Origin: a virus
Taxonomy: Duplodnaviria > Heunggongvirae > Uroviricota > Caudoviricetes
Length of the DNA: 21,792 nt
Reading direction: 5' to 3' (one strand)
IMG/VR virus record: IMGVR_UViG_2718217715_000004
Made by a program: the position numbers and the translations under genes
The notes under the pieces: generated by a model
The model's input: only the letters and a program-made list of their open reading frames with translations
Databases searched by the model: none
Told to the model about the DNA's origin: nothing
Part shown: in pieces, positions 1 to 21,792 of the stretch
How the letters are laid out: the number at the start of each line of letters is the position of its first letter
Position numbering within the stretch: the stretch's first letter is position 1

Positions 1-9463: not shown

Positions 9464-9990
9464 ATTGTGGGGCGACTGGCCACTCAACATCCGCTGCTAC
9501 TGTTGTATCAACACGATTCAACAATACCCGATATGTCTTCCATGCAGCCAGTAACGATGCCTCTTCCTCCGTCGCAATATCCAAATCTACGGCATCCTGA
9601 AGTGGCGCAATATGCTCACTGGCTACCTGCATCAGGCTGTTTTTTGTTTCTTCTGCCTCCCGTACCCGAAACAGTTTTTCTGCTTCTGCATCTTTCGCCC
9701 AGGATGTGCCGTTCCACTTCTGACACTCTCCATCCGGCGACAACCAGGTAACATTTTCCGGTAACGGACCGAGTTCAGAAATAAATAACGCGTCGCCGGA
9801 AGCCACGTCATAAACCGTTTTACCCCGATGATCTTCAACGAGATGCCACGATGCCTCATTACTGTTGAAAACAGCCACGAAGCCAGCCGGAATATCTGGC
9901 GGTGCAATATCGGTACTGTTTGCTGGCAGACCTGTATGAGGCGGAATGTATGCGTCACCTTCACCAATAAATTCATTAGTTCCGGCCAGC
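9462..9990 (-). pseudogene. tfa: Tail fibre assembly protein (lambdoid Tfa/TfaQ-like), 5' end removed by the IS insertion
   Basis: Minus-strand frame is open from the IS boundary: ...[61 protein letters not shown]...[12 protein letters not shown]...EWPVAPQ, matching remembered Tfa proteins; about 17 N-terminal codons are missing (ORF track shows only 9462-9878). Confidence 0.8.
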
Positions 9991-10044
9991 TGAACCGCCC
10001 CGGGAATCCTGGAGACTAAACTCCCTGAGAAAGAGGTAAACAGG

Positions 10045-10371
10045 ATGACTAAAAATACTCGTTTTTCCCCCGAAGTCCGTCAGCGGGCGATTCGTATGGT
10101 TCTGGAAAGTCAGGATGAATATGACTCACAGTGGGCGGCAATTTGTTCCATTGCCCCAAAGATTGGCTGTACGCCGGAGACTCTGCGTGTCTGGGTTCGC
10201 CAGCATGAGCGGGATACCGGGGGCGGTGATGGTGGGCTCACCAGCGCTGAACGTCAGCGTCTGAAAGAGCTGGAACGTGAAAATCGTGAACTGCGCCGCA
10301 GTAACGATATCCTTCGCCAGGCTTCCGCTTATTTTGCGAAGGCGGAGTTCGACCGCCTCTGGAAAAAATGA
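10045..10371 (+). CDS. IS3-family transposase OrfA
   Basis: 108 aa [27 protein letters not shown]...; 3 substitutions relative to copy A. Confidence 0.9.
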
Positions 10372-11258
10372 TGCCACTGCTGGATAAGCTGCGTGAGCAG
10401 TACGGGGTCGGACCGGTATGCAGCGAACTGCATATTGCCCCGTCAACGTATTACCATTGTCAGCAACAGCGACATCATCCGGATAAACGCAGTGCCCGTG
10501 CGCAGCACGACGACTGGCTGAAGAGAGAGATACAGCGCGTATACGATGAAAATCATCAGGTGTACGGTGTGCGTAAAGTCTGGCGTCAGTTGTTACGGGA
10601 AGGAATCAGGGTGGCCAGATGTACAGTGGCACGTCTCATGGCGGTTATGGGACTTGCCGGTGTTCTCCGGGGTAAAAAGGTCCGTACGACCATCAGCCGG
10701 AAAGCCGTTGCCGCAGGCGACCGCGTAAACCGTCAGTTCGTGGCAGAACGACCTGACCAGCTGTGGGTGGCTGATTTTACTTACGTCAGCACATGGCAGG
10801 GCTTCGTCTATGTGGCGTTTATCATTGATGTGTTTGCCGGATACATCGTGGGGTGGCGGGTCTCATCGTCTATGGAAACGACATTCGTGCTGGATGCGCT
10901 GGAGCAGGCGTTGTGGGCCCGTCGTCCGTCTGGCACCATCCATCACAGCGATAAAGGCTCTCAGTATGTGTCACTGGCCTATACGGAGCGACTAAAAGAA
11001 GCCGGATTACTGGCATCAACAGGGAGTACAGGCGACTCGTATGACAACGCGATGGCTGAGAGCATCAATGGTCTTTACAAAGCGGAGGTAATACACCGTA
11101 AGAGCTGGAAAAACCGTGCAGAAGTGGAACTGGCCACACTAACGTGGGTGGACTGGTATAACAATCGACGATTGCTGGGAAGGCTGGGCCATACTCCTCC
11201 GGCAGAAGCAGAAAAAGCTTATTATGCTTCCATCGGAAACGATGATCTGGCAGCCTGA
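10368..11258 (+). CDS. IS3-family transposase OrfB (DDE), -1 frame relative to orfA
   Basis: 296 aa; overlaps orfA at the GGAAAAAATGATG window. Confidence 0.9.
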
Positions 11259-11340
11259 GTTCACAGATAAAACACTCTCCAGGAAACCCGGGGCGGTTCA
11301 TGTTGGTATGTATTTTATTAGTTCACATACAATTATCAGA

Positions 11341-11655
11341 TTATTCTGGGAATAAGGTCTGAATATTCTTTTTTATTTTATAAAAATTGCATTCAACTCC
11401 GCTAGGCTGATTAGCCTGGTATGTTTCCTTGATGCTAACGGTATTGAAGGGGAGGTTGTCCTCTGGCCATTCGGCCATCCAGTAGGCAAATGCTGGGTTG
11501 CGCTTTATGAGTGCTAGCCCAGCCAGAAAGGCCGCGCGTTGCGCGCGGCTGCGTTCGGAGGCTGGCAGGCTATCGAGGTAATTGCACGCCTCCTGTTCAC
11601 TCTTGACGGCGGCGGGCTTCAGATAGAAACTTATCCGTCTGGTTGGTGTCGTCAT
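11341..11655 (-). CDS. parR: ParR/StbB-like centromere-binding adaptor of a type II partition system
   Basis: 104 aa; RRISFYLKPAAVKSEQEACNYLDSLPASERSRAQRAAFLAGLALIKRNP aligns closely with remembered plasmid R1 StbB/ParR (RRTIAFKLNPDVNQTDKIVCDTLDSIPQGERSRLNRAALTAGLALYRQNP); lies directly downstream of parM. Confidence 0.75.
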   Translation of the reverse strand: MTTPTRRISFYLKPAAVKSEQEACNYLDSLPASERSRAQRAAFLAGLALIKRNPAFAYWMAEWPEDNLPFNTVSIKETYQANQPSGVECNFYKIKKNIQTLFPE

Positions 11656-11659
11656 TGGT

Positions 11660-12619
11660 TTACTCCTTGTTCATTGCGTACAACCCATTAACCAGAGCAA
11701 ACTGTGGCACCCCGTCCGCGATGAAAGTCGCATTAACTCCGCAGGCTTCGCGGATAGCGGTTGCCACAATCTCCGCCCCGCCACCGACAACCATCACCCG
11801 CCCGTAACCCGAAAAAACCGCCAGCGCGCGGATCACGCGTTGTTTCAGTGTTTCTTCCTTTTCACGAATAACCGCCATCAGGCTGGCGTAATGCGCGTCA
11901 TTGTGGATGTGCTGGCGCAGCCAGGCTTCATCATGGCGATGTTCGATAATGGTATTGGCGATGTGGTGACTGGTGCGCATACCGTTAGTGGCCATCACCG
12001 ACAGTACGGCATCGGCCATCAGAGAAACGCCTACGTGTGGATCGCAAAACACCTGGCTGATACCTGCCAGTTGCCCCTGAACCTTTGCCACATCCAGCGT
12101 GGTTCCGCCCAAATCCACAATCAGCAGGGATTCAAACGGACTCATGTCAGCCAGTGCCTTAAAGCCAGCAGGAATGGATTCAGGCATAACCCGTACGTTA
12201 CGGATAGTGAATGCTTCGCCGTTCTGGTACTCCACCGGGCGCATGACGTTCGCTTTTTTGCGGTTGATGTTGGCCATGTCCGGCTGTGCGTTTGTATCGA
12301 AATACTCGCTCAGTGGCAGGGTGACAACCACATCCACTTCCTGTGGTGTGATGCCTGATTTGACCAGCGCGTGATGAATGGCAATTACATTCACATCGCT
12401 GTACTGGTATTGCGTGTCGGTCGTCTGGACAAAGCGATCGCTGACCGGATCAAAACCATAGCGCACGCCATCAAGCATGTAGTTCGCGGGCTGCGTGCCA
12501 CCGAATGGCGCAGACCATTCCGACTTGAAGCTGTTCGGGCTGATGGCGTTGCGGCGTTCGCCGTTCTCAGTCCATGCCAGCTTGATGTTGGTGGAGCCGT
12601 CGTCGATACAAATTTTCAT
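11660..12619 (-). CDS. parM: ParM/StbA-like actin-fold partition ATPase
   Basis: 319 aa; IDDGSTNIKL.W, ISPNSFK.EW, QYSDVNV.A.HHAL, FTI..V.VMPESIPAG, LLIVDLGGTTLD, VVGGGAE, LVNGLY conserved with remembered R1 ParM; SD AAGGAAAA. Confidence 0.85.
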   Translation of the reverse strand: MKICIDDGSTNIKLAWTENGERRNAISPNSFKSEWSAPFGGTQPANYMLDGVRYGFDPVSDRFVQTTDTQYQYSDVNVIAIHHALVKSGITPQEVDVVVTLPLSEYFDTNAQPDMANINRKKANVMRPVEYQNGEAFTIRNVRVMPESIPAGFKALADMSPFESLLIVDLGGTTLDVAKVQGQLAGISQVFCDPHVGVSLMADAVLSVMATNGMRTSHHIANTIIEHRHDEAWLRQHIHNDAHYASLMAVIREKEETLKQRVIRALAVFSGYGRVMVVGGGAEIVATAIREACGVNATFIADGVPQFALVNGLYAMNKE

Positions 12620-12637
12620 GTCGCTTTTCCTTATGTT

Positions 12638-12762
12638 GATTAATTAATCGGTTACAGGATTTTTAAATCCCGCTTTTGCCTGTTTTGTGCGCGCTTCATA
12701 TATCGCGGCGCGTTTTTTGCTCATTTACGGGATTTGTGAGTCCCGTTTCTGTCTGTTTTTTG
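12638..12762. repeat. Candidate parC-like region: 12-bp perfect palindrome GATTAATTAATC plus two ~33-bp imperfect direct repeats upstream of parM
   Basis: Palindrome at 12638-12649; repeats GGATTTTTAAATCCCGCTTTTGCCTGTTTTGTG (12657-12689) and GGGATTTGTGAGTCCCGTTTCTGTCTGTTTTTTG (12729-12762); the second repeat lies inside the 3' end of gene A, so function is speculative. Confidence 0.3.
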
Positions 12763-15518
12763 TTTCCACTGGTCAGGCCACCCCGCAGCAGGTCTGCTTT
12801 GCGGCTGGCGCGTTCAGTGGTTTCACTGATTCTCTGTGCGTGCTCTGCGTCGCGGATGGCGCGCAGCATGTCAGAAAGCACGGTAACGGGTGTTTTCATG
12901 GTGTTCTGGTCCTGCTGAAGTGTGGATGCCAGGCGTGCGGCGGCTTCAGGGTCTGATGCCCCCAGCTGTGCCAGATAGCTGGCGACCGGGTTATGGCGGA
13001 TCTCCGTGCTGCTTACGCCATGATTACGGCTCAGGCGCTGCCAGAGCTGCGTGATTCGGCTGTCCGGGCGGGTATCCGGTTTGCGTACAATTTCAAATCC
13101 CTGCGGTGCAATGATGCTGCCGTCAACGTACAGACTGCCGCCCCGTAACAGGTGCTGCATCTGTTGTTCACCGATATGCAGGCCGAGAGATTCAGCAGAC
13201 TCCCGCCATTCTTTAGCGAGTAATTCGTGGTTATCAGGCAAAGGCCGCTGCTGTTTGCGGCTCTGTGTCCAGCTCTGCATTTCATCACTGCTGTTTTTTG
13301 CCTGTTTGTCACGAAGCGAACGCATCAGCGCCCGGCGTTCGTGCCGTTTCAGTGAGCGCATCCATTCGTTCACGTCAACGCCGTCAGGAAGCTGCGGCCA
13401 CGGTGCTGGCCGTTCTTCCGGCTGTTCTGTCCCGTTGTTGTCCGTTTCCTGTACACGGGGACAGTTATTGCCACGAGTCCAAGGGGCGGCAGGGCCGCCC
13501 TGAAGGTCAAAACCATTTTCGCGGGCGCTGTCTTCTACTCCCGGTTTACGTCTTACCAGCTTCCAGTTATCCGGGTGCGTGCACACACGGGAGGATTCCC
13601 CGATGAGTGGTGACCAGATCCCGTAAATCTGTACGCTCTGTTCGCCGTAATCGTTCAGCTCATCTGCGAGGTCGTAGGCGGTGCGAATCAGGTAGTCCTT
13701 GCGTGGAACAAGTACGCCTCCCTGTTTCTCAATGTAGGTGGTAAAACATCCGGCATCAGCGGCAGCAAGAACCGCATCCATTGCGTCATCCTTCAGCCGT
13801 TGCGGGCCTTCCGGGTTGCGTGCCATCTGGCTGGCAAGGCGACGCAGTTCACGCCACACCTGACGGGAGGGGATGCCAAAGAACTGGAACTGGCGGACCC
13901 GGTGAAGGCGCGCCCAGCCAATGGCGCGTTCCACGCTCTCGGTCATTGATTTTCCGGTTTCGTGGTCAACGCGTGGTTTGCCTGTTTTCGGGTCGATGCC
14001 ATCCACGGCGCGGCTGTCCAGGTTTTTTCCGATGTAGGTGGCGATGTAGCTGGTTGGCGTGCCTTTTGAGCCGTCGACATACTCCGCCTTAAAGCGCGGA
14101 GTAATATCATCGCCCAGCTCGTGACGATCTTCCTGAATGGCAATATCGCGGGTGTGGGACACAATGGTGTCGATTTCTTCCGGATGAGCAAAGACCATCA
14201 TATGCCAGTGCACGGTGCCGTCATGGTGAGGCTCCACCGTGCGGATGCCATACCAGCGCAGGCCGTCGCGGTTCAGTTTCTTGCGGACCGCCGCAAAAAA
14301 CGTGTTAACCAGGTAATCGCTGGAGTCGCGCATGGTGGCCCCGTTCCATTTGGGATTCGGATGACCGTTCTCTGTTGTAGCGTGGTATTTTGACGGGCAG
14401 GTGACAGTCAGAAACACCGCTTTGTCGCCACGGGCTTCGGCCAGAAGTTCCAGCCCCTTCATGGTGGCCATCATTTCTGCCTTACGGTGAACCGGGTTAC
14501 TTACTCCCGCGTAATACACTGTCTCGAGATCAATCGTGAACCCGTCTTCGTTTTCCAGCATGAAACTTTTCAGGAAATCGCGTGTTTTCTCGCGCTGTGC
14601 GCGAAACTCGCTTAACGCGTCCTGGCTCAGATAGGGCGATGTTTTTCTGGAAACCAGACAGGCGGCGCGGAGTTGTTCTTCTCTCCACTCGCAACGTAAC
14701 AGCCACAGTTTGCGTTTCCACCATTCCGCACAGGTCAGGCGAAGGATTGCGCCCGGCAGCAGCTCCGTGTCCGGTTCGTTCCTCCGGTCTTTGTCTGTTG
14801 TCAGTGCGTCATAATGTGGAGGCATGGCGTGCAGGTGTAACGCCATGCGGGCCAGCATCTGATACGCCTTCAGCGTTACATCCATGGTCAGTTCGCCATC
14901 GGTCGCGCCAAAGCCATCGCAGAGTTTTTCGAAGGTGCTGCTGAACATCGCCGCCGTCATGGTGGCCAGCGTCTGTATCTGGTGTTTGTTGAGCTGCGGC
15001 AGGTAAAGCAAATCGTCCTGGCGTTCGCGTCCGGCAAGGGAGCGATAACCCTGTGTCAGCCAGCGGTGATCGGTGCGCTCCAGACGTTCGAATATTTTGC
15101 GCAGGTTTCCGCGCGCGTAGCGTTCAGCCTGCCAGCTCTTTTTGCCTTTCTGACGATCGGCTTCCTGTTTTTTGCGCAGGAAGGAGAGGTGGCGAATAAG
15201 CGGATCGCGCAGATAGGACGGCAGCAGGCGCAGCGAGGCCATGGCTTCATCCACCGCACCGCGTGCCTGTTTTCTGGCGTCTCCTGCCAGTGTGATGGTT
15301 TTGTCCTGTTTTTCCTGTGCGTCCAGGCTTTTATTAATCAGGTTGCCCAGCGGCGTTGCGGAGAACGCCGCATCAGCCATTTCCTGGCGGCGCTCGTTCT
15401 CTACCCGGTAGGCATCCAGCCAGGAGGAAAGCGCGGATTCAGGAGCGGGGATCCCCGTTCCTTCACGCCCCACTGCGTGGCGCGGTTGTTGCCAGTCCCT
15501 GATGTACTCTGCCGTCAT
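12696..15518 (-). CDS. A: P2-type replication initiation endonuclease gpA (rolling-circle, HUH class)
   Basis: 940 aa; HUH-type motif TVHWHMMVFAH and paired tyrosines SYIATYIGK, typical of the phage GPA family; longer than P2 A as remembered. Confidence 0.75.
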   Translation of the reverse strand: MTAEYIRDWQQPRHAVGREGTGIPAPESALSSWLDAYRVENERRQEMADAAFSATPLGNLINKSLDAQEKQDKTITLAGDARKQARGAVDEAMASLRLLPSYLRDPLIRHLSFLRKKQEADRQKGKKSWQAERYARGNLRKIFERLERTDHRWLTQGYRSLAGRERQDDLLYLPQLNKHQIQTLATMTAAMFSSTFEKLCDGFGATDGELTMDVTLKAYQMLARMALHLHAMPPHYDALTTDKDRRNEPDTELLPGAILRLTCAEWWKRKLWLLRCEWREEQLRAACLVSRKTSPYLSQDALSEFRAQREKTRDFLKSFMLENEDGFTIDLETVYYAGVSNPVHRKAEMMATMKGLELLAEARGDKAVFLTVTCPSKYHATTENGHPNPKWNGATMRDSSDYLVNTFFAAVRKKLNRDGLRWYGIRTVEPHHDGTVHWHMMVFAHPEEIDTIVSHTRDIAIQEDRHELGDDITPRFKAEYVDGSKGTPTSYIATYIGKNLDSRAVDGIDPKTGKPRVDHETGKSMTESVERAIGWARLHRVRQFQFFGIPSRQVWRELRRLASQMARNPEGPQRLKDDAMDAVLAAADAGCFTTYIEKQGGVLVPRKDYLIRTAYDLADELNDYGEQSVQIYGIWSPLIGESSRVCTHPDNWKLVRRKPGVEDSARENGFDLQGGPAAPWTRGNNCPRVQETDNNGTEQPEERPAPWPQLPDGVDVNEWMRSLKRHERRALMRSLRDKQAKNSSDEMQSWTQSRKQQRPLPDNHELLAKEWRESAESLGLHIGEQQMQHLLRGGSLYVDGSIIAPQGFEIVRKPDTRPDSRITQLWQRLSRNHGVSSTEIRHNPVASYLAQLGASDPEAAARLASTLQQDQNTMKTPVTVLSDMLRAIRDAEHAQRISETTERASRKADLLRGGLTSGNKKQTETGLTNPVNEQKTRRDI

Positions 15519-15524
15519 AGTGAT

Positions 15525-15890
15525 TTACTTCGTCATGCCATTCAGGGTGTCGCGGCAGGCTGTAGCCAGCCGCTGAATTTCCAGCACGGTGTCTTCTGTG
15601 TCGGCATGGCGATGTGTGATGCGGATGCTGTCGGCAATCACATCGACGATTGCAGAGGATGGGCGCTGGTAAATGCCAATAACGGACGGGGTGCCACCTT
15701 CAATGCGGTAAAGCCTGTAATTTCCCTCGTGGCTGTCAATCATGTAGCGACCATCAATAACAATCTTTCCGTCAGCGAGCTGCGGTACAGGCAGGGATTT
15801 CAGGTACATGTCATAACGATCACGCACGCGAGCGGCAAGATCACGTTCTGTGTTGAGCAGGTATTCAAGAAAGTCGTTGGCGAGAATCAT
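15525..15890 (-). CDS. Hypothetical early-operon protein (121 aa) immediately upstream of A
   Basis: ORF with SD AGAGGA; no recognisable motifs. Confidence 0.5.
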   Translation of the reverse strand: MILANDFLEYLLNTERDLAARVRDRYDMYLKSLPVPQLADGKIVIDGRYMIDSHEGNYRLYRIEGGTPSVIGIYQRPSSAIVDVIADSIRITHRHADTEDTVLEIQRLATACRDTLNGMTK

Positions 15891-15962
15891 TGCGGCAATC
15901 CTCTTGTTACAGATGTGCGAAGGCCTCCCGCCGCAAGGTGCAGGAAAGGCCCGGAACAGGAA

Positions 15963-16193
15963 TTAATGGAGTTTGTTTTGCTGCTGGATGAGCTGTTGAA
16001 ACTCGTGCAGATCATCCGCCAGATAGCTGAAAACAGAGGCGGAATAAATGTTTGATAGTGCGTGGCTGCGCTCATGCAGCATATTGATGTGCATGATTTG
16101 CGCGACGCGTGATGCGCGGGAAAGTCTGCGGTTGATTTCAGTCTGGATGTGACGACGCTCCGCGATAGCGCGGTGCTGTTTGCGGTCTGCCAT
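15963..16193 (-). CDS. Hypothetical small basic protein (76 aa)
   Basis: ORF with SD AGAGG; preceded by a structured intergenic region. Confidence 0.45.
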   Translation of the reverse strand: MADRKQHRAIAERRHIQTEINRRLSRASRVAQIMHINMLHERSHALSNIYSASVFSYLADDLHEFQQLIQQQNKLH

Positions 16194-16372
16194 GGTGTGG
16201 CCTCTTTGCTCGGTGATAGAAATAACTCACCATCCAGAGTTGAGAATCTCGGGGTGGCGAGACGTACAGGGTTCTCAACACCGGAGAGCAAAGAATCCGG
16301 CCCGACCGAAGTCGGCCCCGTACGCCCCGCCATAATTCTGACGCGAAAAAGACGTGGCAATACAGTACGCAC

Positions 16373-16393
16373 AAAAAAACCGCTAGCGCGGTT
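16373..16393 (-). terminator. Rho-independent terminator on the minus strand
   Basis: Read on the minus strand: stem AACCGC / GCGGTT, loop GCTA, followed by T-run (GCGGTTTTTTT). Confidence 0.5.
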
Positions 16394-16464
16394 ATGCGCT
16401 TTGCTCTGTATCGGGTTGAGAATCCCGGCACCCGTTTTATGAGGTGCAGCGGAAATGTAACCTG

Positions 16465-16494
16465 ACCGATTGCGGCATGGCAAGCGGTTTTTTT
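16465..16494 (+). terminator. Possible plus-strand intrinsic terminator (convergent with the minus-strand one)
   Basis: Imperfect stem ACCGATTGC / GCAAGCGGT followed by T7 on the plus strand. Confidence 0.3.
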
Positions 16495-16515
16495 GTGTGT
16501 GCATGTTCTGGTTTC

Positions 16516-16815
16516 TTACTGGTTCAGAAAAAAATCAAAAACGTTATCGATGCGTTGCAGCAGCTCTTGCTGCATTGCTTCCGGCGTTTCCGGTTCGCCA
16601 GGTGCCCCCAGCGTTGCGCAGAAATCAGCGATTTCATGATGGAGCGTGAGGCGAATGGCAGGAGCCGTGGTTCTGGCGTGCTCCAGCTGATCCAGCAGTG
16701 CCAGCACAGCAGACGGCGAGAGCATTGCGCGAAATGCCAGTAATTTTTGAGGCGTTGCCATTCGTTGCAGGGCAAATGCCAGTTCGCGTAGCTTCTGGTG
16801 GTTGATGGTGCTCAT
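16516..16815 (-). CDS. Hypothetical protein (99 aa)
   Basis: Start overlaps the stop of the upstream gene by 4 nt (ATGA), indicating translational coupling. Confidence 0.5.
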   Translation of the reverse strand: MSTINHQKLRELAFALQRMATPQKLLAFRAMLSPSAVLALLDQLEHARTTAPAIRLTLHHEIADFCATLGAPGEPETPEAMQQELLQRIDNVFDFFLNQ

Positions 16816-17078
16816 GCTCTGGCTTCCTTCAGTAGCTGGTTAAACATGTGAGTAAGTGGATTGCTACACCCGAACGGCATCGGGTTTACGTGGTAAGAAG
16901 CCTGGCCTCCTGTTTTGCGAGCGCGACCACCTGTGCTGCGGTTTGTTCTGATGACTAAGCCGCCGCGCCAAAGTCGGCGTAACTCAGCATTAATGGCTGT
17001 GGTTGGGGTATTCAGTGCTGCGGCGATCTCTCCGCCGCTACACCCCGGATGAGTAGCGATGTAGTCCAGAATGGTCAT
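16812..17078 (-). CDS. Small winged-helix-type DNA-binding protein (88 aa)
   Basis: GGEIAAALNTPTTAINAELRRLWRGGLVIRT pattern typical of winged HTH; 4-nt overlaps with both neighbours. Confidence 0.5.
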   Translation of the reverse strand: MTILDYIATHPGCSGGEIAAALNTPTTAINAELRRLWRGGLVIRTNRSTGGRARKTGGQASYHVNPMPFGCSNPLTHMFNQLLKEARA

Positions 17079-17278
17079 CTGCGTGGCTCCTGTACCTGTC
17101 GGATAAGATTTACTCGCGCCACGTTGGTGGCGCAGAAGTAAGTGCCGTCAGTGAGGTAGATGTGGTGTGCATCCTTTTCCGAACGATGTTTGTCGATAGT
17201 GGTAATCAGGCGTTCGTCGACCTCGTATTCGCGCCCTCTGGAGGTAAAGCGAACGACGGGAAAATGCTTAATTGCCAT
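17075..17278 (-). CDS. Hypothetical protein (67 aa)
   Basis: Strong SD AAGGGGG; first gene of a three-gene coupled set. Confidence 0.5.
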   Translation of the reverse strand: MAIKHFPVVRFTSRGREYEVDERLITTIDKHRSEKDAHHIYLTDGTYFCATNVARVNLIRQVQEPRR

Positions 17279-17301
17279 TGCGCCCCCTTTGTCCAGTAAC
17301 C

Positions 17302-17718
17302 CTATGCGTTAAATACGGCACGTTGCGCGTCATCAATGAATACAGCTTGAGAGCGTTCTATCAGGCGGAGATTTGTCAGAAGCTCTGACTCTTTTGTGTG
17401 GTAAGGCGTTATCAGGTATTTGCCGTGCAGTTCGGCAATAATGGTGTATTGCAGCATCATTGCTGAACCAAGAATATAAATGCAGCGTCCAATGCTGGAC
17501 GGATTCATGGCTGCAACTGTTGACTGTGTTTTAAGAGTGTCGATTTCTTTGCTCTGTTCCTCAATAACTTTGGCTGCTTCAGGGGTGGCTATTGCGATGG
17601 TCAGTGCGTAAAGCGCTGCCATATGTTGATTATCTTTCTGGGCTGCCCTGGACAGCTTGTCTTGCTCTGCTGACACTATTTTTAATGTATTGATAATATT
17701 TTTTTCTTTTGCGTTCAT
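17302..17718 (-). CDS. Hypothetical protein (138 aa), AT-rich
   Basis: ORF with SD GGAG; no recognisable motifs. Confidence 0.5.
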   Translation of the reverse strand: MNAKEKNIINTLKIVSAEQDKLSRAAQKDNQHMAALYALTIAIATPEAAKVIEEQSKEIDTLKTQSTVAAMNPSSIGRCIYILGSAMMLQYTIIAELHGKYLITPYHTKESELLTNLRLIERSQAVFIDDAQRAVFNA

Positions 17719-17810
17719 TTTATATCTCCGTTATTTACGTGTGCGAATACCTCCGCGAATGCGGATAGTTTTCAGGTTTTCGGGTTTAATCTGGTGTTCT
17801 GTTTAAGCTG

Positions 17811-17924
17811 TTATTTGTCAGTGAAAAAGCGTTCAATCTTTTTTACTGAATGAATAATTCGCATAATCCCAATGGCGCAGGCCACCGAAATAATCAGAAC
17901 AAGCCATGAGATAAATATACTCAT
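17811..17924 (-). CDS. Unlisted small ORF: 37-aa single-pass membrane peptide MSIFISWLVLIISVACAIGIMRIIHSVKKIERFFTDK
   Basis: Translated by hand; ATG overlaps the TGA stop of the upstream 80-aa gene (ATGA); SD GGGGAA 6 nt upstream; hydrophobic helix then basic tail. Below the 60-aa cutoff of the ORF track. Confidence 0.4.
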   Translation of the reverse strand: MSIFISWLVLIISVACAIGIMRIIHSVKKIERFFTDK

Positions 17925-18163
17925 GCGATATTCCCCAGCTTATATGGTTCAATGTGTTCCCCGCATTCTGCGGCACAGATCAGCTCGGAAAGTTCGTTAA
18001 GTGCATCCAGATCATCAGCGTAAAAAGCAACGTCATACAAACTCCGGATTGCCCTGGTCAATGAGTCACGGGCTGCACGTTCAGCATGAGCGCCTGATGC
18101 ACTTAAGCGAAAATAAAATCGTTCAGGTGCTTTGTTAATGAGAGTTTTATATTCTTTGCCCAT
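17921..18163 (-). CDS. Hypothetical protein (80 aa)
   Basis: ORF in the early operon; stop overlaps the start of the 37-aa peptide ORF. Confidence 0.5.
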   Translation of the reverse strand: MGKEYKTLINKAPERFYFRLSASGAHAERAARDSLTRAIRSLYDVAFYADDLDALNELSELICAAECGEHIEPYKLGNIA

Positions 18164-18174
18164 CGCAACGCCCT

Positions 18175-18453
18175 TTAATCTGCTTTCTGAATTTCAGCTT
18201 CTGAATCCATACAAATAATTTCGATATAGGGTTCATCGCCATTAACCTGACGAGCCTTTTCAGCTTCGCTAATGATTTCTCGTACGGTCTGGTACGGAAG
18301 CTCCACAGTCAGGCGCGTACCGTTCAGATAAACGTAAGTAGCTGCGTTTTTTTCGGATGGAACAATTCCGTCAATGGCTGATGCGCGTAATAACAGTTCA
18401 CCGCGAAAATCAATAAAACGGATAAATACACCTTGTGCATGCTCTTTGGTCAT
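18175..18453 (-). CDS. Hypothetical protein (about 92 aa; start taken at the internal ATG with SD AGGTG)
   Basis: The ORF track start at 18513 would overlap the upstream gene by 50 nt; ATG 18451-18453 has a proper SD and leaves a 10-nt gap. Confidence 0.45.
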   Translation of the reverse strand: MTKEHAQGVFIRFIDFRGELLLRASAIDGIVPSEKNAATYVYLNGTRLTVELPYQTVREIISEAEKARQVNGDEPYIEIICMDSEAEIQKAD

Positions 18454-18463
18454 AAAGCACCTG

Positions 18464-18814
18464 TTATAAATCAGCCTGTTTAATAAAACTTTGCCCGCGA
18501 AGCAGACGATCAACCGTGCGAAGTGCTTCGTATAATGTGAAATCCTGCCCGAAGTGATTGTCGCCGCAGTTCAATGCAAAAATGCGGTTCCCGGTAAACG
18601 GATTGCGTGGGCATTTGTGGACCACGATTCCAGCTTTCTCAATCAGCCAGGCATGTTCGCCGATTTGTTTTACAGCGTGGCCATCCGGTGTTGCATGCGT
18701 CTCGTTCAGGTTATAGCGACTGTTACTACGTGATGCACTGGTAGCGACGTGGTGTACATGGCGTTCTACGCCATTACGAAATTTGGAGTATGGATTATTA
18801 GCGTTTTTTTTCAT
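18464..18814 (-). CDS. Hypothetical His/Cys-containing protein (116 aa)
   Basis: ORF; HVHHV...H...CPRNPFTGN...CGDNHF could be a metal-binding motif; unassigned. Confidence 0.5.
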   Translation of the reverse strand: MKKNANNPYSKFRNGVERHVHHVATSASRSNSRYNLNETHATPDGHAVKQIGEHAWLIEKAGIVVHKCPRNPFTGNRIFALNCGDNHFGQDFTLYEALRTVDRLLRGQSFIKQADL

Positions 18815-18835
18815 GATGGTGCTCTGTTCATTGTT

Positions 18836-19039
18836 TTAGCTGTTAGCCAAAGCGTCTTTTAACATCGCCACAAGGTTTACTTCAGGCTTTTCCATTTTGG
18901 CGCGTTTGGGGCGGATAATAATTCGACCGTCAGCCAACATCTTTTTGCATGTATTAAGAGGGATACCTGTTATCTCTGCATATTTCTGCAGGGATACATA
19001 GGGGGCATTCACATTGATATTGATGGTTATACCTGACAT
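18836..19039 (-). CDS. Cox/Apl-like small HTH protein (putative excisionase / early-promoter regulator)
   Basis: 67 aa; NAPYVSLQKYAEITGIPLNTCKKMLADGRIIIR resembles the P2 Cox region AIPYQEFAKLIGKSTGAVRRMIDKGKLPVI as remembered. Confidence 0.5.
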   Translation of the reverse strand: MSGITININVNAPYVSLQKYAEITGIPLNTCKKMLADGRIIIRPKRAKMEKPEVNLVAMLKDALANS

Positions 19040-19055
19040 CCCACTAGCCTCCTGA

Positions 19056-19262
19056 TCAGGAAGATTTGTTTTGTTCTTTCTGGGTTAGCTCTAGGCCGCG
19101 AAGGGAGATCATGCGCGCCATGTTAGAGGATGAGCGTTGTTCTTTAGCTGCCATTTCATCAATGACGGCTCGCTCCTCGAGGGACAGCCGAAGTGCCAGT
19201 CTTGGACCTGTGGCGGTGTTACGCGGAATGCGTGATCTGGTATCGTGAAGAACTTGTTTCAT
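19056..19262 (-). CDS. Ribbon-helix-helix (CopG/Arc-like) DNA-binding protein
   Basis: 68 aa; RLALRLSLEERAVIDEMAAKEQRSSSNMARMISLRG fits the RHH beta-strand/helix-turn-helix pattern; weak SD, so start or reality is uncertain. Confidence 0.4.
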   Translation of the reverse strand: MKQVLHDTRSRIPRNTATGPRLALRLSLEERAVIDEMAAKEQRSSSNMARMISLRGLELTQKEQNKSS

Positions 19263-19304
19263 AGTGGTATATTGTGATCATCTAATAGCTCGTGAAATCA
19301 TTTT

Positions 19305-19322
19305 GGTATCAAAAAAGATACC
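19305..19322. promoter_or_regulatory. Candidate operator: perfect inverted repeat GGTATC-N6-GATACC in the divergent-promoter region
   Basis: Read directly; an extra GGTAT half-site at 19266-19270; lies between the RHH/Cox early genes and the XRE repressor gene. Confidence 0.3.
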
Positions 19323-19337
19323 TGTCAAGGTTTTTGT

Positions 19338-19742
19338 ATGAAAAATGATATTGGTCGGCGGTTGCGTGAGGAAAGGGAAAGATTGGGACTTAGTCAAGTT
19401 GCCATGAGCGACATTGGTGGAGTCAAAAAGCTAACTCAGCTTAGATATGAGAAAGGAGATAGCTTTCCTGATGCTGCGTATTTGGCAGCGCTGTCTCGTT
19501 TTGGCCTTGATGTTCAGTATGTTGTGTTGGGAATTCACTCACCTGAAACTTATAACGATGATGAGCAGGAATTGATTACTCGCTTTCGAGCAGCTTCGTT
19601 AGATGTGAAAAACGCGGTGATTGGGGCTTTAAAAGGTGCGATCAGTGAAAAGGAAACTCAGCCATCAGGACGTGAGTTAAATATTTCTGGTGGTAATAAC
19701 CGTATCGCTGGTCGTGACTATAACGAAACTAAGGGTAGGTGA
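19338..19742 (+). CDS. XRE-family HTH protein, probable immunity repressor (P2 C / 186 CI analogue)
   Basis: 134 aa; RLREERERLGLSQVAMSDIGGVKKLTQLRYEKGDSFPDAAYLAAL is a classic Cro/C1-type HTH; divergent from the early operon and on the same strand as int. Confidence 0.7.
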   Translation: MKNDIGRRLREERERLGLSQVAMSDIGGVKKLTQLRYEKGDSFPDAAYLAALSRFGLDVQYVVLGIHSPETYNDDEQELITRFRAASLDVKNAVIGALKGAISEKETQPSGRELNISGGNNRIAGRDYNETKGR

Positions 19743-19757
19743 TAGTAGGGAGGTGAC

Positions 19758-20408
19758 ATGGCCGTCAACTCAAACGGTTCAAACAATCGCGTTGCTGGGC
19801 GTGATTTTCACGAAAAGAATATTCAGATAGAGCGATATGATGGTTCTCATACCGTCAATATCGCAATCCCTTCGAATAATGATGATGACGATCGCCCTTT
19901 GCTTAAGGCTCAGCGTAAGGAGCTAAATAGCTTGGTTGCTGCTATTGCAGAAGCTAGCAATACTGAAGCGTTTATTATTTGGCAAAAAGTACATGCGGAG
20001 ATTGGTGTAGCTGGTATTGATGATATGACAGTAAATCAATATAAAACAGCGGAGAGTTTTCTGCATGCAATGCTTGAGCGATGTAAAGATCATGATGCCT
20101 GTAAGGCTCTTGTAAGTTTATTACTACGTAACAGTGAAGACTGTGGACTTCGACAAAAACTTCTGCGGTATTGCCATATCAATTTCGGTACAGGACGTTT
20201 AAACGATCTTACTCGTTCTCAGTTACAGTCTGCATTGTCGTGGTTAGAGCAACAATCGGCATCAAGCCACATAGAGAGTTCGACCTTACCAGAAGTCCGA
20301 CTTCGTGCTTCAGAATTAATCCGACTTTATCCAAAAGAAATAATATTCTTTATCTGCGTAGGGGTTTTGGTAGGCGGTGTCATTTCTAGGGCGTTTTTTA
20401 ATTTGTAA
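19758..20408 (+). CDS. Hypothetical 216-aa protein with a C-terminal transmembrane anchor, in the lysogeny operon
   Basis: Strong SD GGGAGG; C-terminal hydrophobic helix IIFFICVGVLVGGVISRAFF; N-terminus shares a motif with the repressor C-terminus; AT-rich. Confidence 0.6.
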   Translation: MAVNSNGSNNRVAGRDFHEKNIQIERYDGSHTVNIAIPSNNDDDDRPLLKAQRKELNSLVAAIAEASNTEAFIIWQKVHAEIGVAGIDDMTVNQYKTAESFLHAMLERCKDHDACKALVSLLLRNSEDCGLRQKLLRYCHINFGTGRLNDLTRSQLQSALSWLEQQSASSHIESSTLPEVRLRASELIRLYPKEIIFFICVGVLVGGVISRAFFNL

Positions 20409-20437
20409 TCTTACTTGAGCTAAATTGAGGTAATGAT

Positions 20438-20785
20438 ATGAAAGTAAAAAAGGTTCAACTATTAGTTACTTTTTTATCTATGTTTTCTTTTTCCGCCGTC
20501 GCAATGCCTTTTAAAACTATTGAACGTGAGAGTTTCAATGGGGTATGGCCATTTAATACTGATGAGGTTCAATTACAGTGTCTTGATGGTAATCCTTATG
20601 TGATGAATTTTGACGATAATAAGTTATATGCACTTACAGGTTTGGCTCGAATAAAAGGTAAAACATTTGGTGCGTTACCGTTAGATAACAATAATCCATT
20701 TTGGCTAGATAATGATGCCGCCCCAGGGTTAAAAAAGAGTCTGGGGGATGTCACTAAGGCTGCATTTGATTTATGTGATAAGTAA
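20438..20785 (+). CDS. Secreted/periplasmic 115-aa protein, possibly YebY/DUF2511-like
   Basis: Signal peptide MKVKKVQLLVTFLSMFSFSAVA; two Cys (near WPFNTDEVQLQC and C-terminal DLC); similarity to YebY (WAFN.EEV.L.C..GN) is from memory only; SD GAGGT. Confidence 0.55.
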   Translation: MKVKKVQLLVTFLSMFSFSAVAMPFKTIERESFNGVWPFNTDEVQLQCLDGNPYVMNFDDNKLYALTGLARIKGKTFGALPLDNNNPFWLDNDAAPGLKKSLGDVTKAAFDLCDK

Positions 20786-20790
20786 CTAAA

Positions 20791-21792
20791 ATGTCGGTTC
20801 GTAAGATTCCATCAGGTAAATGGCTTTGTGAATGTTATCCCTACGGGGCATCGGGAAAACGCATTCGTAAACAGTTTGCGACAAAAAGTGAGGCGCTCTC
20901 TTATGAGCGCCGTTTAATGAATAGTAGAGTTGGAGACGAGTTTCAAGATGGTTCTGGTCCTCGTCTTTCTGAGTTGATTGCTCGTTGGTTTGAGATGTAC
21001 GGTAAAACCTTGTCCTCTGGTGCAGAGCGCAAAGTCAAACTTGAGGCGATTTGTTCCAGGCTGGGAGATCCATTTGCTTCTCAGTTTGACAAAAATATGT
21101 TTGCTACTTATCGGGAAAGAAGGCTATCAGGAGAATGGAATCCCAAGGGGAAGAAAAAACTTAGTGAAGCAACCGTTAATCGCGAGCAGTCATATCTACA
21201 TGCTGTTTTTGCCGAACTGAAGCGCCTTGGGGAGTGGTCTGGTGAAAACCCCCTGACTGGTATTCGCAAGTTTCGTGAGGAAGAAAAGGAACTGGCGTTT
21301 CTGTATGTAGATGAGATTGAACGCCTTCTGATTGCGTGTGATGAGTCACGGAATAAAGATTTGGGGGTTGTTGTCCGTATTGGGCTTGCGACTGGTGCTC
21401 GGTGGAGTGAAGCAGAAGGATTAAAGCAATCTCAAGTACTGCCCGGTCGAATCACATTTGTTAAAACTAAAGGAAAGAAGAACCGCACTGTACCGATTTC
21501 ACCTCAATTGCAAGCTATGCTTCCTAAAAAACGAGGAGCGCTATTTTCACCATGTTATGAGGCTTTTGACGCTGCAATTAAGAGAGCGAAGATCGAGCTT
21601 CCTGATGGGCAATTAACTCATGTGCTACGTCACACGTTTGCCAGTCATTTTATGATGCGGGGTGGAAATATTCTTGTGTTGCAAAAAATACTGGGGCATA
21701 GCGATATAAAAATGACTATGCGTTATGCGCATTTTGCTCCAGGTCATTTAGAGGCTGCTGTTGAATTGAACCCTTTTGACAATAGAGGGTAA
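20791..21792 (+). CDS. int: P2-type tyrosine integrase
   Basis: 333 aa; GKRIRKQF, LSEL, TGARWSEAEGL, TFVKTKGKKNRTVPIS, LTHVLRHTFASHFMMRGGNILVLQKILGHSDIKMTMRYAHFAP match P2 Int blocks as remembered; stop at the last base of the window. Confidence 0.9.
   Translation: MSVRKIPSGKWLCECYPYGASGKRIRKQFATKSEALSYERRLMNSRVGDEFQDGSGPRLSELIARWFEMYGKTLSSGAERKVKLEAICSRLGDPFASQFDKNMFATYRERRLSGEWNPKGKKKLSEATVNREQSYLHAVFAELKRLGEWSGENPLTGIRKFREEEKELAFLYVDEIERLLIACDESRNKDLGVVVRIGLATGARWSEAEGLKQSQVLPGRITFVKTKGKKNRTVPISPQLQAMLPKKRGALFSPCYEAFDAAIKRAKIELPDGQLTHVLRHTFASHFMMRGGNILVLQKILGHSDIKMTMRYAHFAPGHLEAAVELNPFDNRG

Follow-up and report, generated by a model that had tools for sequence, protein, structure and literature searches.

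The window that we analysed, 21,792 nucleotides in all, is a defective P2-like prophage of E. coli O157:H7 and carries a parM-parR pair best explained as a complete type II ParM-ParR-centromere module, under selection and promoter-less, that would segregate the replicating circles of the excised or infecting phage; the sequence inclines us modestly towards this reading. P88-like phages and related P2-like ones have long inherited the pair vertically as part of their early (replication) module; it is not variable cargo, nor was it captured recently from a plasmid. The presence of parMR in P88-like phages is already known, annotated and previously reported, about a quarter of the P2-like phages of E. 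coli having been described as carrying a putative plasmid partitioning system, which is this locus (Rousset et al. 2022, PMC9122126). Our literature search found no functional test of ParMR in P2-like phages.

The gene parM (11660-12619, minus strand) encodes an actin-fold ATPase of 319 aa with Pfam matches to StbA_N (1.8e-82) and to the ParM C-terminal domain (3.5e-69). Its product is 47% identical to R1 ParM and gave a full-length alignment with PDB 1mwk (E 7e-93). The nucleotide-binding motifs DDGST, PESIPAG, DLGGTT and GGGAE are all intact, these being the phosphate-1, connect, phosphate-2 and adenosine motifs that characterize a type II ParM, and residues D6, D7, G8, S9, T10, E147, D169, G171-T174 and G279-A282 are invariant in the phage ParM clade. 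Within this clade dN/dS of parM ranges from 0.0 to 0.17 and the gene is under strong purifying selection. A preliminary description of this DNA had called the pair homologues of the R1 StbA/StbB proteins in canonical order and had named degenerate catalytic residues in ParM among the grounds for refutation; the Pfam domains and the identity to R1 ParM bear out the homology, and the nucleotide-binding motifs are not degenerate.

Directly downstream, as expected at sequence level for the adaptor of a type II system, lies parR (11341-11655, minus strand), which encodes a centromere-binding adaptor of 104 aa matching Pfam PF10784 (Plasmid_stab_B; 7.7e-29) and PHROG 2515 'partition protein' (1e-54). 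A profile built from nine ParRs matches pB171 ParR (PDB 2JD3) with an E value of 3.6e-15. By its sequence, the protein has an N-terminal ribbon-helix-helix (RHH) domain, a fold that is an obligate dimer, followed by a variable linker and the C-terminal tail KKNIQTLFPE. The tail motif (K/R)xN(A/I)xxLFP is kept in every phage and plasmid ParR that we aligned, and the tail probably binds ParM. The parR gene is mosaic, with a junction at codon 18: its 5' part is 100% nucleotide-identical between O157 and P88, and 3' of the junction nucleotide identity falls to 61% with a dS of about 1.9, the two products being 53% identical in amino acids from codon 19 on. These anciently diverged alleles, between which the RHH region shows a dN/dS of about 0.19, sit beside identical parM.

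The region upstream of parM had been described as holding a 12-bp perfect palindrome and repeats, and both are present. The palindrome, GATTAATTAATC (12638-12649), was found by direct reading between the proximal dyad described below and the Shine-Dalgarno sequence. We rejected it as the centromere because beyond the E. coli group, in relatives from Plesiomonas and Hafnia, it is no longer a palindrome; only the ATTAATCAA half beside the Shine-Dalgarno sequence is common to distant relatives. The upstream region does not resemble a plasmid-type parC, having two dyads but neither iteron arrays nor a consensus promoter. A repeat and pattern search placed the dyads within a 38-nt direct repeat whose two copies are 79% identical and 73 bp apart. 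The proximal copy (12652-12689) lies in the spacer between gene A and parM and contains the dyad CAGGA-N8-TCCCG at 12655-12672; the distal copy (12725-12762) lies within the last codons at the 3' end of gene A and contains the perfect dyad CGGGA-N8-TCCCG at 12728-12745. The CGGGA-N8-TCCCG pattern matches three times in the window against 0.64 expected, and two of the three matches are upstream of parM. A repeat search at low thresholds found no 10-11-bp iteron arrays of the R1-type centromere upstream of parM, and the same inspection revealed clear tandem iteron arrays in two controls, an IncL/M plasmid locus (L011) and phage D6.

The two-dyad layout with a spacing of 72-73 bp is kept in P88 and other E. 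coli phages as well as in those of E. albertii, Salmonella, Plesiomonas and Hafnia. The ParRs of the Serratia and Enterobacter phages have the strand NRKISFYL, and their loci have ATAGAAAAAT/ATTTTTCTRT sites in place of the CGGGA dyads; the same core recurs in the iterons of IncL/M plasmids, and there the ParR strand reads NRKCSFYI. In these sequences, the site type thus switches together with the DNA-binding strand of ParR. Given this coupled change and the conservation of the dyads, we infer that ParR dimers would bind 12655-12672 and 12728-12745 through the N-terminal RHH strand TRRISFYLKP, making the dyads candidate ParR-binding sites and the candidate halves 1 and 2 of parC. R1 has ten iterons, many more than these two dyads, so that an R1-type capping complex may not form. 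A terminator scan also flagged the dyads on the plus strand as intrinsic terminators for antisense transcripts, a reading that we rejected since the Plesiomonas and Hafnia phages keep the dyad without a T-rich tail. A search of the parMR locus for RNA families found none.

Upstream of the pair on the same strand, gene A (12696-15518, minus strand; 940 aa; Pfam Phage_GPA 2.4e-131) encodes the rolling-circle replication initiator, 98% identical to P88 gp16. It ends 76 bp from parM, and parR follows parM; the preliminary description was thus right to place the pair directly downstream of gene A, and right that the interval, between gpA and gpQ, is the one that tin/old occupies in P2. A promoter and terminator scan of the window found neither a consensus promoter nor a terminator between gene A and parM. 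Searching up to 220 bp upstream of parM for sigma-70-like promoters with at least 9/12 matches, we found none in 11 phage loci, as compared to 8 of 11 plasmid loci, and the autoregulated promoter that type II systems have within parC is not found here. One weak candidate, TTTAAA-17-ATTAAT, was rejected as the parMR promoter; it overlaps the proximal dyad in O157, and P88 does not keep it. The locus may still have a promoter that is weak or depends on an activator. Since promoter and terminator are both lacking, and in keeping with P2 regulation, parM and parR would be transcribed by read-through from gene A, and the proteins would appear only while the early operon is active, be it after infection or upon induction and excision. 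Beyond the pair, P88 has a strong hairpin after the parR stop codon, and in phage 569R5 the gene after parR is convergent.

The A-parM-parR block is a standard part of phage P88 (Xuanwuvirus, Peduoviridae). P88 holds the same module as O157, with 99% identity in ParM and the same upstream region; O157 differs by its parR allele and by being a deleted, IS-ridden remnant. Of the complete E. coli genomes, about 24% have the block, in up to three copies each, and parM is present in 1279 as against 1322 with P88-type gene A (~97%). Five other genera (Salmonella, Plesiomonas, Hafnia, Serratia and Enterobacter) have the pair too, in P2-like prophages that are divergent. The locus is no oddity of this prophage but a conserved component of the P88-like lineage. 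The preliminary description had also asked whether parMR might turn out to be standard cargo of P2-like prophages with a known non-partition role: it is indeed conserved in the P88-like ones, but to our knowledge no non-partition role has been assigned to it. Searching ParM homologues together with their genomic contexts, as had been proposed, we found that all those at least 57% identical are flanked by gpA and portal/capsid genes, as is an Enterobacter ParM at 54%, whereas plasmid ParMs reach at most 53%. In a neighbour-joining (NJ) tree the ParMs in phage context are monophyletic (bootstrap 90) and nest among plasmid ParMs. Between phages, ParM is 54-62% identical, compared with 29-55% for gpA, 31-47% for the portal and 26-41% for the capsid protein. 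Recent capture from a plasmid was rejected: the best plasmid ParM stands at 53%, and the sole plasmid records with matches of 95% identity or more carry the phage itself.

The nesting of the phage clade makes the plasmid origin implied by the earlier idea of a phage-plasmid ancestor plausible. The corresponding lifestyle fares less well. That P88-like lysogens persist as low-copy plasmids partitioned by ParMRC was suggested both by Rousset et al. 2022 (PMC9122126) and by the preliminary description, and two observations fit it: a circular, complete P88-like genome of 34.5 kb has been deposited as plasmid pZ1323PEC0009-2 (NZ_CP148288.1), and the P1-like phage-plasmid D6 uses a ParMR of the same family. 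However, of the 1443 sites at which parM occurs in complete E. coli genomes, 1441 are on the chromosome, which does not describe an autonomous replicon, the window copy encodes an integrase and lies between the leuZ tRNA cluster and yecA, and the pZ1323PEC0009-2 phage also has an integrase while its nearest relatives, 99.7-99.9% identical, are all integrated. Moreover, gpA rolling-circle replication is no copy-controlled plasmid replicon and parMR has no promoter of its own; from P2 biology, a repressed early operon would yield neither gpA nor ParMR. We therefore regard a plasmid-like lysogen as decidedly unlikely.

Could the pair act in lysogens in another way? A resident ParR and its sites might hinder relatives or plasmids with the same centromere, or parMR might be one of the defence cargoes of the gpA-gpQ interval. 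The position is that of the P2 tin/old defence hotspot (PMC9122126), E. coli genomes can hold several parM copies, and the divergent parR alleles joined to identical parM would suit such exclusion. We consider lysogenic conversion or exclusion highly improbable, the least probable of the explanations weighed here. A defence system was rejected when PADLOC gave no match. The locus is conserved and lacks the variable occupancy and defence similarity of tin/old-type cargo; the genes that do vary (HicAB, KAP NTPase, DUF3800 and others) are located downstream of parR. No promoter was found for expression in lysogens, and with the nearest plasmid ParM so distant cross-talk with known plasmids is unlikely.

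The O157 prophage is most likely Sp13, as O157 Sakai has Sp13 as its sole P2-like prophage. P88-type int, C, cox and gene A, P2-type tail genes and its chromosomal location place it among the P88-like (Xuanwuvirus) P2-type prophages, with which the RefSeq annotation of an identical O157:H7 region is consistent. The loss of morphogenesis genes that had been reported holds for the head, lysis, baseplate and fibre genes but not for the tail: the interval 3118-10007 still contains tail sheath, tube, E/E', a frameshifted tape measure, U and a tail-fibre assembly gene. The region where P2 synteny would place the cos (packaging) site is absent as well. The transposase genes of IS1203 (IS3 family) lie at 10045-11258 on the plus strand (Pfam HTH_Tnp_1 and rve; RefSeq annotation), the element ends at ~11300, roughly 40 bp past the parR stop codon, and the match to intact phages begins at position 11301. 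From this start of homology and the P88 gene order, IS1203 marks a deletion junction at which hotspot cargo, portal, head, lysis, baseplate and fibre genes were lost.

Such decay invites the explanation that parMR is functionless in O157 and intact merely because the lineage is too young for decay to have got that far. The prophage has two IS3 copies besides its frameshifted tape measure and lost genes, and parMR is 100% identical in many O157 strains, leaving no variation within the lineage from which selection could be read. Against this, int, C, cox and gene A have stayed intact along with parMR, the wider clade is under strong purifying selection, and a partition substrate exists, since Sp13 still excises and replicates in experiments: spontaneous excision and circularisation were shown, and mitomycin C amplified Sp13 about 30-fold with induction of its early genes (Asadulghani 2009, PMC2669165). 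An idle module thus seems very unlikely. The defective Sp13 excises and replicates, yet its own genes permit neither lysis nor packaging.

On the partition reading, ATP-bound ParM filaments would be captured by the conserved C-terminal tail of ParR, as expected from homology to R1, and would push apart or disperse circular phage genomes under gpA replication. The outcome would be copies in both cell halves or both daughters, either before lysis or in a non-lysing extrachromosomal phase. In the O157 remnant, with head and lysis genes gone, parMR would serve the excised circle as a genuine partition system. Several points weigh against this model: once a cell is committed to lysis, it is hard to see what would be gained by segregating DNA to daughters, and the intact parMR of O157 could just mean recent decay elsewhere. 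The P2 life cycle can also dispense with parMR, which is absent from P2 and 186 and from about three quarters of P2-like phages.

In P2-type phages, early-operon expression and lytic commitment coincide, which suits a different explanation in which ParM and ParR are a replication cofactor that organises or stimulates gpA rolling-circle replication, the benefit being burst size and not inheritance. This could proceed through positioning of the template, as with AlpAC of prophage CGP3, or through contact with the HUH-type, relaxase-like gpA, as between R1 ParMR and TraI. The linkage to gene A is invariant across very divergent phages, parMR is apparently co-transcribed with it and the distal dyad lies inside it; efficient CGP3 replication needs AlpAC (PMC4446434), and R1 ParM and ParR bind TraI and stimulate DNA relaxation (PMC4949242). 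Nevertheless no observation supports a contact between ParMR and gpA, the lower identity of gpA than of ParM between phages does not point to tight co-evolution, and most P2-like phages replicate well without ParMR. We judge a replication cofactor unlikely.

Returning to the partition reading, the phage module shares with R1/R100 ParMRC (StbAB) and its IncL/M relatives all ParM motifs, an RHH ParR with a conserved C-terminal tail, the parM-parR order and repeated sites upstream. It differs from them in its separate ParM clade, in having two dyads where the plasmids have two direct-iteron arrays, in a candidate centromere without embedded promoter, and in its place just behind the gene of a rolling-circle initiator on a phage that integrates. 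One possibility, which we put forward only tentatively and with more doubt than confidence, may be that the ParMRC of P2-like phages is a distinct, stripped-down variant, promoter-less and with a two-dyad centromere, which would serve the extrachromosomal phase driven by gpA and no other, might be coupled to gpA, and would make Sp13 an integrative, actively partitioned, plasmid-like replicon. A physical coupling of ParMRC to the HUH initiator would recall that of R1 ParMR with TraI.

About a quarter of complete E. coli genomes hold this prophage-borne module. If parMR does partition or organise excised replicating DNA, it would join SrpMRC of the SXT/R391 ICEs and AlpAC of CGP3, suggesting that integrating elements routinely invest in cytoskeletal DNA transport while transiently episomal; it would also offer a naturally minimal two-dyad ParR-centromere for mechanistic work, and in O157 it could help explain why a prophage with such large deletions, still able to excise and replicate, has been retained. 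SrpMRC is likewise a type II partition system with a small centromere on a normally integrated element: it has four 13-bp repeats and no constitutive promoter, is expressed solely with the activation/excision programme and acts on the transient excised rolling-circle form (Carraro et al. 2015, PMC4489591). SrpM, however, comes from another ParM lineage (IncA/C-related), SrpR has no recognisable ParR homology, and the function of SrpMRC is experimentally shown whereas that of phage parMR is inferred. AlpAC/alpS of the C. glutamicum prophage CGP3 resembles parMR in pairing an actin-like filament protein with a DNA-binding adaptor on an integrated prophage; it is induced early on excision and targets the circular phage DNA (Donovan et al. 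2015, PMC4446434). Its demonstrated role is efficient replication, and it differs in that AlpC belongs to another actin-like family, the host is Gram-positive, and gene order and sites are different. Phage D6 carries the same ParM/ParR family in a phage genome, at 48% identity, but it is a true P1-like plasmid prophage with a multi-iteron upstream region, and its ParM falls outside the clade of P2-like phages.

The window carries an actin-type partition pair homologous to that of plasmid R1. The parM gene (11660-12619, minus strand; 319 aa) contains both Pfam ParM domains (1.8e-82 and 3.5e-69) and matches the solved structure of R1 ParM over its full length (E 7e-93, 47% identity). Its nucleotide-binding motifs are intact. 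The parR gene (11341-11655; 104 aa) lies in the same orientation on the minus strand and encodes a Pfam Plasmid_stab_B domain (7.7e-29); a profile of nine ParRs matched the solved ParR of pB171 (E 3.6e-15). A C-terminal tail of the form (K/R)xN(A/I)xxLFP is kept in all ParRs compared and resembles the tail of R1 ParR, which is known to bind ParM. The 3' end of gene A (12696-15518, minus strand; 940 aa, Phage_GPA 2.4e-131) lies 76 bp ahead of parM; gpA ranges from 785 to 940 aa within the clade (window gene A and loci L005, L006, L008 and L009). The preliminary description of R1-type homologues in canonical order within 11341-12780, directly downstream of gene A, with a palindrome and repeats upstream and with initiator and partition genes both retained, is thus borne out.

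The same description read the pair as pointing to a phage-plasmid ancestor, a co-opted stabilisation module or a repurposed function. That interpretation needs adjusting: parMR is a partition-like module that P88-type P2-like phages ordinarily carry, conserved among them and reported before, and does not single out this prophage as having had a special history. The A-parM-parR block corresponds to gp16-18 of phage P88 (Xuanwuvirus, Peduoviridae), and a search of 50,697 phage records found ParMs of this family only in 14 P88-like records (95-99% amino acid identity) and in the P1-like phage-plasmid D6 (48%). Across 5,426 complete genomes of E. coli, parM, counted at a coverage of at least 80%, was present in 1279 as against 1322 with a P88-type gene A, and 1441 of its 1443 places were chromosomal. 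Six plasmid records had a parM match of at least 95% identity, the next best plasmid ParM being 53% identical. Four of them, of 228 kb to 1.4 Mb, have a match annotated as ParM, ParR and replication endonuclease, and another is a 272-kb Salmonella record (ParM 99.1%). The remaining one, pZ1323PEC0009-2 (NZ_CP148288.1, 1-34461), is a complete circular 34.5-kb P88-like genome from an E. coli isolate from a cat, deposited as a plasmid; it carries integrase, cox and C and may represent either an excised, replicating form of the phage or a true episome. Stable lysogeny in a plasmid state is poorly supported, since nearly all copies are integrated, as are the relatives of this sole circular record, and parMR has no promoter with which to act under repression. 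A 226-kb contig labelled 'Vagococcus sp. WN89Y' (NZ_JBQPOM010000071.1) also has a P88-like prophage (ParM 97% and portal 100% identical to those of the E. coli phages); the Firmicute label probably reflects contamination or a mislabelled assembly.

RefSeq and PHROGs already annotate both genes, and Rousset et al. 2022 (PMC9122126), who surveyed the gpA-gpQ interval, reported a putative partition system there in roughly one in four P2-like phages, so that the feature and the main speculation about it are in print; we found no functional test of ParMR in P2-like phages in the literature. New in this analysis are the architecture, with two dyads and no promoter, and the finding that the phage ParMs are monophyletic.

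More distant ParM homologues (54-62% identity) occur in Plesiomonas, Hafnia, Serratia and Enterobacter in a common order of gpA, zero to two ORFs, parM, parR, variable cargo and portal. Scanning one genome per species yielded 32 loci. All ParMs of at least 57% identity, together with an Enterobacter ParM at 54%, were flanked by gpA and portal or capsid genes, and plasmid-type ParMs had no such flanks. In a neighbour-joining tree the phage-context ParMs formed one clade (bootstrap 90); its neighbour was an IncL/M-type plasmid clade, and R1 and D6 fell elsewhere. Identity among the phages is higher for ParM (54-62%) than for gpA (29-55%), portal (31-47%) or capsid (26-41%), and parM dN/dS is 0.0-0.17. 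A single old acquisition followed by retention under selection fits these data; a recent plasmid remnant does not. parR is a mosaic with a sharp junction near 11601: up to and including codon 18 the O157 and P88 genes match at 100% of nucleotides, beyond which the RHH core is 61% identical (dS about 1.9) and the linker unalignable, beside parM genes differing by about 2%. The parR of E. albertii represents yet another, third allele. Recombination in the variable gpA-gpQ hotspot seems to have its left boundary at the conserved 5' end of parM-parR. A defence or exclusion function of ParMR lacks support, as PADLOC gave no match and parMR is conserved, the true variable cargo sitting downstream of parR.

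Upstream of parM lie a 12-bp palindrome, GATTAATTAATC (12638-12649), and two copies of a 38-nt direct repeat (12652-12689 and 12725-12762), 73 bp apart. Each copy holds a dyad of the CGGGA-N8-TCCCG type (12655-12672 and 12728-12745), a pattern that occurs 3 times in the window where 0.64 would be expected; two of these matches are the ones upstream of parM. Two GGG(A)-N-(T)CCC dyads spaced by 72-73 bp are common to the E. coli, E. albertii, Salmonella, Plesiomonas and Hafnia phages, the distal one falling within the upstream ORF, whereas the Serratia and Enterobacter phages have in their place an inverted pair, ATAGAAAAAT/ATTTTTCTRT, whose core is the IncL/M iteron. The N-terminal strand of ParR reads TRR(I/V)SFYL in phages with GGG(A)-N-(T)CCC dyads, NRKISFYL in Serratia and Enterobacter phages and NRKCSFYI in IncL/M. 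Our main argument for these sites as candidate ParR targets is that, in these sequences, site type and ParR strand change together. The IncL/M plasmid and phage D6 have arrays of short direct iterons, whereas each P2-like phage locus has just two sites. Within the E. coli group, the last codons of gene A encode the distal dyad, so that the gpA C-terminal tail and a centromere-like site overlap.

Of 11 plasmid-type loci, 8 have a sigma-70-like promoter about 90-150 bp (mostly 90-110 bp) ahead of parM; none was found in 11 phage loci, and a scan of the window showed neither such a promoter nor a terminator between gene A and parM. In P88 a strong hairpin, perfect over 10 bp and GC-rich, lies 5 nt past the parR stop codon (10137-10160 of the P88 locus L002) and probably marks where the early transcription unit ends, and in phage 569R5 the gene after parR is convergent. 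From these features we infer that parMR is the 3' end of the early operon, on the same transcript as gene A. In the O157 copy the region matching the hairpin has gone with an IS-associated deletion.

This region matches E. coli O157:H7 chromosomes at 100% identity, and there the prophage lies between the Gly-Cys-Leu tRNA cluster beside pgsA and yecA. It is most likely Sp13, since this is the sole P2-like prophage of O157 Sakai (PMC2669165). Integrase, C, cox, early genes, gene A and parMR are intact. The morphogenesis genes had been described as lost, which holds for those of head, lysis, baseplate and fibre but not for the tail sheath-to-U block, which is retained with a frameshifted tape measure gene (5349-8188). 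This block is flanked by two IS3-family (IS1203/IS629-like) copies (1775-2988, minus strand; 10045-11258, plus strand), each with an ALIL frameshifting pseudoknot (Rfam). The right copy ends at about 11300 and marks the deletion in which head, lysis and baseplate genes were lost; relative to intact P88, this deletion runs from just past parR to the tail-fibre assembly gene. Sp13 excises spontaneously and circularises, and mitomycin C amplifies it about 30-fold and induces its early genes (Asadulghani et al. 2009, PMC2669165). A putative partition function would have an obvious substrate, as Sp13 excises and replicates yet has no lysis and head genes; parMR in this remnant may also merely not have decayed yet.

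In the most likely mechanism, ParMR would be produced alongside gpA, after infection or on induction, ParR on the two dyads would link circular phage genomes to ParM filaments, and these would separate or disperse the genomes. The intact genes, selection, lineage, conserved sites and lack of a promoter are the parts of this model that the data show, whereas ParR binding, filaments, the timing of expression and any benefit are inferred. There are precedents: SrpMRC of SXT/R391 ICEs has four repeats, its expression is confined to the excision programme, and it stabilises the element once excised (PMC4489591), and AlpAC is needed for efficient replication of prophage CGP3 (PMC4446434). It is also possible that ParMR is a replication cofactor, perhaps coupled directly to gpA by analogy with R1 ParMR, which stimulates the relaxase TraI (PMC4949242).

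Rfam matches to C4 antisense RNA (16250-16337, minus strand; 78.5 bits) and the Hfq-binding RNA isrK (16373-16447, minus strand; 63 bits) lie inside or beside an Ash-family ORF (15887-16504), near an annotated 'derepression protein'. They resemble a c4-ant anti-repressor switch of the P1/P7 type, here in a P2-like early region, and may be related to the unexpected inducibility by mitomycin C reported for Sp13 (PMC2669165). Between tail gene U and the tail-fibre assembly gene, a hexapeptide-repeat acetyltransferase annotated as serine O-acetyltransferase (8813-9418, plus strand) could be cargo or serve in lysogenic conversion. A full-length Rfam match to IS009 RNA (9499-9697, minus strand; 191 bits) falls within the region of the tail-fibre assembly gene.

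Follow-up and report, generated by a model that had tools for sequence, protein, structure and literature searches.

A candidate antisense-RNA switch before the epsilon-like gene and gene A in the early operon of a P88-like prophage of Escherichia coli O157

The leftward early (lytic) operon of the P88-like prophage probably carries an antisense-RNA switch of the type found in P4, P1 immI and Gifsy-1, placed before an epsilon-like gene and replication gene A. The operon lies in a window of 21,792 nucleotides, the whole stretch of DNA that was analysed. Its 323-nt non-coding stretch 16194-16515, just upstream of the epsilon-like gene, contains two RNAs recognised by Rfam, isrK and C4. The first-pass annotation took this stretch for a mere intergenic terminator, whereas it holds two RNA genes, and the isrK/C4 cassette is the most informative feature of the operon.

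The element is a defective P88-like (Xuanwuvirus, P2-family) prophage remnant of E. coli O157. Positions 15400-19400 are 100% identical to E. coli O157:H7 EC4115 and 91-94% identical to P88-type phages. Tail genes and IS elements are present, and no head, packaging or lysis ORFs are recognisable in the prophage. These properties agree with the published description of "Sp13" (PMC2669165).

The minus strand from 19262 to 15525 comprises 12 small ORFs in tight packing, followed by the 940-aa gene A homologue (Table 1). The packed series described in the first-pass annotation stands; of the 12 ORFs, 10 lie between the Cox-like gene and A, against its count of about eleven. The 4-nt gene overlaps it reported are seen at three junctions (17075-17078, 16812-16815 and 17921-17924). 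All small ORFs except the 37-aa one have PHROG family matches at E values of about 1e-27 or lower. The Pe-like promoter candidate, 38 nt ahead of the first early ORF, faces the divergent repressor gene at 19338-19742 on the plus strand. The gene A product is 31-35% identical to the A proteins of P2 and 186. A consensus scan of the minus strand from the RNA cassette to gene A (16190-15518) found no promoter-like or terminator-like site, and gene A is the last gene on transcripts that cross the cassette.

Table 1. Promoter candidates, RNA elements and genes of the early operon, listed from the promoter end
Feature	Coordinates	Strand	Basis
Early promoter candidate (Pe-like), TTGACA-17-CAAAAT	19300..19328	-	Consensus scan, 10/12 matches; consensus match only
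Arc-like ribbon-helix-helix protein, 68 aa, first early-operon gene	19056..19262	-	phrog_3431 'Arc-like repressor', E 4.3e-27, full length
Cox/Apl-like excisionase-repressor, 67 aa	18836..19039	-	phrog_575 'Cox-like excisionase and repressor', E 1.2e-27
DUF4761 protein, 116 aa, conserved core early gene	18464..18814	-	
Conserved early protein, 92 aa (from ATG)	18175..18453	-	phrog_3800, E 7e-59; in 79/88 compared loci
DUF4754 protein, 80 aa	17921..18163	-	Pfam PF15946, E 4.5e-53; in 82/88 compared loci
Hydrophobic peptide, probably membrane, 37 aa; 4-nt overlap with preceding gene	17811..17924	-	ORF list
Accessory protein, 138 aa, variable slot 1	17302..17718	-	phrog_9338, E 1e-78
Conserved early protein, 67 aa, overlaps winged-helix gene translationally	17075..17278	-	phrog_3459, E 1.1e-45
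MarR-type winged-helix DNA-binding protein, 88 aa	16812..17078	-	Pfam MarR_2, E 2e-7, 31.5 bits against cut-off 27; phrog_1687, E 1.1e-31
Protein with Ead/Ea22-like N-terminal segment, 99 aa	16516..16815	-	phrog_4144, E 3.9e-62; Pfam Ead_Ea22, E 9.7e-4, below cut-off
P4 PLE-like promoter candidate, TTGCCA-18-TACATT	16454..16483	-	Consensus scan; end 7 nt before 5' end of isrK match
isrK / P4 seqA-like leader RNA	16373..16447	-	Rfam RF01394, 63 bits against gathering score 50, E 1.4e-11
C4 / P4 CI-like antisense RNA	16250..16337	-	Rfam RF01695, 78.5 bits against gathering score 45, E 3.8e-14
Downstream target, seqC-like: a2 16239-16246, b2 16204-16211	16201..16246	-	Exact 8/8 complementarity to a' and b'
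P4 epsilon (helper derepression/antirepressor) homologue, 76 aa	15963..16193	-	Pfam PF25738 'Derepression', E 1.1e-7, 31.9 bits against cut-off 27
Protein directly upstream of gene A, 121 aa	15525..15890	-	hhalign against P2 Orf83 and 186 homologue: probability 74%, E 2.9e-5, 76 columns
Gene A-type rolling-circle replication endonuclease, 940 aa	12696..15518	-	Pfam Phage_GPA, E 2.4e-131

The isrK-like leader contains two target boxes, a1 (16415-16422) and b1 (16399-16406), and the internal terminator that the first-pass annotation had pointed out (stem 16393-16378, then a U-run, T-run in the DNA). In the C4-like RNA, box b' (16286-16293) is in the loop of hairpin 2 and box a' (16272-16279) in the adjacent single strand. 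These two 8-nt boxes are exactly complementary to box pairs both upstream (a1/b1) and downstream (a2/b2), and b2 runs into the Shine-Dalgarno sequence AGAGG (16201-16205) of the epsilon-like gene. The RF01394 and RF01695 models also match the P4 seqA region and the experimentally defined P4 CI RNA, and isrK and C4 are the counterparts of seqA and CI (PMC3632133, PMC10111431). The same models have no matches in P2, 186, Fels-2, PSP3 or WPhi.

The pairing sites change together among relatives. Over the cassette, identity between the window and P88 is about 97% outside the three box sites, which switch jointly, and the cassette is in the same place with the same joint change in 85 of 85 relatives, which carry at least five a-box and at least nine b-box alleles. 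The place is also the same in all 39 loci recovered through an RNA allele alone (37 new and two already in the set), and 1154 of 5426 complete E. coli genomes have the cassette. Among 19 alleles, the b'-b2 helix has compensatory changes in five of eight pairs with 98.7% of cells paired, and the a'-a2 helix in four of eight with 92% paired; over all intermolecular helices the ranges are 4-5 of 8 pairs and 92-100% of cells, against 27-58% in slid controls (36-49% for the whole C4/downstream-target structure). The internal stems of C4 are 99.7-100% paired, with compensatory changes. Both hexamers of the PLE-like candidate are invariant or nearly so across the 19 alleles. Conserved promoter hexamers and RNA stems, together with covarying box sites, indicate ongoing selection on pairing. 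Mean duplex energy is -24 kcal/mol for cognate and -10.4 kcal/mol for non-cognate combinations, and the fold of the full leader pairs the C4 loops with a2/b2 and the Shine-Dalgarno sequence (z = -5.4). At least 12 C/Cox immunity cassettes occur among the relatives, and the RNA alleles assort independently of them.

In the proposed switch, transcription would start at the Pe-like promoter and pass through the Arc-like and Cox-like switch proteins and eight small proteins, two of whose positions are cargo slots. It would then cross the PLE-like promoter, the isrK/seqA-like leader with its terminator, the C4/CI-like RNA and the second target on the epsilon-like ribosome-binding site, before the DUF5405-like ORF and gene A. 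The C4-like RNA would be excised from the leader transcript, and its exposed b' and a' would pair, possibly in trans, with a2/b2. Such pairing would mask the epsilon-like Shine-Dalgarno sequence and, through polarity, curb transcription into gene A, while a1/b1 may be either an additional target or a decoy whose competition sets the threshold. On this proposal the cassette would add to the C/Cox protein switch an RNA gate for immunity or induction, which would act on antirepressor-like and replication genes and have its own specificity. The gated function is uncertain, since the epsilon-like protein keeps 89-100% identity while the repressor cassettes differ (at least 12 kinds), and this near-constancy argues against a specific antirepressor of the prophage's own C protein. 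As the prophage in the window is defective, this copy of the cassette may have lost its importance. A search for expression, processing or binding data on the element found none, and the supplements of the EHEC Hfq-CLIP paper have no Sp13 entry.

P4 has the closest layout, with the immunity region order PLE - seqA - CI RNA - seqC - kil/eta - epsilon - orf151 - alpha. Both Rfam models match P4 and the prophage cassette alike. The P4 promoter has the same relative place (TTGCCT-18-TATAGT against TTGCCA-18-TACATT in the prophage), with a -35 hexamer reported as the same and the same 18-nt spacer. The order of a1/b1, b'/a' in the RNA, and a2/b2 running into the Shine-Dalgarno sequence is shared, as are a homologous epsilon downstream and a replication gene that closes the operon. 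In contrast, the cassette here belongs not to a satellite but to a P2-type phage of the helper class that itself has a C/Cox switch. The box sequences differ, b2 directly adjoins the epsilon-like gene with no kil/eta ORF between them, and neither P4 orf151 nor orf106 is related to the ORF that follows the epsilon-like gene. For replication, the prophage has a gene A-type nickase and P4 the alpha primase-helicase. The 76-aa protein shares 32% identity over 50 aa with P4 epsilon (BLASTP, E 6e-9). P4 epsilon acts on the repressor of the helper. An epsilon homologue on O157 Sp13 has already been noted (PMC2669165).

The immI region of P1 and P7 (c4 antisense RNA - icd - ant) and N15 (CB RNA - antA) share with the prophage an RNA of the C4 family, which is an Rfam assignment here. 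Common to them, and proposed for the prophage, is that an RNA with two boxes, complementary to sites on either side of it, governs a downstream antirepressor-type gene and adds an immunity specificity to that of the main repressor. The P1 and P7 specificity alleles differ by compensatory box changes, as do the alleles of the prophage cassette. Unlike these systems, the cassette has no icd-like leader ORF, would regulate an epsilon-like protein rather than an Ant or KilA-type one, is part of a P2-like phage's early replication operon, and has a much larger allele diversity (at least 5 x 9 boxes). The C4-family relationships among P1/P7 immI, N15 and P4-type systems follow PMC3632133.

The Gifsy-1 phage of Salmonella suggests the opposite sign of regulation. 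Its isrK - orf45 (STnc1160) - anrP region resembles the cassette in having an isrK-family leader with a promoter of its own and a leaky terminator, after which come a complementary region of processed RNA and an antirepressor gene, and IsrK controls the antirepressor AnrP, raising its translation in trans by about 140-fold (PMC4825925). Because Gifsy-1 isrK activates its downstream antirepressor and does not repress it, the sequence does not tell which sign the regulation has in vivo. Here, a terminated isrK-like RNA could accumulate under some signal and act in trans as an anti-antisense, a1/b1 pairing with the C4-like b'/a' so that the epsilon-like ribosome-binding site would be freed and the prophage induced. 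A short RNA is expected, as the leader has a promoter-like site to itself and its intrinsic terminator is strong, and a1/b1 match C4 as well as a2/b2 do and covary equally (-23.6 and -24.0 kcal/mol). Sp13 is mitomycin-inducible though its repressor has no peptidase motif (PMC2669165), and neither Sp13 nor P88, both of which respond to mitomycin C, has a cleavable repressor or a Tum-like gene. Such activation is nevertheless doubtful as the main role. P4 and P1, the closest layouts, show net repression or immunity. Short IsrK works through a coupled upstream ORF, and the prophage cassette lacks a leader ORF like orf45, as b2 directly adjoins the epsilon-like Shine-Dalgarno sequence; the antirepressor families also differ, and Gifsy-1 is a lambdoid phage. 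No signal-responsive element is visible, and the absence of a LexA box in or near the cassette leaves the link to mitomycin induction unexplained. Activation of this kind is a variant of the RNA-switch explanation and not an exclusive alternative to it.

The protein-coding part of the operon resembles P2 and 186 in its divergent repressor, Cox/Apl-like first function, string of small overlapping ORFs, internal terminator, DUF5405-type ORF just before gene A and A-type replicase. In line with the first-pass annotation, P2 has orf78, B and orf80-83, six genes in all, between cox and A, and the operon is larger, with ten ORFs and two RNAs. With tblastn, no homologue of the P2/186 early proteins other than A is found in the operon, among them P2 orf78, B and orf80-82 and 186 cII, fil and dhr, and the prophage is without the Tum/DinI-like SOS module of 186. 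The probable sole exception beside A, seen only by profile comparison, is the 121-aa protein. It is probably a distant homologue of P2 Orf83 and the 186 DUF5405 protein with an N-terminal extension; its own match to Pfam DUF5405 has an E value of 0.098, a relative at 71% identity carries PF17399, and hhalign negative controls with P4 orf151 and orf106 give probabilities below 1%.

Gene content varies between relatives, contrary to an operon made up wholly of known P2/186 early proteins, the outcome by which the first-pass annotation would have been overturned. There are two cargo slots and an alternative form of the last ORF. Slot 1 is empty in 33 relatives, holds the 138-aa family in 44 (31 sequence variants) and other ORFs in nine, while the 121-aa last ORF is swapped for a divergent 129-aa form in 15. 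The statement that no ORF carries an assignable motif fails for six of them (Arc-like, Cox-like, MarR_2, Ead_Ea22, Pfam 'Derepression' and DUF5405-like); six to seven ORFs, about half, have no assignable function.

These ORFs raise the alternative that the stretch is mainly a store of small early host-takeover or anti-defence proteins, with the 138-aa protein, the slot 2 cargo and the DUF proteins as effectors. Two real slots with alternative contents, the ORFs of no assignable function and the Escherichia-confined, variable 138-aa family are compatible with this, the last as an arms-race gene, and the corresponding region of 186 encodes the division inhibitor Fil and the host replication inhibitor Dhr. 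It is unlikely as the main role. The ORFs resemble no known effector: PADLOC, NCBIfam and PDB sequence searches gave no match, the DUF4761 and 138-aa models gave no significant fold match, no literature on DUF4761, DUF4754 or DUF5405 was found, and most of the ORFs belong to the conserved core of the phage lineage and not to variable cargo (88 compared loci). An effector store is compatible with the RNA-switch explanation. It is highly improbable that the cassette is an inert recombination leftover of a P4-like satellite, an immunity region piece with epsilon and no role in a helper-type phage: the layout and epsilon homologue are otherwise characteristic of P4 and the cassette is missing from P2, 186, Fels-2, PSP3 and WPhi, but covariation under selection largely refutes this already, the location is constant in all relatives and RNA-allele loci, and all transcripts to the essential gene A must cross it.

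Among the individual proteins, the 68-aa Arc-like ORF is missing from the RefSeq annotation, which calls a 45-aa opposite-strand ORF instead (19111-19248, plus strand), for which no family match was found. The 92-aa protein has neither a Pfam nor an NCBIfam match. The 138-aa protein comprises an N-terminal helical hairpin (residues 3-68, confident in the AF2 model) and a small conserved C-terminal domain, and structure comparison of the model gives only generic fold matches. The conserved 67-aa protein also matches part of the 246-aa phrog_19053, which spans that ORF and the next. The P88 homologue of the 99-aa protein is annotated as Ead/Ea22-like. The 37-aa peptide is kept in 81 of 88 compared loci at 84-100% identity, and its P88 counterpart is annotated as a membrane protein.

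The early operon of the window contains, besides its small protein genes, an RNA cassette built from two Rfam families. The 323 nt at 16194-16515, which the first-pass annotation had treated as a mere gap with a terminator, carry an isrK leader RNA and a C4 antisense RNA, directly ahead of a gene for a homologue of satellite phage P4 epsilon. Rfam isrK and C4 correspond to P4 seqA and CI (PMC3632133, PMC10111431). The C4 match covers the full-length model (1-87, E 3.8e-14). As positive controls, the two models match the experimentally defined P4 seqA region (60.8) and CI RNA (74.9), and they also match the equivalent place in P88. The negative controls, Fels-2 as a whole genome and P2, 186, PSP3 and WPhi over their early regions, gave no match to either model.

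The isrK leader is placed between a promoter-like site and the C4 RNA, and closes with an intrinsic terminator; its stem and T-run are the internal terminator noted earlier. The C4 boxes b' (CTTTGCTC) and a' (GTTGAGAA) are complementary at 8/8 positions to b1/b2 (GAGCAAAG) and a1/a2 (TTCTCAAC), respectively, and the window has no further paired a/b sites. The 265-nt unprocessed leader has a predicted fold (MFE -108 kcal/mol, z = -5.4) in which a2/b2 and the Shine-Dalgarno sequence are paired in cis with the C4 loops. The likeness to P4 extends to the element order, the -35 hexamer, the 18-nt spacer (TTGCCT-18-TATAGT in P4), and a b2 box that likewise runs into the Shine-Dalgarno sequence. Neither RNA is annotated as RNA in RefSeq, where the stretch is empty, or in the P88 record (L002), where a spurious opposite-strand hypothetical protein (gp13) is called over the cassette at 3355-3543(+). 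Several E. coli genomes label the stretch 'ash family protein'. The 205-aa ORF at 15887-16504(-), which lies in another frame over the cassette and the epsilon-like gene, is an artefact of the same kind and was rejected as a gene.

Features of the early operon and its RNA cassette, in order of transcription
Feature	Position	Strand	Basis or detail
68-aa Arc-like ribbon-helix-helix protein	19056-19262	-	phrog_3431, E 4e-27
67-aa Cox-like excisionase-repressor	18836-19039	-	phrog_575
116-aa DUF4761 protein, function unassigned	18464-18814	-	Pfam PF15958
92-aa orphan-family protein, function unassigned	18175-18453	-	phrog_3800
80-aa DUF4754 protein, function unassigned	17921-18163	-	Pfam PF15946
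37-aa hydrophobic peptide	17811-17924	-	ORF and conservation
138-aa accessory protein, orphan family	17302-17718	-	phrog_9338
67-aa orphan-family protein	17075-17278	-	phrog_3459
88-aa MarR_2 winged helix	16812-17078	-	above Pfam cut-off
99-aa protein, Ead/Ea22-like N-terminus	16516-16815	-	phrog_4144; Pfam match below cut-off
Promoter-like site TTGCCA-18-TACATT	16454-16483	-	ends 7 nt before isrK 5' end
isrK / P4 seqA-like leader RNA	16373-16447	-	Rfam RF01394, 63 bits vs gathering 50
Box a1	16415-16422	-	TTCTCAAC, loop of isrK hairpin 2
Box b1	16399-16406	-	GAGCAAAG
isrK intrinsic terminator stem	16378-16393	-	
C4 antisense RNA (P1 c4 / P4 CI type)	16250-16337	-	Rfam RF01695, 78.5 bits vs gathering 45
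Box b'	16286-16293	-	CTTTGCTC, C4 hairpin loop
Box a'	16272-16279	-	GTTGAGAA, single strand adjoining C4 hairpin
Box a2	16239-16246	-	TTCTCAAC
Box b2	16204-16211	-	GAGCAAAG, runs into Shine-Dalgarno AGAGG (16201-16205)
ATG of epsilon-like gene	16191-16193	-	7 nt after Shine-Dalgarno
76-aa Pfam 'Derepression' protein, P4 epsilon family	15963-16193	-	PF25738, 31.9 bits vs 27, E 1.1e-7
121-aa probable distant relative of P2 Orf83 / 186 DUF5405 protein	15525-15890	-	hhalign probability 74%, E 2.9e-5

Comparison with relatives gives evidence of selection on the pairing. The epsilon-like protein served to gather 85 related loci, comprising 80 IMG/VR contigs, three genomes, P88 and E. coli O157:H7 EC4115; in all 85 the cassette lies directly upstream of the epsilon homologue. 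The window and P88 cassettes are about 97% identical except at the three box sites, where P88 has TTTCCAC / GTGGAAA and CAACTACAG / CTGTAGTTG at all three positions. The 85 loci show at least 5 a-box and at least 9 b-box alleles in at least 11 combinations, and the three a sites (a1, a', a2), like the three b sites (b1, b', b2), always change consistently with one another. In a 19-allele alignment, compensatory changes occur at 5/8 pairs of the b'-b2 helix (98.7% of cells paired) and of the b1-b' helix (100%), and at 4/8 pairs of the a'-a2 and a1-a' helices (92% each). In slid controls the paired fraction is 27-58% for the a1/b1 helices and, for the whole structure including the a2/b2 helices, 36-49%. 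The internal C4 stems are 99.7-100% paired, also with compensatory changes, and the cassette promoter hexamers are invariant or nearly so across the 19 alleles. Cognate RNA and target have a mean summed duplex energy of -24 kcal/mol, compared with -16.4 when one box is common and -10.4 when both boxes differ.

The 561-nt unit of cassette and epsilon-like gene is present at ≥ 80% coverage in 1154 of 5426 complete E. coli genomes. A scaffold-agnostic pattern for the window's exact b'/a' allele has 39 matches in IMG/VR, and all 39 precede an epsilon-like gene of this phage type. Cross-immunity with satellites was rejected, as none of these matches has a satellite context. The IMG/VR contigs L113 and L120 carry the exact window allele with an epsilon-like protein 76-80% identical and a gene A about 52% identical; the same RNA specificity is therefore present in a clearly different P2-like lineage, through cassette exchange or a common allele pool. 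A complete P88-type early region also occurs on L008, a 226-kb contig labelled Vagococcus sp. WN89Y (epsilon-like protein 87%, DUF4761 protein 74% identical). Assembly contamination or mislabelling is more likely here than a real host jump to a Gram-positive bacterium.

There is little doubt that the cassette is a functional antisense system. Members of the C4 type are stable RNAs of about 77-80 nt, processed from a longer transcript, that repress their target in trans, and the RNA of the window is a candidate for the same behaviour. By analogy with P4, P1/P7, N15 and Gifsy-1, the leader would be transcribed from the PLE-like promoter, and additionally from Pe in lytic growth. The isrK terminator would stop part of this transcription and the rest would read through, and the C4-like RNA would be cut out of the transcript and build up. 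Pairing of its b'/a' boxes with a2/b2 could then prevent the epsilon-like gene from being translated. The untranslated leader should in turn lower transcription of the 121-aa ORF and of gene A, an effect that CI has on the replication genes of P4; this is expected because a consensus scan of the interval from the cassette to gene A found nothing resembling a promoter or terminator. The a1/b1 boxes may serve as a second target, as in P4, or as a competing decoy that relieves repression, as in Gifsy-1 IsrK, for which Hfq binding and trans-activating activity are described (PMC4825925). The supplements of an EHEC Hfq-CLIP paper have no entry for Sp13, isrK or P2-like elements. The net effect of the cassette is probably the gating of the epsilon-like gene and gene A. 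The sequence comparisons directly show the RNA families, the matching boxes and their covariation, the ribosome-binding-site overlap and the free assortment with C/Cox, and from these and the related systems RNA processing, repression, polarity, trans action and the part played by the epsilon-like protein are inferred.

The RNA cassette exists alongside the protein immunity switch formed by the C-type repressor and the Cox-like gene. By clustering of the 1.3 kb upstream of the DUF4761 gene, the relatives fall into at least 12 different types of C/Cox immunity cassette, and 15 relatives share the type found in the window (134-aa repressor, Arc-like protein, 67-aa Cox-like protein). The RNA alleles assort freely with the C/Cox cassettes, and RNA and C/Cox are therefore two independent specificity determinants, an arrangement that resembles immC and immI of P1. 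The cassette shows that in one lineage of P2-like phages the classical C/Cox switch is joined by a probable antisense-RNA gate of P4/P1 type, acting on the replicase and an antirepressor-like gene.

A role for the epsilon-like protein as the antirepressor of its own C protein is rather doubtful. It has 32% identity to P4 epsilon over 50 aa (BLASTP, E 6e-9). Its identity stays at 89-100% whichever of the at least 12 unrelated C/Cox cassettes accompanies it, and a protein so nearly invariant is not readily seen as a dedicated antirepressor of its own C. SOS control of the gene, on the analogy of 186 Tum, was rejected, as no LexA box (CTGT-N8-ACAG, at most one mismatch) lies in or near 15900-16520 and the only exact match is inside gene A. 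For the same reason any link between cassette and SOS would be indirect. Sp13, the P2-like prophage of O157 Sakai, is inducible by mitomycin with a delay and has a repressor without a peptidase motif (PMC2669165), and P88 was recovered after mitomycin treatment. Both lack the Tum-like module that 186 has, and their repressors are not self-cleaving. The RNA module may bear on this puzzle, and is a concrete candidate explanation for the mitomycin inducibility of both phages.

A wider reading, speculative and on balance unlikely in its full form, is that P88-type phages, present in roughly one in five complete E. coli genomes, have a second and purely RNA-based immunity of the P4 CI type, which gates the epsilon-like protein and gene A. 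The at least 5 x 9 box alleles would then define heteroimmunity groups independent of C/Cox. The epsilon-like protein would be a broad-range factor and not an antirepressor of its own repressor, for example one derepressing other resident P2-type prophages or linking mitomycin induction to a non-cleavable repressor. If true, P4 would have borrowed its immunity-plus-epsilon block from the class of phages that serve as its helpers, or would share it with them by common descent.

The box alleles bear on the sharing of, and competition for, immunity functions between helper phages and P4-like satellites, and, being many and covarying, they offer a ready-made set of orthogonal RNA-RNA specificities. 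The RNA families and their roles in P4, P1, N15 and Gifsy-1 are already published, as is the epsilon homologue carried by Sp13 (PMC4825925, PMC3632133, PMC2669165). The papers searched, among them a 2026 survey of P2-like viruses, gave no description of an isrK/C4 cassette within a P2-like early operon, of its allele diversity, or of its independence from C/Cox; the survey makes no mention of Xuanwuvirus, antisense, derepression, anti-defense or hotspot.

The protein-coding part of the operon comprises 12 small ORFs, running without interruption on the minus strand from 19262 to 15525, followed by the 940-aa Phage_GPA protein (gene A; Pfam E 2.4e-131). A strong Pe-like promoter match at 19328-19300 stands opposite the divergent 134-aa HTH repressor (19338-19742). 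The first-pass annotation counted about eleven small genes between the Cox-like gene and gene A. The packed series and the quoted 4-nt overlaps are real, and the number following the Cox-like gene is ten. Every ORF but the 37-aa one has a PHROG family match at E ≤ 1e-27, and the 37-aa ORF is conserved in 81 of 88 compared loci; the early-operon ORFs are therefore genuine genes. At the site of the Arc-like gene, RefSeq calls an opposite-strand ORF that matches no family. The earlier view that no ORF carries an assignable motif does not hold, given the Arc-like, Cox-like, MarR_2, Ead/Ea22-like, 'Derepression' and DUF5405-like assignments. The 121-aa ORF directly precedes gene A, the position of P2 Orf83 and of the 186 DUF5405 protein; its Pfam DUF5405 match is below cut-off (E 0.098), and one relative carries PF17399. 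Homology of this ORF to those after epsilon in P4 (orf151/orf106) was rejected at an hhalign probability below 1%. The 67-aa (17075-17278) and 88-aa ORFs match different parts of a single family, phrog_19053 (246 aa). They evidently form one protein in some phages, and may for this reason be a split gene pair acting together here.

The operon resembles the P2/186 type in having a Cox/Apl-like first function opposite the repressor and an A-type nickase at its end. In contrast, when all ORFs of the window were compared by tblastn with the early regions of P2 and 186, int and A alone were recovered. P2 orf78, B and orf80-82 have no homologue here, nor do 186 cII, fil and dhr, and there is no Pfam DUF2732/DksA-type match. 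P2 has six genes from cox to A, in agreement with the rough figure given earlier, and the window has ten ORFs and two RNA genes.

Gene content varies among the relatives in two cargo slots, located by the spacing between conserved genes, and in an alternative last ORF. The first slot lies between the genes for the 37-aa and 67-aa products. In 33 relatives nothing occupies it, 44 have a member of the 138-aa family there (31 variants, confined to Escherichia), and a few have other ORFs of 76-135 aa. The second slot follows the 99-aa gene and precedes the isrK promoter, and 60 relatives have no cargo in it. In 13 it carries the P88-type 276-aa protein, annotated in P88 as a lipoprotein / SPFH-domain protein, together with a 67-aa membrane protein, and in others a 186-aa protein or different cargo. 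In 15 relatives a divergent 129-aa form takes the place of the last ORF ahead of gene A. This differs from the case that the first-pass annotation had named as refuting it, in which every ORF is known and content does not vary. Searches of the early ORFs for defence genes or named families gave a sub-threshold PADLOC match alone (E 0.05) and nothing meaningful in NCBIfam. PDB sequence searches with the DUF4761 and 138-aa proteins gave E ≥ 0.1 or no match, and literature searches found nothing on DUF4761, DUF4754 or DUF5405. The small proteins, though uncharacterised, are an ordinary set for a temperate phage early operon. These genes are already public as hypothetical proteins, and the RNA cassette is the added value.

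Many E. coli O157:H7 genomes, such as EC4115, have a chromosomal segment that matches 15400-19400 at 100% identity, and P88-type phages (Xuanwuvirus, Peduoviridae) match this stretch at 91-94% over 73-78% of its length. The EC4115 counterpart adjoins yecA/tyrP and, by its annotation, has the integrase, repressor side, early operon, gene A and parM-like genes. Otherwise it has tail genes alone, interrupted by IS elements. The window's ORF layout agrees with it, and the element is therefore a defective P2-like prophage. It fits Sp13, described as the only P2-like prophage of O157 Sakai, without most morphogenetic genes and with a P4 epsilon homologue; the match is by that published description (PMC2669165). 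The ORF and annotation tables of the window show no recognisable gene for head, packaging or lysis.

Two IS3-family copies, at 1775-2988(-) and 10045-11258(+), flank the remaining tail-gene block, and each contains an ALIL frameshift pseudoknot (Rfam; 2591-2707(-) and 10326-10442(+)). The IS layouts of the window and EC4115 differ by a few hundred bases, so that the window derives from a different strain of O157 type. The tape-measure gene is frameshifted into ORFs at 5349-7475 and 7352-8188. The tail-fibre-assembly / acetyltransferase area contains a full-length Rfam IS009 match (9499-9697(-), 191 bits) and a low-GC patch (0.35-0.40) at 8500-9500. The patch includes a 201-aa ORF, a serine O-acetyltransferase in the EC4115 annotation, and is likely moron cargo. 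Three tRNA genes at 701-999(+), a Gly-Cys-Leu cluster in EC4115, and the 3' part of pgsA at 1-549(+) belong to the flanking chromosome beyond the far side of the remnant.

Directly downstream of gene A, 11341-11655(-) and 11660-12619(-) encode a ParM-like actin-type segregation ATPase and a small partition/stability protein, named from the RefSeq annotation of the identical EC4115 region. A plasmid-style partition pair is unusual on an integrating P2-like prophage. Between repressor and integrase lie two genes, 19758-20408(+) and 20438-20785(+), which accompany the window's immunity cassette in 15 relatives and are probably lysogenic-conversion cargo. Neither product has a PADLOC match. The 216-aa protein (phrog_5825) has a C-terminal hydrophobic tail and weak similarity to Ant-type and membrane-protein PHROGs. 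The 115-aa protein comprises DUF2511 with a signal-peptide-like N-terminus, and a DUF2511 gene is also found beside int in PSP3.

Follow-up and report, generated by a model that had tools for sequence, protein, structure and literature searches.

The 322-bp gap between two early genes of a P88-like prophage is very probably an RNA immunity cassette of the P4 (seqA-CI-seqC) or P1 (a1b1-c4-a2b2) type. We arrive at this reading because two Rfam small-RNA families match the gap in tandem, six recognition segments co-vary among related prophages, and the layout is that of P4. The repeated motifs in the gap are the mutual recognition sites of the two RNAs, both of which lie on the minus strand. Most likely, the cassette blocks the translation, and by polarity the transcription, of an epsilon-like gene and of the replication gene A that follow. 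Systems of this kind are already known and their families are in Rfam; the feature itself is real and well supported.

The locus and its carrier prophage

The window (the whole 21.8-kb stretch of DNA analyzed here) is 100% identical to Escherichia coli O157:H7 chromosomes. It carries an IS-disrupted, P2-family prophage flanked by pgsA/tRNA-Gly-Cys-Leu and a phage integrase, and because of this disruption the cassette is possibly inactive in the present strain. The prophage is P88-like (Xuanwuvirus-like) and is no satellite: it has gene A and P2-type virion genes, with tail sheath, tube, and tape-measure genes in the window and capsid genes in an intact relative. A P4-like satellite was considered and rejected, given a Phage_GPA replication gene and the presence of P2-type tail genes; none of the P4 alpha primase, sid, psu, and delta genes was found in the window's element.

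The early operon runs on the minus strand from a cox-like region through several small genes, an 88-aa MarR-type gene, and a 99-aa gene to the gap (16194-16515), which is followed by three genes:

15963-16193, minus strand: 76-aa derepression protein, P4 epsilon homologue (Pfam, BLASTP, RefSeq)
15890-15525, minus strand: 121-aa ORF of unknown function (PHROG 3237), same transcription unit
15518-12696, minus strand: 940-aa replication endonuclease, gene A (Pfam Phage_GPA, E = 2.4e-131)

The 76-aa protein matches Pfam PF25738 (Derepression; E = 1.1e-07, 31.9 bits versus a cut-off of 27), is 32% identical to P4 epsilon over 50 aa by BLASTP (E = 6e-09), and is named "derepression protein" in RefSeq. 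No similarity was found between the 121-aa gene and P4 orf151; this gene and gene A are presumed to come under the control of the cassette via polarity. A long early operon extends on both sides of the cassette and additionally has a protein repressor and cox-like switch (19056-19742, with the repressor at 19338-19742), to which the RNA layer may rank second. RefSeq annotates neither a feature nor an ncRNA in the gap. A 1-kb query (window positions 15900-16900) has matches in approximately 1,300 of 5,426 complete E. coli genomes, and homology to relatives with different upstream genes starts at about 16497.

Two small RNAs in tandem

A small antisense or regulatory RNA was among the possibilities raised by the original prediction, which was made from the letters alone. 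There are two such RNAs, matching the Rfam families isrK and C4 above their gathering scores. The elements of the two RNAs and their surroundings are as follows:

16454-16483, minus strand: promoter-like site for the IsrK-like RNA (promoter scan)
16373-16447, minus strand: IsrK/P4-seqA-like small RNA (RF01394; MFE fold equal to the model)
16447-16428, minus strand: IsrK hairpin 1 (fold matches the model)
16427-16412, minus strand: IsrK hairpin 2 (fold matches the model)
16393-16378 (stem), U-run to 16373, minus strand: IsrK intrinsic terminator (called by the terminator scan)
16250-16337, minus strand: C4/P4-CI-type antisense RNA (RF01695; MFE; covariation)
16332-16316 with 16271-16255, minus strand: C4 closing stem, 17 bp (model and MFE)
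16315-16302, minus strand: C4 UUCG hairpin (model and MFE)
16301-16280, minus strand: C4 hairpin with the a' loop (model and MFE)
16466-16495, plus strand: hairpin CCGATTGC-GGCATG-GCAAGCGG plus T7, at the upstream edge of the cassette and overlapping the -35 of the IsrK promoter

The isrK match (16447-16373) is full length and scores 63.0 bits (gathering score, 50). Folded alone, this RNA forms two hairpins and a terminator and leaves its recognition segments unpaired, as in the model. Across homologues, the fold is 93.3% paired, and 5 of the 7 pairs of helix 1 show compensatory changes (15 homologues). The promoter-like site is sigma-70-like, with a -35 of TTGCCA (16483-16478), an 18-nt spacer, and a -10 of TACATT (16459-16454) that stops 7 nt short of the IsrK 5' end, where the predicted start is the G at 16447. 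In P88-like, P4, N15, Yersinia, and lambdoid homologues, the -35/-10 pair is equidistant from the IsrK 5' end. The element thereby resembles isrK family members in having its own promoter-like and Rho-independent-terminator-like sites directly 5' of a complementary C4, and both sites are probably active. The terminator, which had been recognized on this strand in the original prediction, has a 6-bp GC-rich stem followed by U7; it looks efficient, and the supply of C4 would therefore depend on read-through.

Another Rfam model for the upstream element, the c4-a1b1 motif (RF03163), was rejected: it reached 15.9 bits at 16460-16408 against a gathering score of 46.7 and fits less well than the isrK model, and P4 itself scores only 44.1 bits with it. 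We also considered and rejected an operator at the inverted repeat at the IsrK promoter, since no further copy of the half-site CCGMTTGC was found in the window and nothing similar was seen in the region of the repressor/cox switch.

The C4 match (16337-16250), separated from the IsrK-like RNA by a 35-nt spacer, is likewise full length (model positions 1 to 87), with a score of 78.5 bits (gathering score, 45) and an E value of 3.8e-14. Alone, C4 has the model structure as its MFE (-47.6 kcal/mol, z = -4.9), in which a long closing stem surrounds two hairpins. A GC hairpin noted earlier at about 16297-16320 is real and corresponds to helix 2 plus the beginning of helix 3 in this fold. In 19 homologues, pairing holds in 99.8% of cells, and compensatory substitutions affect 15 of the 27 pairs; none of 500 shuffles was as high, and controls slid along the alignment gave 33 to 46%. 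The match to the family goes beyond the fold: two exposed segments are each complementary to an upstream and a downstream site, the downstream target is on the ribosome-binding site of the first ORF, and an anti-repressor/replication gene lies behind it. Invariant in the 19 homologues are the flanking A5, U6, G7, and G8 and the post-stem C84 and C85, which would fit a tRNA-like RNase P substrate. A second promoter-like site (16360-16332), with a start inside C4, is treated as chance because lambdoid, N15, and P4 homologues (spacers of 24 to 25 or 107 nt) do not conserve its -35, which is also weakened in one relative (L053); its conserved AAUUAU is the 5' flank of C4.

Recognition segments and their targets

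The two RNAs and the downstream leader share six short segments, three of type a and three of type b:

16415-16423, minus strand: b1 site AUUCUCAAC, loop of IsrK hairpin 2, complementary to C4 b'
16399-16407, minus strand: a1 site AGAGCAAAG, unpaired stretch of the IsrK-like RNA, complement of the C4 a' loop
16285-16296, minus strand: a' loop AUUCUUUGCUCU of C4, a hairpin loop in the MFE, complementary to a1 and a2
16271-16279, minus strand: C4 b' segment GUUGAGAA(C), single-stranded, with helix 3 on one side and the closing stem on the other
16239-16247, minus strand: b2 target site AUUCUCAAC, 3 nt past the end of the C4 match (16250)
16201-16211, minus strand: a2 target site GAGCAAAGAGG, containing the Shine-Dalgarno AAGAGG of the 76-aa gene

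The thrice-repeated motif of the original prediction is borne out. GTTGAGAAY occurs exactly three times in the window, always in the gap (16239-16247 on the plus strand, 16271-16279 on the minus strand, and 16415-16423 on the plus strand), against an expectation of 0.23; none of 100 shuffles had three copies. These copies are b2, b', and b1, respectively. A second triple motif, GAGCAAAG, which had not been noted before, occurs on the minus strand at 16211-16204 and 16406-16399, with its complement in the C4 loop at 16293-16286.

The b' segment pairs over 8 bp with b1 and over 8 bp with b2, and a' pairs over 9 bp with a1 and 10 bp with a2; the a' segment CUUUGCUCU is complementary to GAGCAAAGAG (a2, 16211-16202) and to AGAGCAAAG (a1). 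On the IsrK side, AUUCUCAA forms the hairpin 2 loop, and AGAGCAAAG is mostly single-stranded in the MFE and fully so in the centroid structure. On the target side, the Shine-Dalgarno sequence (16206-16201) lies 7 nt 5' of the AUG at 16193. One motif copy had been thought to overlap the likely -35 of the 76-aa gene; we find no promoter-like site there, and this copy is an RNA target site. When the full cis transcript (263 nt) is folded, the MFE pairs a' with a2 and b' with b2, hides the Shine-Dalgarno sequence, and disrupts the closing stem of C4 (z = -5.2), so that a cis component is plausible.

Concerted variation among relatives

With the 76-aa protein as query, relatives were collected from IMG/VR and the genomes of Escherichia albertii and Salmonella (83 loci, protein identity of 87 to 100%); a scan of genome contigs with the same protein gave 3 loci. 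Segment typing covered 84 sequences, 47 of them distinct. The IsrK and C4 tandem is present in every relative tested, including N15, Yersinia, lambdoid/Stx, and all tested P88-like loci. The 410 nt upstream of the 76-aa gene are nearly identical among relatives, and what variation there is falls mainly in the six recognition segments, all of which vary in concert. There are five b-types (GUUGAGAA, CUGCGAA, GUGGAAA, GUUCCAA, and GGUUGCAA) and approximately 10 a-types, each matched at all three of its places, and a- and b-types reassort independently; L016-type segments, for example, are CUUGUGUAG and CUGCGAA.

Formal counts of pairing over 16 specificity types, with shuffles and slid positions as controls, gave the same picture. 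Pairing of IsrK with C4 is retained in 96.3% of cells (68.3% when shuffled, 25 to 55% when slid), with a covariation of 0.705 versus 0.141 in shuffles and 0 of 500 shuffles as high. Pairing of C4 with the downstream target is retained in 94.4% of cells, with a covariation of 0.652 versus 0.152 when shuffled; shuffled pairing was 68 to 69% of cells across both comparisons. The covariance analysis with homologous regions that the original prediction had called for shows compensatory change in both folds and in the pairing between the RNAs. Several positions of the inter-RNA helices have G-U pairs (for example, 13 U-G at columns 164/258 and 4 at 165/257), and such replacement of Watson-Crick pairs fits RNA pairing rather than identity of DNA sites. 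Among 14 diverse cassettes, including those of P4, N15, Yersinia, and lambdoid phages, the cognate duplex had the best energy in 14 of 14 for the IsrK target and in 13 of 14 for the downstream target, at about -22 to -23 kcal/mol versus -11 to -13 kcal/mol for noncognate duplexes.

We considered the idea that the C4 of the window is aimed at other element families (an anti-satellite role) and rejected it on limited evidence: among the IMG/VR matches listed, its combination of b and a segments occurred only in P88-like cassettes at least 98% identical to it, and in no other element family.

Proposed mechanism

In the model that we favor, transcription would start at about 16447 from the promoter at 16483-16454, and most transcripts would end at the intrinsic terminator to give an IsrK-like RNA of approximately 75 nt. 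C4 would be carried by read-through transcripts and by transcripts from the upstream early promoter, from which it would probably be excised by RNase P and 3' trimming, so as to present a' (CUUUGCUCU) and b' (GUUGAGAA) unpaired. Pairing of these segments with a2 and b2 would cover the Shine-Dalgarno sequence and leave the 76-aa epsilon-like anti-repressor untranslated, and Rho-dependent polarity or premature termination would keep the 121-aa gene and gene A down.

The same segments may also pair with a1 and b1 in the IsrK-like RNA, which would accordingly be either a second leader target, as P4 seqA, or a competitor that titrates C4 and thereby lifts repression, as reported for Gifsy-1. The sequence alone does not decide the sign of its net effect, which would be repression on the P4 seqA model and activation on the Gifsy-1 model. 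Hfq binding by IsrK, and trans activation of a downstream anti-repressor, are known only for Gifsy-1 (PMC4825925).

Alternative readings

The strongest alternative takes Gifsy-1-type riboswitching in cis as the main mode: the C4 segment would pair in cis with a2 and b2, and the short IsrK-like RNA would be a trans activator that opens this structure, leading to anti-repressor synthesis and prophage induction, with C4 not primarily a diffusible repressor. We regard it as possible but doubtful. The cis fold described above, in which a':a2 and b':b2 pairing breaks the closing stem of C4, is what this arrangement would look like, and at the homologous Gifsy-1 locus, according to published genetics, IsrK in trans raises anrP translation at least 100-fold (PMC4825925). 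The stand-alone fold of C4 is, however, strongly conserved by covariation, as expected if the excised RNA is functional, as in P1, P4, and N15. Moreover, the Gifsy-1 mode needs orf45 translation; the P4 and lambdoid homologues examined (Gifsy-1 excluded) have a small ORF at the equivalent place, whereas the window has none. The cis and diffusible-C4 models share their pairings and are not mutually exclusive.

The remaining readings dispense with regulatory RNA. That the motifs are DNA sites, either operators for a MarR-like or Cox-like regulator or iterons for the A protein, follows the suggestion in the original prediction of a cluster of sites bound by a regulator or by the replication initiator, and the presence of three copies within 185 bp, two direct and one inverted, would suit it; a change in protein specificity could in principle also produce concerted change. 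It is nonetheless very improbable, since the copies coincide exactly with stretches left unpaired in two RNA structures that have covariation support, since one site is on the Shine-Dalgarno sequence, and since there are two independent, reassorting motif triplets in which G-U replacements break DNA identity and keep RNA pairing. The P2/186 origin lies inside gene A. The homologous systems are established RNA-RNA systems (PMC3632133, PMC4825925). A plain transcriptional insulator, in which convergent terminators separate two early units, is just as improbable. Of the convergent terminators originally proposed, the one on the minus strand is good, but its plus-strand partner does not hold up: the hairpin at 16466-16487 has one mismatch before its T7 (to 16495), is no more stable than shuffles (z = 0.22), is not called by the terminator scan, and has no plus-strand promoter or gene feeding it. 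An insulator would also leave the two Rfam matches and the six-site covariation unexplained. We give least credence of all to a protein-coding region, an "Ash family protein" or the old P4 cI ORF. A 205-aa ORF (16504-15887) does have a weak Pfam Phage_ASH match (E = 0.0027), and in one P88-like GenBank entry the stretch is annotated as "similar to ash family protein"; the match is below the Pfam cut-off (18.6 versus 26 bits), the ORF overlaps with the epsilon-like gene in a different reading frame, 1- and 2-nt indels in relatives break any frame across the gap, and the variation is compensatory at the RNA level. The earlier view that the gap has no convincing ORF is thus upheld for this ORF and for a 97-aa one; apart from the subthreshold Phage_ASH match, ORFs across the gap had no match in Pfam. 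In P4, the "cI ORF" stretch that matches Phage_ASH (4.3e-16) covers the CI RNA gene, so the Pfam family looks like a translated RNA cassette.

Significance

An unannotated gap of 320 bp becomes a defined regulatory module with testable pairings, and the RNA immunity design of P4 and P1 appears to operate, or at least to be maintained, in P2-family helper-type phages. Placement of the cassette before an epsilon homologue and a replication gene bears on the origin of the P4 immunity-epsilon module, and the matched natural a/b variants are a ready collection of orthogonal RNA-RNA pairs. There is also an annotation problem, in that Pfam "Ash," which appears to be a translated RNA cassette, is used as a marker of P4 epsilon. 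The placement in a helper-type phage and the reassorting specificity polymorphism make the locus worth follow-up.

We note a more far-reaching interpretation, although we think it unlikely as a whole: that the RNA cassette, and not only the protein repressor, gates P88-like induction and replication; that the IsrK-like RNA is the inducing, anti-antisense signal that frees the epsilon-type anti-repressor and gene A; that the P4 immunity-epsilon module shares a recent origin with this one or was captured from helper-type phages; and that five by approximately 10 reassorting b and a specificities amount to RNA-based immunity typing among near-identical prophages.

Comparison with known systems

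Literature searches found no description of the cassette in P88-like phages, of its placement or specificity polymorphism, or of transcript maps for the locus. An Rfam-based list for EDL933 contains one C4 and two isrK (PMC5331693), so that this instance has probably been catalogued already.

Experimental work on Gifsy-1 has established IsrK read-through, the existence of a complementary RNA formed by processing (STnc1160), and regulation of the anti-repressor AnrP (PMC4825925). Its isrK-orf45(STnc1160)-anrP-isrJ region resembles the window in having an IsrK with a promoter and a terminator (leaky in Gifsy-1), with a stable processed RNA 3' of IsrK and complementary to it, and in controlling an anti-repressor gene (PMC4825925). 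Gifsy-1 is a lambdoid prophage, however, in which control runs through orf45 translation and its coupling to anrP, and IsrK has an activating effect (PMC4825925); no equivalent of orf45 was found in the window.

IsrK is P4 seqA and C4 is the P4 CI RNA, and similar cassettes have been noted in lambdoid prophages (PMC3632133). The P4 immunity region, in which the P_LE leader with seqA precedes a CI RNA that contains seqB and then seqC, matches isrK (60.8 bits) and C4 (74.9 bits) in the same order, directly upstream of epsilon. It and the window have in common a promoter, IsrK/seqA-like hairpins with a terminator, a C4/CI RNA, and two targets, the second on the Shine-Dalgarno sequence and followed by an epsilon-type derepression gene and a replication gene. 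Recognition in P4 likewise uses two segments (UUCUCAC/GUGAGAA and CCUGUGAA/UUCACAGG); its downstream targets are GUGAGAAC and UUCACAGGAGG, the latter on the Shine-Dalgarno sequence, and behind them lie epsilon (the helper derepression protein), ORF151, ORF106, and the replication gene alpha. The two differ in the spacer between IsrK and C4, which is 107 nt in P4. P4 has a small ORF (MATTLTPSHPEF...) after a2 and the Shine-Dalgarno sequence and only then epsilon, and P4 and lambdoid phages share a small conserved ORF (MAT..L..P..) at a2; the window has none because its epsilon-like gene starts directly at a2. Finally, P4 is a satellite, whereas the element in the window belongs to the P2 family, with A (Phage_GPA) as its replication gene and tail genes of the P2 type, and its cassette sits in mid-operon beside a protein repressor/cox switch.

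N15 has isrK (62.4 bits) and C4 (78.8 bits) in tandem, as in the window, and its C4 shares the b' segment GUUGAGAA; the b sites, (A/C)UUCUCAAC, are also the same. It differs in the a segment, in its downstream genes (gp32-gp30), and in being a linear plasmid prophage. N15 controls its anti-repressor with a small processed RNA.

The immI region of P1 and P7 encodes the c4 antisense RNA, the founding member of Rfam C4 in the case of P1, with a1/b1 upstream and a2/b2 at the ribosome-binding site of icd, and controls the anti-repressor ant; the heteroimmunity of P1 and P7 stems from changes in a' and b'. The cassette of the window is built alike, with an antisense RNA whose two exposed segments have upstream and downstream targets in one transcript, a downstream target over a ribosome-binding site, and an anti-repressor under control. 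In P1 that anti-repressor is Ant, together with icd, and in the window it is of the epsilon type, with no icd-like ORF. Unlike those of P1, the upstream targets in the window lie in a discrete, terminated small RNA that matches isrK and has a promoter-like site of its own.

Annotation of the cassette and its edges

Judging from sequence matches, Pfam family PF10554 (Phage_ASH) seems to represent the IsrK-C4 RNA cassette translated as if it were protein-coding. The old "cI ORF" of satellite phage P4 (L003, 8168-8584, minus strand), which contains the CI RNA gene, matches PF10554 in a Pfam search at 4.3e-16. A window ORF covering the entire cassette (15887-16504, minus strand) gives a weak match to the same family (E = 0.0027, Pfam search), and in one GenBank record the cassette is labeled "similar to ash family protein." PF10554 has been taken as an epsilon marker in a survey of P4 satellites (PMC8628076); the family of the real epsilon, and of the 76-aa window protein, is PF25738.

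Two further elements were considered at the edges of the RNA genes.

16466-16495, plus strand: hairpin with T7, overlapping the -35 of the predicted IsrK promoter
16332-16360, minus strand: promoter-like site (TTGCCA, 17 nt, AATTAT), whose -10 falls on AAUUAU, the conserved sequence flanking C4 on its 5' side

The hairpin is kept among P88-like phages and is absent in the P4, N15, and lambdoid cassettes; its stability is not above chance. Because homology to relatives with other upstream genes starts at about 16497, the hairpin sits where the conserved cassette ends on its upstream side. As a second promoter, the site at 16332-16360 was rejected as probably due to chance, given that its -35 is not conserved beyond P88-like phages.

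State and apparent cargo of the prophage

Compared with an intact relative in strain PV15-279, the window prophage is missing its capsid, portal, and terminase genes and is therefore defective. It carries the following elements.

1775-2988, minus strand: IS3-family (IS1203/IS629-like) copy with ALIL frameshift pseudoknot
10045-11258, plus strand: second such copy, also with ALIL frameshift pseudoknot
11341-12619, minus strand: ParM-like and partition/stability genes, directly after replication gene A

Finding such ParM-like and partition/stability genes there in a P2-family prophage is a hint that it might also be maintained like a plasmid, as P4 can be. Among the tail genes lies a serine O-acetyltransferase gene (8846-9418, plus strand), apparently prophage cargo. 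Rfam family IS009 has a strong match (191 bits; 9499-9697, minus strand) within a CDS annotated as tail fiber assembly protein (9462-10007).

An enterobacterial P88-like cassette with an epsilon-like gene (87% identity) was also seen in contig NZ_JBQPOM010000071.1 (L086), whose label, Vagococcus sp., places it in a Gram-positive genus, likely through contamination or mis-binning.

Comparison with N15, P4, and lambdoid cassettes

In phage N15 (L091, 1401-1680), the b' segment of the C4 RNA, GUUGAGAA, and the downstream b site, AUUCUCAAC, are both identical to those of the window, and the upstream b site, CUCUCAAC, differs by one base; the a segment is unlike the window's. Partial cross-recognition between these unrelated prophages is therefore conceivable. 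Directly after the a2/SD site, P4 (L003, from 8364 onward) and lambdoid cassettes (L087, L088, L089, and L092, downstream of C4) have a conserved small ORF starting MAT(T/I/V)(L/P).., whereas P88-like cassettes have the epsilon-like gene in its place.

Follow-up and report, generated by a model that had tools for sequence, protein, structure and literature searches.

Is a 37-codon reading frame that begins on the stop codon of its upstream neighbor a gene, and, if so, what might its hydrophobic product do for the phage that carries it? This question is raised by a minus-strand open reading frame (ORF) in a phage sequence of 21,792 nucleotides, IMG/VR record IMGVR_UViG_2718217715_000004, the whole of which is referred to here as the window.

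Reading frame, start site and existing annotation

The following elements define the frame and its start:

17811..17924, minus strand: small membrane protein gene of 37 aa, stop codon included (P88 gp07 family; RefSeq WP_000021655.1)
17921..17924, minus strand: ATGA in which the start codon overlaps the stop of the DUF4754 gene upstream (read from the sequence; kept in every related locus)
17931..17936, minus strand: GGGGAA Shine-Dalgarno-like motif, 6 nt 5' of the ATG (sequence and predicted anti-SD duplex)
17921..18163, minus strand: upstream partner gene of 80 aa, DUF4754 (PF15946; Pfam E 4.5e-53)

The ORF consists of 37 codons followed by TAA, starts with ATG and encodes MSIFISWLVLIISVACAIGIMRIIHSVKKIERFFTDK, in exact agreement with the position and translation given by a first-pass annotation of this DNA. 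Its start codon (17924..17922) shares bases with the TGA of the DUF4754 gene (17923..17921) to form ATGA, which confirms, at 17924..17921, the overlap with the stop of an 80-aa gene that had been proposed. The GGGGAA motif that had been suggested as a Shine-Dalgarno (SD) sequence is likewise present, but its predicted pairing with the 3' end of the 16S rRNA is modest (-5.5 kcal/mol), a value that is also reached by 10-21% of random 22-nt windows taken from the same 1.5 kb. Length does not make the 37-aa ORF significant in itself, since 47 ORFs with 30 aa or more overlap the 3 kb around it. The case for a gene therefore rests on conservation.

The frame had also been described as unlisted. This holds for the ORF track that was used at the time, but not for the public records. 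The identical protein is annotated by PGAP in Escherichia coli O157:H7 as WP_000021655.1 (hypothetical, 37 aa), its UniRef entry (A0A0C2F1Q7) is named 'Prophage membrane protein', and the orthologue in phage P88, gp07 (YP_009113050.1), is labeled 'membrane protein', has the same length and is 94.6% identical. The ORF is a real gene, and it is not a new discovery because PGAP, P88 and UniRef records already annotate it.

The prophage and its early operon

The window peptide gene is the O157:H7 copy of P88 gp07. Phage P88 belongs to the genus Xuanwuvirus of the family Peduoviridae, and the position of gp07 on its genome matches that of the peptide gene in the window: after the DUF4754 gene, with a 4-nt overlap, in the early operon. 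The window holds a defective P88-like (Xuanwuvirus) prophage located between leuZ and yecA, presumably the one known as CP-933T. Genes for tRNA-Gly, tRNA-Cys and tRNA-Leu lie at the left end of the window, together with a 182-aa ORF which, from the position of that gene in K-12, we take to be pgsA. We call the prophage defective because it carries IS insertions (two elements with ALIL frameshift pseudoknots) and because head genes are absent.

Many E. coli O157:H7 chromosomes match the 1.5 kb surrounding the ORF at 100% identity. The same region was found in 1370 of 5426 complete E. coli genomes, with at least 80% of the query present in 432 of these. In strain TR01 the gene order starts with yecA, the integrase gene, two small genes and an HTH repressor gene, after which the divergent early operon begins. 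This operon encodes a Cox-like DNA-binding protein, DUF4761, a hypothetical protein, DUF4754, WP_000021655.1 and further hypothetical proteins, which are followed by a MarR-like protein, a 'derepression protein' and a replication endonuclease. In the window, the corresponding surroundings of the peptide gene are:

19338..19742, plus strand: divergent repressor gene facing the candidate promoter (HTH domains)
19300..19328, minus strand: candidate early promoter, TTGACA-17-CAAAAT (match to consensus only, 10 of 12 positions; the hit count in the region equals chance)
18836..19039, minus strand: gene for a Cox-like excisionase/repressor, which opens the early lytic operon or lies close to its start (PHROG 575 'Cox-like excisionase and repressor', E 1.2e-27)
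18464..18814, minus strand: DUF4761 gene (Pfam E 2.1e-64)
17302..17718, minus strand: downstream 138-aa gene, at which variable cargo starts (PHROG 9338)

The conserved early block thus reads DUF4761, a variable small ORF, DUF4754 and the peptide, and the genes after the peptide differ in P88 and in other prophages. Further ATGA overlaps join cistrons of the operon at 17075-17078 and 16812-16815. The spacer 3' of the ORF measures 80-92 nt across loci; the 92-nt spacer of the window is variable at 59 of its 92 sites, and neither a terminator nor a structured RNA was detected in it (fold z-score -0.88). Scans of the region for promoters and terminators returned counts equal to chance expectation, so that no promoter of the peptide gene's own stood out above chance. 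The location of the gene in the early operon, between the Cox-like and replication genes and with no lysis gene adjacent, led us to reject a holin or antiholin assignment.

Because its prophage is defective, the window copy may never be expressed, and the O157:H7 copy, residing in a defective and repressed prophage, is probably a passenger.

Conservation and selection on the frame

Conservation of the frame in relatives had been named beforehand, in the first-pass annotation, as the test that could refute the ORF. Using DUF4754 as an anchor, we gathered 83 loci from IMG/VR and genomes, and the ORF passed this test clearly: the ATGA overlap, the ATG and the open frame were kept in all 83 loci, in each of which the DUF4754 gene was 80 codons long. 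These loci contained 32 peptide variants. Across 36 distinct DNA sequences, pN/pS was 0.21 in the peptide frame versus 1.14 and 1.12 in the other two frames of the same strand, which were interrupted by stops in all 36 sequences and in 35 of them, respectively. Variable sites in the peptide ORF numbered 8, 5 and 16 at the first, second and third codon positions. The three antisense frames contained stops in 35-41 of 41 distinct sequences, and an overlapping plus-strand ORF of 42 aa was intact in only 18 of 28. For DUF4754, pN/pS was 0.05. This pattern of substitutions marks the peptide ORF as a genuine protein-coding gene under purifying selection.

The peptide is 37 or 41 aa long in thousands of contigs. 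When 1.8 billion cluster representatives were searched exhaustively with HMMER, only nine matched, and the family is therefore narrow; the best 80 loci of a profile-based locus search consisted of the same close relatives only. The family is restricted to P2-like prophages, those of the P88 type included, of E. coli and its near relatives.

Divergent alleles and natural frameshift variants

Four deep alleles are ∼50-65% identical to the window peptide (MSVFLSWVILIISVLMAIGIMRIIEALKNIESLFTGEERRK, MNILISWLILILAIICAVGTMRIINGIKTIESLFTGDKRHK, MSVFMSWLILILAIICAVGIMRVINSINTIESLFTGDKRRK and MNIFISWLILIISVLCAIGIVRIIDSVKDIESLFTGEKRRK). They include the 41-aa alleles P0004 and P0005, which were among the HMMER matches and show 57-64% identity. 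Directly upstream of the deep alleles lies, again with the 4-nt overlap, a DUF4754-type gene of 80 codons. Their prophages are P2-like but differ in repressor/Cox modules and in downstream cargo, and some of the DUF4754 partners are only 31-39% identical to the DUF4754 of the window. Plasmid-borne copies of the peptide gene likewise adjoin DUF4754. For pairs of deep alleles, pS ranged from 0.51 to 0.77, which is near saturation, versus a pN of 0.10-0.27 (Fisher p 0.004 to 2e-5).

Three of the divergent alleles are preceded by strong SD sequences (GAGGTG, AGGAGG and GAGGAG, at -10.0 to -10.3 kcal/mol), while only 1% of background windows reach an anti-SD pairing of -8 kcal/mol. These strong motifs persist despite different residues at the overlapping C-terminus of DUF4754. 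The SD of the allele at locus L085 is weak (-4.2 kcal/mol).

Variants with a shifted frame trace to two homopolymeric runs:

17824..17828, minus strand: T5 run, where a -1 frameshift occurs naturally but rarely (45-aa variants ending ...ERFSLVNNDTNKTSN; 7 of 83 loci)
17839..17844, minus strand: A6 run, where a natural but rare -1 frameshift exchanges the tail for another (45-aa variants ...SVKRLNAFSLANN...; P0002 and P0003)

A 59-aa singleton (P0007) is derived from an intact 41-aa allele by a 1-nt deletion. Frameshifted forms are rare: they account for ∼16 contigs plus singletons, whereas the window allele and the commonest 41-aa allele (P0004) were each found on 1000 contigs or more. The normal tail is therefore the selected state. 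The last few tail residues vary freely (TDK, TGE, TEE, SDE). Since the natural frameshifts replace the tail, either part of it may not be needed or the shifted copies may be undergoing decay. A broken peptide copy in phage 503458 was set aside as uninformative, because DUF4754 is frameshifted there too, which suggests a record that is either decayed or rich in errors.

Predicted helix, tail and topology

The product had been described as a hydrophobic helix with a basic C-terminal tail. Hydropathy, charge count and an AlphaFold2 prediction bear this description out, and divide the coding sequence into two parts:

17862..17918, minus strand: predicted transmembrane helix, codons 3-21 (IFISWLVLIISVACAIGIM; hydropathy and AlphaFold2)
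17814..17861, minus strand: basic amphipathic tail, predicted to be cytoplasmic, codons 22-37 (RIIHSVKKIERFFTDK; charge and hydrophobic moment)

Residues 3-21 are the best 19-residue window of the peptide (mean Kyte-Doolittle hydropathy 2.68; summed Hessa dGapp -2.9 kcal/mol), and the sole Cys (C16) sits within this segment. The tail has five K/R versus two D/E residues, and the hydrophobic moment of residues 22-34 is 0.78, a value reached by 2% of shuffled sequences. With an alignment of 13 sequences, AlphaFold2 predicted one helix comprising residues 2-35 (pLDDT 88). According to the well-established positive-inside rule, an N-out/C-in topology is predicted, since just two residues precede the hydrophobic stretch and the tail is positively charged: residues 1-2 would be periplasmic, residues 3-21 would span the membrane, and the tail (residues 22-37) would be cytoplasmic.

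Over 70 distinct in-frame alleles, residues S6, W7, I11, I23, I24, K28 and F34 were invariant, and L10, A17, G19, I20, M21, R22, I30 and E31 nearly so, with I30 and E31 varying in one of the 70. Most of the variation fell on positions 5, 8, 9, 15, 16, 25-27, 29, 32 and 33 and, to a lesser extent, 12. Positions 5, 8, 9, 15 and 16, with 12 as a weaker member, make up one variable stripe. The entropy of residues 3-34 is periodic, recurring with each turn of the helix, with a peak at 105 degrees (permutation p 0.003), where the underlying sequences represent about four deep lineages plus close variants and are not independent of each other. On this alignment, the outer-leaflet half of the helix would have one variable stripe facing the lipids and one constrained stripe, while the cytoplasmic-leaflet half and the juxtamembrane MRII motif appear to be constrained all round. 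Such a pattern is what would be expected of a helix that packs against another protein.

Proposed role of the peptide

Besides a toxin, the first-pass annotation had offered a small phage membrane regulator as an explanation, and it is this alternative that we infer and favor. Specifically, we lean, with somewhat better than even confidence, towards an early-lytic, translationally coupled N-out/C-in micro-protein that would bind a membrane partner by helix-helix contacts and act as an accessory host-modulating factor. The peptide gene is an internal cistron of the repressor-controlled early lytic operon, in the order Cox-like gene, DUF4761, 92-aa ORF, DUF4754, peptide, variable cargo and replication gene A. 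The peptide would probably be translated in a coupled manner, with the ATGA and the SD-like motif within the 3' end of the DUF4754 gene linking its start to the completion of DUF4754 synthesis. The 37-aa product would then insert in the inner membrane as one continuous helix and bind laterally, helix to helix, to a host inner-membrane protein, to DUF4754 or to itself. In this way it may modulate the host during lytic growth, and its mode of action would resemble that of AcrZ, MgtS and SidA rather than that of a free-standing, pore-forming type I toxin.

A more far-reaching version of this proposal, which we put forward tentatively and consider rather less than probable, is that DUF4754 and the 37-41-aa peptide constitute an unrecognized two-part host-takeover module of P2-like phages, with the peptide docking on a host inner-membrane machine. 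The conserved helical face would in that case be the docking surface, the machine might for example be a transporter, a membrane protease or the divisome, and its activity would be altered early in lytic growth.

The DUF4754 partner as a possible tethered protein

DUF4754 was encoded immediately 5' of the peptide in every genome examined. AlphaFold2 predicted a three-helix bundle for it (pLDDT 70), and a fold search of PDB and BFVD with this model returned nothing at E<=0.001 and no functional lead; a literature search likewise yielded nothing on either the peptide gene or DUF4754. The peptide could conceivably be a membrane anchor, the basic cytoplasmic tail of which tethers the acidic three-helix DUF4754 protein, with coupled translation providing a fixed ratio and the pair being the functional unit. 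The adjacency and the 4-nt overlap in every locus and plasmid examined, even where DUF4754 identity is down to 31%, fit this arrangement, as do the charges: in our reading of the sequences, DUF4754 has a net charge of about -3 and an acidic C-terminal half, and the peptide tail is net positive.

Against an anchor speaks the way in which alleles are combined. At the loci L084 and L085 the peptide DNA is the same, but the adjoining DUF4754 genes encode products that are 39% and 81% identical to that of the window, so allele-specific co-variation is not seen, and another A-like DUF4754 (P0035) is paired with a fourth peptide allele. The presence of the same peptide allele beside very different DUF4754 alleles indicates that recombination reshuffles both genes at their boundary, which argues against a tight allele-specific co-adaptation of the peptide with DUF4754. 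Moreover, genuine DUF4754-peptide fusion proteins were not found; database entries of 103-128 aa labeled 'DUF4754' turned out to be out-of-frame read-throughs or N-terminal miscalls. Since ATGA overlaps are common in the operon, the overlap alone does not imply a complex. On balance, we regard an anchor function as unlikely, and retain host modulation through lateral helix binding as the preferred reading.

Comparison with toxin families

Searches of Pfam, PHROGs, NCBIfam, PADLOC and PDB sequences with the peptide gave no significant match. The best matches, PHROG 5620 (E 0.36) and Pfam PET117 (E 0.19), were treated as noise resulting from hydrophobic composition. For 13 family members, none of the Pfam families Hok_Gef, TisB, Ldr, Ibs and Fst matched at E<=10, and Hok_Gef did not match the window peptide at E<=1. 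No Rfam family was found at or near the ORF at the gathering threshold or at E<=10, and no antisense RNA of the Sok or IstR type was found there. Membership of Hok/Gef (PF01848) was rejected on the basis of the missing profile match, the lack of a mok leader ORF and of a Sok antisense RNA, and the internal position of the cistron. For TisB/IstR (PF13939), a profile match, an IstR antisense RNA and an own promoter above chance were all missing, as was LexA control. The resemblance to Hok/TisB toxins that had been suggested does not, therefore, extend to family membership, because the peptide gene has neither an antisense RNA nor a locus or promoter of its own.

A toxin need not belong to a known family. 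The peptide might oligomerize in the inner membrane and dissipate the proton-motive force in the manner of Hok and TisB, for host shut-off or lysis timing, with the prophage repressor taking the place of an antisense RNA in keeping it silent. The shortness and strong hydrophobicity of the helix, together with its basic tail, would suit this activity, the small residues S13, A17 and G19 could allow self-association, and a purely hydrophobic single helix can be toxic when overproduced. In addition, the only source of the peptide would be a repressed lytic operon, where toxicity is tolerable. What makes membrane damage distinctly unlikely in our view, besides the lack of any type I toxin family in Pfam at E<=10 and of an antisense RNA family, own promoter or leader, is the composition of the helix and the timing of its production. 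Charged or strongly polar residues line the pore of TisB, but the transmembrane segment of the peptide is devoid of such residues. The peptide would be made early, ahead of the replication genes, when killing of the host would harm the phage, and P2-like phages have their lysis functions in the late operon.

Remaining alternatives

The peptide may also have no function of its own if the act of translating it served to prevent Rho-dependent polarity or to set downstream expression. In favor of this reading, the cistron is an internal one that shares 4 nt with the gene before it and is separated from the next by a variable spacer of 80-92 nt, and the record of phage 186 states that translation of the A gene appears to need translation up to the end of the upstream ORF. 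Such a role in cis would, however, not constrain the peptide sequence, which is constrained in several respects: purifying selection acts at the amino acid level with pN far below pS between deep alleles, and the hydrophobic helical character, the invariant residues, the helical periodicity and the length of 37 or 41 aa are all conserved. A cis-only role is thus disfavored, and we consider it highly improbable.

That the ORF is a chance frame or an annotation artifact can be practically dismissed: although short ORFs abound in the window, no family model matches and gene callers skipped the ORF in three of eight assemblies, it is intact in all three of these, and its conservation together with the selection on it effectively refutes this explanation.

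Significance

Phages encode many small membrane proteins, nearly all of which are uncharacterized. The present peptide offers a tractable example: it is conserved, occurs very frequently in genomes of E. coli and related Enterobacteriaceae, and is always paired with one DUF protein. Because P88 is culturable and genetically accessible, it is also a reasonable target for experiments. Identification of its target could explain what DUF4754 and the peptide do, and might uncover a new site at which phages manipulate the host envelope. Should the two-part module exist, phages would have an equivalent of the small membrane regulators of bacteria, directed at a new target. A lesson for annotation is that gene callers miss this intact ORF in some assemblies. 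As a feature, the gene is real but ordinary in kind, and its sequence gives no pointer to a surprising mechanism.

Relation to known systems

With respect to P88 gp07, the window peptide is the same gene and nothing material differs. A positional analogy, and no more than that, exists with phage 186, where Fil (a cell-division inhibitor) and Dhr are likewise encoded by small overlapping early ORFs between the switch and the replication genes; fil and dhr are described in the phage 186 record as non-essential and host-directed. Fil differs from the peptide in being 75 aa long and in lacking an N-terminal transmembrane helix, and the two are not homologous. A 10-residue likeness at the C-terminus of Fil (IMRIIHSVKK versus IIRIVHFVIK; p ∼0.04 relative to shuffled sequences) is lost in the divergent alleles and was attributed to chance.

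Hok/Gef and TisB resemble the peptide as short hydrophobic peptides of the inner membrane, some of which are encoded by prophages. Hok, however, has ∼50 aa and a periplasmic, Cys-containing C-terminal domain, whereas the peptide has 37 aa, a tail that is predicted to be cytoplasmic, and its Cys in the transmembrane segment. Furthermore, unlike the genes of Hok and TisB, that of the peptide lies inside a polycistronic operon and has no leader ORF.

AcrZ, MgtS and Caulobacter SidA are small single-pass membrane regulators of bacteria. They share no sequence similarity with the peptide, which is encoded by a phage and would be coupled to a soluble partner, so that the correspondence is one of functional class and not of homologous family. 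Within this class, the peptide has the features of a protein of fewer than 50 aa with one transmembrane helix, here a predicted one, and no enzymatic domain. Among the related alleles that were aligned, conservation seems to center on one face of the helix and on its half in the cytoplasmic leaflet, an arrangement that may fit lateral binding to a larger membrane protein.

Insertion site and integrity of the prophage

The two ends of the window place the prophage in its host chromosome, and carry the following features:

1-1002 (left end), 182-aa ORF, probably pgsA
1-1002 (left end), tRNA-Gly(GCC), tRNA-Cys(GCA) and tRNA-Leu(TAA)
20791-21792 (right end), phage integrase

The 182-aa ORF is presumed to be pgsA from its position in K-12. 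Since the tRNA genes lie at the left end and the integrase at the right, with yecA beyond the integrase end in O157:H7, the window holds a prophage of ~20.8 kb between leuZ and yecA. This prophage has also acquired mobile elements:

2591-2707, (-), ALIL frameshift pseudoknot
1775-2662 and 2662-2988, (-), IS3-family ORF pair, marked by an ALIL pseudoknot
10326-10442, (+), ALIL frameshift pseudoknot
10045-10371 and 10368-11258, (+), IS3-family ORF pair, marked by an ALIL pseudoknot
9499-9697, (-), IS009 RNA, within the tail-gene region

Two IS3-family insertions, together with an IS009 RNA among the tail genes, show that this prophage is disrupted and hence defective. Residue 13 of its DUF4754 protein, the 80-aa partner of the small membrane peptide, is Pro (codon at 18125-18127, within predicted helix 1), whereas all 16 of the other aligned homologues (16/16) have Leu. 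In a defective O157:H7 prophage, this Pro13 may be a damaging change.

Annotation of the peptide gene in related loci

Public genomes annotate the small peptide ORF inconsistently: in three of eight otherwise near-identical assemblies (loci L180, L184 and L185), an intact 41-aa allele at positions 1740-1865 was left uncalled. On a contig labelled Vagococcus sp. WN89Y (NZ_JBQPOM010000071.1), the peptide gene follows a DUF4754 gene that shares 96% identity with that of E. coli, and this assembly most likely reflects enterobacterial contamination or mislabelling. In phage 503458 (NC_049341.1), several frameshifts within 125-470 break the peptide gene and DUF4754 alike, which suggests a decayed element or indel-rich sequencing.

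Further ORFs and RNAs of the early region

In the stretch that separates the Cox-like gene from the candidate early promoter there are two overlapping ORFs, either of which may be the real gene:

19056-19262, (-), 68-aa ORF
19111-19248, (+), 45-aa ORF, annotated by PGAP

PGAP picks the (+) ORF instead of the (-) one; neither has a match in Pfam. Two sites could together yield an RNA of ~60-70 nt from the (+) strand, antisense to the ribosome-binding site of the 138-aa gene that lies downstream of the peptide gene:

17670-17699, (+), promoter-like site CTGACA-16-GATAAT
17752-17765, (+), terminator-like hairpin TCCGCGAATGCGGA, then a T-rich tail

The numbers of promoter-like and terminator-like sites in this region equal chance expectation.

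The early operon also contains two RNAs recognized by Rfam in the window, immediately 5' of a small protein gene:

16373-16447, (-), isrK Hfq-binding RNA (63 bits)
16250-16337, (-), C4 antisense RNA (78.5 bits)
15963-16193, (-), 76-aa 'Derepression' family protein (PF25738)

Together, the C4 and isrK RNAs and the PF25738 gene look like an antirepressor module of the P1/P7 c4-ant kind that a P2-like prophage carries within its early operon.

Follow-up and report, generated by a model that had tools for sequence, protein, structure and literature searches.

Matched terminal peptides on a prophage immunity repressor and its downstream membrane protein suggest a docking tag for exchangeable cargos

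In the SinR/SinI and SlrR/SlrA systems of Bacillus subtilis, an XRE repressor and the product of the adjacent gene have a terminal association segment in common. These shared segments are helical hooks, the heteromers govern repressor activity, and SinI is a small soluble antagonist. Other repressors, among them RstR of the CTX-phi RS1 element and cI of phage VP882, are sequestered or aggregated by the anti-repressors RstC and Qtip, respectively, which are made on induction and not from the repressor operon, and which are not known to have a motif in common with the repressor. Paired terminal motifs are described in amyloid signalling, in fungal NWD2/HET-S and in the bacterial motifs BASS1-10 of NLR/Bell gene pairs, and the amyloid-motif pair Bab/Agp (BASS11) belongs to an E. 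coli prophage defence island (bioRxiv 10.1101/2020.01.06.895854; 10.1101/2024.11.07.622273). The EADs of Kaur, Burroughs, Iyer and Aravind (eLife 2021; PMC8195603) are small non-catalytic terminal modules found on a core protein and on exchangeable effectors of one operon, for which recruitment by homotypic contacts has been proposed (the EAD principle); they are folded, mostly alpha-helical, Death-like, and attached to NTPase/STAND cores.

The DNA analyzed here, a Caudoviricetes stretch of 21,792 nucleotides (the window), encodes a 134-aa protein of the XRE-type helix-turn-helix class (ORF at 19338..19742, plus strand; HTH_31/HTH_3; phrog_8, transcriptional regulator). The gene occupies the position of P2 C and 186 cI, upstream of int and divergent from an Arc-like gene (19056-19262) and a Cox-like gene (18836-19039), which lie on the minus strand and are annotated together by phrog_3431 and phrog_575. 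A promoter-like site on the minus strand (19328-19300) precedes these two genes, which are the opposite arm of the lysis/lysogeny switch. The divergent arm fixes the role of 19338-19742 as that of the immunity repressor; as in P2 and 186, the HTH gene points away from a cox/apl-type early operon and in the same direction as int, and gene order assigns the predicted product to the P2/186-type immunity repressors. In Mu-like loci, the repressor is found in an equivalent position, opposite the transposase operon. The counterpart in phage 520873 is annotated as a transcriptional regulator.

Downstream, on the same strand, follow the partner gene (19758..20408), a gene of the same operon for a DUF2511 secreted protein (20438..20785; PF10709, E 2.3e-6), and the integrase ORF that ends the immunity operon (20791..21792; annotated as integrase in phage 520873). 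No terminator-like site was found between the repressor gene and int. The DUF2511 gene is outside the conserved pair and is missing from the Mu-like loci. PADLOC gave no match for the partner or the DUF2511 protein, and only weak, HTH-level RmrA matches for the repressor.

A BLASTP comparison of the repressor, which ends in ...LNISGGNNRIAGRDYNETKGR, with the 216-aa partner, which begins with MAVNSNGSNNRVAGRDFHEK, revealed a single significant segment that aligns repressor residues 114-130 (LNISGGNNRIAGRDYNE; 19677..19727, plus strand) with partner residues 3-19 (VNSNGSNNRVAGRDFHE; 19764..19814, plus strand). Ten of the 17 residues are identical and 15 are positive, with an E value of 3e-5 for the pair. 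The peptide repeat that the earlier note had placed across the repressor/cargo boundary at 19680-19814 is thus real and correctly located, and its count of about 14 shared residues is a little high, given 10 identities and five further conservative matches. The divergence of the DNA that it described is borne out by a nucleotide identity of 59% over 51 nt, the same codon being used at 4 of the 10 identical residues. A search of all frames of the 21.8-kb window found no third copy.

The repressor tag is followed by a basic C-terminal cap (TKGR; 19728..19739, plus strand) that is absent from the partner; related repressors end in NKK, KKNK, RRRKTK, GKKKK and similar caps, which could represent gatekeeper residues or a protease signal. 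The two genes are separated by a 15-nt spacer (TAG TAG GGA GGT GAC; 19743..19757, plus strand), so that TGA TAG TAG and 9 nt with a GGGAGG Shine-Dalgarno ribosome-binding site lie between the in-frame ORFs. Stop-codon read-through into a fusion protein is ruled out because three consecutive stops separate the ORFs in the window, and it is also contradicted by the Mu-like loci, in which the frame relation between the genes is not kept.

The partner is a C-tail-anchored inner-membrane protein with a Flk_N-type helical domain. It matches phrog_5825 over its full length (E 8.5e-103), and PF27202 (Flk_N) is found in the annotations of its homologues. Its similarity to the NCBIfam Flk model PRK10715 (E 8e-16) is confined to residues 37-166, equivalent to profile positions 20-149 of 339, and its score of 58.2 bits does not reach the equivalog cut-off of 353. 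The AF2 model displays a Flk_N helical bundle at residues ~45-172 (19890..20273, plus strand) and a helix at residues 192-215 within the hydrophobic C-terminal transmembrane anchor (residues ~192-216, IIFFICVGVLVGGVISRAFF; 20331..20405, plus strand), and this succession of helical domain and membrane anchor, together with PF27202 in the homologues, is that of a Flk_N-domain protein. There is no N-terminal signal peptide, and the predicted topology would expose the body of the protein, including its tag, to the cytoplasm.

The partner tag is outside the Flk homology. A second conserved N-terminal segment was identified in the alignment (residues 21-38, NIQIERYDGSHTVNIAIPS; 19818..19871, plus strand; pLDDT 51-54); in the Mu-like partners, the tag itself aligns with this segment, which may therefore represent a second, degenerate repeat. 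In the AF2 model of the repressor, the HTH and two helices extend to residue 106 with pLDDT 82-96, and the tail comprising residues 107-134 falls below 50; the partner tag has values of 44-49. Both tags thus appear in the monomer models as low-confidence coil at disordered termini (pLDDT <55), a prediction that would fit an ordinary linear motif equally well. Pfam, NCBIfam, PHROGs and PADLOC named domains only and assigned no function to the pair, searches of PDB sequences returned nothing useful, and no significant match was obtained with Foldseek among viral models. Among curated phage genomes, tblastn located the window partner in phage 520873 alone, as a fragmented gene that lacks annotation, apart from distant matches in Ralstonia phages; the Pseudomonas partner was not found in these genomes.

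The motif is retained in both protein families. The partner tag MxVNSxGxxNRx[AS]GRD[FY]xE is kept in 120 of the 120 homologues listed, about 60 enterobacterial repressor homologues carry the repressor tag, and 40 distinct homologue tails give the consensus NVSGxGNR[VI]AGRD[YF][NH]E. The invariant positions common to the two families are G, R, A-G-R-D, an aromatic residue and E, and more than 100 distinct sequences retain them. Counting loci in which a repressor-like ORF ends -100 to +60 nt from the partner start, a tagged partner follows the repressor in 131 of 134 related loci; these belong to P2-like and Mu-like prophages across many Proteobacteria, with Enterobacterales, Orbaceae, Pseudomonas and marine metagenomes among the hosts and sources. 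The spacers measure 9 or 15 nt, in frame, in P2-like loci, -4 to +35 nt in Mu-like loci, and ~60-80 nt in the loci L179 and L181-L183. The exact module of the window occurs in 520 of 5426 complete E. coli genomes, O157:H7 strains among them, annotated merely as a transcriptional regulator and a hypothetical protein. A profile of the motif, searched against 1.84 billion representative proteins at E <= 1e-3, matched almost only these families; an unrelated eukaryotic immunoglobulin-repeat strand was also matched. The two outcomes that the earlier note had named as fatal to its proposal, absence of the motif from homologues and a generic low-complexity segment, are therefore contradicted by its presence in both families and by this profile search, respectively. 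No third gene is conserved beside the pair, the downstream genes differing in every lineage, and we found no description of a repressor/Flk_N or repressor/cargo motif in the literature.

The motif varies between lineages and matches within each pair, the cognate tail and N-terminus scoring higher than non-cognate combinations. With seven lineages, the observed cognate sum was reached by 3 of 5040 permutations; with 14 lineages, the sum was 644 versus 373 +/- 46 (z 5.9; 0 of 200,000 permutations). Examples of cognate tails and N-termini are QIFNGDISGQFAGNQIIN and QEFNGTAQGQFSSRDIIN, QQFNGPVGTVTSGDVVN and QQFHDRVHQVAAGDIKN, QTFHGAVGQSVAGNVTNKAGVTFNFGD and QDFHGDVGQAAAGDINNYGININLAD, and FHGDVGQVVNAD and FDGPVGQAIQAD. 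The match persists without adjacency in the Ralstonia phage YO077_2, whose two genes converge, with ~860 bp between the motif-coding ends; its pair, QVINGGSNNVQIGSV and QSITDGNGNVQIGKV, scores 42 versus <=30 for non-cognate combinations, a value reached in 0 of 5000 shuffles. Scores of the QxFxGxVGQ-type Mu-like lineages (L005, L109, L112 and L111) across each other are nearly equal to those of their cognate pairs. Enterobacterial partners are not finely matched residue by residue, as Y/F and N/H vary freely between them, and any specificity would therefore reside at the level of the class.

The class of the motif follows neither folded domain. Both proteins of the Pseudomonas phage L135 carry the NRxAGRDY class, yet the Flk_N domain of this phage shares 48% identity with the domain of the Pseudomonas phage L005, which has the QQF..GD class, and 22% with that of E. 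coli. About 30 Flk_N columns unite the L135-class with the L005-class and set them apart from E. coli, and a single column unites the L135-class with E. coli against the L005-class; this consensus-column test makes a receptor pocket within the Flk_N domain unlikely. Likewise, the core of the E. coli repressor is 56-67% identical to cores of other classes and only 35-40% identical to cores of its own class. Joint switches of class in the two tags could in part stem from one DNA block having been transferred, since the two motif-coding stretches are adjacent in most loci.

A partner-blind scan, seeded from a repressor and evaluated with per-pair shuffle z-scores, yielded 23 distinct pairs. Eleven of these match, with z >= 3.8, and the 12 unmatched pairs comprise tail-less or differently tailed repressors and one tailed exception (L151), whose score is not above its own shuffles. 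The genes downstream of the tail-less or differently tailed repressors are of other kinds, as checked directly for L139 only. The z-scores were used in place of a classifier of tail composition (>=30% G+N+Q over the final 30 residues), which could not tell matched pairs from unmatched ones (Fisher p 0.56). This classifier was poor: residues of the basic cap lower the G+N+Q share, and related motif classes are part of the 99th-percentile null.

The tag is shared with proteins that are otherwise unrelated. Repressors that are 92-97% identical precede cargos that resemble each other only in the first ~40 residues (55-88% identical). Beyond these residues, the cargos of one repressor type are a 123-aa membrane protein, a CAP12/Pycsar TIR protein (E 4.6e-26) and a PIN_8 protein (E 3.6e-44). 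In PADLOC, the L182 TIR protein matches PycTIR and PDC-S35. Zn-ribbon membrane proteins are likewise tagged, and one repressor bears two copies of the tail. The tagged partner is thus a swappable module, and the word cargo, chosen in the earlier note, is apt.

The aligned tag cores are 15-29 aa long. Compared with the rest of the proteins, they are enriched in G (2.3x), N (3.7x), V (1.6x), I (1.6x) and Q (1.3x), and depleted in L (0.2x), P (0.27x) and K (0.36x), and this G/N/V/I-rich composition suggests a strand rather than a helix. When eight tails and N-termini were compared with Pfam at E <= 10, no known amyloid-motif family emerged; the best match was NACHT_sigma on one Pseudomonas tail (E 0.07; 13.7 bits versus a cut-off of 27.6). 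The Ralstonia pair contains only N-V-Q-I-G of the G-phi-Q-phi-G core of the RHIM, PP and BASS3 amyloid motifs.

Among the explanations considered, a shared interaction tag, as proposed in the earlier note, appears to fit these sequences best because the motif co-varies between the partners independently of their folded domains. We consider it somewhat probable that the matched tags dock the repressor onto the downstream cargo. The repressor would present one tag on its flexible C-terminal tail, and the Flk_N partner, tail-anchored and predicted to face the cytoplasm, would present the same tag on its flexible N-terminus. The physical interaction that we infer would be direct tag-to-tag binding and not insertion into a pocket, most likely like with like, strand to strand, and the tags might stack in a cross-beta or amyloid-like manner. 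The state or amount of one protein would thereby govern the other, in either of two putative directions: the cargo may hold, sequester or inactivate the repressor at the membrane, or the repressor may hold or trigger the cargo. The partner fits poorly as a simple inducible anti-repressor because both proteins are made from one operon.

A bolder form of this docking is doubtful: the repressor tails might be self-templating, amyloid- or prion-like, and pass the state of the repressor to the adjacent tagged effector, whether this is a membrane protein, a PIN nuclease or a protein with a TIR NADase-type domain. In that case, the repressor would also serve as sensor in a module for guarding, abortive infection or addiction. 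Alternatively, the repressor could be converted to an inactive, aggregated state by the tagged membrane protein, which would so act as an induction switch independent of SOS.

We regard it as rather unlikely that, in line with the degradation tag suggested in the earlier note, both termini are degrons or targeting signals for a single reader, such as a protease, a chaperone or a phage protein (FtsH, ClpXP or an anti-repressor, for example), which would lead to their co-degradation or co-localization without contact. The Mu repressor, controlled by ClpXP through its C-terminus, provides a precedent; terminal, disordered and conserved peptides are typical of degrons, and the repressor tails also have a basic terminal cluster. 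Against it, no third gene is conserved adjoining the pair, and a degenerate receptor would not need its two clients to match. A host factor is further disfavored by the coexistence of classes within host genera (QQF..GD and NRxAGRDY in Pseudomonas phages, NRxAGRDY and QxFNG..GQF in Pectobacterium/Dickeya) and by the occurrence of a single class across very different hosts and phage types.

Mimicry, with the logic of SinI and SinR, is unlikely as well. The repressor tail would dock on a folded surface, either the adjacent repressor core, as in oligomerization, or the helical domain of the partner, and the copy on the other protein would compete for this site.

An evolutionary leftover, in which the two copies at a duplication or recombination junction stay alike through occasional gene conversion and their likeness serves no function, seems very improbable, although the copies are mostly 10-40 nt apart in the same orientation and one recombination block could move both. 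Paired tags share 45-67% nucleotide identity across lineages, with no lineage showing raised DNA identity between the copies, and the same codon is used at 70 shared residues versus 61.3 +/- 5.6 expected from codon usage. Synonymous sites have thus diverged as codon usage predicts, which contradicts recent gene conversion or duplication and, given the conservation of both copies, supports selection on the peptide and not on the DNA, as the earlier note had proposed. If the copies had merely drifted independently since a single ancient duplication, cognate tags could not be more alike than non-cognate ones, nor does a leftover account for the same invariant positions in over 100 distinct sequences. 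The recombination scar of a cargo insertion, which the earlier note had offered as an alternative, is likewise disfavored: the tagged pair is ancient and widespread, its match persists in convergent, non-adjacent genes, and the tag outlasts the exchange of the cargo. Finally, a chance likeness of two low-complexity G/N-rich ends can be set aside, for although the segments are short and compositionally biased and their profile also hits the immunoglobulin-repeat strand, the pairwise E value of 3e-5, the recurrence in more than 14 lineages, the failure of composition-preserving shuffles to reach the scores of most matched pairs and the near-confinement of the profile to these families in the 1.84-billion-protein search all stand against it.

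If the tags bind, many P2-like and Mu-like prophages would possess an unnoticed second output of the lysogeny switch, at the level of protein, in which the repressor is physically wired to exchangeable cargos, some of them classic cell-killing defence domains. Such wiring would bear on how phages that are not SOS-inducible sense the timing of induction, on the protection of prophages against curing or repressor hijack, and on the silencing of defence effectors. Matched-motif signalling, possibly amyloid in nature, would moreover no longer be confined to NLR-type immune receptors but include transcription factors.

A comparison with known systems reveals partial likenesses to each. The partner has the Flk_N helical domain and C-terminal membrane anchor of Flk, the flagellar regulator of Salmonella and E. 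coli (PRK10715), but it is 216 aa long versus ~333, is encoded in a prophage beside a repressor, and bears its tag outside the Flk homology. The proposed post-translational control of a repressor by capture or aggregation, and not by cleavage, is reminiscent of RstC/RstR and Qtip/cI; unlike these, the proteins here have a motif in common and the partner comes from the operon of the repressor itself. As in SinR/SinI, a terminal segment of an XRE repressor is duplicated in the product of the adjacent gene, whereas the AF2 models have no helix in repressor residues 107-134 or partner residues 1-17 that would resemble the helical hooks, and the partners are membrane or effector-domain proteins and not small soluble antagonists. 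Like the EADs, the tag is a terminal module common to a core protein and swappable effectors of its operon, but it is an unstructured peptide of 15-29 aa and its core is a phage repressor. The amyloid motif pairs differ in that one partner is an NLR, STAND or TPR sensor and the other a cell-death effector; here, the tail-bearer is a small XRE repressor, even in the related loci with TIR and PIN cargos, the Flk_N tail-anchored cargo of the window has no known killing activity, and the Pfam scan gave no sequence match to a described motif family. In other respects, the present pair resembles them: the motif is common to the C-terminus of one protein and the N-terminus of the product of a close, usually collinear neighboring gene, its length of 15-29 aa compares with ~25 in amyloid signalling, its classes are lineage-specific and match within the pair, G, N, Q, V and I are enriched and K, P and L depleted as in bacterial amyloid motifs, pseudo-repeats occur in one partner, and the motif is found in prophages as a modular element on varied effector domains that include TIR, PIN and membrane proteins.

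The window comes from a P2-like prophage and, across 19000-21000, shares 97.9% identity with Escherichia phage 520873 (genus Xuanwuvirus). Its layout is that of the P2/186 lysis-lysogeny switch: a Cox-like gene (18836-19039, minus strand) and an Arc-like gene (19056-19262, minus strand) diverge from the gene of an XRE-type helix-turn-helix protein of 134 aa (19338-19742, plus strand), which occupies the position of the immunity repressor and, from this synteny, is inferred to act as such. Downstream on the same strand lie the genes of the 216-aa partner protein (19758-20408; a hypothetical protein in RefSeq), a DUF2511 secreted protein (20438-20785) and the integrase (20791 to the window end), and no terminator-like site was found between these four rightward genes in the window. 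Of 5426 complete E. coli genomes, 520 carry the 1071-bp segment comprising repressor and partner, O157:H7 strains among them. The DUF2511 gene, between the partner gene and int, is found only in P2-like versions of the operon, encodes a signal-peptide-like N-terminus, and is likely a lysogenic-conversion gene. In the phage 520873 record (NC_049344.1, 3743-4783), the partner and DUF2511 genes are without annotation, tblastn matches the partner only in three pieces, and the integrase is divided between two CDS; frameshifts in the deposited sequence are probable. The window calls of a DUF4761 ORF and a phrog_3800 ORF (18464-18814 and 18175-18513, minus strand) overlap by 50 nt, their counterparts in phage 520873 have far shorter annotations (162 and 279 nt), and the true start codons are probably internal to the calls.

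The sole significant BLASTP segment between repressor and partner pairs repressor residues 114-130 (LNISGGNNRIAGRDYNE) with partner residues 3-19 (VNSNGSNNRVAGRDFHE), with 10/17 identical and 15/17 similar positions (E 3e-5). The peptide repeat over the repressor/cargo boundary described in an earlier note thus stands as written, as does the divergence of the underlying DNA: the stretches 19677-19727 and 19764-19814 are 59% identical, and the same codon is used at only 4 of the 10 identical residues. No further copy of the motif was found in the window in any frame. The two ORFs share a reading frame, separated by TGA TAG TAG and 9 nt (one stop and a 9-nt spacer in most P2-like relatives, L007-L103), a relation not kept in Mu-like loci. 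Motif-to-motif recombination would yield an in-frame HTH-tag-Flk_N-TM fusion; no natural fusion of this kind was seen. After the motif, nearly every tailed repressor ends in a basic cluster (NENKK, NKKNK, RRRKTK, GGKKK, GRKRKR or KASKKPSR; TKGR in the window, 19728-19739) that the partner lacks and that could represent aggregation 'gatekeeper' residues or a protease signal. Behind the tag, all P2-like partners carry a second conserved segment, IQIxx[FY]DG[RS]HT[IV]NIAIPS (window 19818-19871, partner residues 21-38). Because the multiple alignment places this segment on the tag of Mu-like partners (F[SA][SA]RDIINIHxP), P2-like partners may bear a newer tag ahead of a degenerate older one.

The motif is conserved in both protein families. 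The consensus MxVNSxGxxNRx[AS]GRD[FY]xE starts 120/120 homologues of the 216-aa protein among the matches listed, and ..NVSGxGNR[VI]AGRD[YF][NH]ExKK ends about 60 enterobacterial repressor homologues, from Escherichia, Klebsiella, Salmonella, Yersinia, Serratia, Erwinia, Dickeya, Pectobacterium and Hafnia. When 40 distinct tails and 71 distinct N-termini were turned into information profiles, the invariant positions coincided, namely G, R, A-G-R-D, the aromatic residue and E. A profile of the two window motifs searched against 1.84 billion representative proteins retrieved 17 at E ≤ 1e-3: repressor tails, partner N-termini, one zinc-ribbon membrane protein with the same N-terminus, two eukaryotic immunoglobulin-repeat proteins with CEANNIAGRDFHEIKLNV, and P0302, another large repeat protein, with several weak matches. 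Given this conservation and the few matches, mostly in these two families, the motif is neither missing from the homologues of either protein nor a low-complexity segment of unrelated proteins. The immunoglobulin-type repeat with CEANNIAGRDFHEIKLNV, which occurs nine times in P0294 (2754 aa) and three times in P0304 (1493 aa), both eukaryotic, was judged a chance match. From our own reading of Ig-domain topology, its AGRD stretch presumably sits at a β-hairpin turn, which hints at a conformation that this motif class may prefer.

More distant repressor homologues carry other G/N/Q-rich tails. Their loci are Mu-like (transposable) prophages in which an Flk_N-type tail-anchored protein is encoded directly next each time, and the N-terminus of this partner resembles the tail of its own repressor and not the E. 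coli motif. Such tail and N-terminus pairs are found in Pectobacterium (QIFNGDISGQFAGNQIIN and QEFNGTAQGQFSSRDIIN), Gilliamella (..GQIAGGNIY and ..EQIAGRDIY), and Pseudomonas (QQFNGPVGTVTSGDVVN and QQFHDRVHQVAAGDIKN). Additional matched pairs came from other scans, at the loci L112 (QTFHGAVGQSVAGNVTNKAGVTFNFGD and QDFHGDVGQAAAGDINNYGININLAD) and L142 (FHGDVGQVVNAD and FDGPVGQAIQAD), L138 of the Orbaceae (QIIHGNNHGLVVDA and QHICGDNLGNVVNA) and the marine L141 (ISVGGDMGG..GGNV and IDVQGDLG..GGAI). A repressor-like ORF ends at -100 to +60 nt from the partner start in 131 of 134 loci, the other three being cut by a contig end or degraded. Cognate scores exceed non-cognate ones in 7 lineages (sum 334, permutation mean 218 ± 31, reached by 3/5040 permutations) and in 14 lineages (644 against 373 ± 46, z 5.9, reached by 0/200,000), with the caveats that specificity is seen at class level only and that most loci have the two motif-coding stretches in physical linkage on the DNA. 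Independent drift after one old duplication is ruled out by these scores, since a tail would then be no nearer to its own partner than to the partners of other lineages. In the P2-like Ralstonia phage YO077_2, the Flk_N-like and repressor genes run convergently, with about 860 bp between their motif-coding ends, and tail QVINGGSNNVQIGSV matches N-terminus QSITDGNGNVQIGKV (score 42, every non-cognate comparison ≤30, 0/5000 shuffles); adjacency is therefore not required for the match.

In the AF2 model of the repressor (67-sequence alignment), the HTH and two helices extend to residue 106 with pLDDT 82-96, and residues 107-134 fall below 50. The partner model (116-sequence alignment) has residues 1-40 at pLDDT 44-54, a five-helix bundle at 45-172 (pLDDT 86-96) and a C-terminal helix, 192-215, as membrane anchor. 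Residues 37-166 match Flk (PRK10715) with E 8e-16, far below the equivalog cut-off, and the tag lies outside this region. On the basis of these models, both tags are predicted to be flexible cytoplasmic termini. Relative to the rest of the proteins, the tags are enriched in G (2.3x), N (3.7x), V (1.6x), I (1.6x) and Q (1.3x), and depleted in L (0.2x), P (0.27x) and K (0.36x). Two proteins from one operon thus have termini, disordered according to the predictions, with a conserved, lineage-specific and mutually matched peptide.

A partner-blind scan seeded with a tail-less repressor homologue yielded 23 distinct repressor/downstream pairs, in which the match of tail to N-terminus was scored as z against composition-preserving shuffles. 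Eleven pairs match at z ≥ 3.8 and 12 lie at z ≤ 2.4. The repressor has no tail of this kind in 11 of the 12 unmatched pairs, the exception being L151, with a tailed repressor and a score not above its own shuffles; L139, the one unmatched locus whose genes were examined, encodes a zinc-ribbon-like protein and a membrane protein with a coiled coil downstream, not Flk_N. Matched partners include a 118-aa zinc-ribbon membrane protein at L169 (FTVSGDNNRVAGRDY against FNVGGNNNRVAGRDY) and other small non-Flk_N membrane proteins at L179 and L163. Three repressors of 92-97% mutual identity (L181, L182, L183), with tail TSFENTSIGQQISGDVDLR, are followed by three different cargos: a 123-aa membrane protein, a CAP12/Pycsar-type TIR protein (PF10137, E 4.6e-26; PADLOC PycTIR and PDC-S35) and a PIN_8 protein (PF18476, E 3.6e-44). 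These have in common only the first ~40 residues (QTVFEGAVIGQVFTGDV), 55-88% identical, the rest being unrelated (≤4%). The Zestomonas repressor (L136) has two tail copies with a Pro/Gly-rich linker between them, and the motif stands at the start of both downstream proteins, a zinc-ribbon membrane protein and Flk_N. The tag thus goes with the repressor and stays while the domain behind it is swapped, the incoming domains including typical abortive-infection effectors.

Small zinc-ribbon proteins, mostly with transmembrane helices, recur in or beside the operon of unrelated phages (L136 2526-2984; L142 3668-4243; L143 1850-2203, minus strand; L137 3652-4023; L169 2402-2758). Those of L136 and L169, and protein P0310, bear the tag; no obvious tag is present in those of L142, L143 and L137. 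In L141, a Mu-like TARA contig, the matched partner (2918-3268, 116 aa) has neither a transmembrane segment nor a Pfam hit, so that not every partner is anchored in the membrane. In L111/L115 and L112-L114, Flk_N domains of 73% identity follow repressors of two very dissimilar kinds (171 aa and 138 aa, with 38% identity between cores), and each kind has a tail that matches the partner N-terminus; it looks like the immunity type was exchanged and the tag kept.

We propose that the two tags bind one another, possibly in a β-strand or cross-β association, thereby linking the repressor to its cargo. The sequence evidence leans, if slightly, towards such direct coupling; its stronger, amyloid-signalling version is less likely. 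Control might run from cargo to repressor, by tethering, sequestration or inactivation at the membrane, or from repressor to cargo, either by restraint or by repressor oligomerisation that templates and activates the cargo. The TIR and PIN cargos suggest cell killing as the output in some phages, an output compatible with an addiction module, with a guard against repressor loss or hijacking, or with abortive infection. That the tags are instead a shared signal for a third factor is unlikely: no conserved third gene lies nearby, and different motif classes coexist in one host genus.

Docking of a tag on a folded surface is a rather improbable alternative. The enterobacterial NRxAGRDY class is present on both proteins in some Mu-like phages of Pseudomonas and Halopseudomonas (L135, L137; SVEGDNNRTAGRDYHE and DVDGSKNRVAGRDYIE), whose Flk_N domains share 48-49% identity with the L005 domain (Pseudomonas phage, QQF..GD class) and only 20-22% with that of E. 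coli. When consensus residues were compared column by column over the whole protein, 36 columns united the L135 type with QQF..GD-class Pseudomonas against E. coli, of which about 30 lie in the Flk_N domain, and a single domain column united it with E. coli against that class. The E. coli repressor core is likewise 56-67% identical to cores with other motif classes and only 35-40% to same-class cores. Since the motif class follows neither folded domain, a class-specific pocket on either is unlikely, and mutual recognition of the two tags is the simplest reading.

A non-functional scar is very unlikely. In 15 lineages, alignment of the motif-coding stretches gives 45-67% nucleotide identity, the same codon is used at 70/142 identical residues (codon usage in these genes predicts 61.3 ± 5.6; z 1.6), and raised DNA identity, as left by recent gene conversion or duplication, was found in none of them. 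Chance similarity is close to impossible.

The finding holds up and extends well beyond what the earlier note could show from the sequence alone. No published description of a motif common to a phage repressor and the product of the downstream gene was found in the literature. SinR/SinI resembles the present pairs in its logic, an XRE repressor and a neighbour with a common association segment, which in that system is helical. In architecture, the closest match is the amyloid signalling motif pair, as in fungal NWD2/HET-S, bacterial BASS and Bab/Agp of an E. coli prophage. BASS motifs are ~25 aa long, with much G, N, Q, V and I but little K, P and L, and lie on collinear, closely spaced genes with pseudo-repeats in one partner (bioRxiv 10.1101/2020.01.06.895854); the BASS11 motif is found on TIR, CHAT, EAD7 (effector-associated domain), NACHT and NB-ARC proteins (Bab/Agp preprint, bioRxiv 10.1101/2024.11.07.622273). 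The repressor/cargo pairs have all these descriptive features reported for BASS/BASS11, but the motif-bearing 'sensor' is here the repressor and not an NLR-type protein, and no described amyloid motif family matched in a Pfam scan of eight tails and N-termini. The 'EAD principle' is similar in that homotypic adaptor modules are proposed to recruit exchangeable effectors, although EAD modules are folded domains (PMC8195603). Matched terminal motifs linking neighbouring gene products are known, and the present system is best described as their use with a new partner, the master repressor of a prophage.

Follow-up and report, generated by a model that had tools for sequence, protein, structure and literature searches.

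Amyloid-signalling pairs, such as fungal HET-S/NWD2, the BASS systems and Bab/Agp of E. coli (BASS11), are among the closest described systems to the gene pair reported here. In these systems, two adjacent genes encode products that share a short motif; the first product carries it at its C-terminus and the second at its N-terminus. Located outside the folded domains, the motif combines Gly, Asn or Gln with hydrophobic residues, falls into many families and is matched within each pair, and one of the two partners is directed to the membrane. Bab/Agp provides a prophage-borne case in E. coli, with the C-terminal/N-terminal motif in adjacent genes. Flk (Fluke/RflH), which regulates the flagellar type III secretion switch in Salmonella and E. 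coli, contains a helical Flk_N domain and a cytoplasm-facing C-terminal anchor. Membrane sequestration of a transcription regulator is exemplified by the repressor Mlc, which is captured by PtsG. The lactococcal sie2009 and the Streptococcus thermophilus TP-J34 ltp are lysogen-expressed exclusion genes between repressor and integrase; together with lambda rexAB and the K139-like cI-int hotspot, they represent repressor operons next to int with envelope-located products and a variable slot. In a group of P2-related (K139-like) phages, the repressor-integrase interval is a recognised hotspot of cargo and defence genes (Rousset et al., preprint).

Here we analysed a 21,792-nt stretch of phage DNA (the window), in which two genes, ORF216 and ORF115, lie between the repressor and the integrase. 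The repressor and ORF216 resemble the amyloid-signalling pairs in gene adjacency, in the terminal position, many families and pair-wise matching of the motif, and in having one membrane-directed partner, and several of the motif types may also resemble them in setting and composition. They differ in that the protein with the C-terminal motif is a DNA-binding repressor rather than a pore-forming, TIR or CHAT effector, and the protein with the N-terminal motif is a small tail-anchored Flk_N protein rather than an NLR/STAND or TPR-GreAB-PIN sensor; the known systems have NLR/Bell-type partners, to which neither protein belongs. In addition, the commonest motif type here is charged (NRxAGRDYxE). 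ORF216 shares the helical domain and the anchor with Flk, but Flk has about 330 residues with a Pro-rich N-terminus (MQPxSGP...) and lacks any terminal motif, whereas the 216-residue ORF216 begins with an AGRD motif; Flk is chromosomal without a repressor neighbour, and ORF216 belongs to a prophage immunity operon. The locus has the position, the envelope-located products and the variable slot of the rexAB, sie2009, ltp and K139-like loci, but neither ORF216 nor ORF115 shows sequence or profile similarity to their products, and ORF216 constantly accompanies the repressor rather than being variable cargo. As with Mlc and PtsG, the activity of a soluble repressor could be set by inner-membrane capture through a short surface, although the proteins are unrelated, and the Mlc/PtsG system has no matching-motif pair and serves a host metabolic circuit rather than a lysogeny switch.

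Organization of the repressor-integrase interval

The window derives from a prophage of E. coli O157:H7, and 521 of 5,426 complete E. coli genomes (about 10%) contain this stretch. The prophage repressor (positions 19338–19742, + strand; Pfam HTH_31/HTH_3, PHROG 8) is followed by ORF216 (19758–20408, +), ORF115 (20438–20785, +) and the final gene of the operon, a P2-type tyrosine integrase (20791–21792, +; Int_N and Phage_integrase), which adjoins yecA in the RefSeq annotation of the identical region. An earlier note on this DNA had recognised two extra, AT-rich genes with strong ribosome-binding sites in this interval. Both were recovered with exactly the same boundaries and strand; GGGAGG precedes ORF216 and GAGG precedes ORF115, each 6 nt upstream of the ATG, and the GC contents are 0.412 and 0.353, respectively, versus 0.506 for the whole window. 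The intergenic gaps from the repressor through ORF216 and ORF115 to the integrase are 15, 29 and 5 nt, which makes co-transcription of ORF216 and ORF115 with the repressor plausible. No terminator-like site was found on the + strand from the repressor to the end of the integrase gene. The operon logic of the earlier note, with all genes on the repressor strand, agrees with these observations. The divergent early operon starts upstream on the − strand (18836–19262) with an Arc-like gene (19056–19262, −; PHROG 3431, 4e-27) and a Cox-like gene (18836–19039, −; PHROG 575, 1e-27), preceded by a promoter-like site (19328–19300, −; TTGACA-17-CAAAAT). The prophage contains IS insertions and may be defective, so whether the window's own copy functions is uncertain.

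Domain architecture of the repressor and ORF216

The repressor is a 134-residue protein composed of an XRE/Cro-C1 HTH (aa 1–64), a helical hairpin (aa 74–105) and a disordered tail (aa 106–134), and the S24 peptidase domain is absent from it. The closest solved structure is the N-terminal domain of P22 C2. In the AlphaFold model, the pLDDT is about 90 in the HTH and below 50 at residues 106–134. The tail contains the motif LNISGGNNRIAGRDYNE (aa 114–130; 19677–19727, +), which is followed by the basic stub TKGR.

ORF216 consists of a disordered N-terminal tail, a helical, cytoplasmic Flk_N domain (aa 47–172; 19896–20273, +) and a C-terminal membrane anchor. It matches PHROG 5825 at 8.5e-103, and its homologues carry PF27202 (Flk_N); matches of ORF216 to zf-P11 and ELYS in a local copy of Pfam were below threshold and were rejected as spurious. 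The N-terminal tail contains the motif VNSNGSNNRVAGRDFHE (aa 3–19; 19764–19814, +), and the conserved tail extends to about aa 39 (19874). Residues 1–45 have pLDDT values below 50 in the AlphaFold model, so that the motifs of both proteins are located in tails outside the folded domains. Among 20 homologues with 58–84% identity, the residues Ser5, Gly7, Asn10, Arg11, Gly14, Arg15, Asp16 and Glu19 are invariant. The anchor (Ile195–Phe214; 20340–20399, +) is hydrophobic in sequence and falls within a modelled helix at residues 192–215, in agreement with the single C-terminal anchor noticed earlier, and only about two residues extend beyond it. In most homologues the anchor lies within 0–6 residues of the C-terminus, with Gly202 and Gly206 invariant in the homologue alignment, and a C-terminal hydrophobic peak is found in nearly all phage-type members of the Flk_N family.

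ORF115 is a distant YebY homologue

As described in PMC8689200, proteins of the YebY family possess a signal peptide, a conserved Trp and two Cys residues that form a stabilising disulfide, and YebY-type genes in a prophage operon context are mentioned in passing in that study. ORF115, which the earlier note had read as a signal-peptide protein with two cysteines and a possible DUF2511/YebY relative, fits this description. It encodes a 115-residue secreted protein with a signal peptide at aa 1–22 (20438–20503) of the n-h-AVA|M cleavage pattern, scores 28.4 bits against Pfam DUF2511 (PF10709; cut-off 21) and matches PHROG 2950, and its homologues, which form only 18 clusters, are annotated as PF10709. 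Alignment to E. coli YebY (7N0J, E = 0.003) places Trp37, Cys48 and Cys113 at the corresponding positions. By these features, ORF115 is predicted to be periplasmic and to form a Cys48–Cys113 disulfide. The sequence similarity to YebY is only distant, and ORF115 is part of a prophage operon, whereas YebY belongs to the copper-linked yobA-yebZ-yebY operon.

Conservation of gene order

The earlier note had proposed testing whether the two genes co-occur next to repressors in other P2-like prophages; constant linkage to the repressor proved true for one gene of the two. Comparison of 100 related P2-like loci revealed that a homologue of ORF216 directly follows the repressor in every locus, usually 9 bp apart, whereas DUF2511 was found only in the window's lineage and in four others (L011, L012, L067 and L091). 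Mu-like transposable phages from Pectobacterium, Gilliamella and Pseudomonas also have the repressor-Flk_N order. HMMs served to detect Flk_N ORFs. The distant Flk_N proteins (alignment A2) were too diverse for building search patterns; pattern scans returned no locus with P0287 and one locus with P0292. One subtype of the Flk_N partner has an extra internal transmembrane segment and an external domain of about 110 residues, giving a transducer-like architecture, and a Pfam search of the longer Flk_N partners yielded nothing informative.

The gene after the Flk_N partner varies among the P2-like loci. Most Flk_N loci are without YebY and have unrelated genes in the slot before the integrase, and in Erwinia the YebY gene is located on the other side of the Flk_N gene, upstream of it. 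The cargo families of the slot comprise YebY, BRCT+WYL, DUF8087, TerB/BRCT-like and small membrane proteins, with weak matches to WYL or PDC-S48 profiles of PADLOC-DB v2 in some of the alternative cargo. Neither ORF216 nor ORF115 matched any PADLOC-DB v2 profile at E≤1, consistent with the earlier impression that the pair is not a named defence architecture. Based on the linkage in all 100 loci, the presence of DUF2511 in few lineages, and a motif common to ORF216 and the repressor that ORF115 does not carry, ORF216 is assigned to the immunity module and ORF115 to the optional cargo of a swappable slot, which the repressor/ORF216 pair does not require. In all eight lineages examined of the ORF115 clade, YebY sits in an operon that also holds repressor-Flk_N, and for this reason ORF115 may have some functional link with the pair.

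A shared motif co-varies between the two tails

Comparison of the repressor C-tail with the ORF216 N-tail revealed that both carry the same motif of about 17–25 residues. The match between the two tails of the window scores 62, versus 19.8±4.0 for shuffled sequences (p≤5e-5), and sites of the form R[IVL][AS]GRD[YF] occur only twice in the six frames of the window, once in each tail. In the repressor homologues, the C-tail motif is nearly invariant although the protein bodies are only 35–60% identical. Between phage lineages the motif varies, and within each pair it matches. Analysis of 10 motif types, which are phylogenetically not fully independent, gave a mean score of 42.4 for cognate and 23.8 for non-cognate combinations (permutation p≈4e-5), with the cognate partner ranked first for 6–7 of the 10. 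Several types fit a pattern of Gly, Asn or Gln with alternating hydrophobic residues (QxFHGxVGQxxAGxIxN), and a Pectobacterium type reads QxFNG..GQF..IIN; the AGRD-type motif of the window is rich in the charged residues Arg, Asp and Glu and is less typical of amyloid cores.

The presence of the motif follows the pairing of the genes. It is absent from true Flk proteins, whose genes are not next to a repressor, and a tail-less homologue of the repressor, found in a similar prophage, is accompanied by no Flk_N gene. In one Gilliamella phage, the partner is a multi-transmembrane protein other than Flk_N that still bears a matching N-terminal motif, which argues for pairing between the motifs themselves rather than between motif and Flk_N domain. 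The rule does not hold throughout, as the repressor of one subtype (L135/L136) is without a Gly/Asn-rich tail. Among 787 identical residues in 75 tail pairs, codon identity is 40% compared with 38% expected; the similarity of the tails is thus kept at the protein level, and gene conversion is rejected on this test. Our literature searches yielded no earlier description of a phage repressor sharing a motif with a membrane protein encoded next to it.

Discussion

These results suggest an undescribed membrane-linked control of lysogeny through the repressor and ORF216. Amyloid-signalling pairs, Bab/Agp among them, have as their signature a motif that matches between the C-terminus of one product and the N-terminus of the next, and on this analogy we infer that direct tail-to-tail coupling ties the activity of the repressor to a membrane protein. 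We consider it probable that the interval holds two separate things, namely a membrane-anchored partner of the repressor (ORF216), with the two tails coupled directly, and an optional cargo gene (ORF115). Physical contact between the tails would be made by beta-strand or cross-beta pairing and would couple the availability of the repressor to the inner-membrane protein. As for the trigger and the direction of signalling, a membrane-level event would most likely cause ORF216 to capture or template the repressor tail, leaving less free repressor and providing an SOS-independent route of induction for repressors without a peptidase. A stronger version is prion-like templating, in which the membrane-anchored Flk_N protein senses an envelope or membrane event and turns the C-terminal motif of the repressor into a cross-beta assembly, so that the operators are freed and SOS-independent induction or a decision between lysis and lysogeny is triggered, in a widespread set of P2-like and Mu-like temperate phages of Gammaproteobacteria. 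We put this version forward tentatively, as possible rather than expected.

Alternatively, a common third factor, for example an antirepressor of the phage or a protease of the host, could use both tails as docking sites or degrons, and ORF216 would serve as a membrane-bound decoy or competitor, buffering the repressor against that factor. Small antirepressors, including P4 epsilon and 186 Tum, are known to target P2-family repressors, and the window's prophage has a gene (15963–16193) for a Derepression-family protein that is controlled by a C4/isrK-type RNA; a decoy would require identical motifs on two proteins, and the disordered tails resemble linear docking motifs. The co-variation, however, would demand that P2-like and Mu-like phages alike have a lineage-specific third factor evolving just as fast, and no such factor was seen conserved beside the pair in the loci of either kind examined. 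The use of one motif at both an N- and a C-terminus is also unusual for protease degrons, and we regard a common third factor as unlikely.

The earlier note had instead viewed ORF216 and ORF115 as a two-gene envelope module, expressed from the repressor operon as cargo for superinfection exclusion or abortive infection. Its view of the interval as a cargo site agrees with the hotspot in K139-like phages and with the variability of the stretch from ORF216 to the integrase. The two products are both envelope-located, the genes are AT-rich as acquired cargo tends to be, the ORF115-clade YebY keeps to Flk_N-containing operons in the eight lineages, and the external domain of one Flk_N subtype is a fused one. 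As one conserved unit, however, the tail-anchored protein and its periplasmic neighbour did not hold up, since YebY is missing from most Flk_N loci, where unrelated genes occupy the slot, and stands upstream of Flk_N in Erwinia, and it is with the repressor tail that Flk_N co-varies. Moreover, the roughly two periplasmic residues of ORF216 offer little surface for a periplasmic partner, and there was no PADLOC match. Such a module is therefore improbable.

That ORF216 is a Flk-like lysogenic-conversion factor, docking on the type III export gate of the flagellum or injectisome and altering substrate switching, with the repressor motif being incidental, appears quite improbable. The Flk_N family is common in prophages of Klebsiella, a host that is usually non-flagellate, and ORF216 aligns with NCBIfam Flk (PRK10715; aa 37–166 versus Flk 20–149) at 58.2 bits, far under the equivalog cut-off of 353. 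The Flk_N homology and the tail-anchored topology are as in Flk, and two-hybrid assays have shown an interaction of Flk with the FlhA cytoplasmic domain (PMC13344023), but a Flk-like role leaves the obligatory linkage to the repressor, the co-varying motif and the motif-keeping non-Flk_N partner unexplained. Finally, although the motif copies are 60–90 nt apart and the repressor and ORF216 share a frame in the window, it is highly improbable that the similarity of the tails is a functionless genomic by-product, whether of recent duplication or gene conversion (at odds with the codon test and with the near-invariance of the motif beside diverged protein bodies), a split HTH-TM fusion vestige, or a read-through or frameshift fusion, which is rejected on account of three consecutive stops (TGA TAG TAG) between the genes in the window and by spacing and frame that vary by lineage, including 4-nt overlaps.

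For annotation, genes between repressor and integrase should not be presumed to be defence cargo. The true variable slot runs from the partner gene to the integrase, and its cargo families merit screening for defence or conversion roles. Should the contact be cross-beta templating, the reach of amyloid signalling would grow from effectors of immune cell death to the control of a DNA-binding protein, and the pair would be the first amyloid-signalling switch to act on a transcription factor, as well as the first one in the lysogeny circuit of a phage. Its recurrence in Mu-like phages points to a regulatory cassette that is portable. Prophages of the P2 family are frequent in Enterobacterales, and for their small, peptidase-less repressors, a conserved membrane partner with a co-evolving motif would offer a concrete route from the envelope to the lysogeny switch.

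Operon organization and conserved gene order

Two genes, ORF216 (19758-20408, + strand, 216 aa) and ORF115 (20438-20785, +, 115 aa), lie between the gene for a 134-aa HTH protein matching XRE-type repressor profiles (19338-19742, +) and int, which encodes a 333-aa integrase with Int_N and Phage_integrase domains (20791-21792, +). The ORF listing and domain matches thus bear out the gene positions, strand and repressor-int location proposed in an earlier note. The strong ribosome-binding sites described there were recovered by direct reading of the sequence (GGGAGG for ORF216 and GAGG for ORF115, each 6 nt upstream of the start), and both genes are indeed AT-rich, with GC contents of 0.412 and 0.353 versus 0.506 for the window. 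The gaps between repressor, ORF216, ORF115 and int are 15, 29 and 5 nt, which makes a single repressor-to-int transcript plausible, and no terminator-like sites were found on the + strand from the repressor through the end of int. The repressor and ORF216 share one reading frame, with 19740-19757 consisting of three consecutive stops (TGA TAG TAG) and GGAGGTGAC; this frame is not conserved, since in other lineages the two genes are 9 bp apart or overlap by 4 nt.

The early operon divergent from the repressor begins with Arc-like and Cox-like genes. At 19056-19262 (-), a 68-aa ORF matches PHROG 3431 'Arc-like repressor' (E = 4e-27), where RefSeq instead has a 45-aa + strand 'hypothetical protein' (19111-19248); given this match, the RefSeq strand call is probably wrong and the Arc-like gene lies on the - strand. 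The repressor/early-operon intergenic region contains a direct repeat, TCATAGTGGTAT / TCATTTTGGTAT (19259-19270 and 19298-19309, 39 bp apart), and an imperfect inverted repeat of 19 nt (19297-19349), which are candidate operators.

ORF216 matches PHROG 5825 (unknown function), and its residues 37-166 match the N-terminal part of Flk, a regulator of flagella. Homologues of ORF216 are assigned to PF27202 'Flk_N', a recent addition to Pfam; the family as a whole is small, comprising 136 clusters (50% identity) among 1.84 billion proteins. ORF216 was rejected as Flk itself, with 58 bits against a cut-off of 353 and a different length, N-terminus and genomic context. Genomic context was compared at 100 loci, drawn from Klebsiella, other E. 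coli, Erwinia, nine species-representative genomes and 80 viral contigs. In 100/100 the repressor is followed by a Flk_N/TM gene, then by one or more variable genes and a P2-type integrase; the repressor-Flk_N gap is mostly 9 bp and the Flk_N-to-int distance 302-1850 bp. Judged by gene order, ORF216 belongs with the repressor and not with ORF115. In two loci (L062/L063), the repressors are 93% identical to that of the window, yet the Flk_N partners are only 72% identical and YebY is missing, indicating recombination inside the operon with the shared motif retained.

ORF115 and the variable slot

The suggestion that ORF115 might be DUF2511/YebY-like, with two cysteines, held up. Its match to Pfam DUF2511 scores 28.4 bits (cut-off 21), and alignment to E. 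coli YebY (7N0J) places Trp37, Cys48 and Cys113 at matching positions, identifying ORF115 as a YebY/DUF2511-family protein, predicted to be periplasmic, outside the family's canonical context. YebY is a periplasmic protein with a conserved Trp, a stabilising disulfide and a fold like that of the lantibiotic-binding protein MlbQ (PMC8689200). The same study noted in passing that some Enterobacteriaceae YebY genes are flanked by genes for a XerD-like recombinase and a phage CI-type HTH protein. Close homologues of ORF115 form only 18 clusters among 5.8 billion proteins.

YebY occupies the slot between the Flk_N gene and int in the window's own lineage and in three other lineages (L012, L067, L091), and lies between repressor and Flk_N in Erwinia (L011). 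Other slots encode a ~290-aa BRCT+WYL protein, DUF8087, TerB/BRCT-like proteins and small coiled-coil proteins with a C-terminal anchor, among others. All eight YebY lineages examined from the YebY side (8/8) have it in a repressor/Flk_N/int operon, while other loci carry other slot genes; YebY is therefore a long-standing yet dispensable occupant of the pre-int slot. Loci with alternative cargo include L003-L006, L015 and L065 (about 5647-6513 in L003), L094 (6551-7447) and L007 (5840-6097). The TerB/BRCT-like protein (~295 aa) has a weak PADLOC PDC-S48 match, the DUF8087 protein is acidic, and the small coiled-coil proteins are XhlA-like.

In K139-like phages, the interval between repressor and int has been described as a defence hotspot, and the variable slot here fits this idea. 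The earlier proposal that this interval is a cargo position thus stands for the slot, and fails for ORF216, whose homologues follow the repressor in every locus surveyed. The remark that the architecture is not a named defence system agrees with PADLOC, in which neither ORF216 nor ORF115 matched a known defence family.

The repressor and ORF216 carry matching terminal motifs

The repressor ends in ...LNISGGNNRIAGRDYNETKGR and ORF216 begins with MAVNSNGSNNRVAGRDFHEKNIQIE. Local alignment of the two tails scores 62, versus 19.8±4.0 for shuffled sequences (maximum 47 in 20,000; p≤5e-5), and the pattern R[IVL][AS]GRD[YF] occurs at only two sites in the six frames of the window, the repressor C-tail and the ORF216 N-tail. 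Residues S5, G7, N10, R11, G14, R15, D16 and E19 are invariant in 20 ORF216 homologues (58-84% identity). The bodies of the partner repressors share only 35-60% identity, yet nearly all of these proteins terminate in [IV]x[IV]SGxGNR[IV]AGRD[YF]NExKK.

More distant repressor homologues bear other G/N/Q-rich tails and come from Mu-like transposable phages that carry a ner-like gene, rve transposase, MuB-like ATPase, holin and transglycosylase; here too a Flk_N/TM gene lies directly 3' of the repressor. These and other distant partners each begin with the motif of their own repressor, as in Pectobacterium (repressor C-tail QIFNGDISGQFAGNQIINN, partner N-tail QEFNGTAQGQFSSRDIINI), Gilliamella (NNTIRGEGQIAGGNIYTT, DNTAEQIAGRDIYNIT), Pseudomonas (GQQFNGPVGTVTSGDVVNH, NQQFHDRVHQVAAGDIKNF) and two further viral groups (QVIHGDVLGNVIKGNVTMG, QTVNGDVGNVVSGDVTINN; QTFHGSVGQSVAGNVTNKSGVTFNVG, QDFHGDVGQAAAGDINNYGVSISL). 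When 10 motif types, which are not fully independent, were each sampled once, the mean tail score was 42.4 for cognate and 23.8 for non-cognate pairs (permutation p = 4e-5), and the cognate partner ranked top for 6/10 repressor tails and 7/10 N-tails. Gene conversion or recent duplication as the source of the match was ruled out, because the same codon is used at 40% of 787 identical residues (75 unique pairs), near the 38% expected from codon usage.

The motif is present in almost all phage-type family members (~185-225 aa, tail-anchored) and absent from true Flk proteins (≥300 aa, MQPxSGP... N-termini). A tail-less repressor homologue (119 aa) occurs in a P2-like prophage that is similar in other respects but has no Flk_N gene; there, two genes from the usual cargo families separate the repressor from int. 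One Gilliamella phage encodes a different, multi-TM partner whose N-terminus still carries the matching motif, which argues that motif recognises motif and not the Flk_N domain. The exception is L135/L136 (1066-2225), where a 155-aa repressor lacks the G/N-rich tail and ends in a helix, and the Flk_N partner has an N-terminal helical extension (EDEKLEKIKARL...) followed by a motif-like IKVKGNNANINFG; these loci may use a different coupling mode. In one Gilliamella phage copy, the Flk_N partner is broken into two ORFs (L104, 4405-4985). In a Symbiopectobacterium endosymbiont (L017, 6001-6580), the partner is N-terminally truncated and the repressor motif is degraded to AGNNF, so partner and motif may decay together.

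In the structural models, ORF216 residues 1-45 and repressor residues 106-134 have pLDDT <50, predicting that both motif copies are flexible appendages. The remainder of ORF216 comprises a helical domain (47-172, pLDDT ~85) and a terminal helix (192-215), in line with the C-terminal membrane anchor noted previously. The repressor consists of an HTH (1-64, pLDDT ~90) that most resembles the N-terminal domain of P22 C2, and a helical hairpin (74-105), with no peptidase domain in structure comparison. Structure searches found no informative solved relative of the Flk_N domain. One 327-aa partner subtype, comprising the motif, Flk_N, an internal TM and a ~110-aa external domain, looks like a transmembrane transducer.

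Prophage surroundings

The stretch matches a prophage of E. coli O157:H7 and relatives at 100% identity and was found in 521/5426 complete E. coli genomes, where RefSeq labels the genes 'transcriptional regulator', 'hypothetical protein', 'DUF2511 domain-containing protein' and 'phage integrase', adjoining yecA. Escherichia phage 520873 (Peduoviridae, Xuanwuvirus) is the only deposited phage with it. In that record (NC_049344.1, 4480-5520), ORF216 and ORF115 each match as three unannotated tblastn pieces and the integrase is divided into two CDSs, which suggests frameshift errors or decay.

From pgsA and tRNA-Gly/Cys/Leu at one end, the window extends across a P2-type replication/early region as far as int. 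The prophage lies between tRNA-Leu (after pgsA, tRNA-Gly and tRNA-Cys; 1-1002) and yecA, with int beside yecA, whereas int adjoins pgsA/uvrC in related Klebsiella, Citrobacter and Erwinia prophages (e.g. L003, 8091-10529); which end of the tRNA cluster region is used therefore appears to differ. Two ALIL pseudoknots, frameshift signals of the IS3 family (2591-2707, -; 10326-10442, +), and an IS009 RNA match (9499-9697, -) indicate IS3-family insertions inside the prophage, which may therefore be defective. Rfam C4 antisense RNA (78.5 bits; 16250-16337, -) and isrK (63 bits; 16373-16447, -) lie just upstream of a Derepression-family gene on the same strand (15963-16193, 76 aa; PF25738, E = 1e-7). 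Together they look like an antirepressor unit under RNA control, of the P1 immI kind, within a P2-family prophage.

Possible coupling of the repressor to the membrane

Fungal and bacterial amyloid-signalling pairs are discovered by matching C-terminal and N-terminal motifs in adjacent gene products, outside folded domains, the motifs differing between lineages and matching within pairs. Experiments have demonstrated such signalling for the Bab/Agp pair of E. coli, which is prophage-borne and which the repressor/ORF216 pair resembles in having adjacent genes with a C-terminal copy of the motif in one product and an N-terminal copy in the other. Because the two tails show this arrangement, we propose that they bind directly, via beta-strand or cross-beta pairing, which would link the repressor to a protein anchored in the membrane. 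On this analogy, direct motif-mediated coupling is the probable function of ORF216; true amyloid-like templating between the tails is unlikely. As far as the literature was searched, with incomplete coverage, no prior description of a motif common to a phage repressor and a membrane protein encoded next to it was found; the YebY context had been noted once before (PMC8689200).

Less probably, ORF216 could be a decoy for an antirepressor, a reading prompted by the Derepression-family gene that the prophage encodes under C4/isrK-type RNAs, or it could act on host type III secretion in the manner of Flk. The earlier view of ORF216 and ORF115 as a two-gene exclusion module is also unlikely, since they are not a conserved pair beside the repressor: the slot gene varies and the repressor-Flk_N order is fixed.

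If the tails do couple, ORF216, with its N-terminal motif, would by analogy be the sensor or template and the repressor, with its C-terminal motif, the target. Some event at the membrane would then cause the repressor to be captured or inactivated, giving SOS-independent derepression, and control of induction or of the lysis-lysogeny decision is, tentatively, a possible output.
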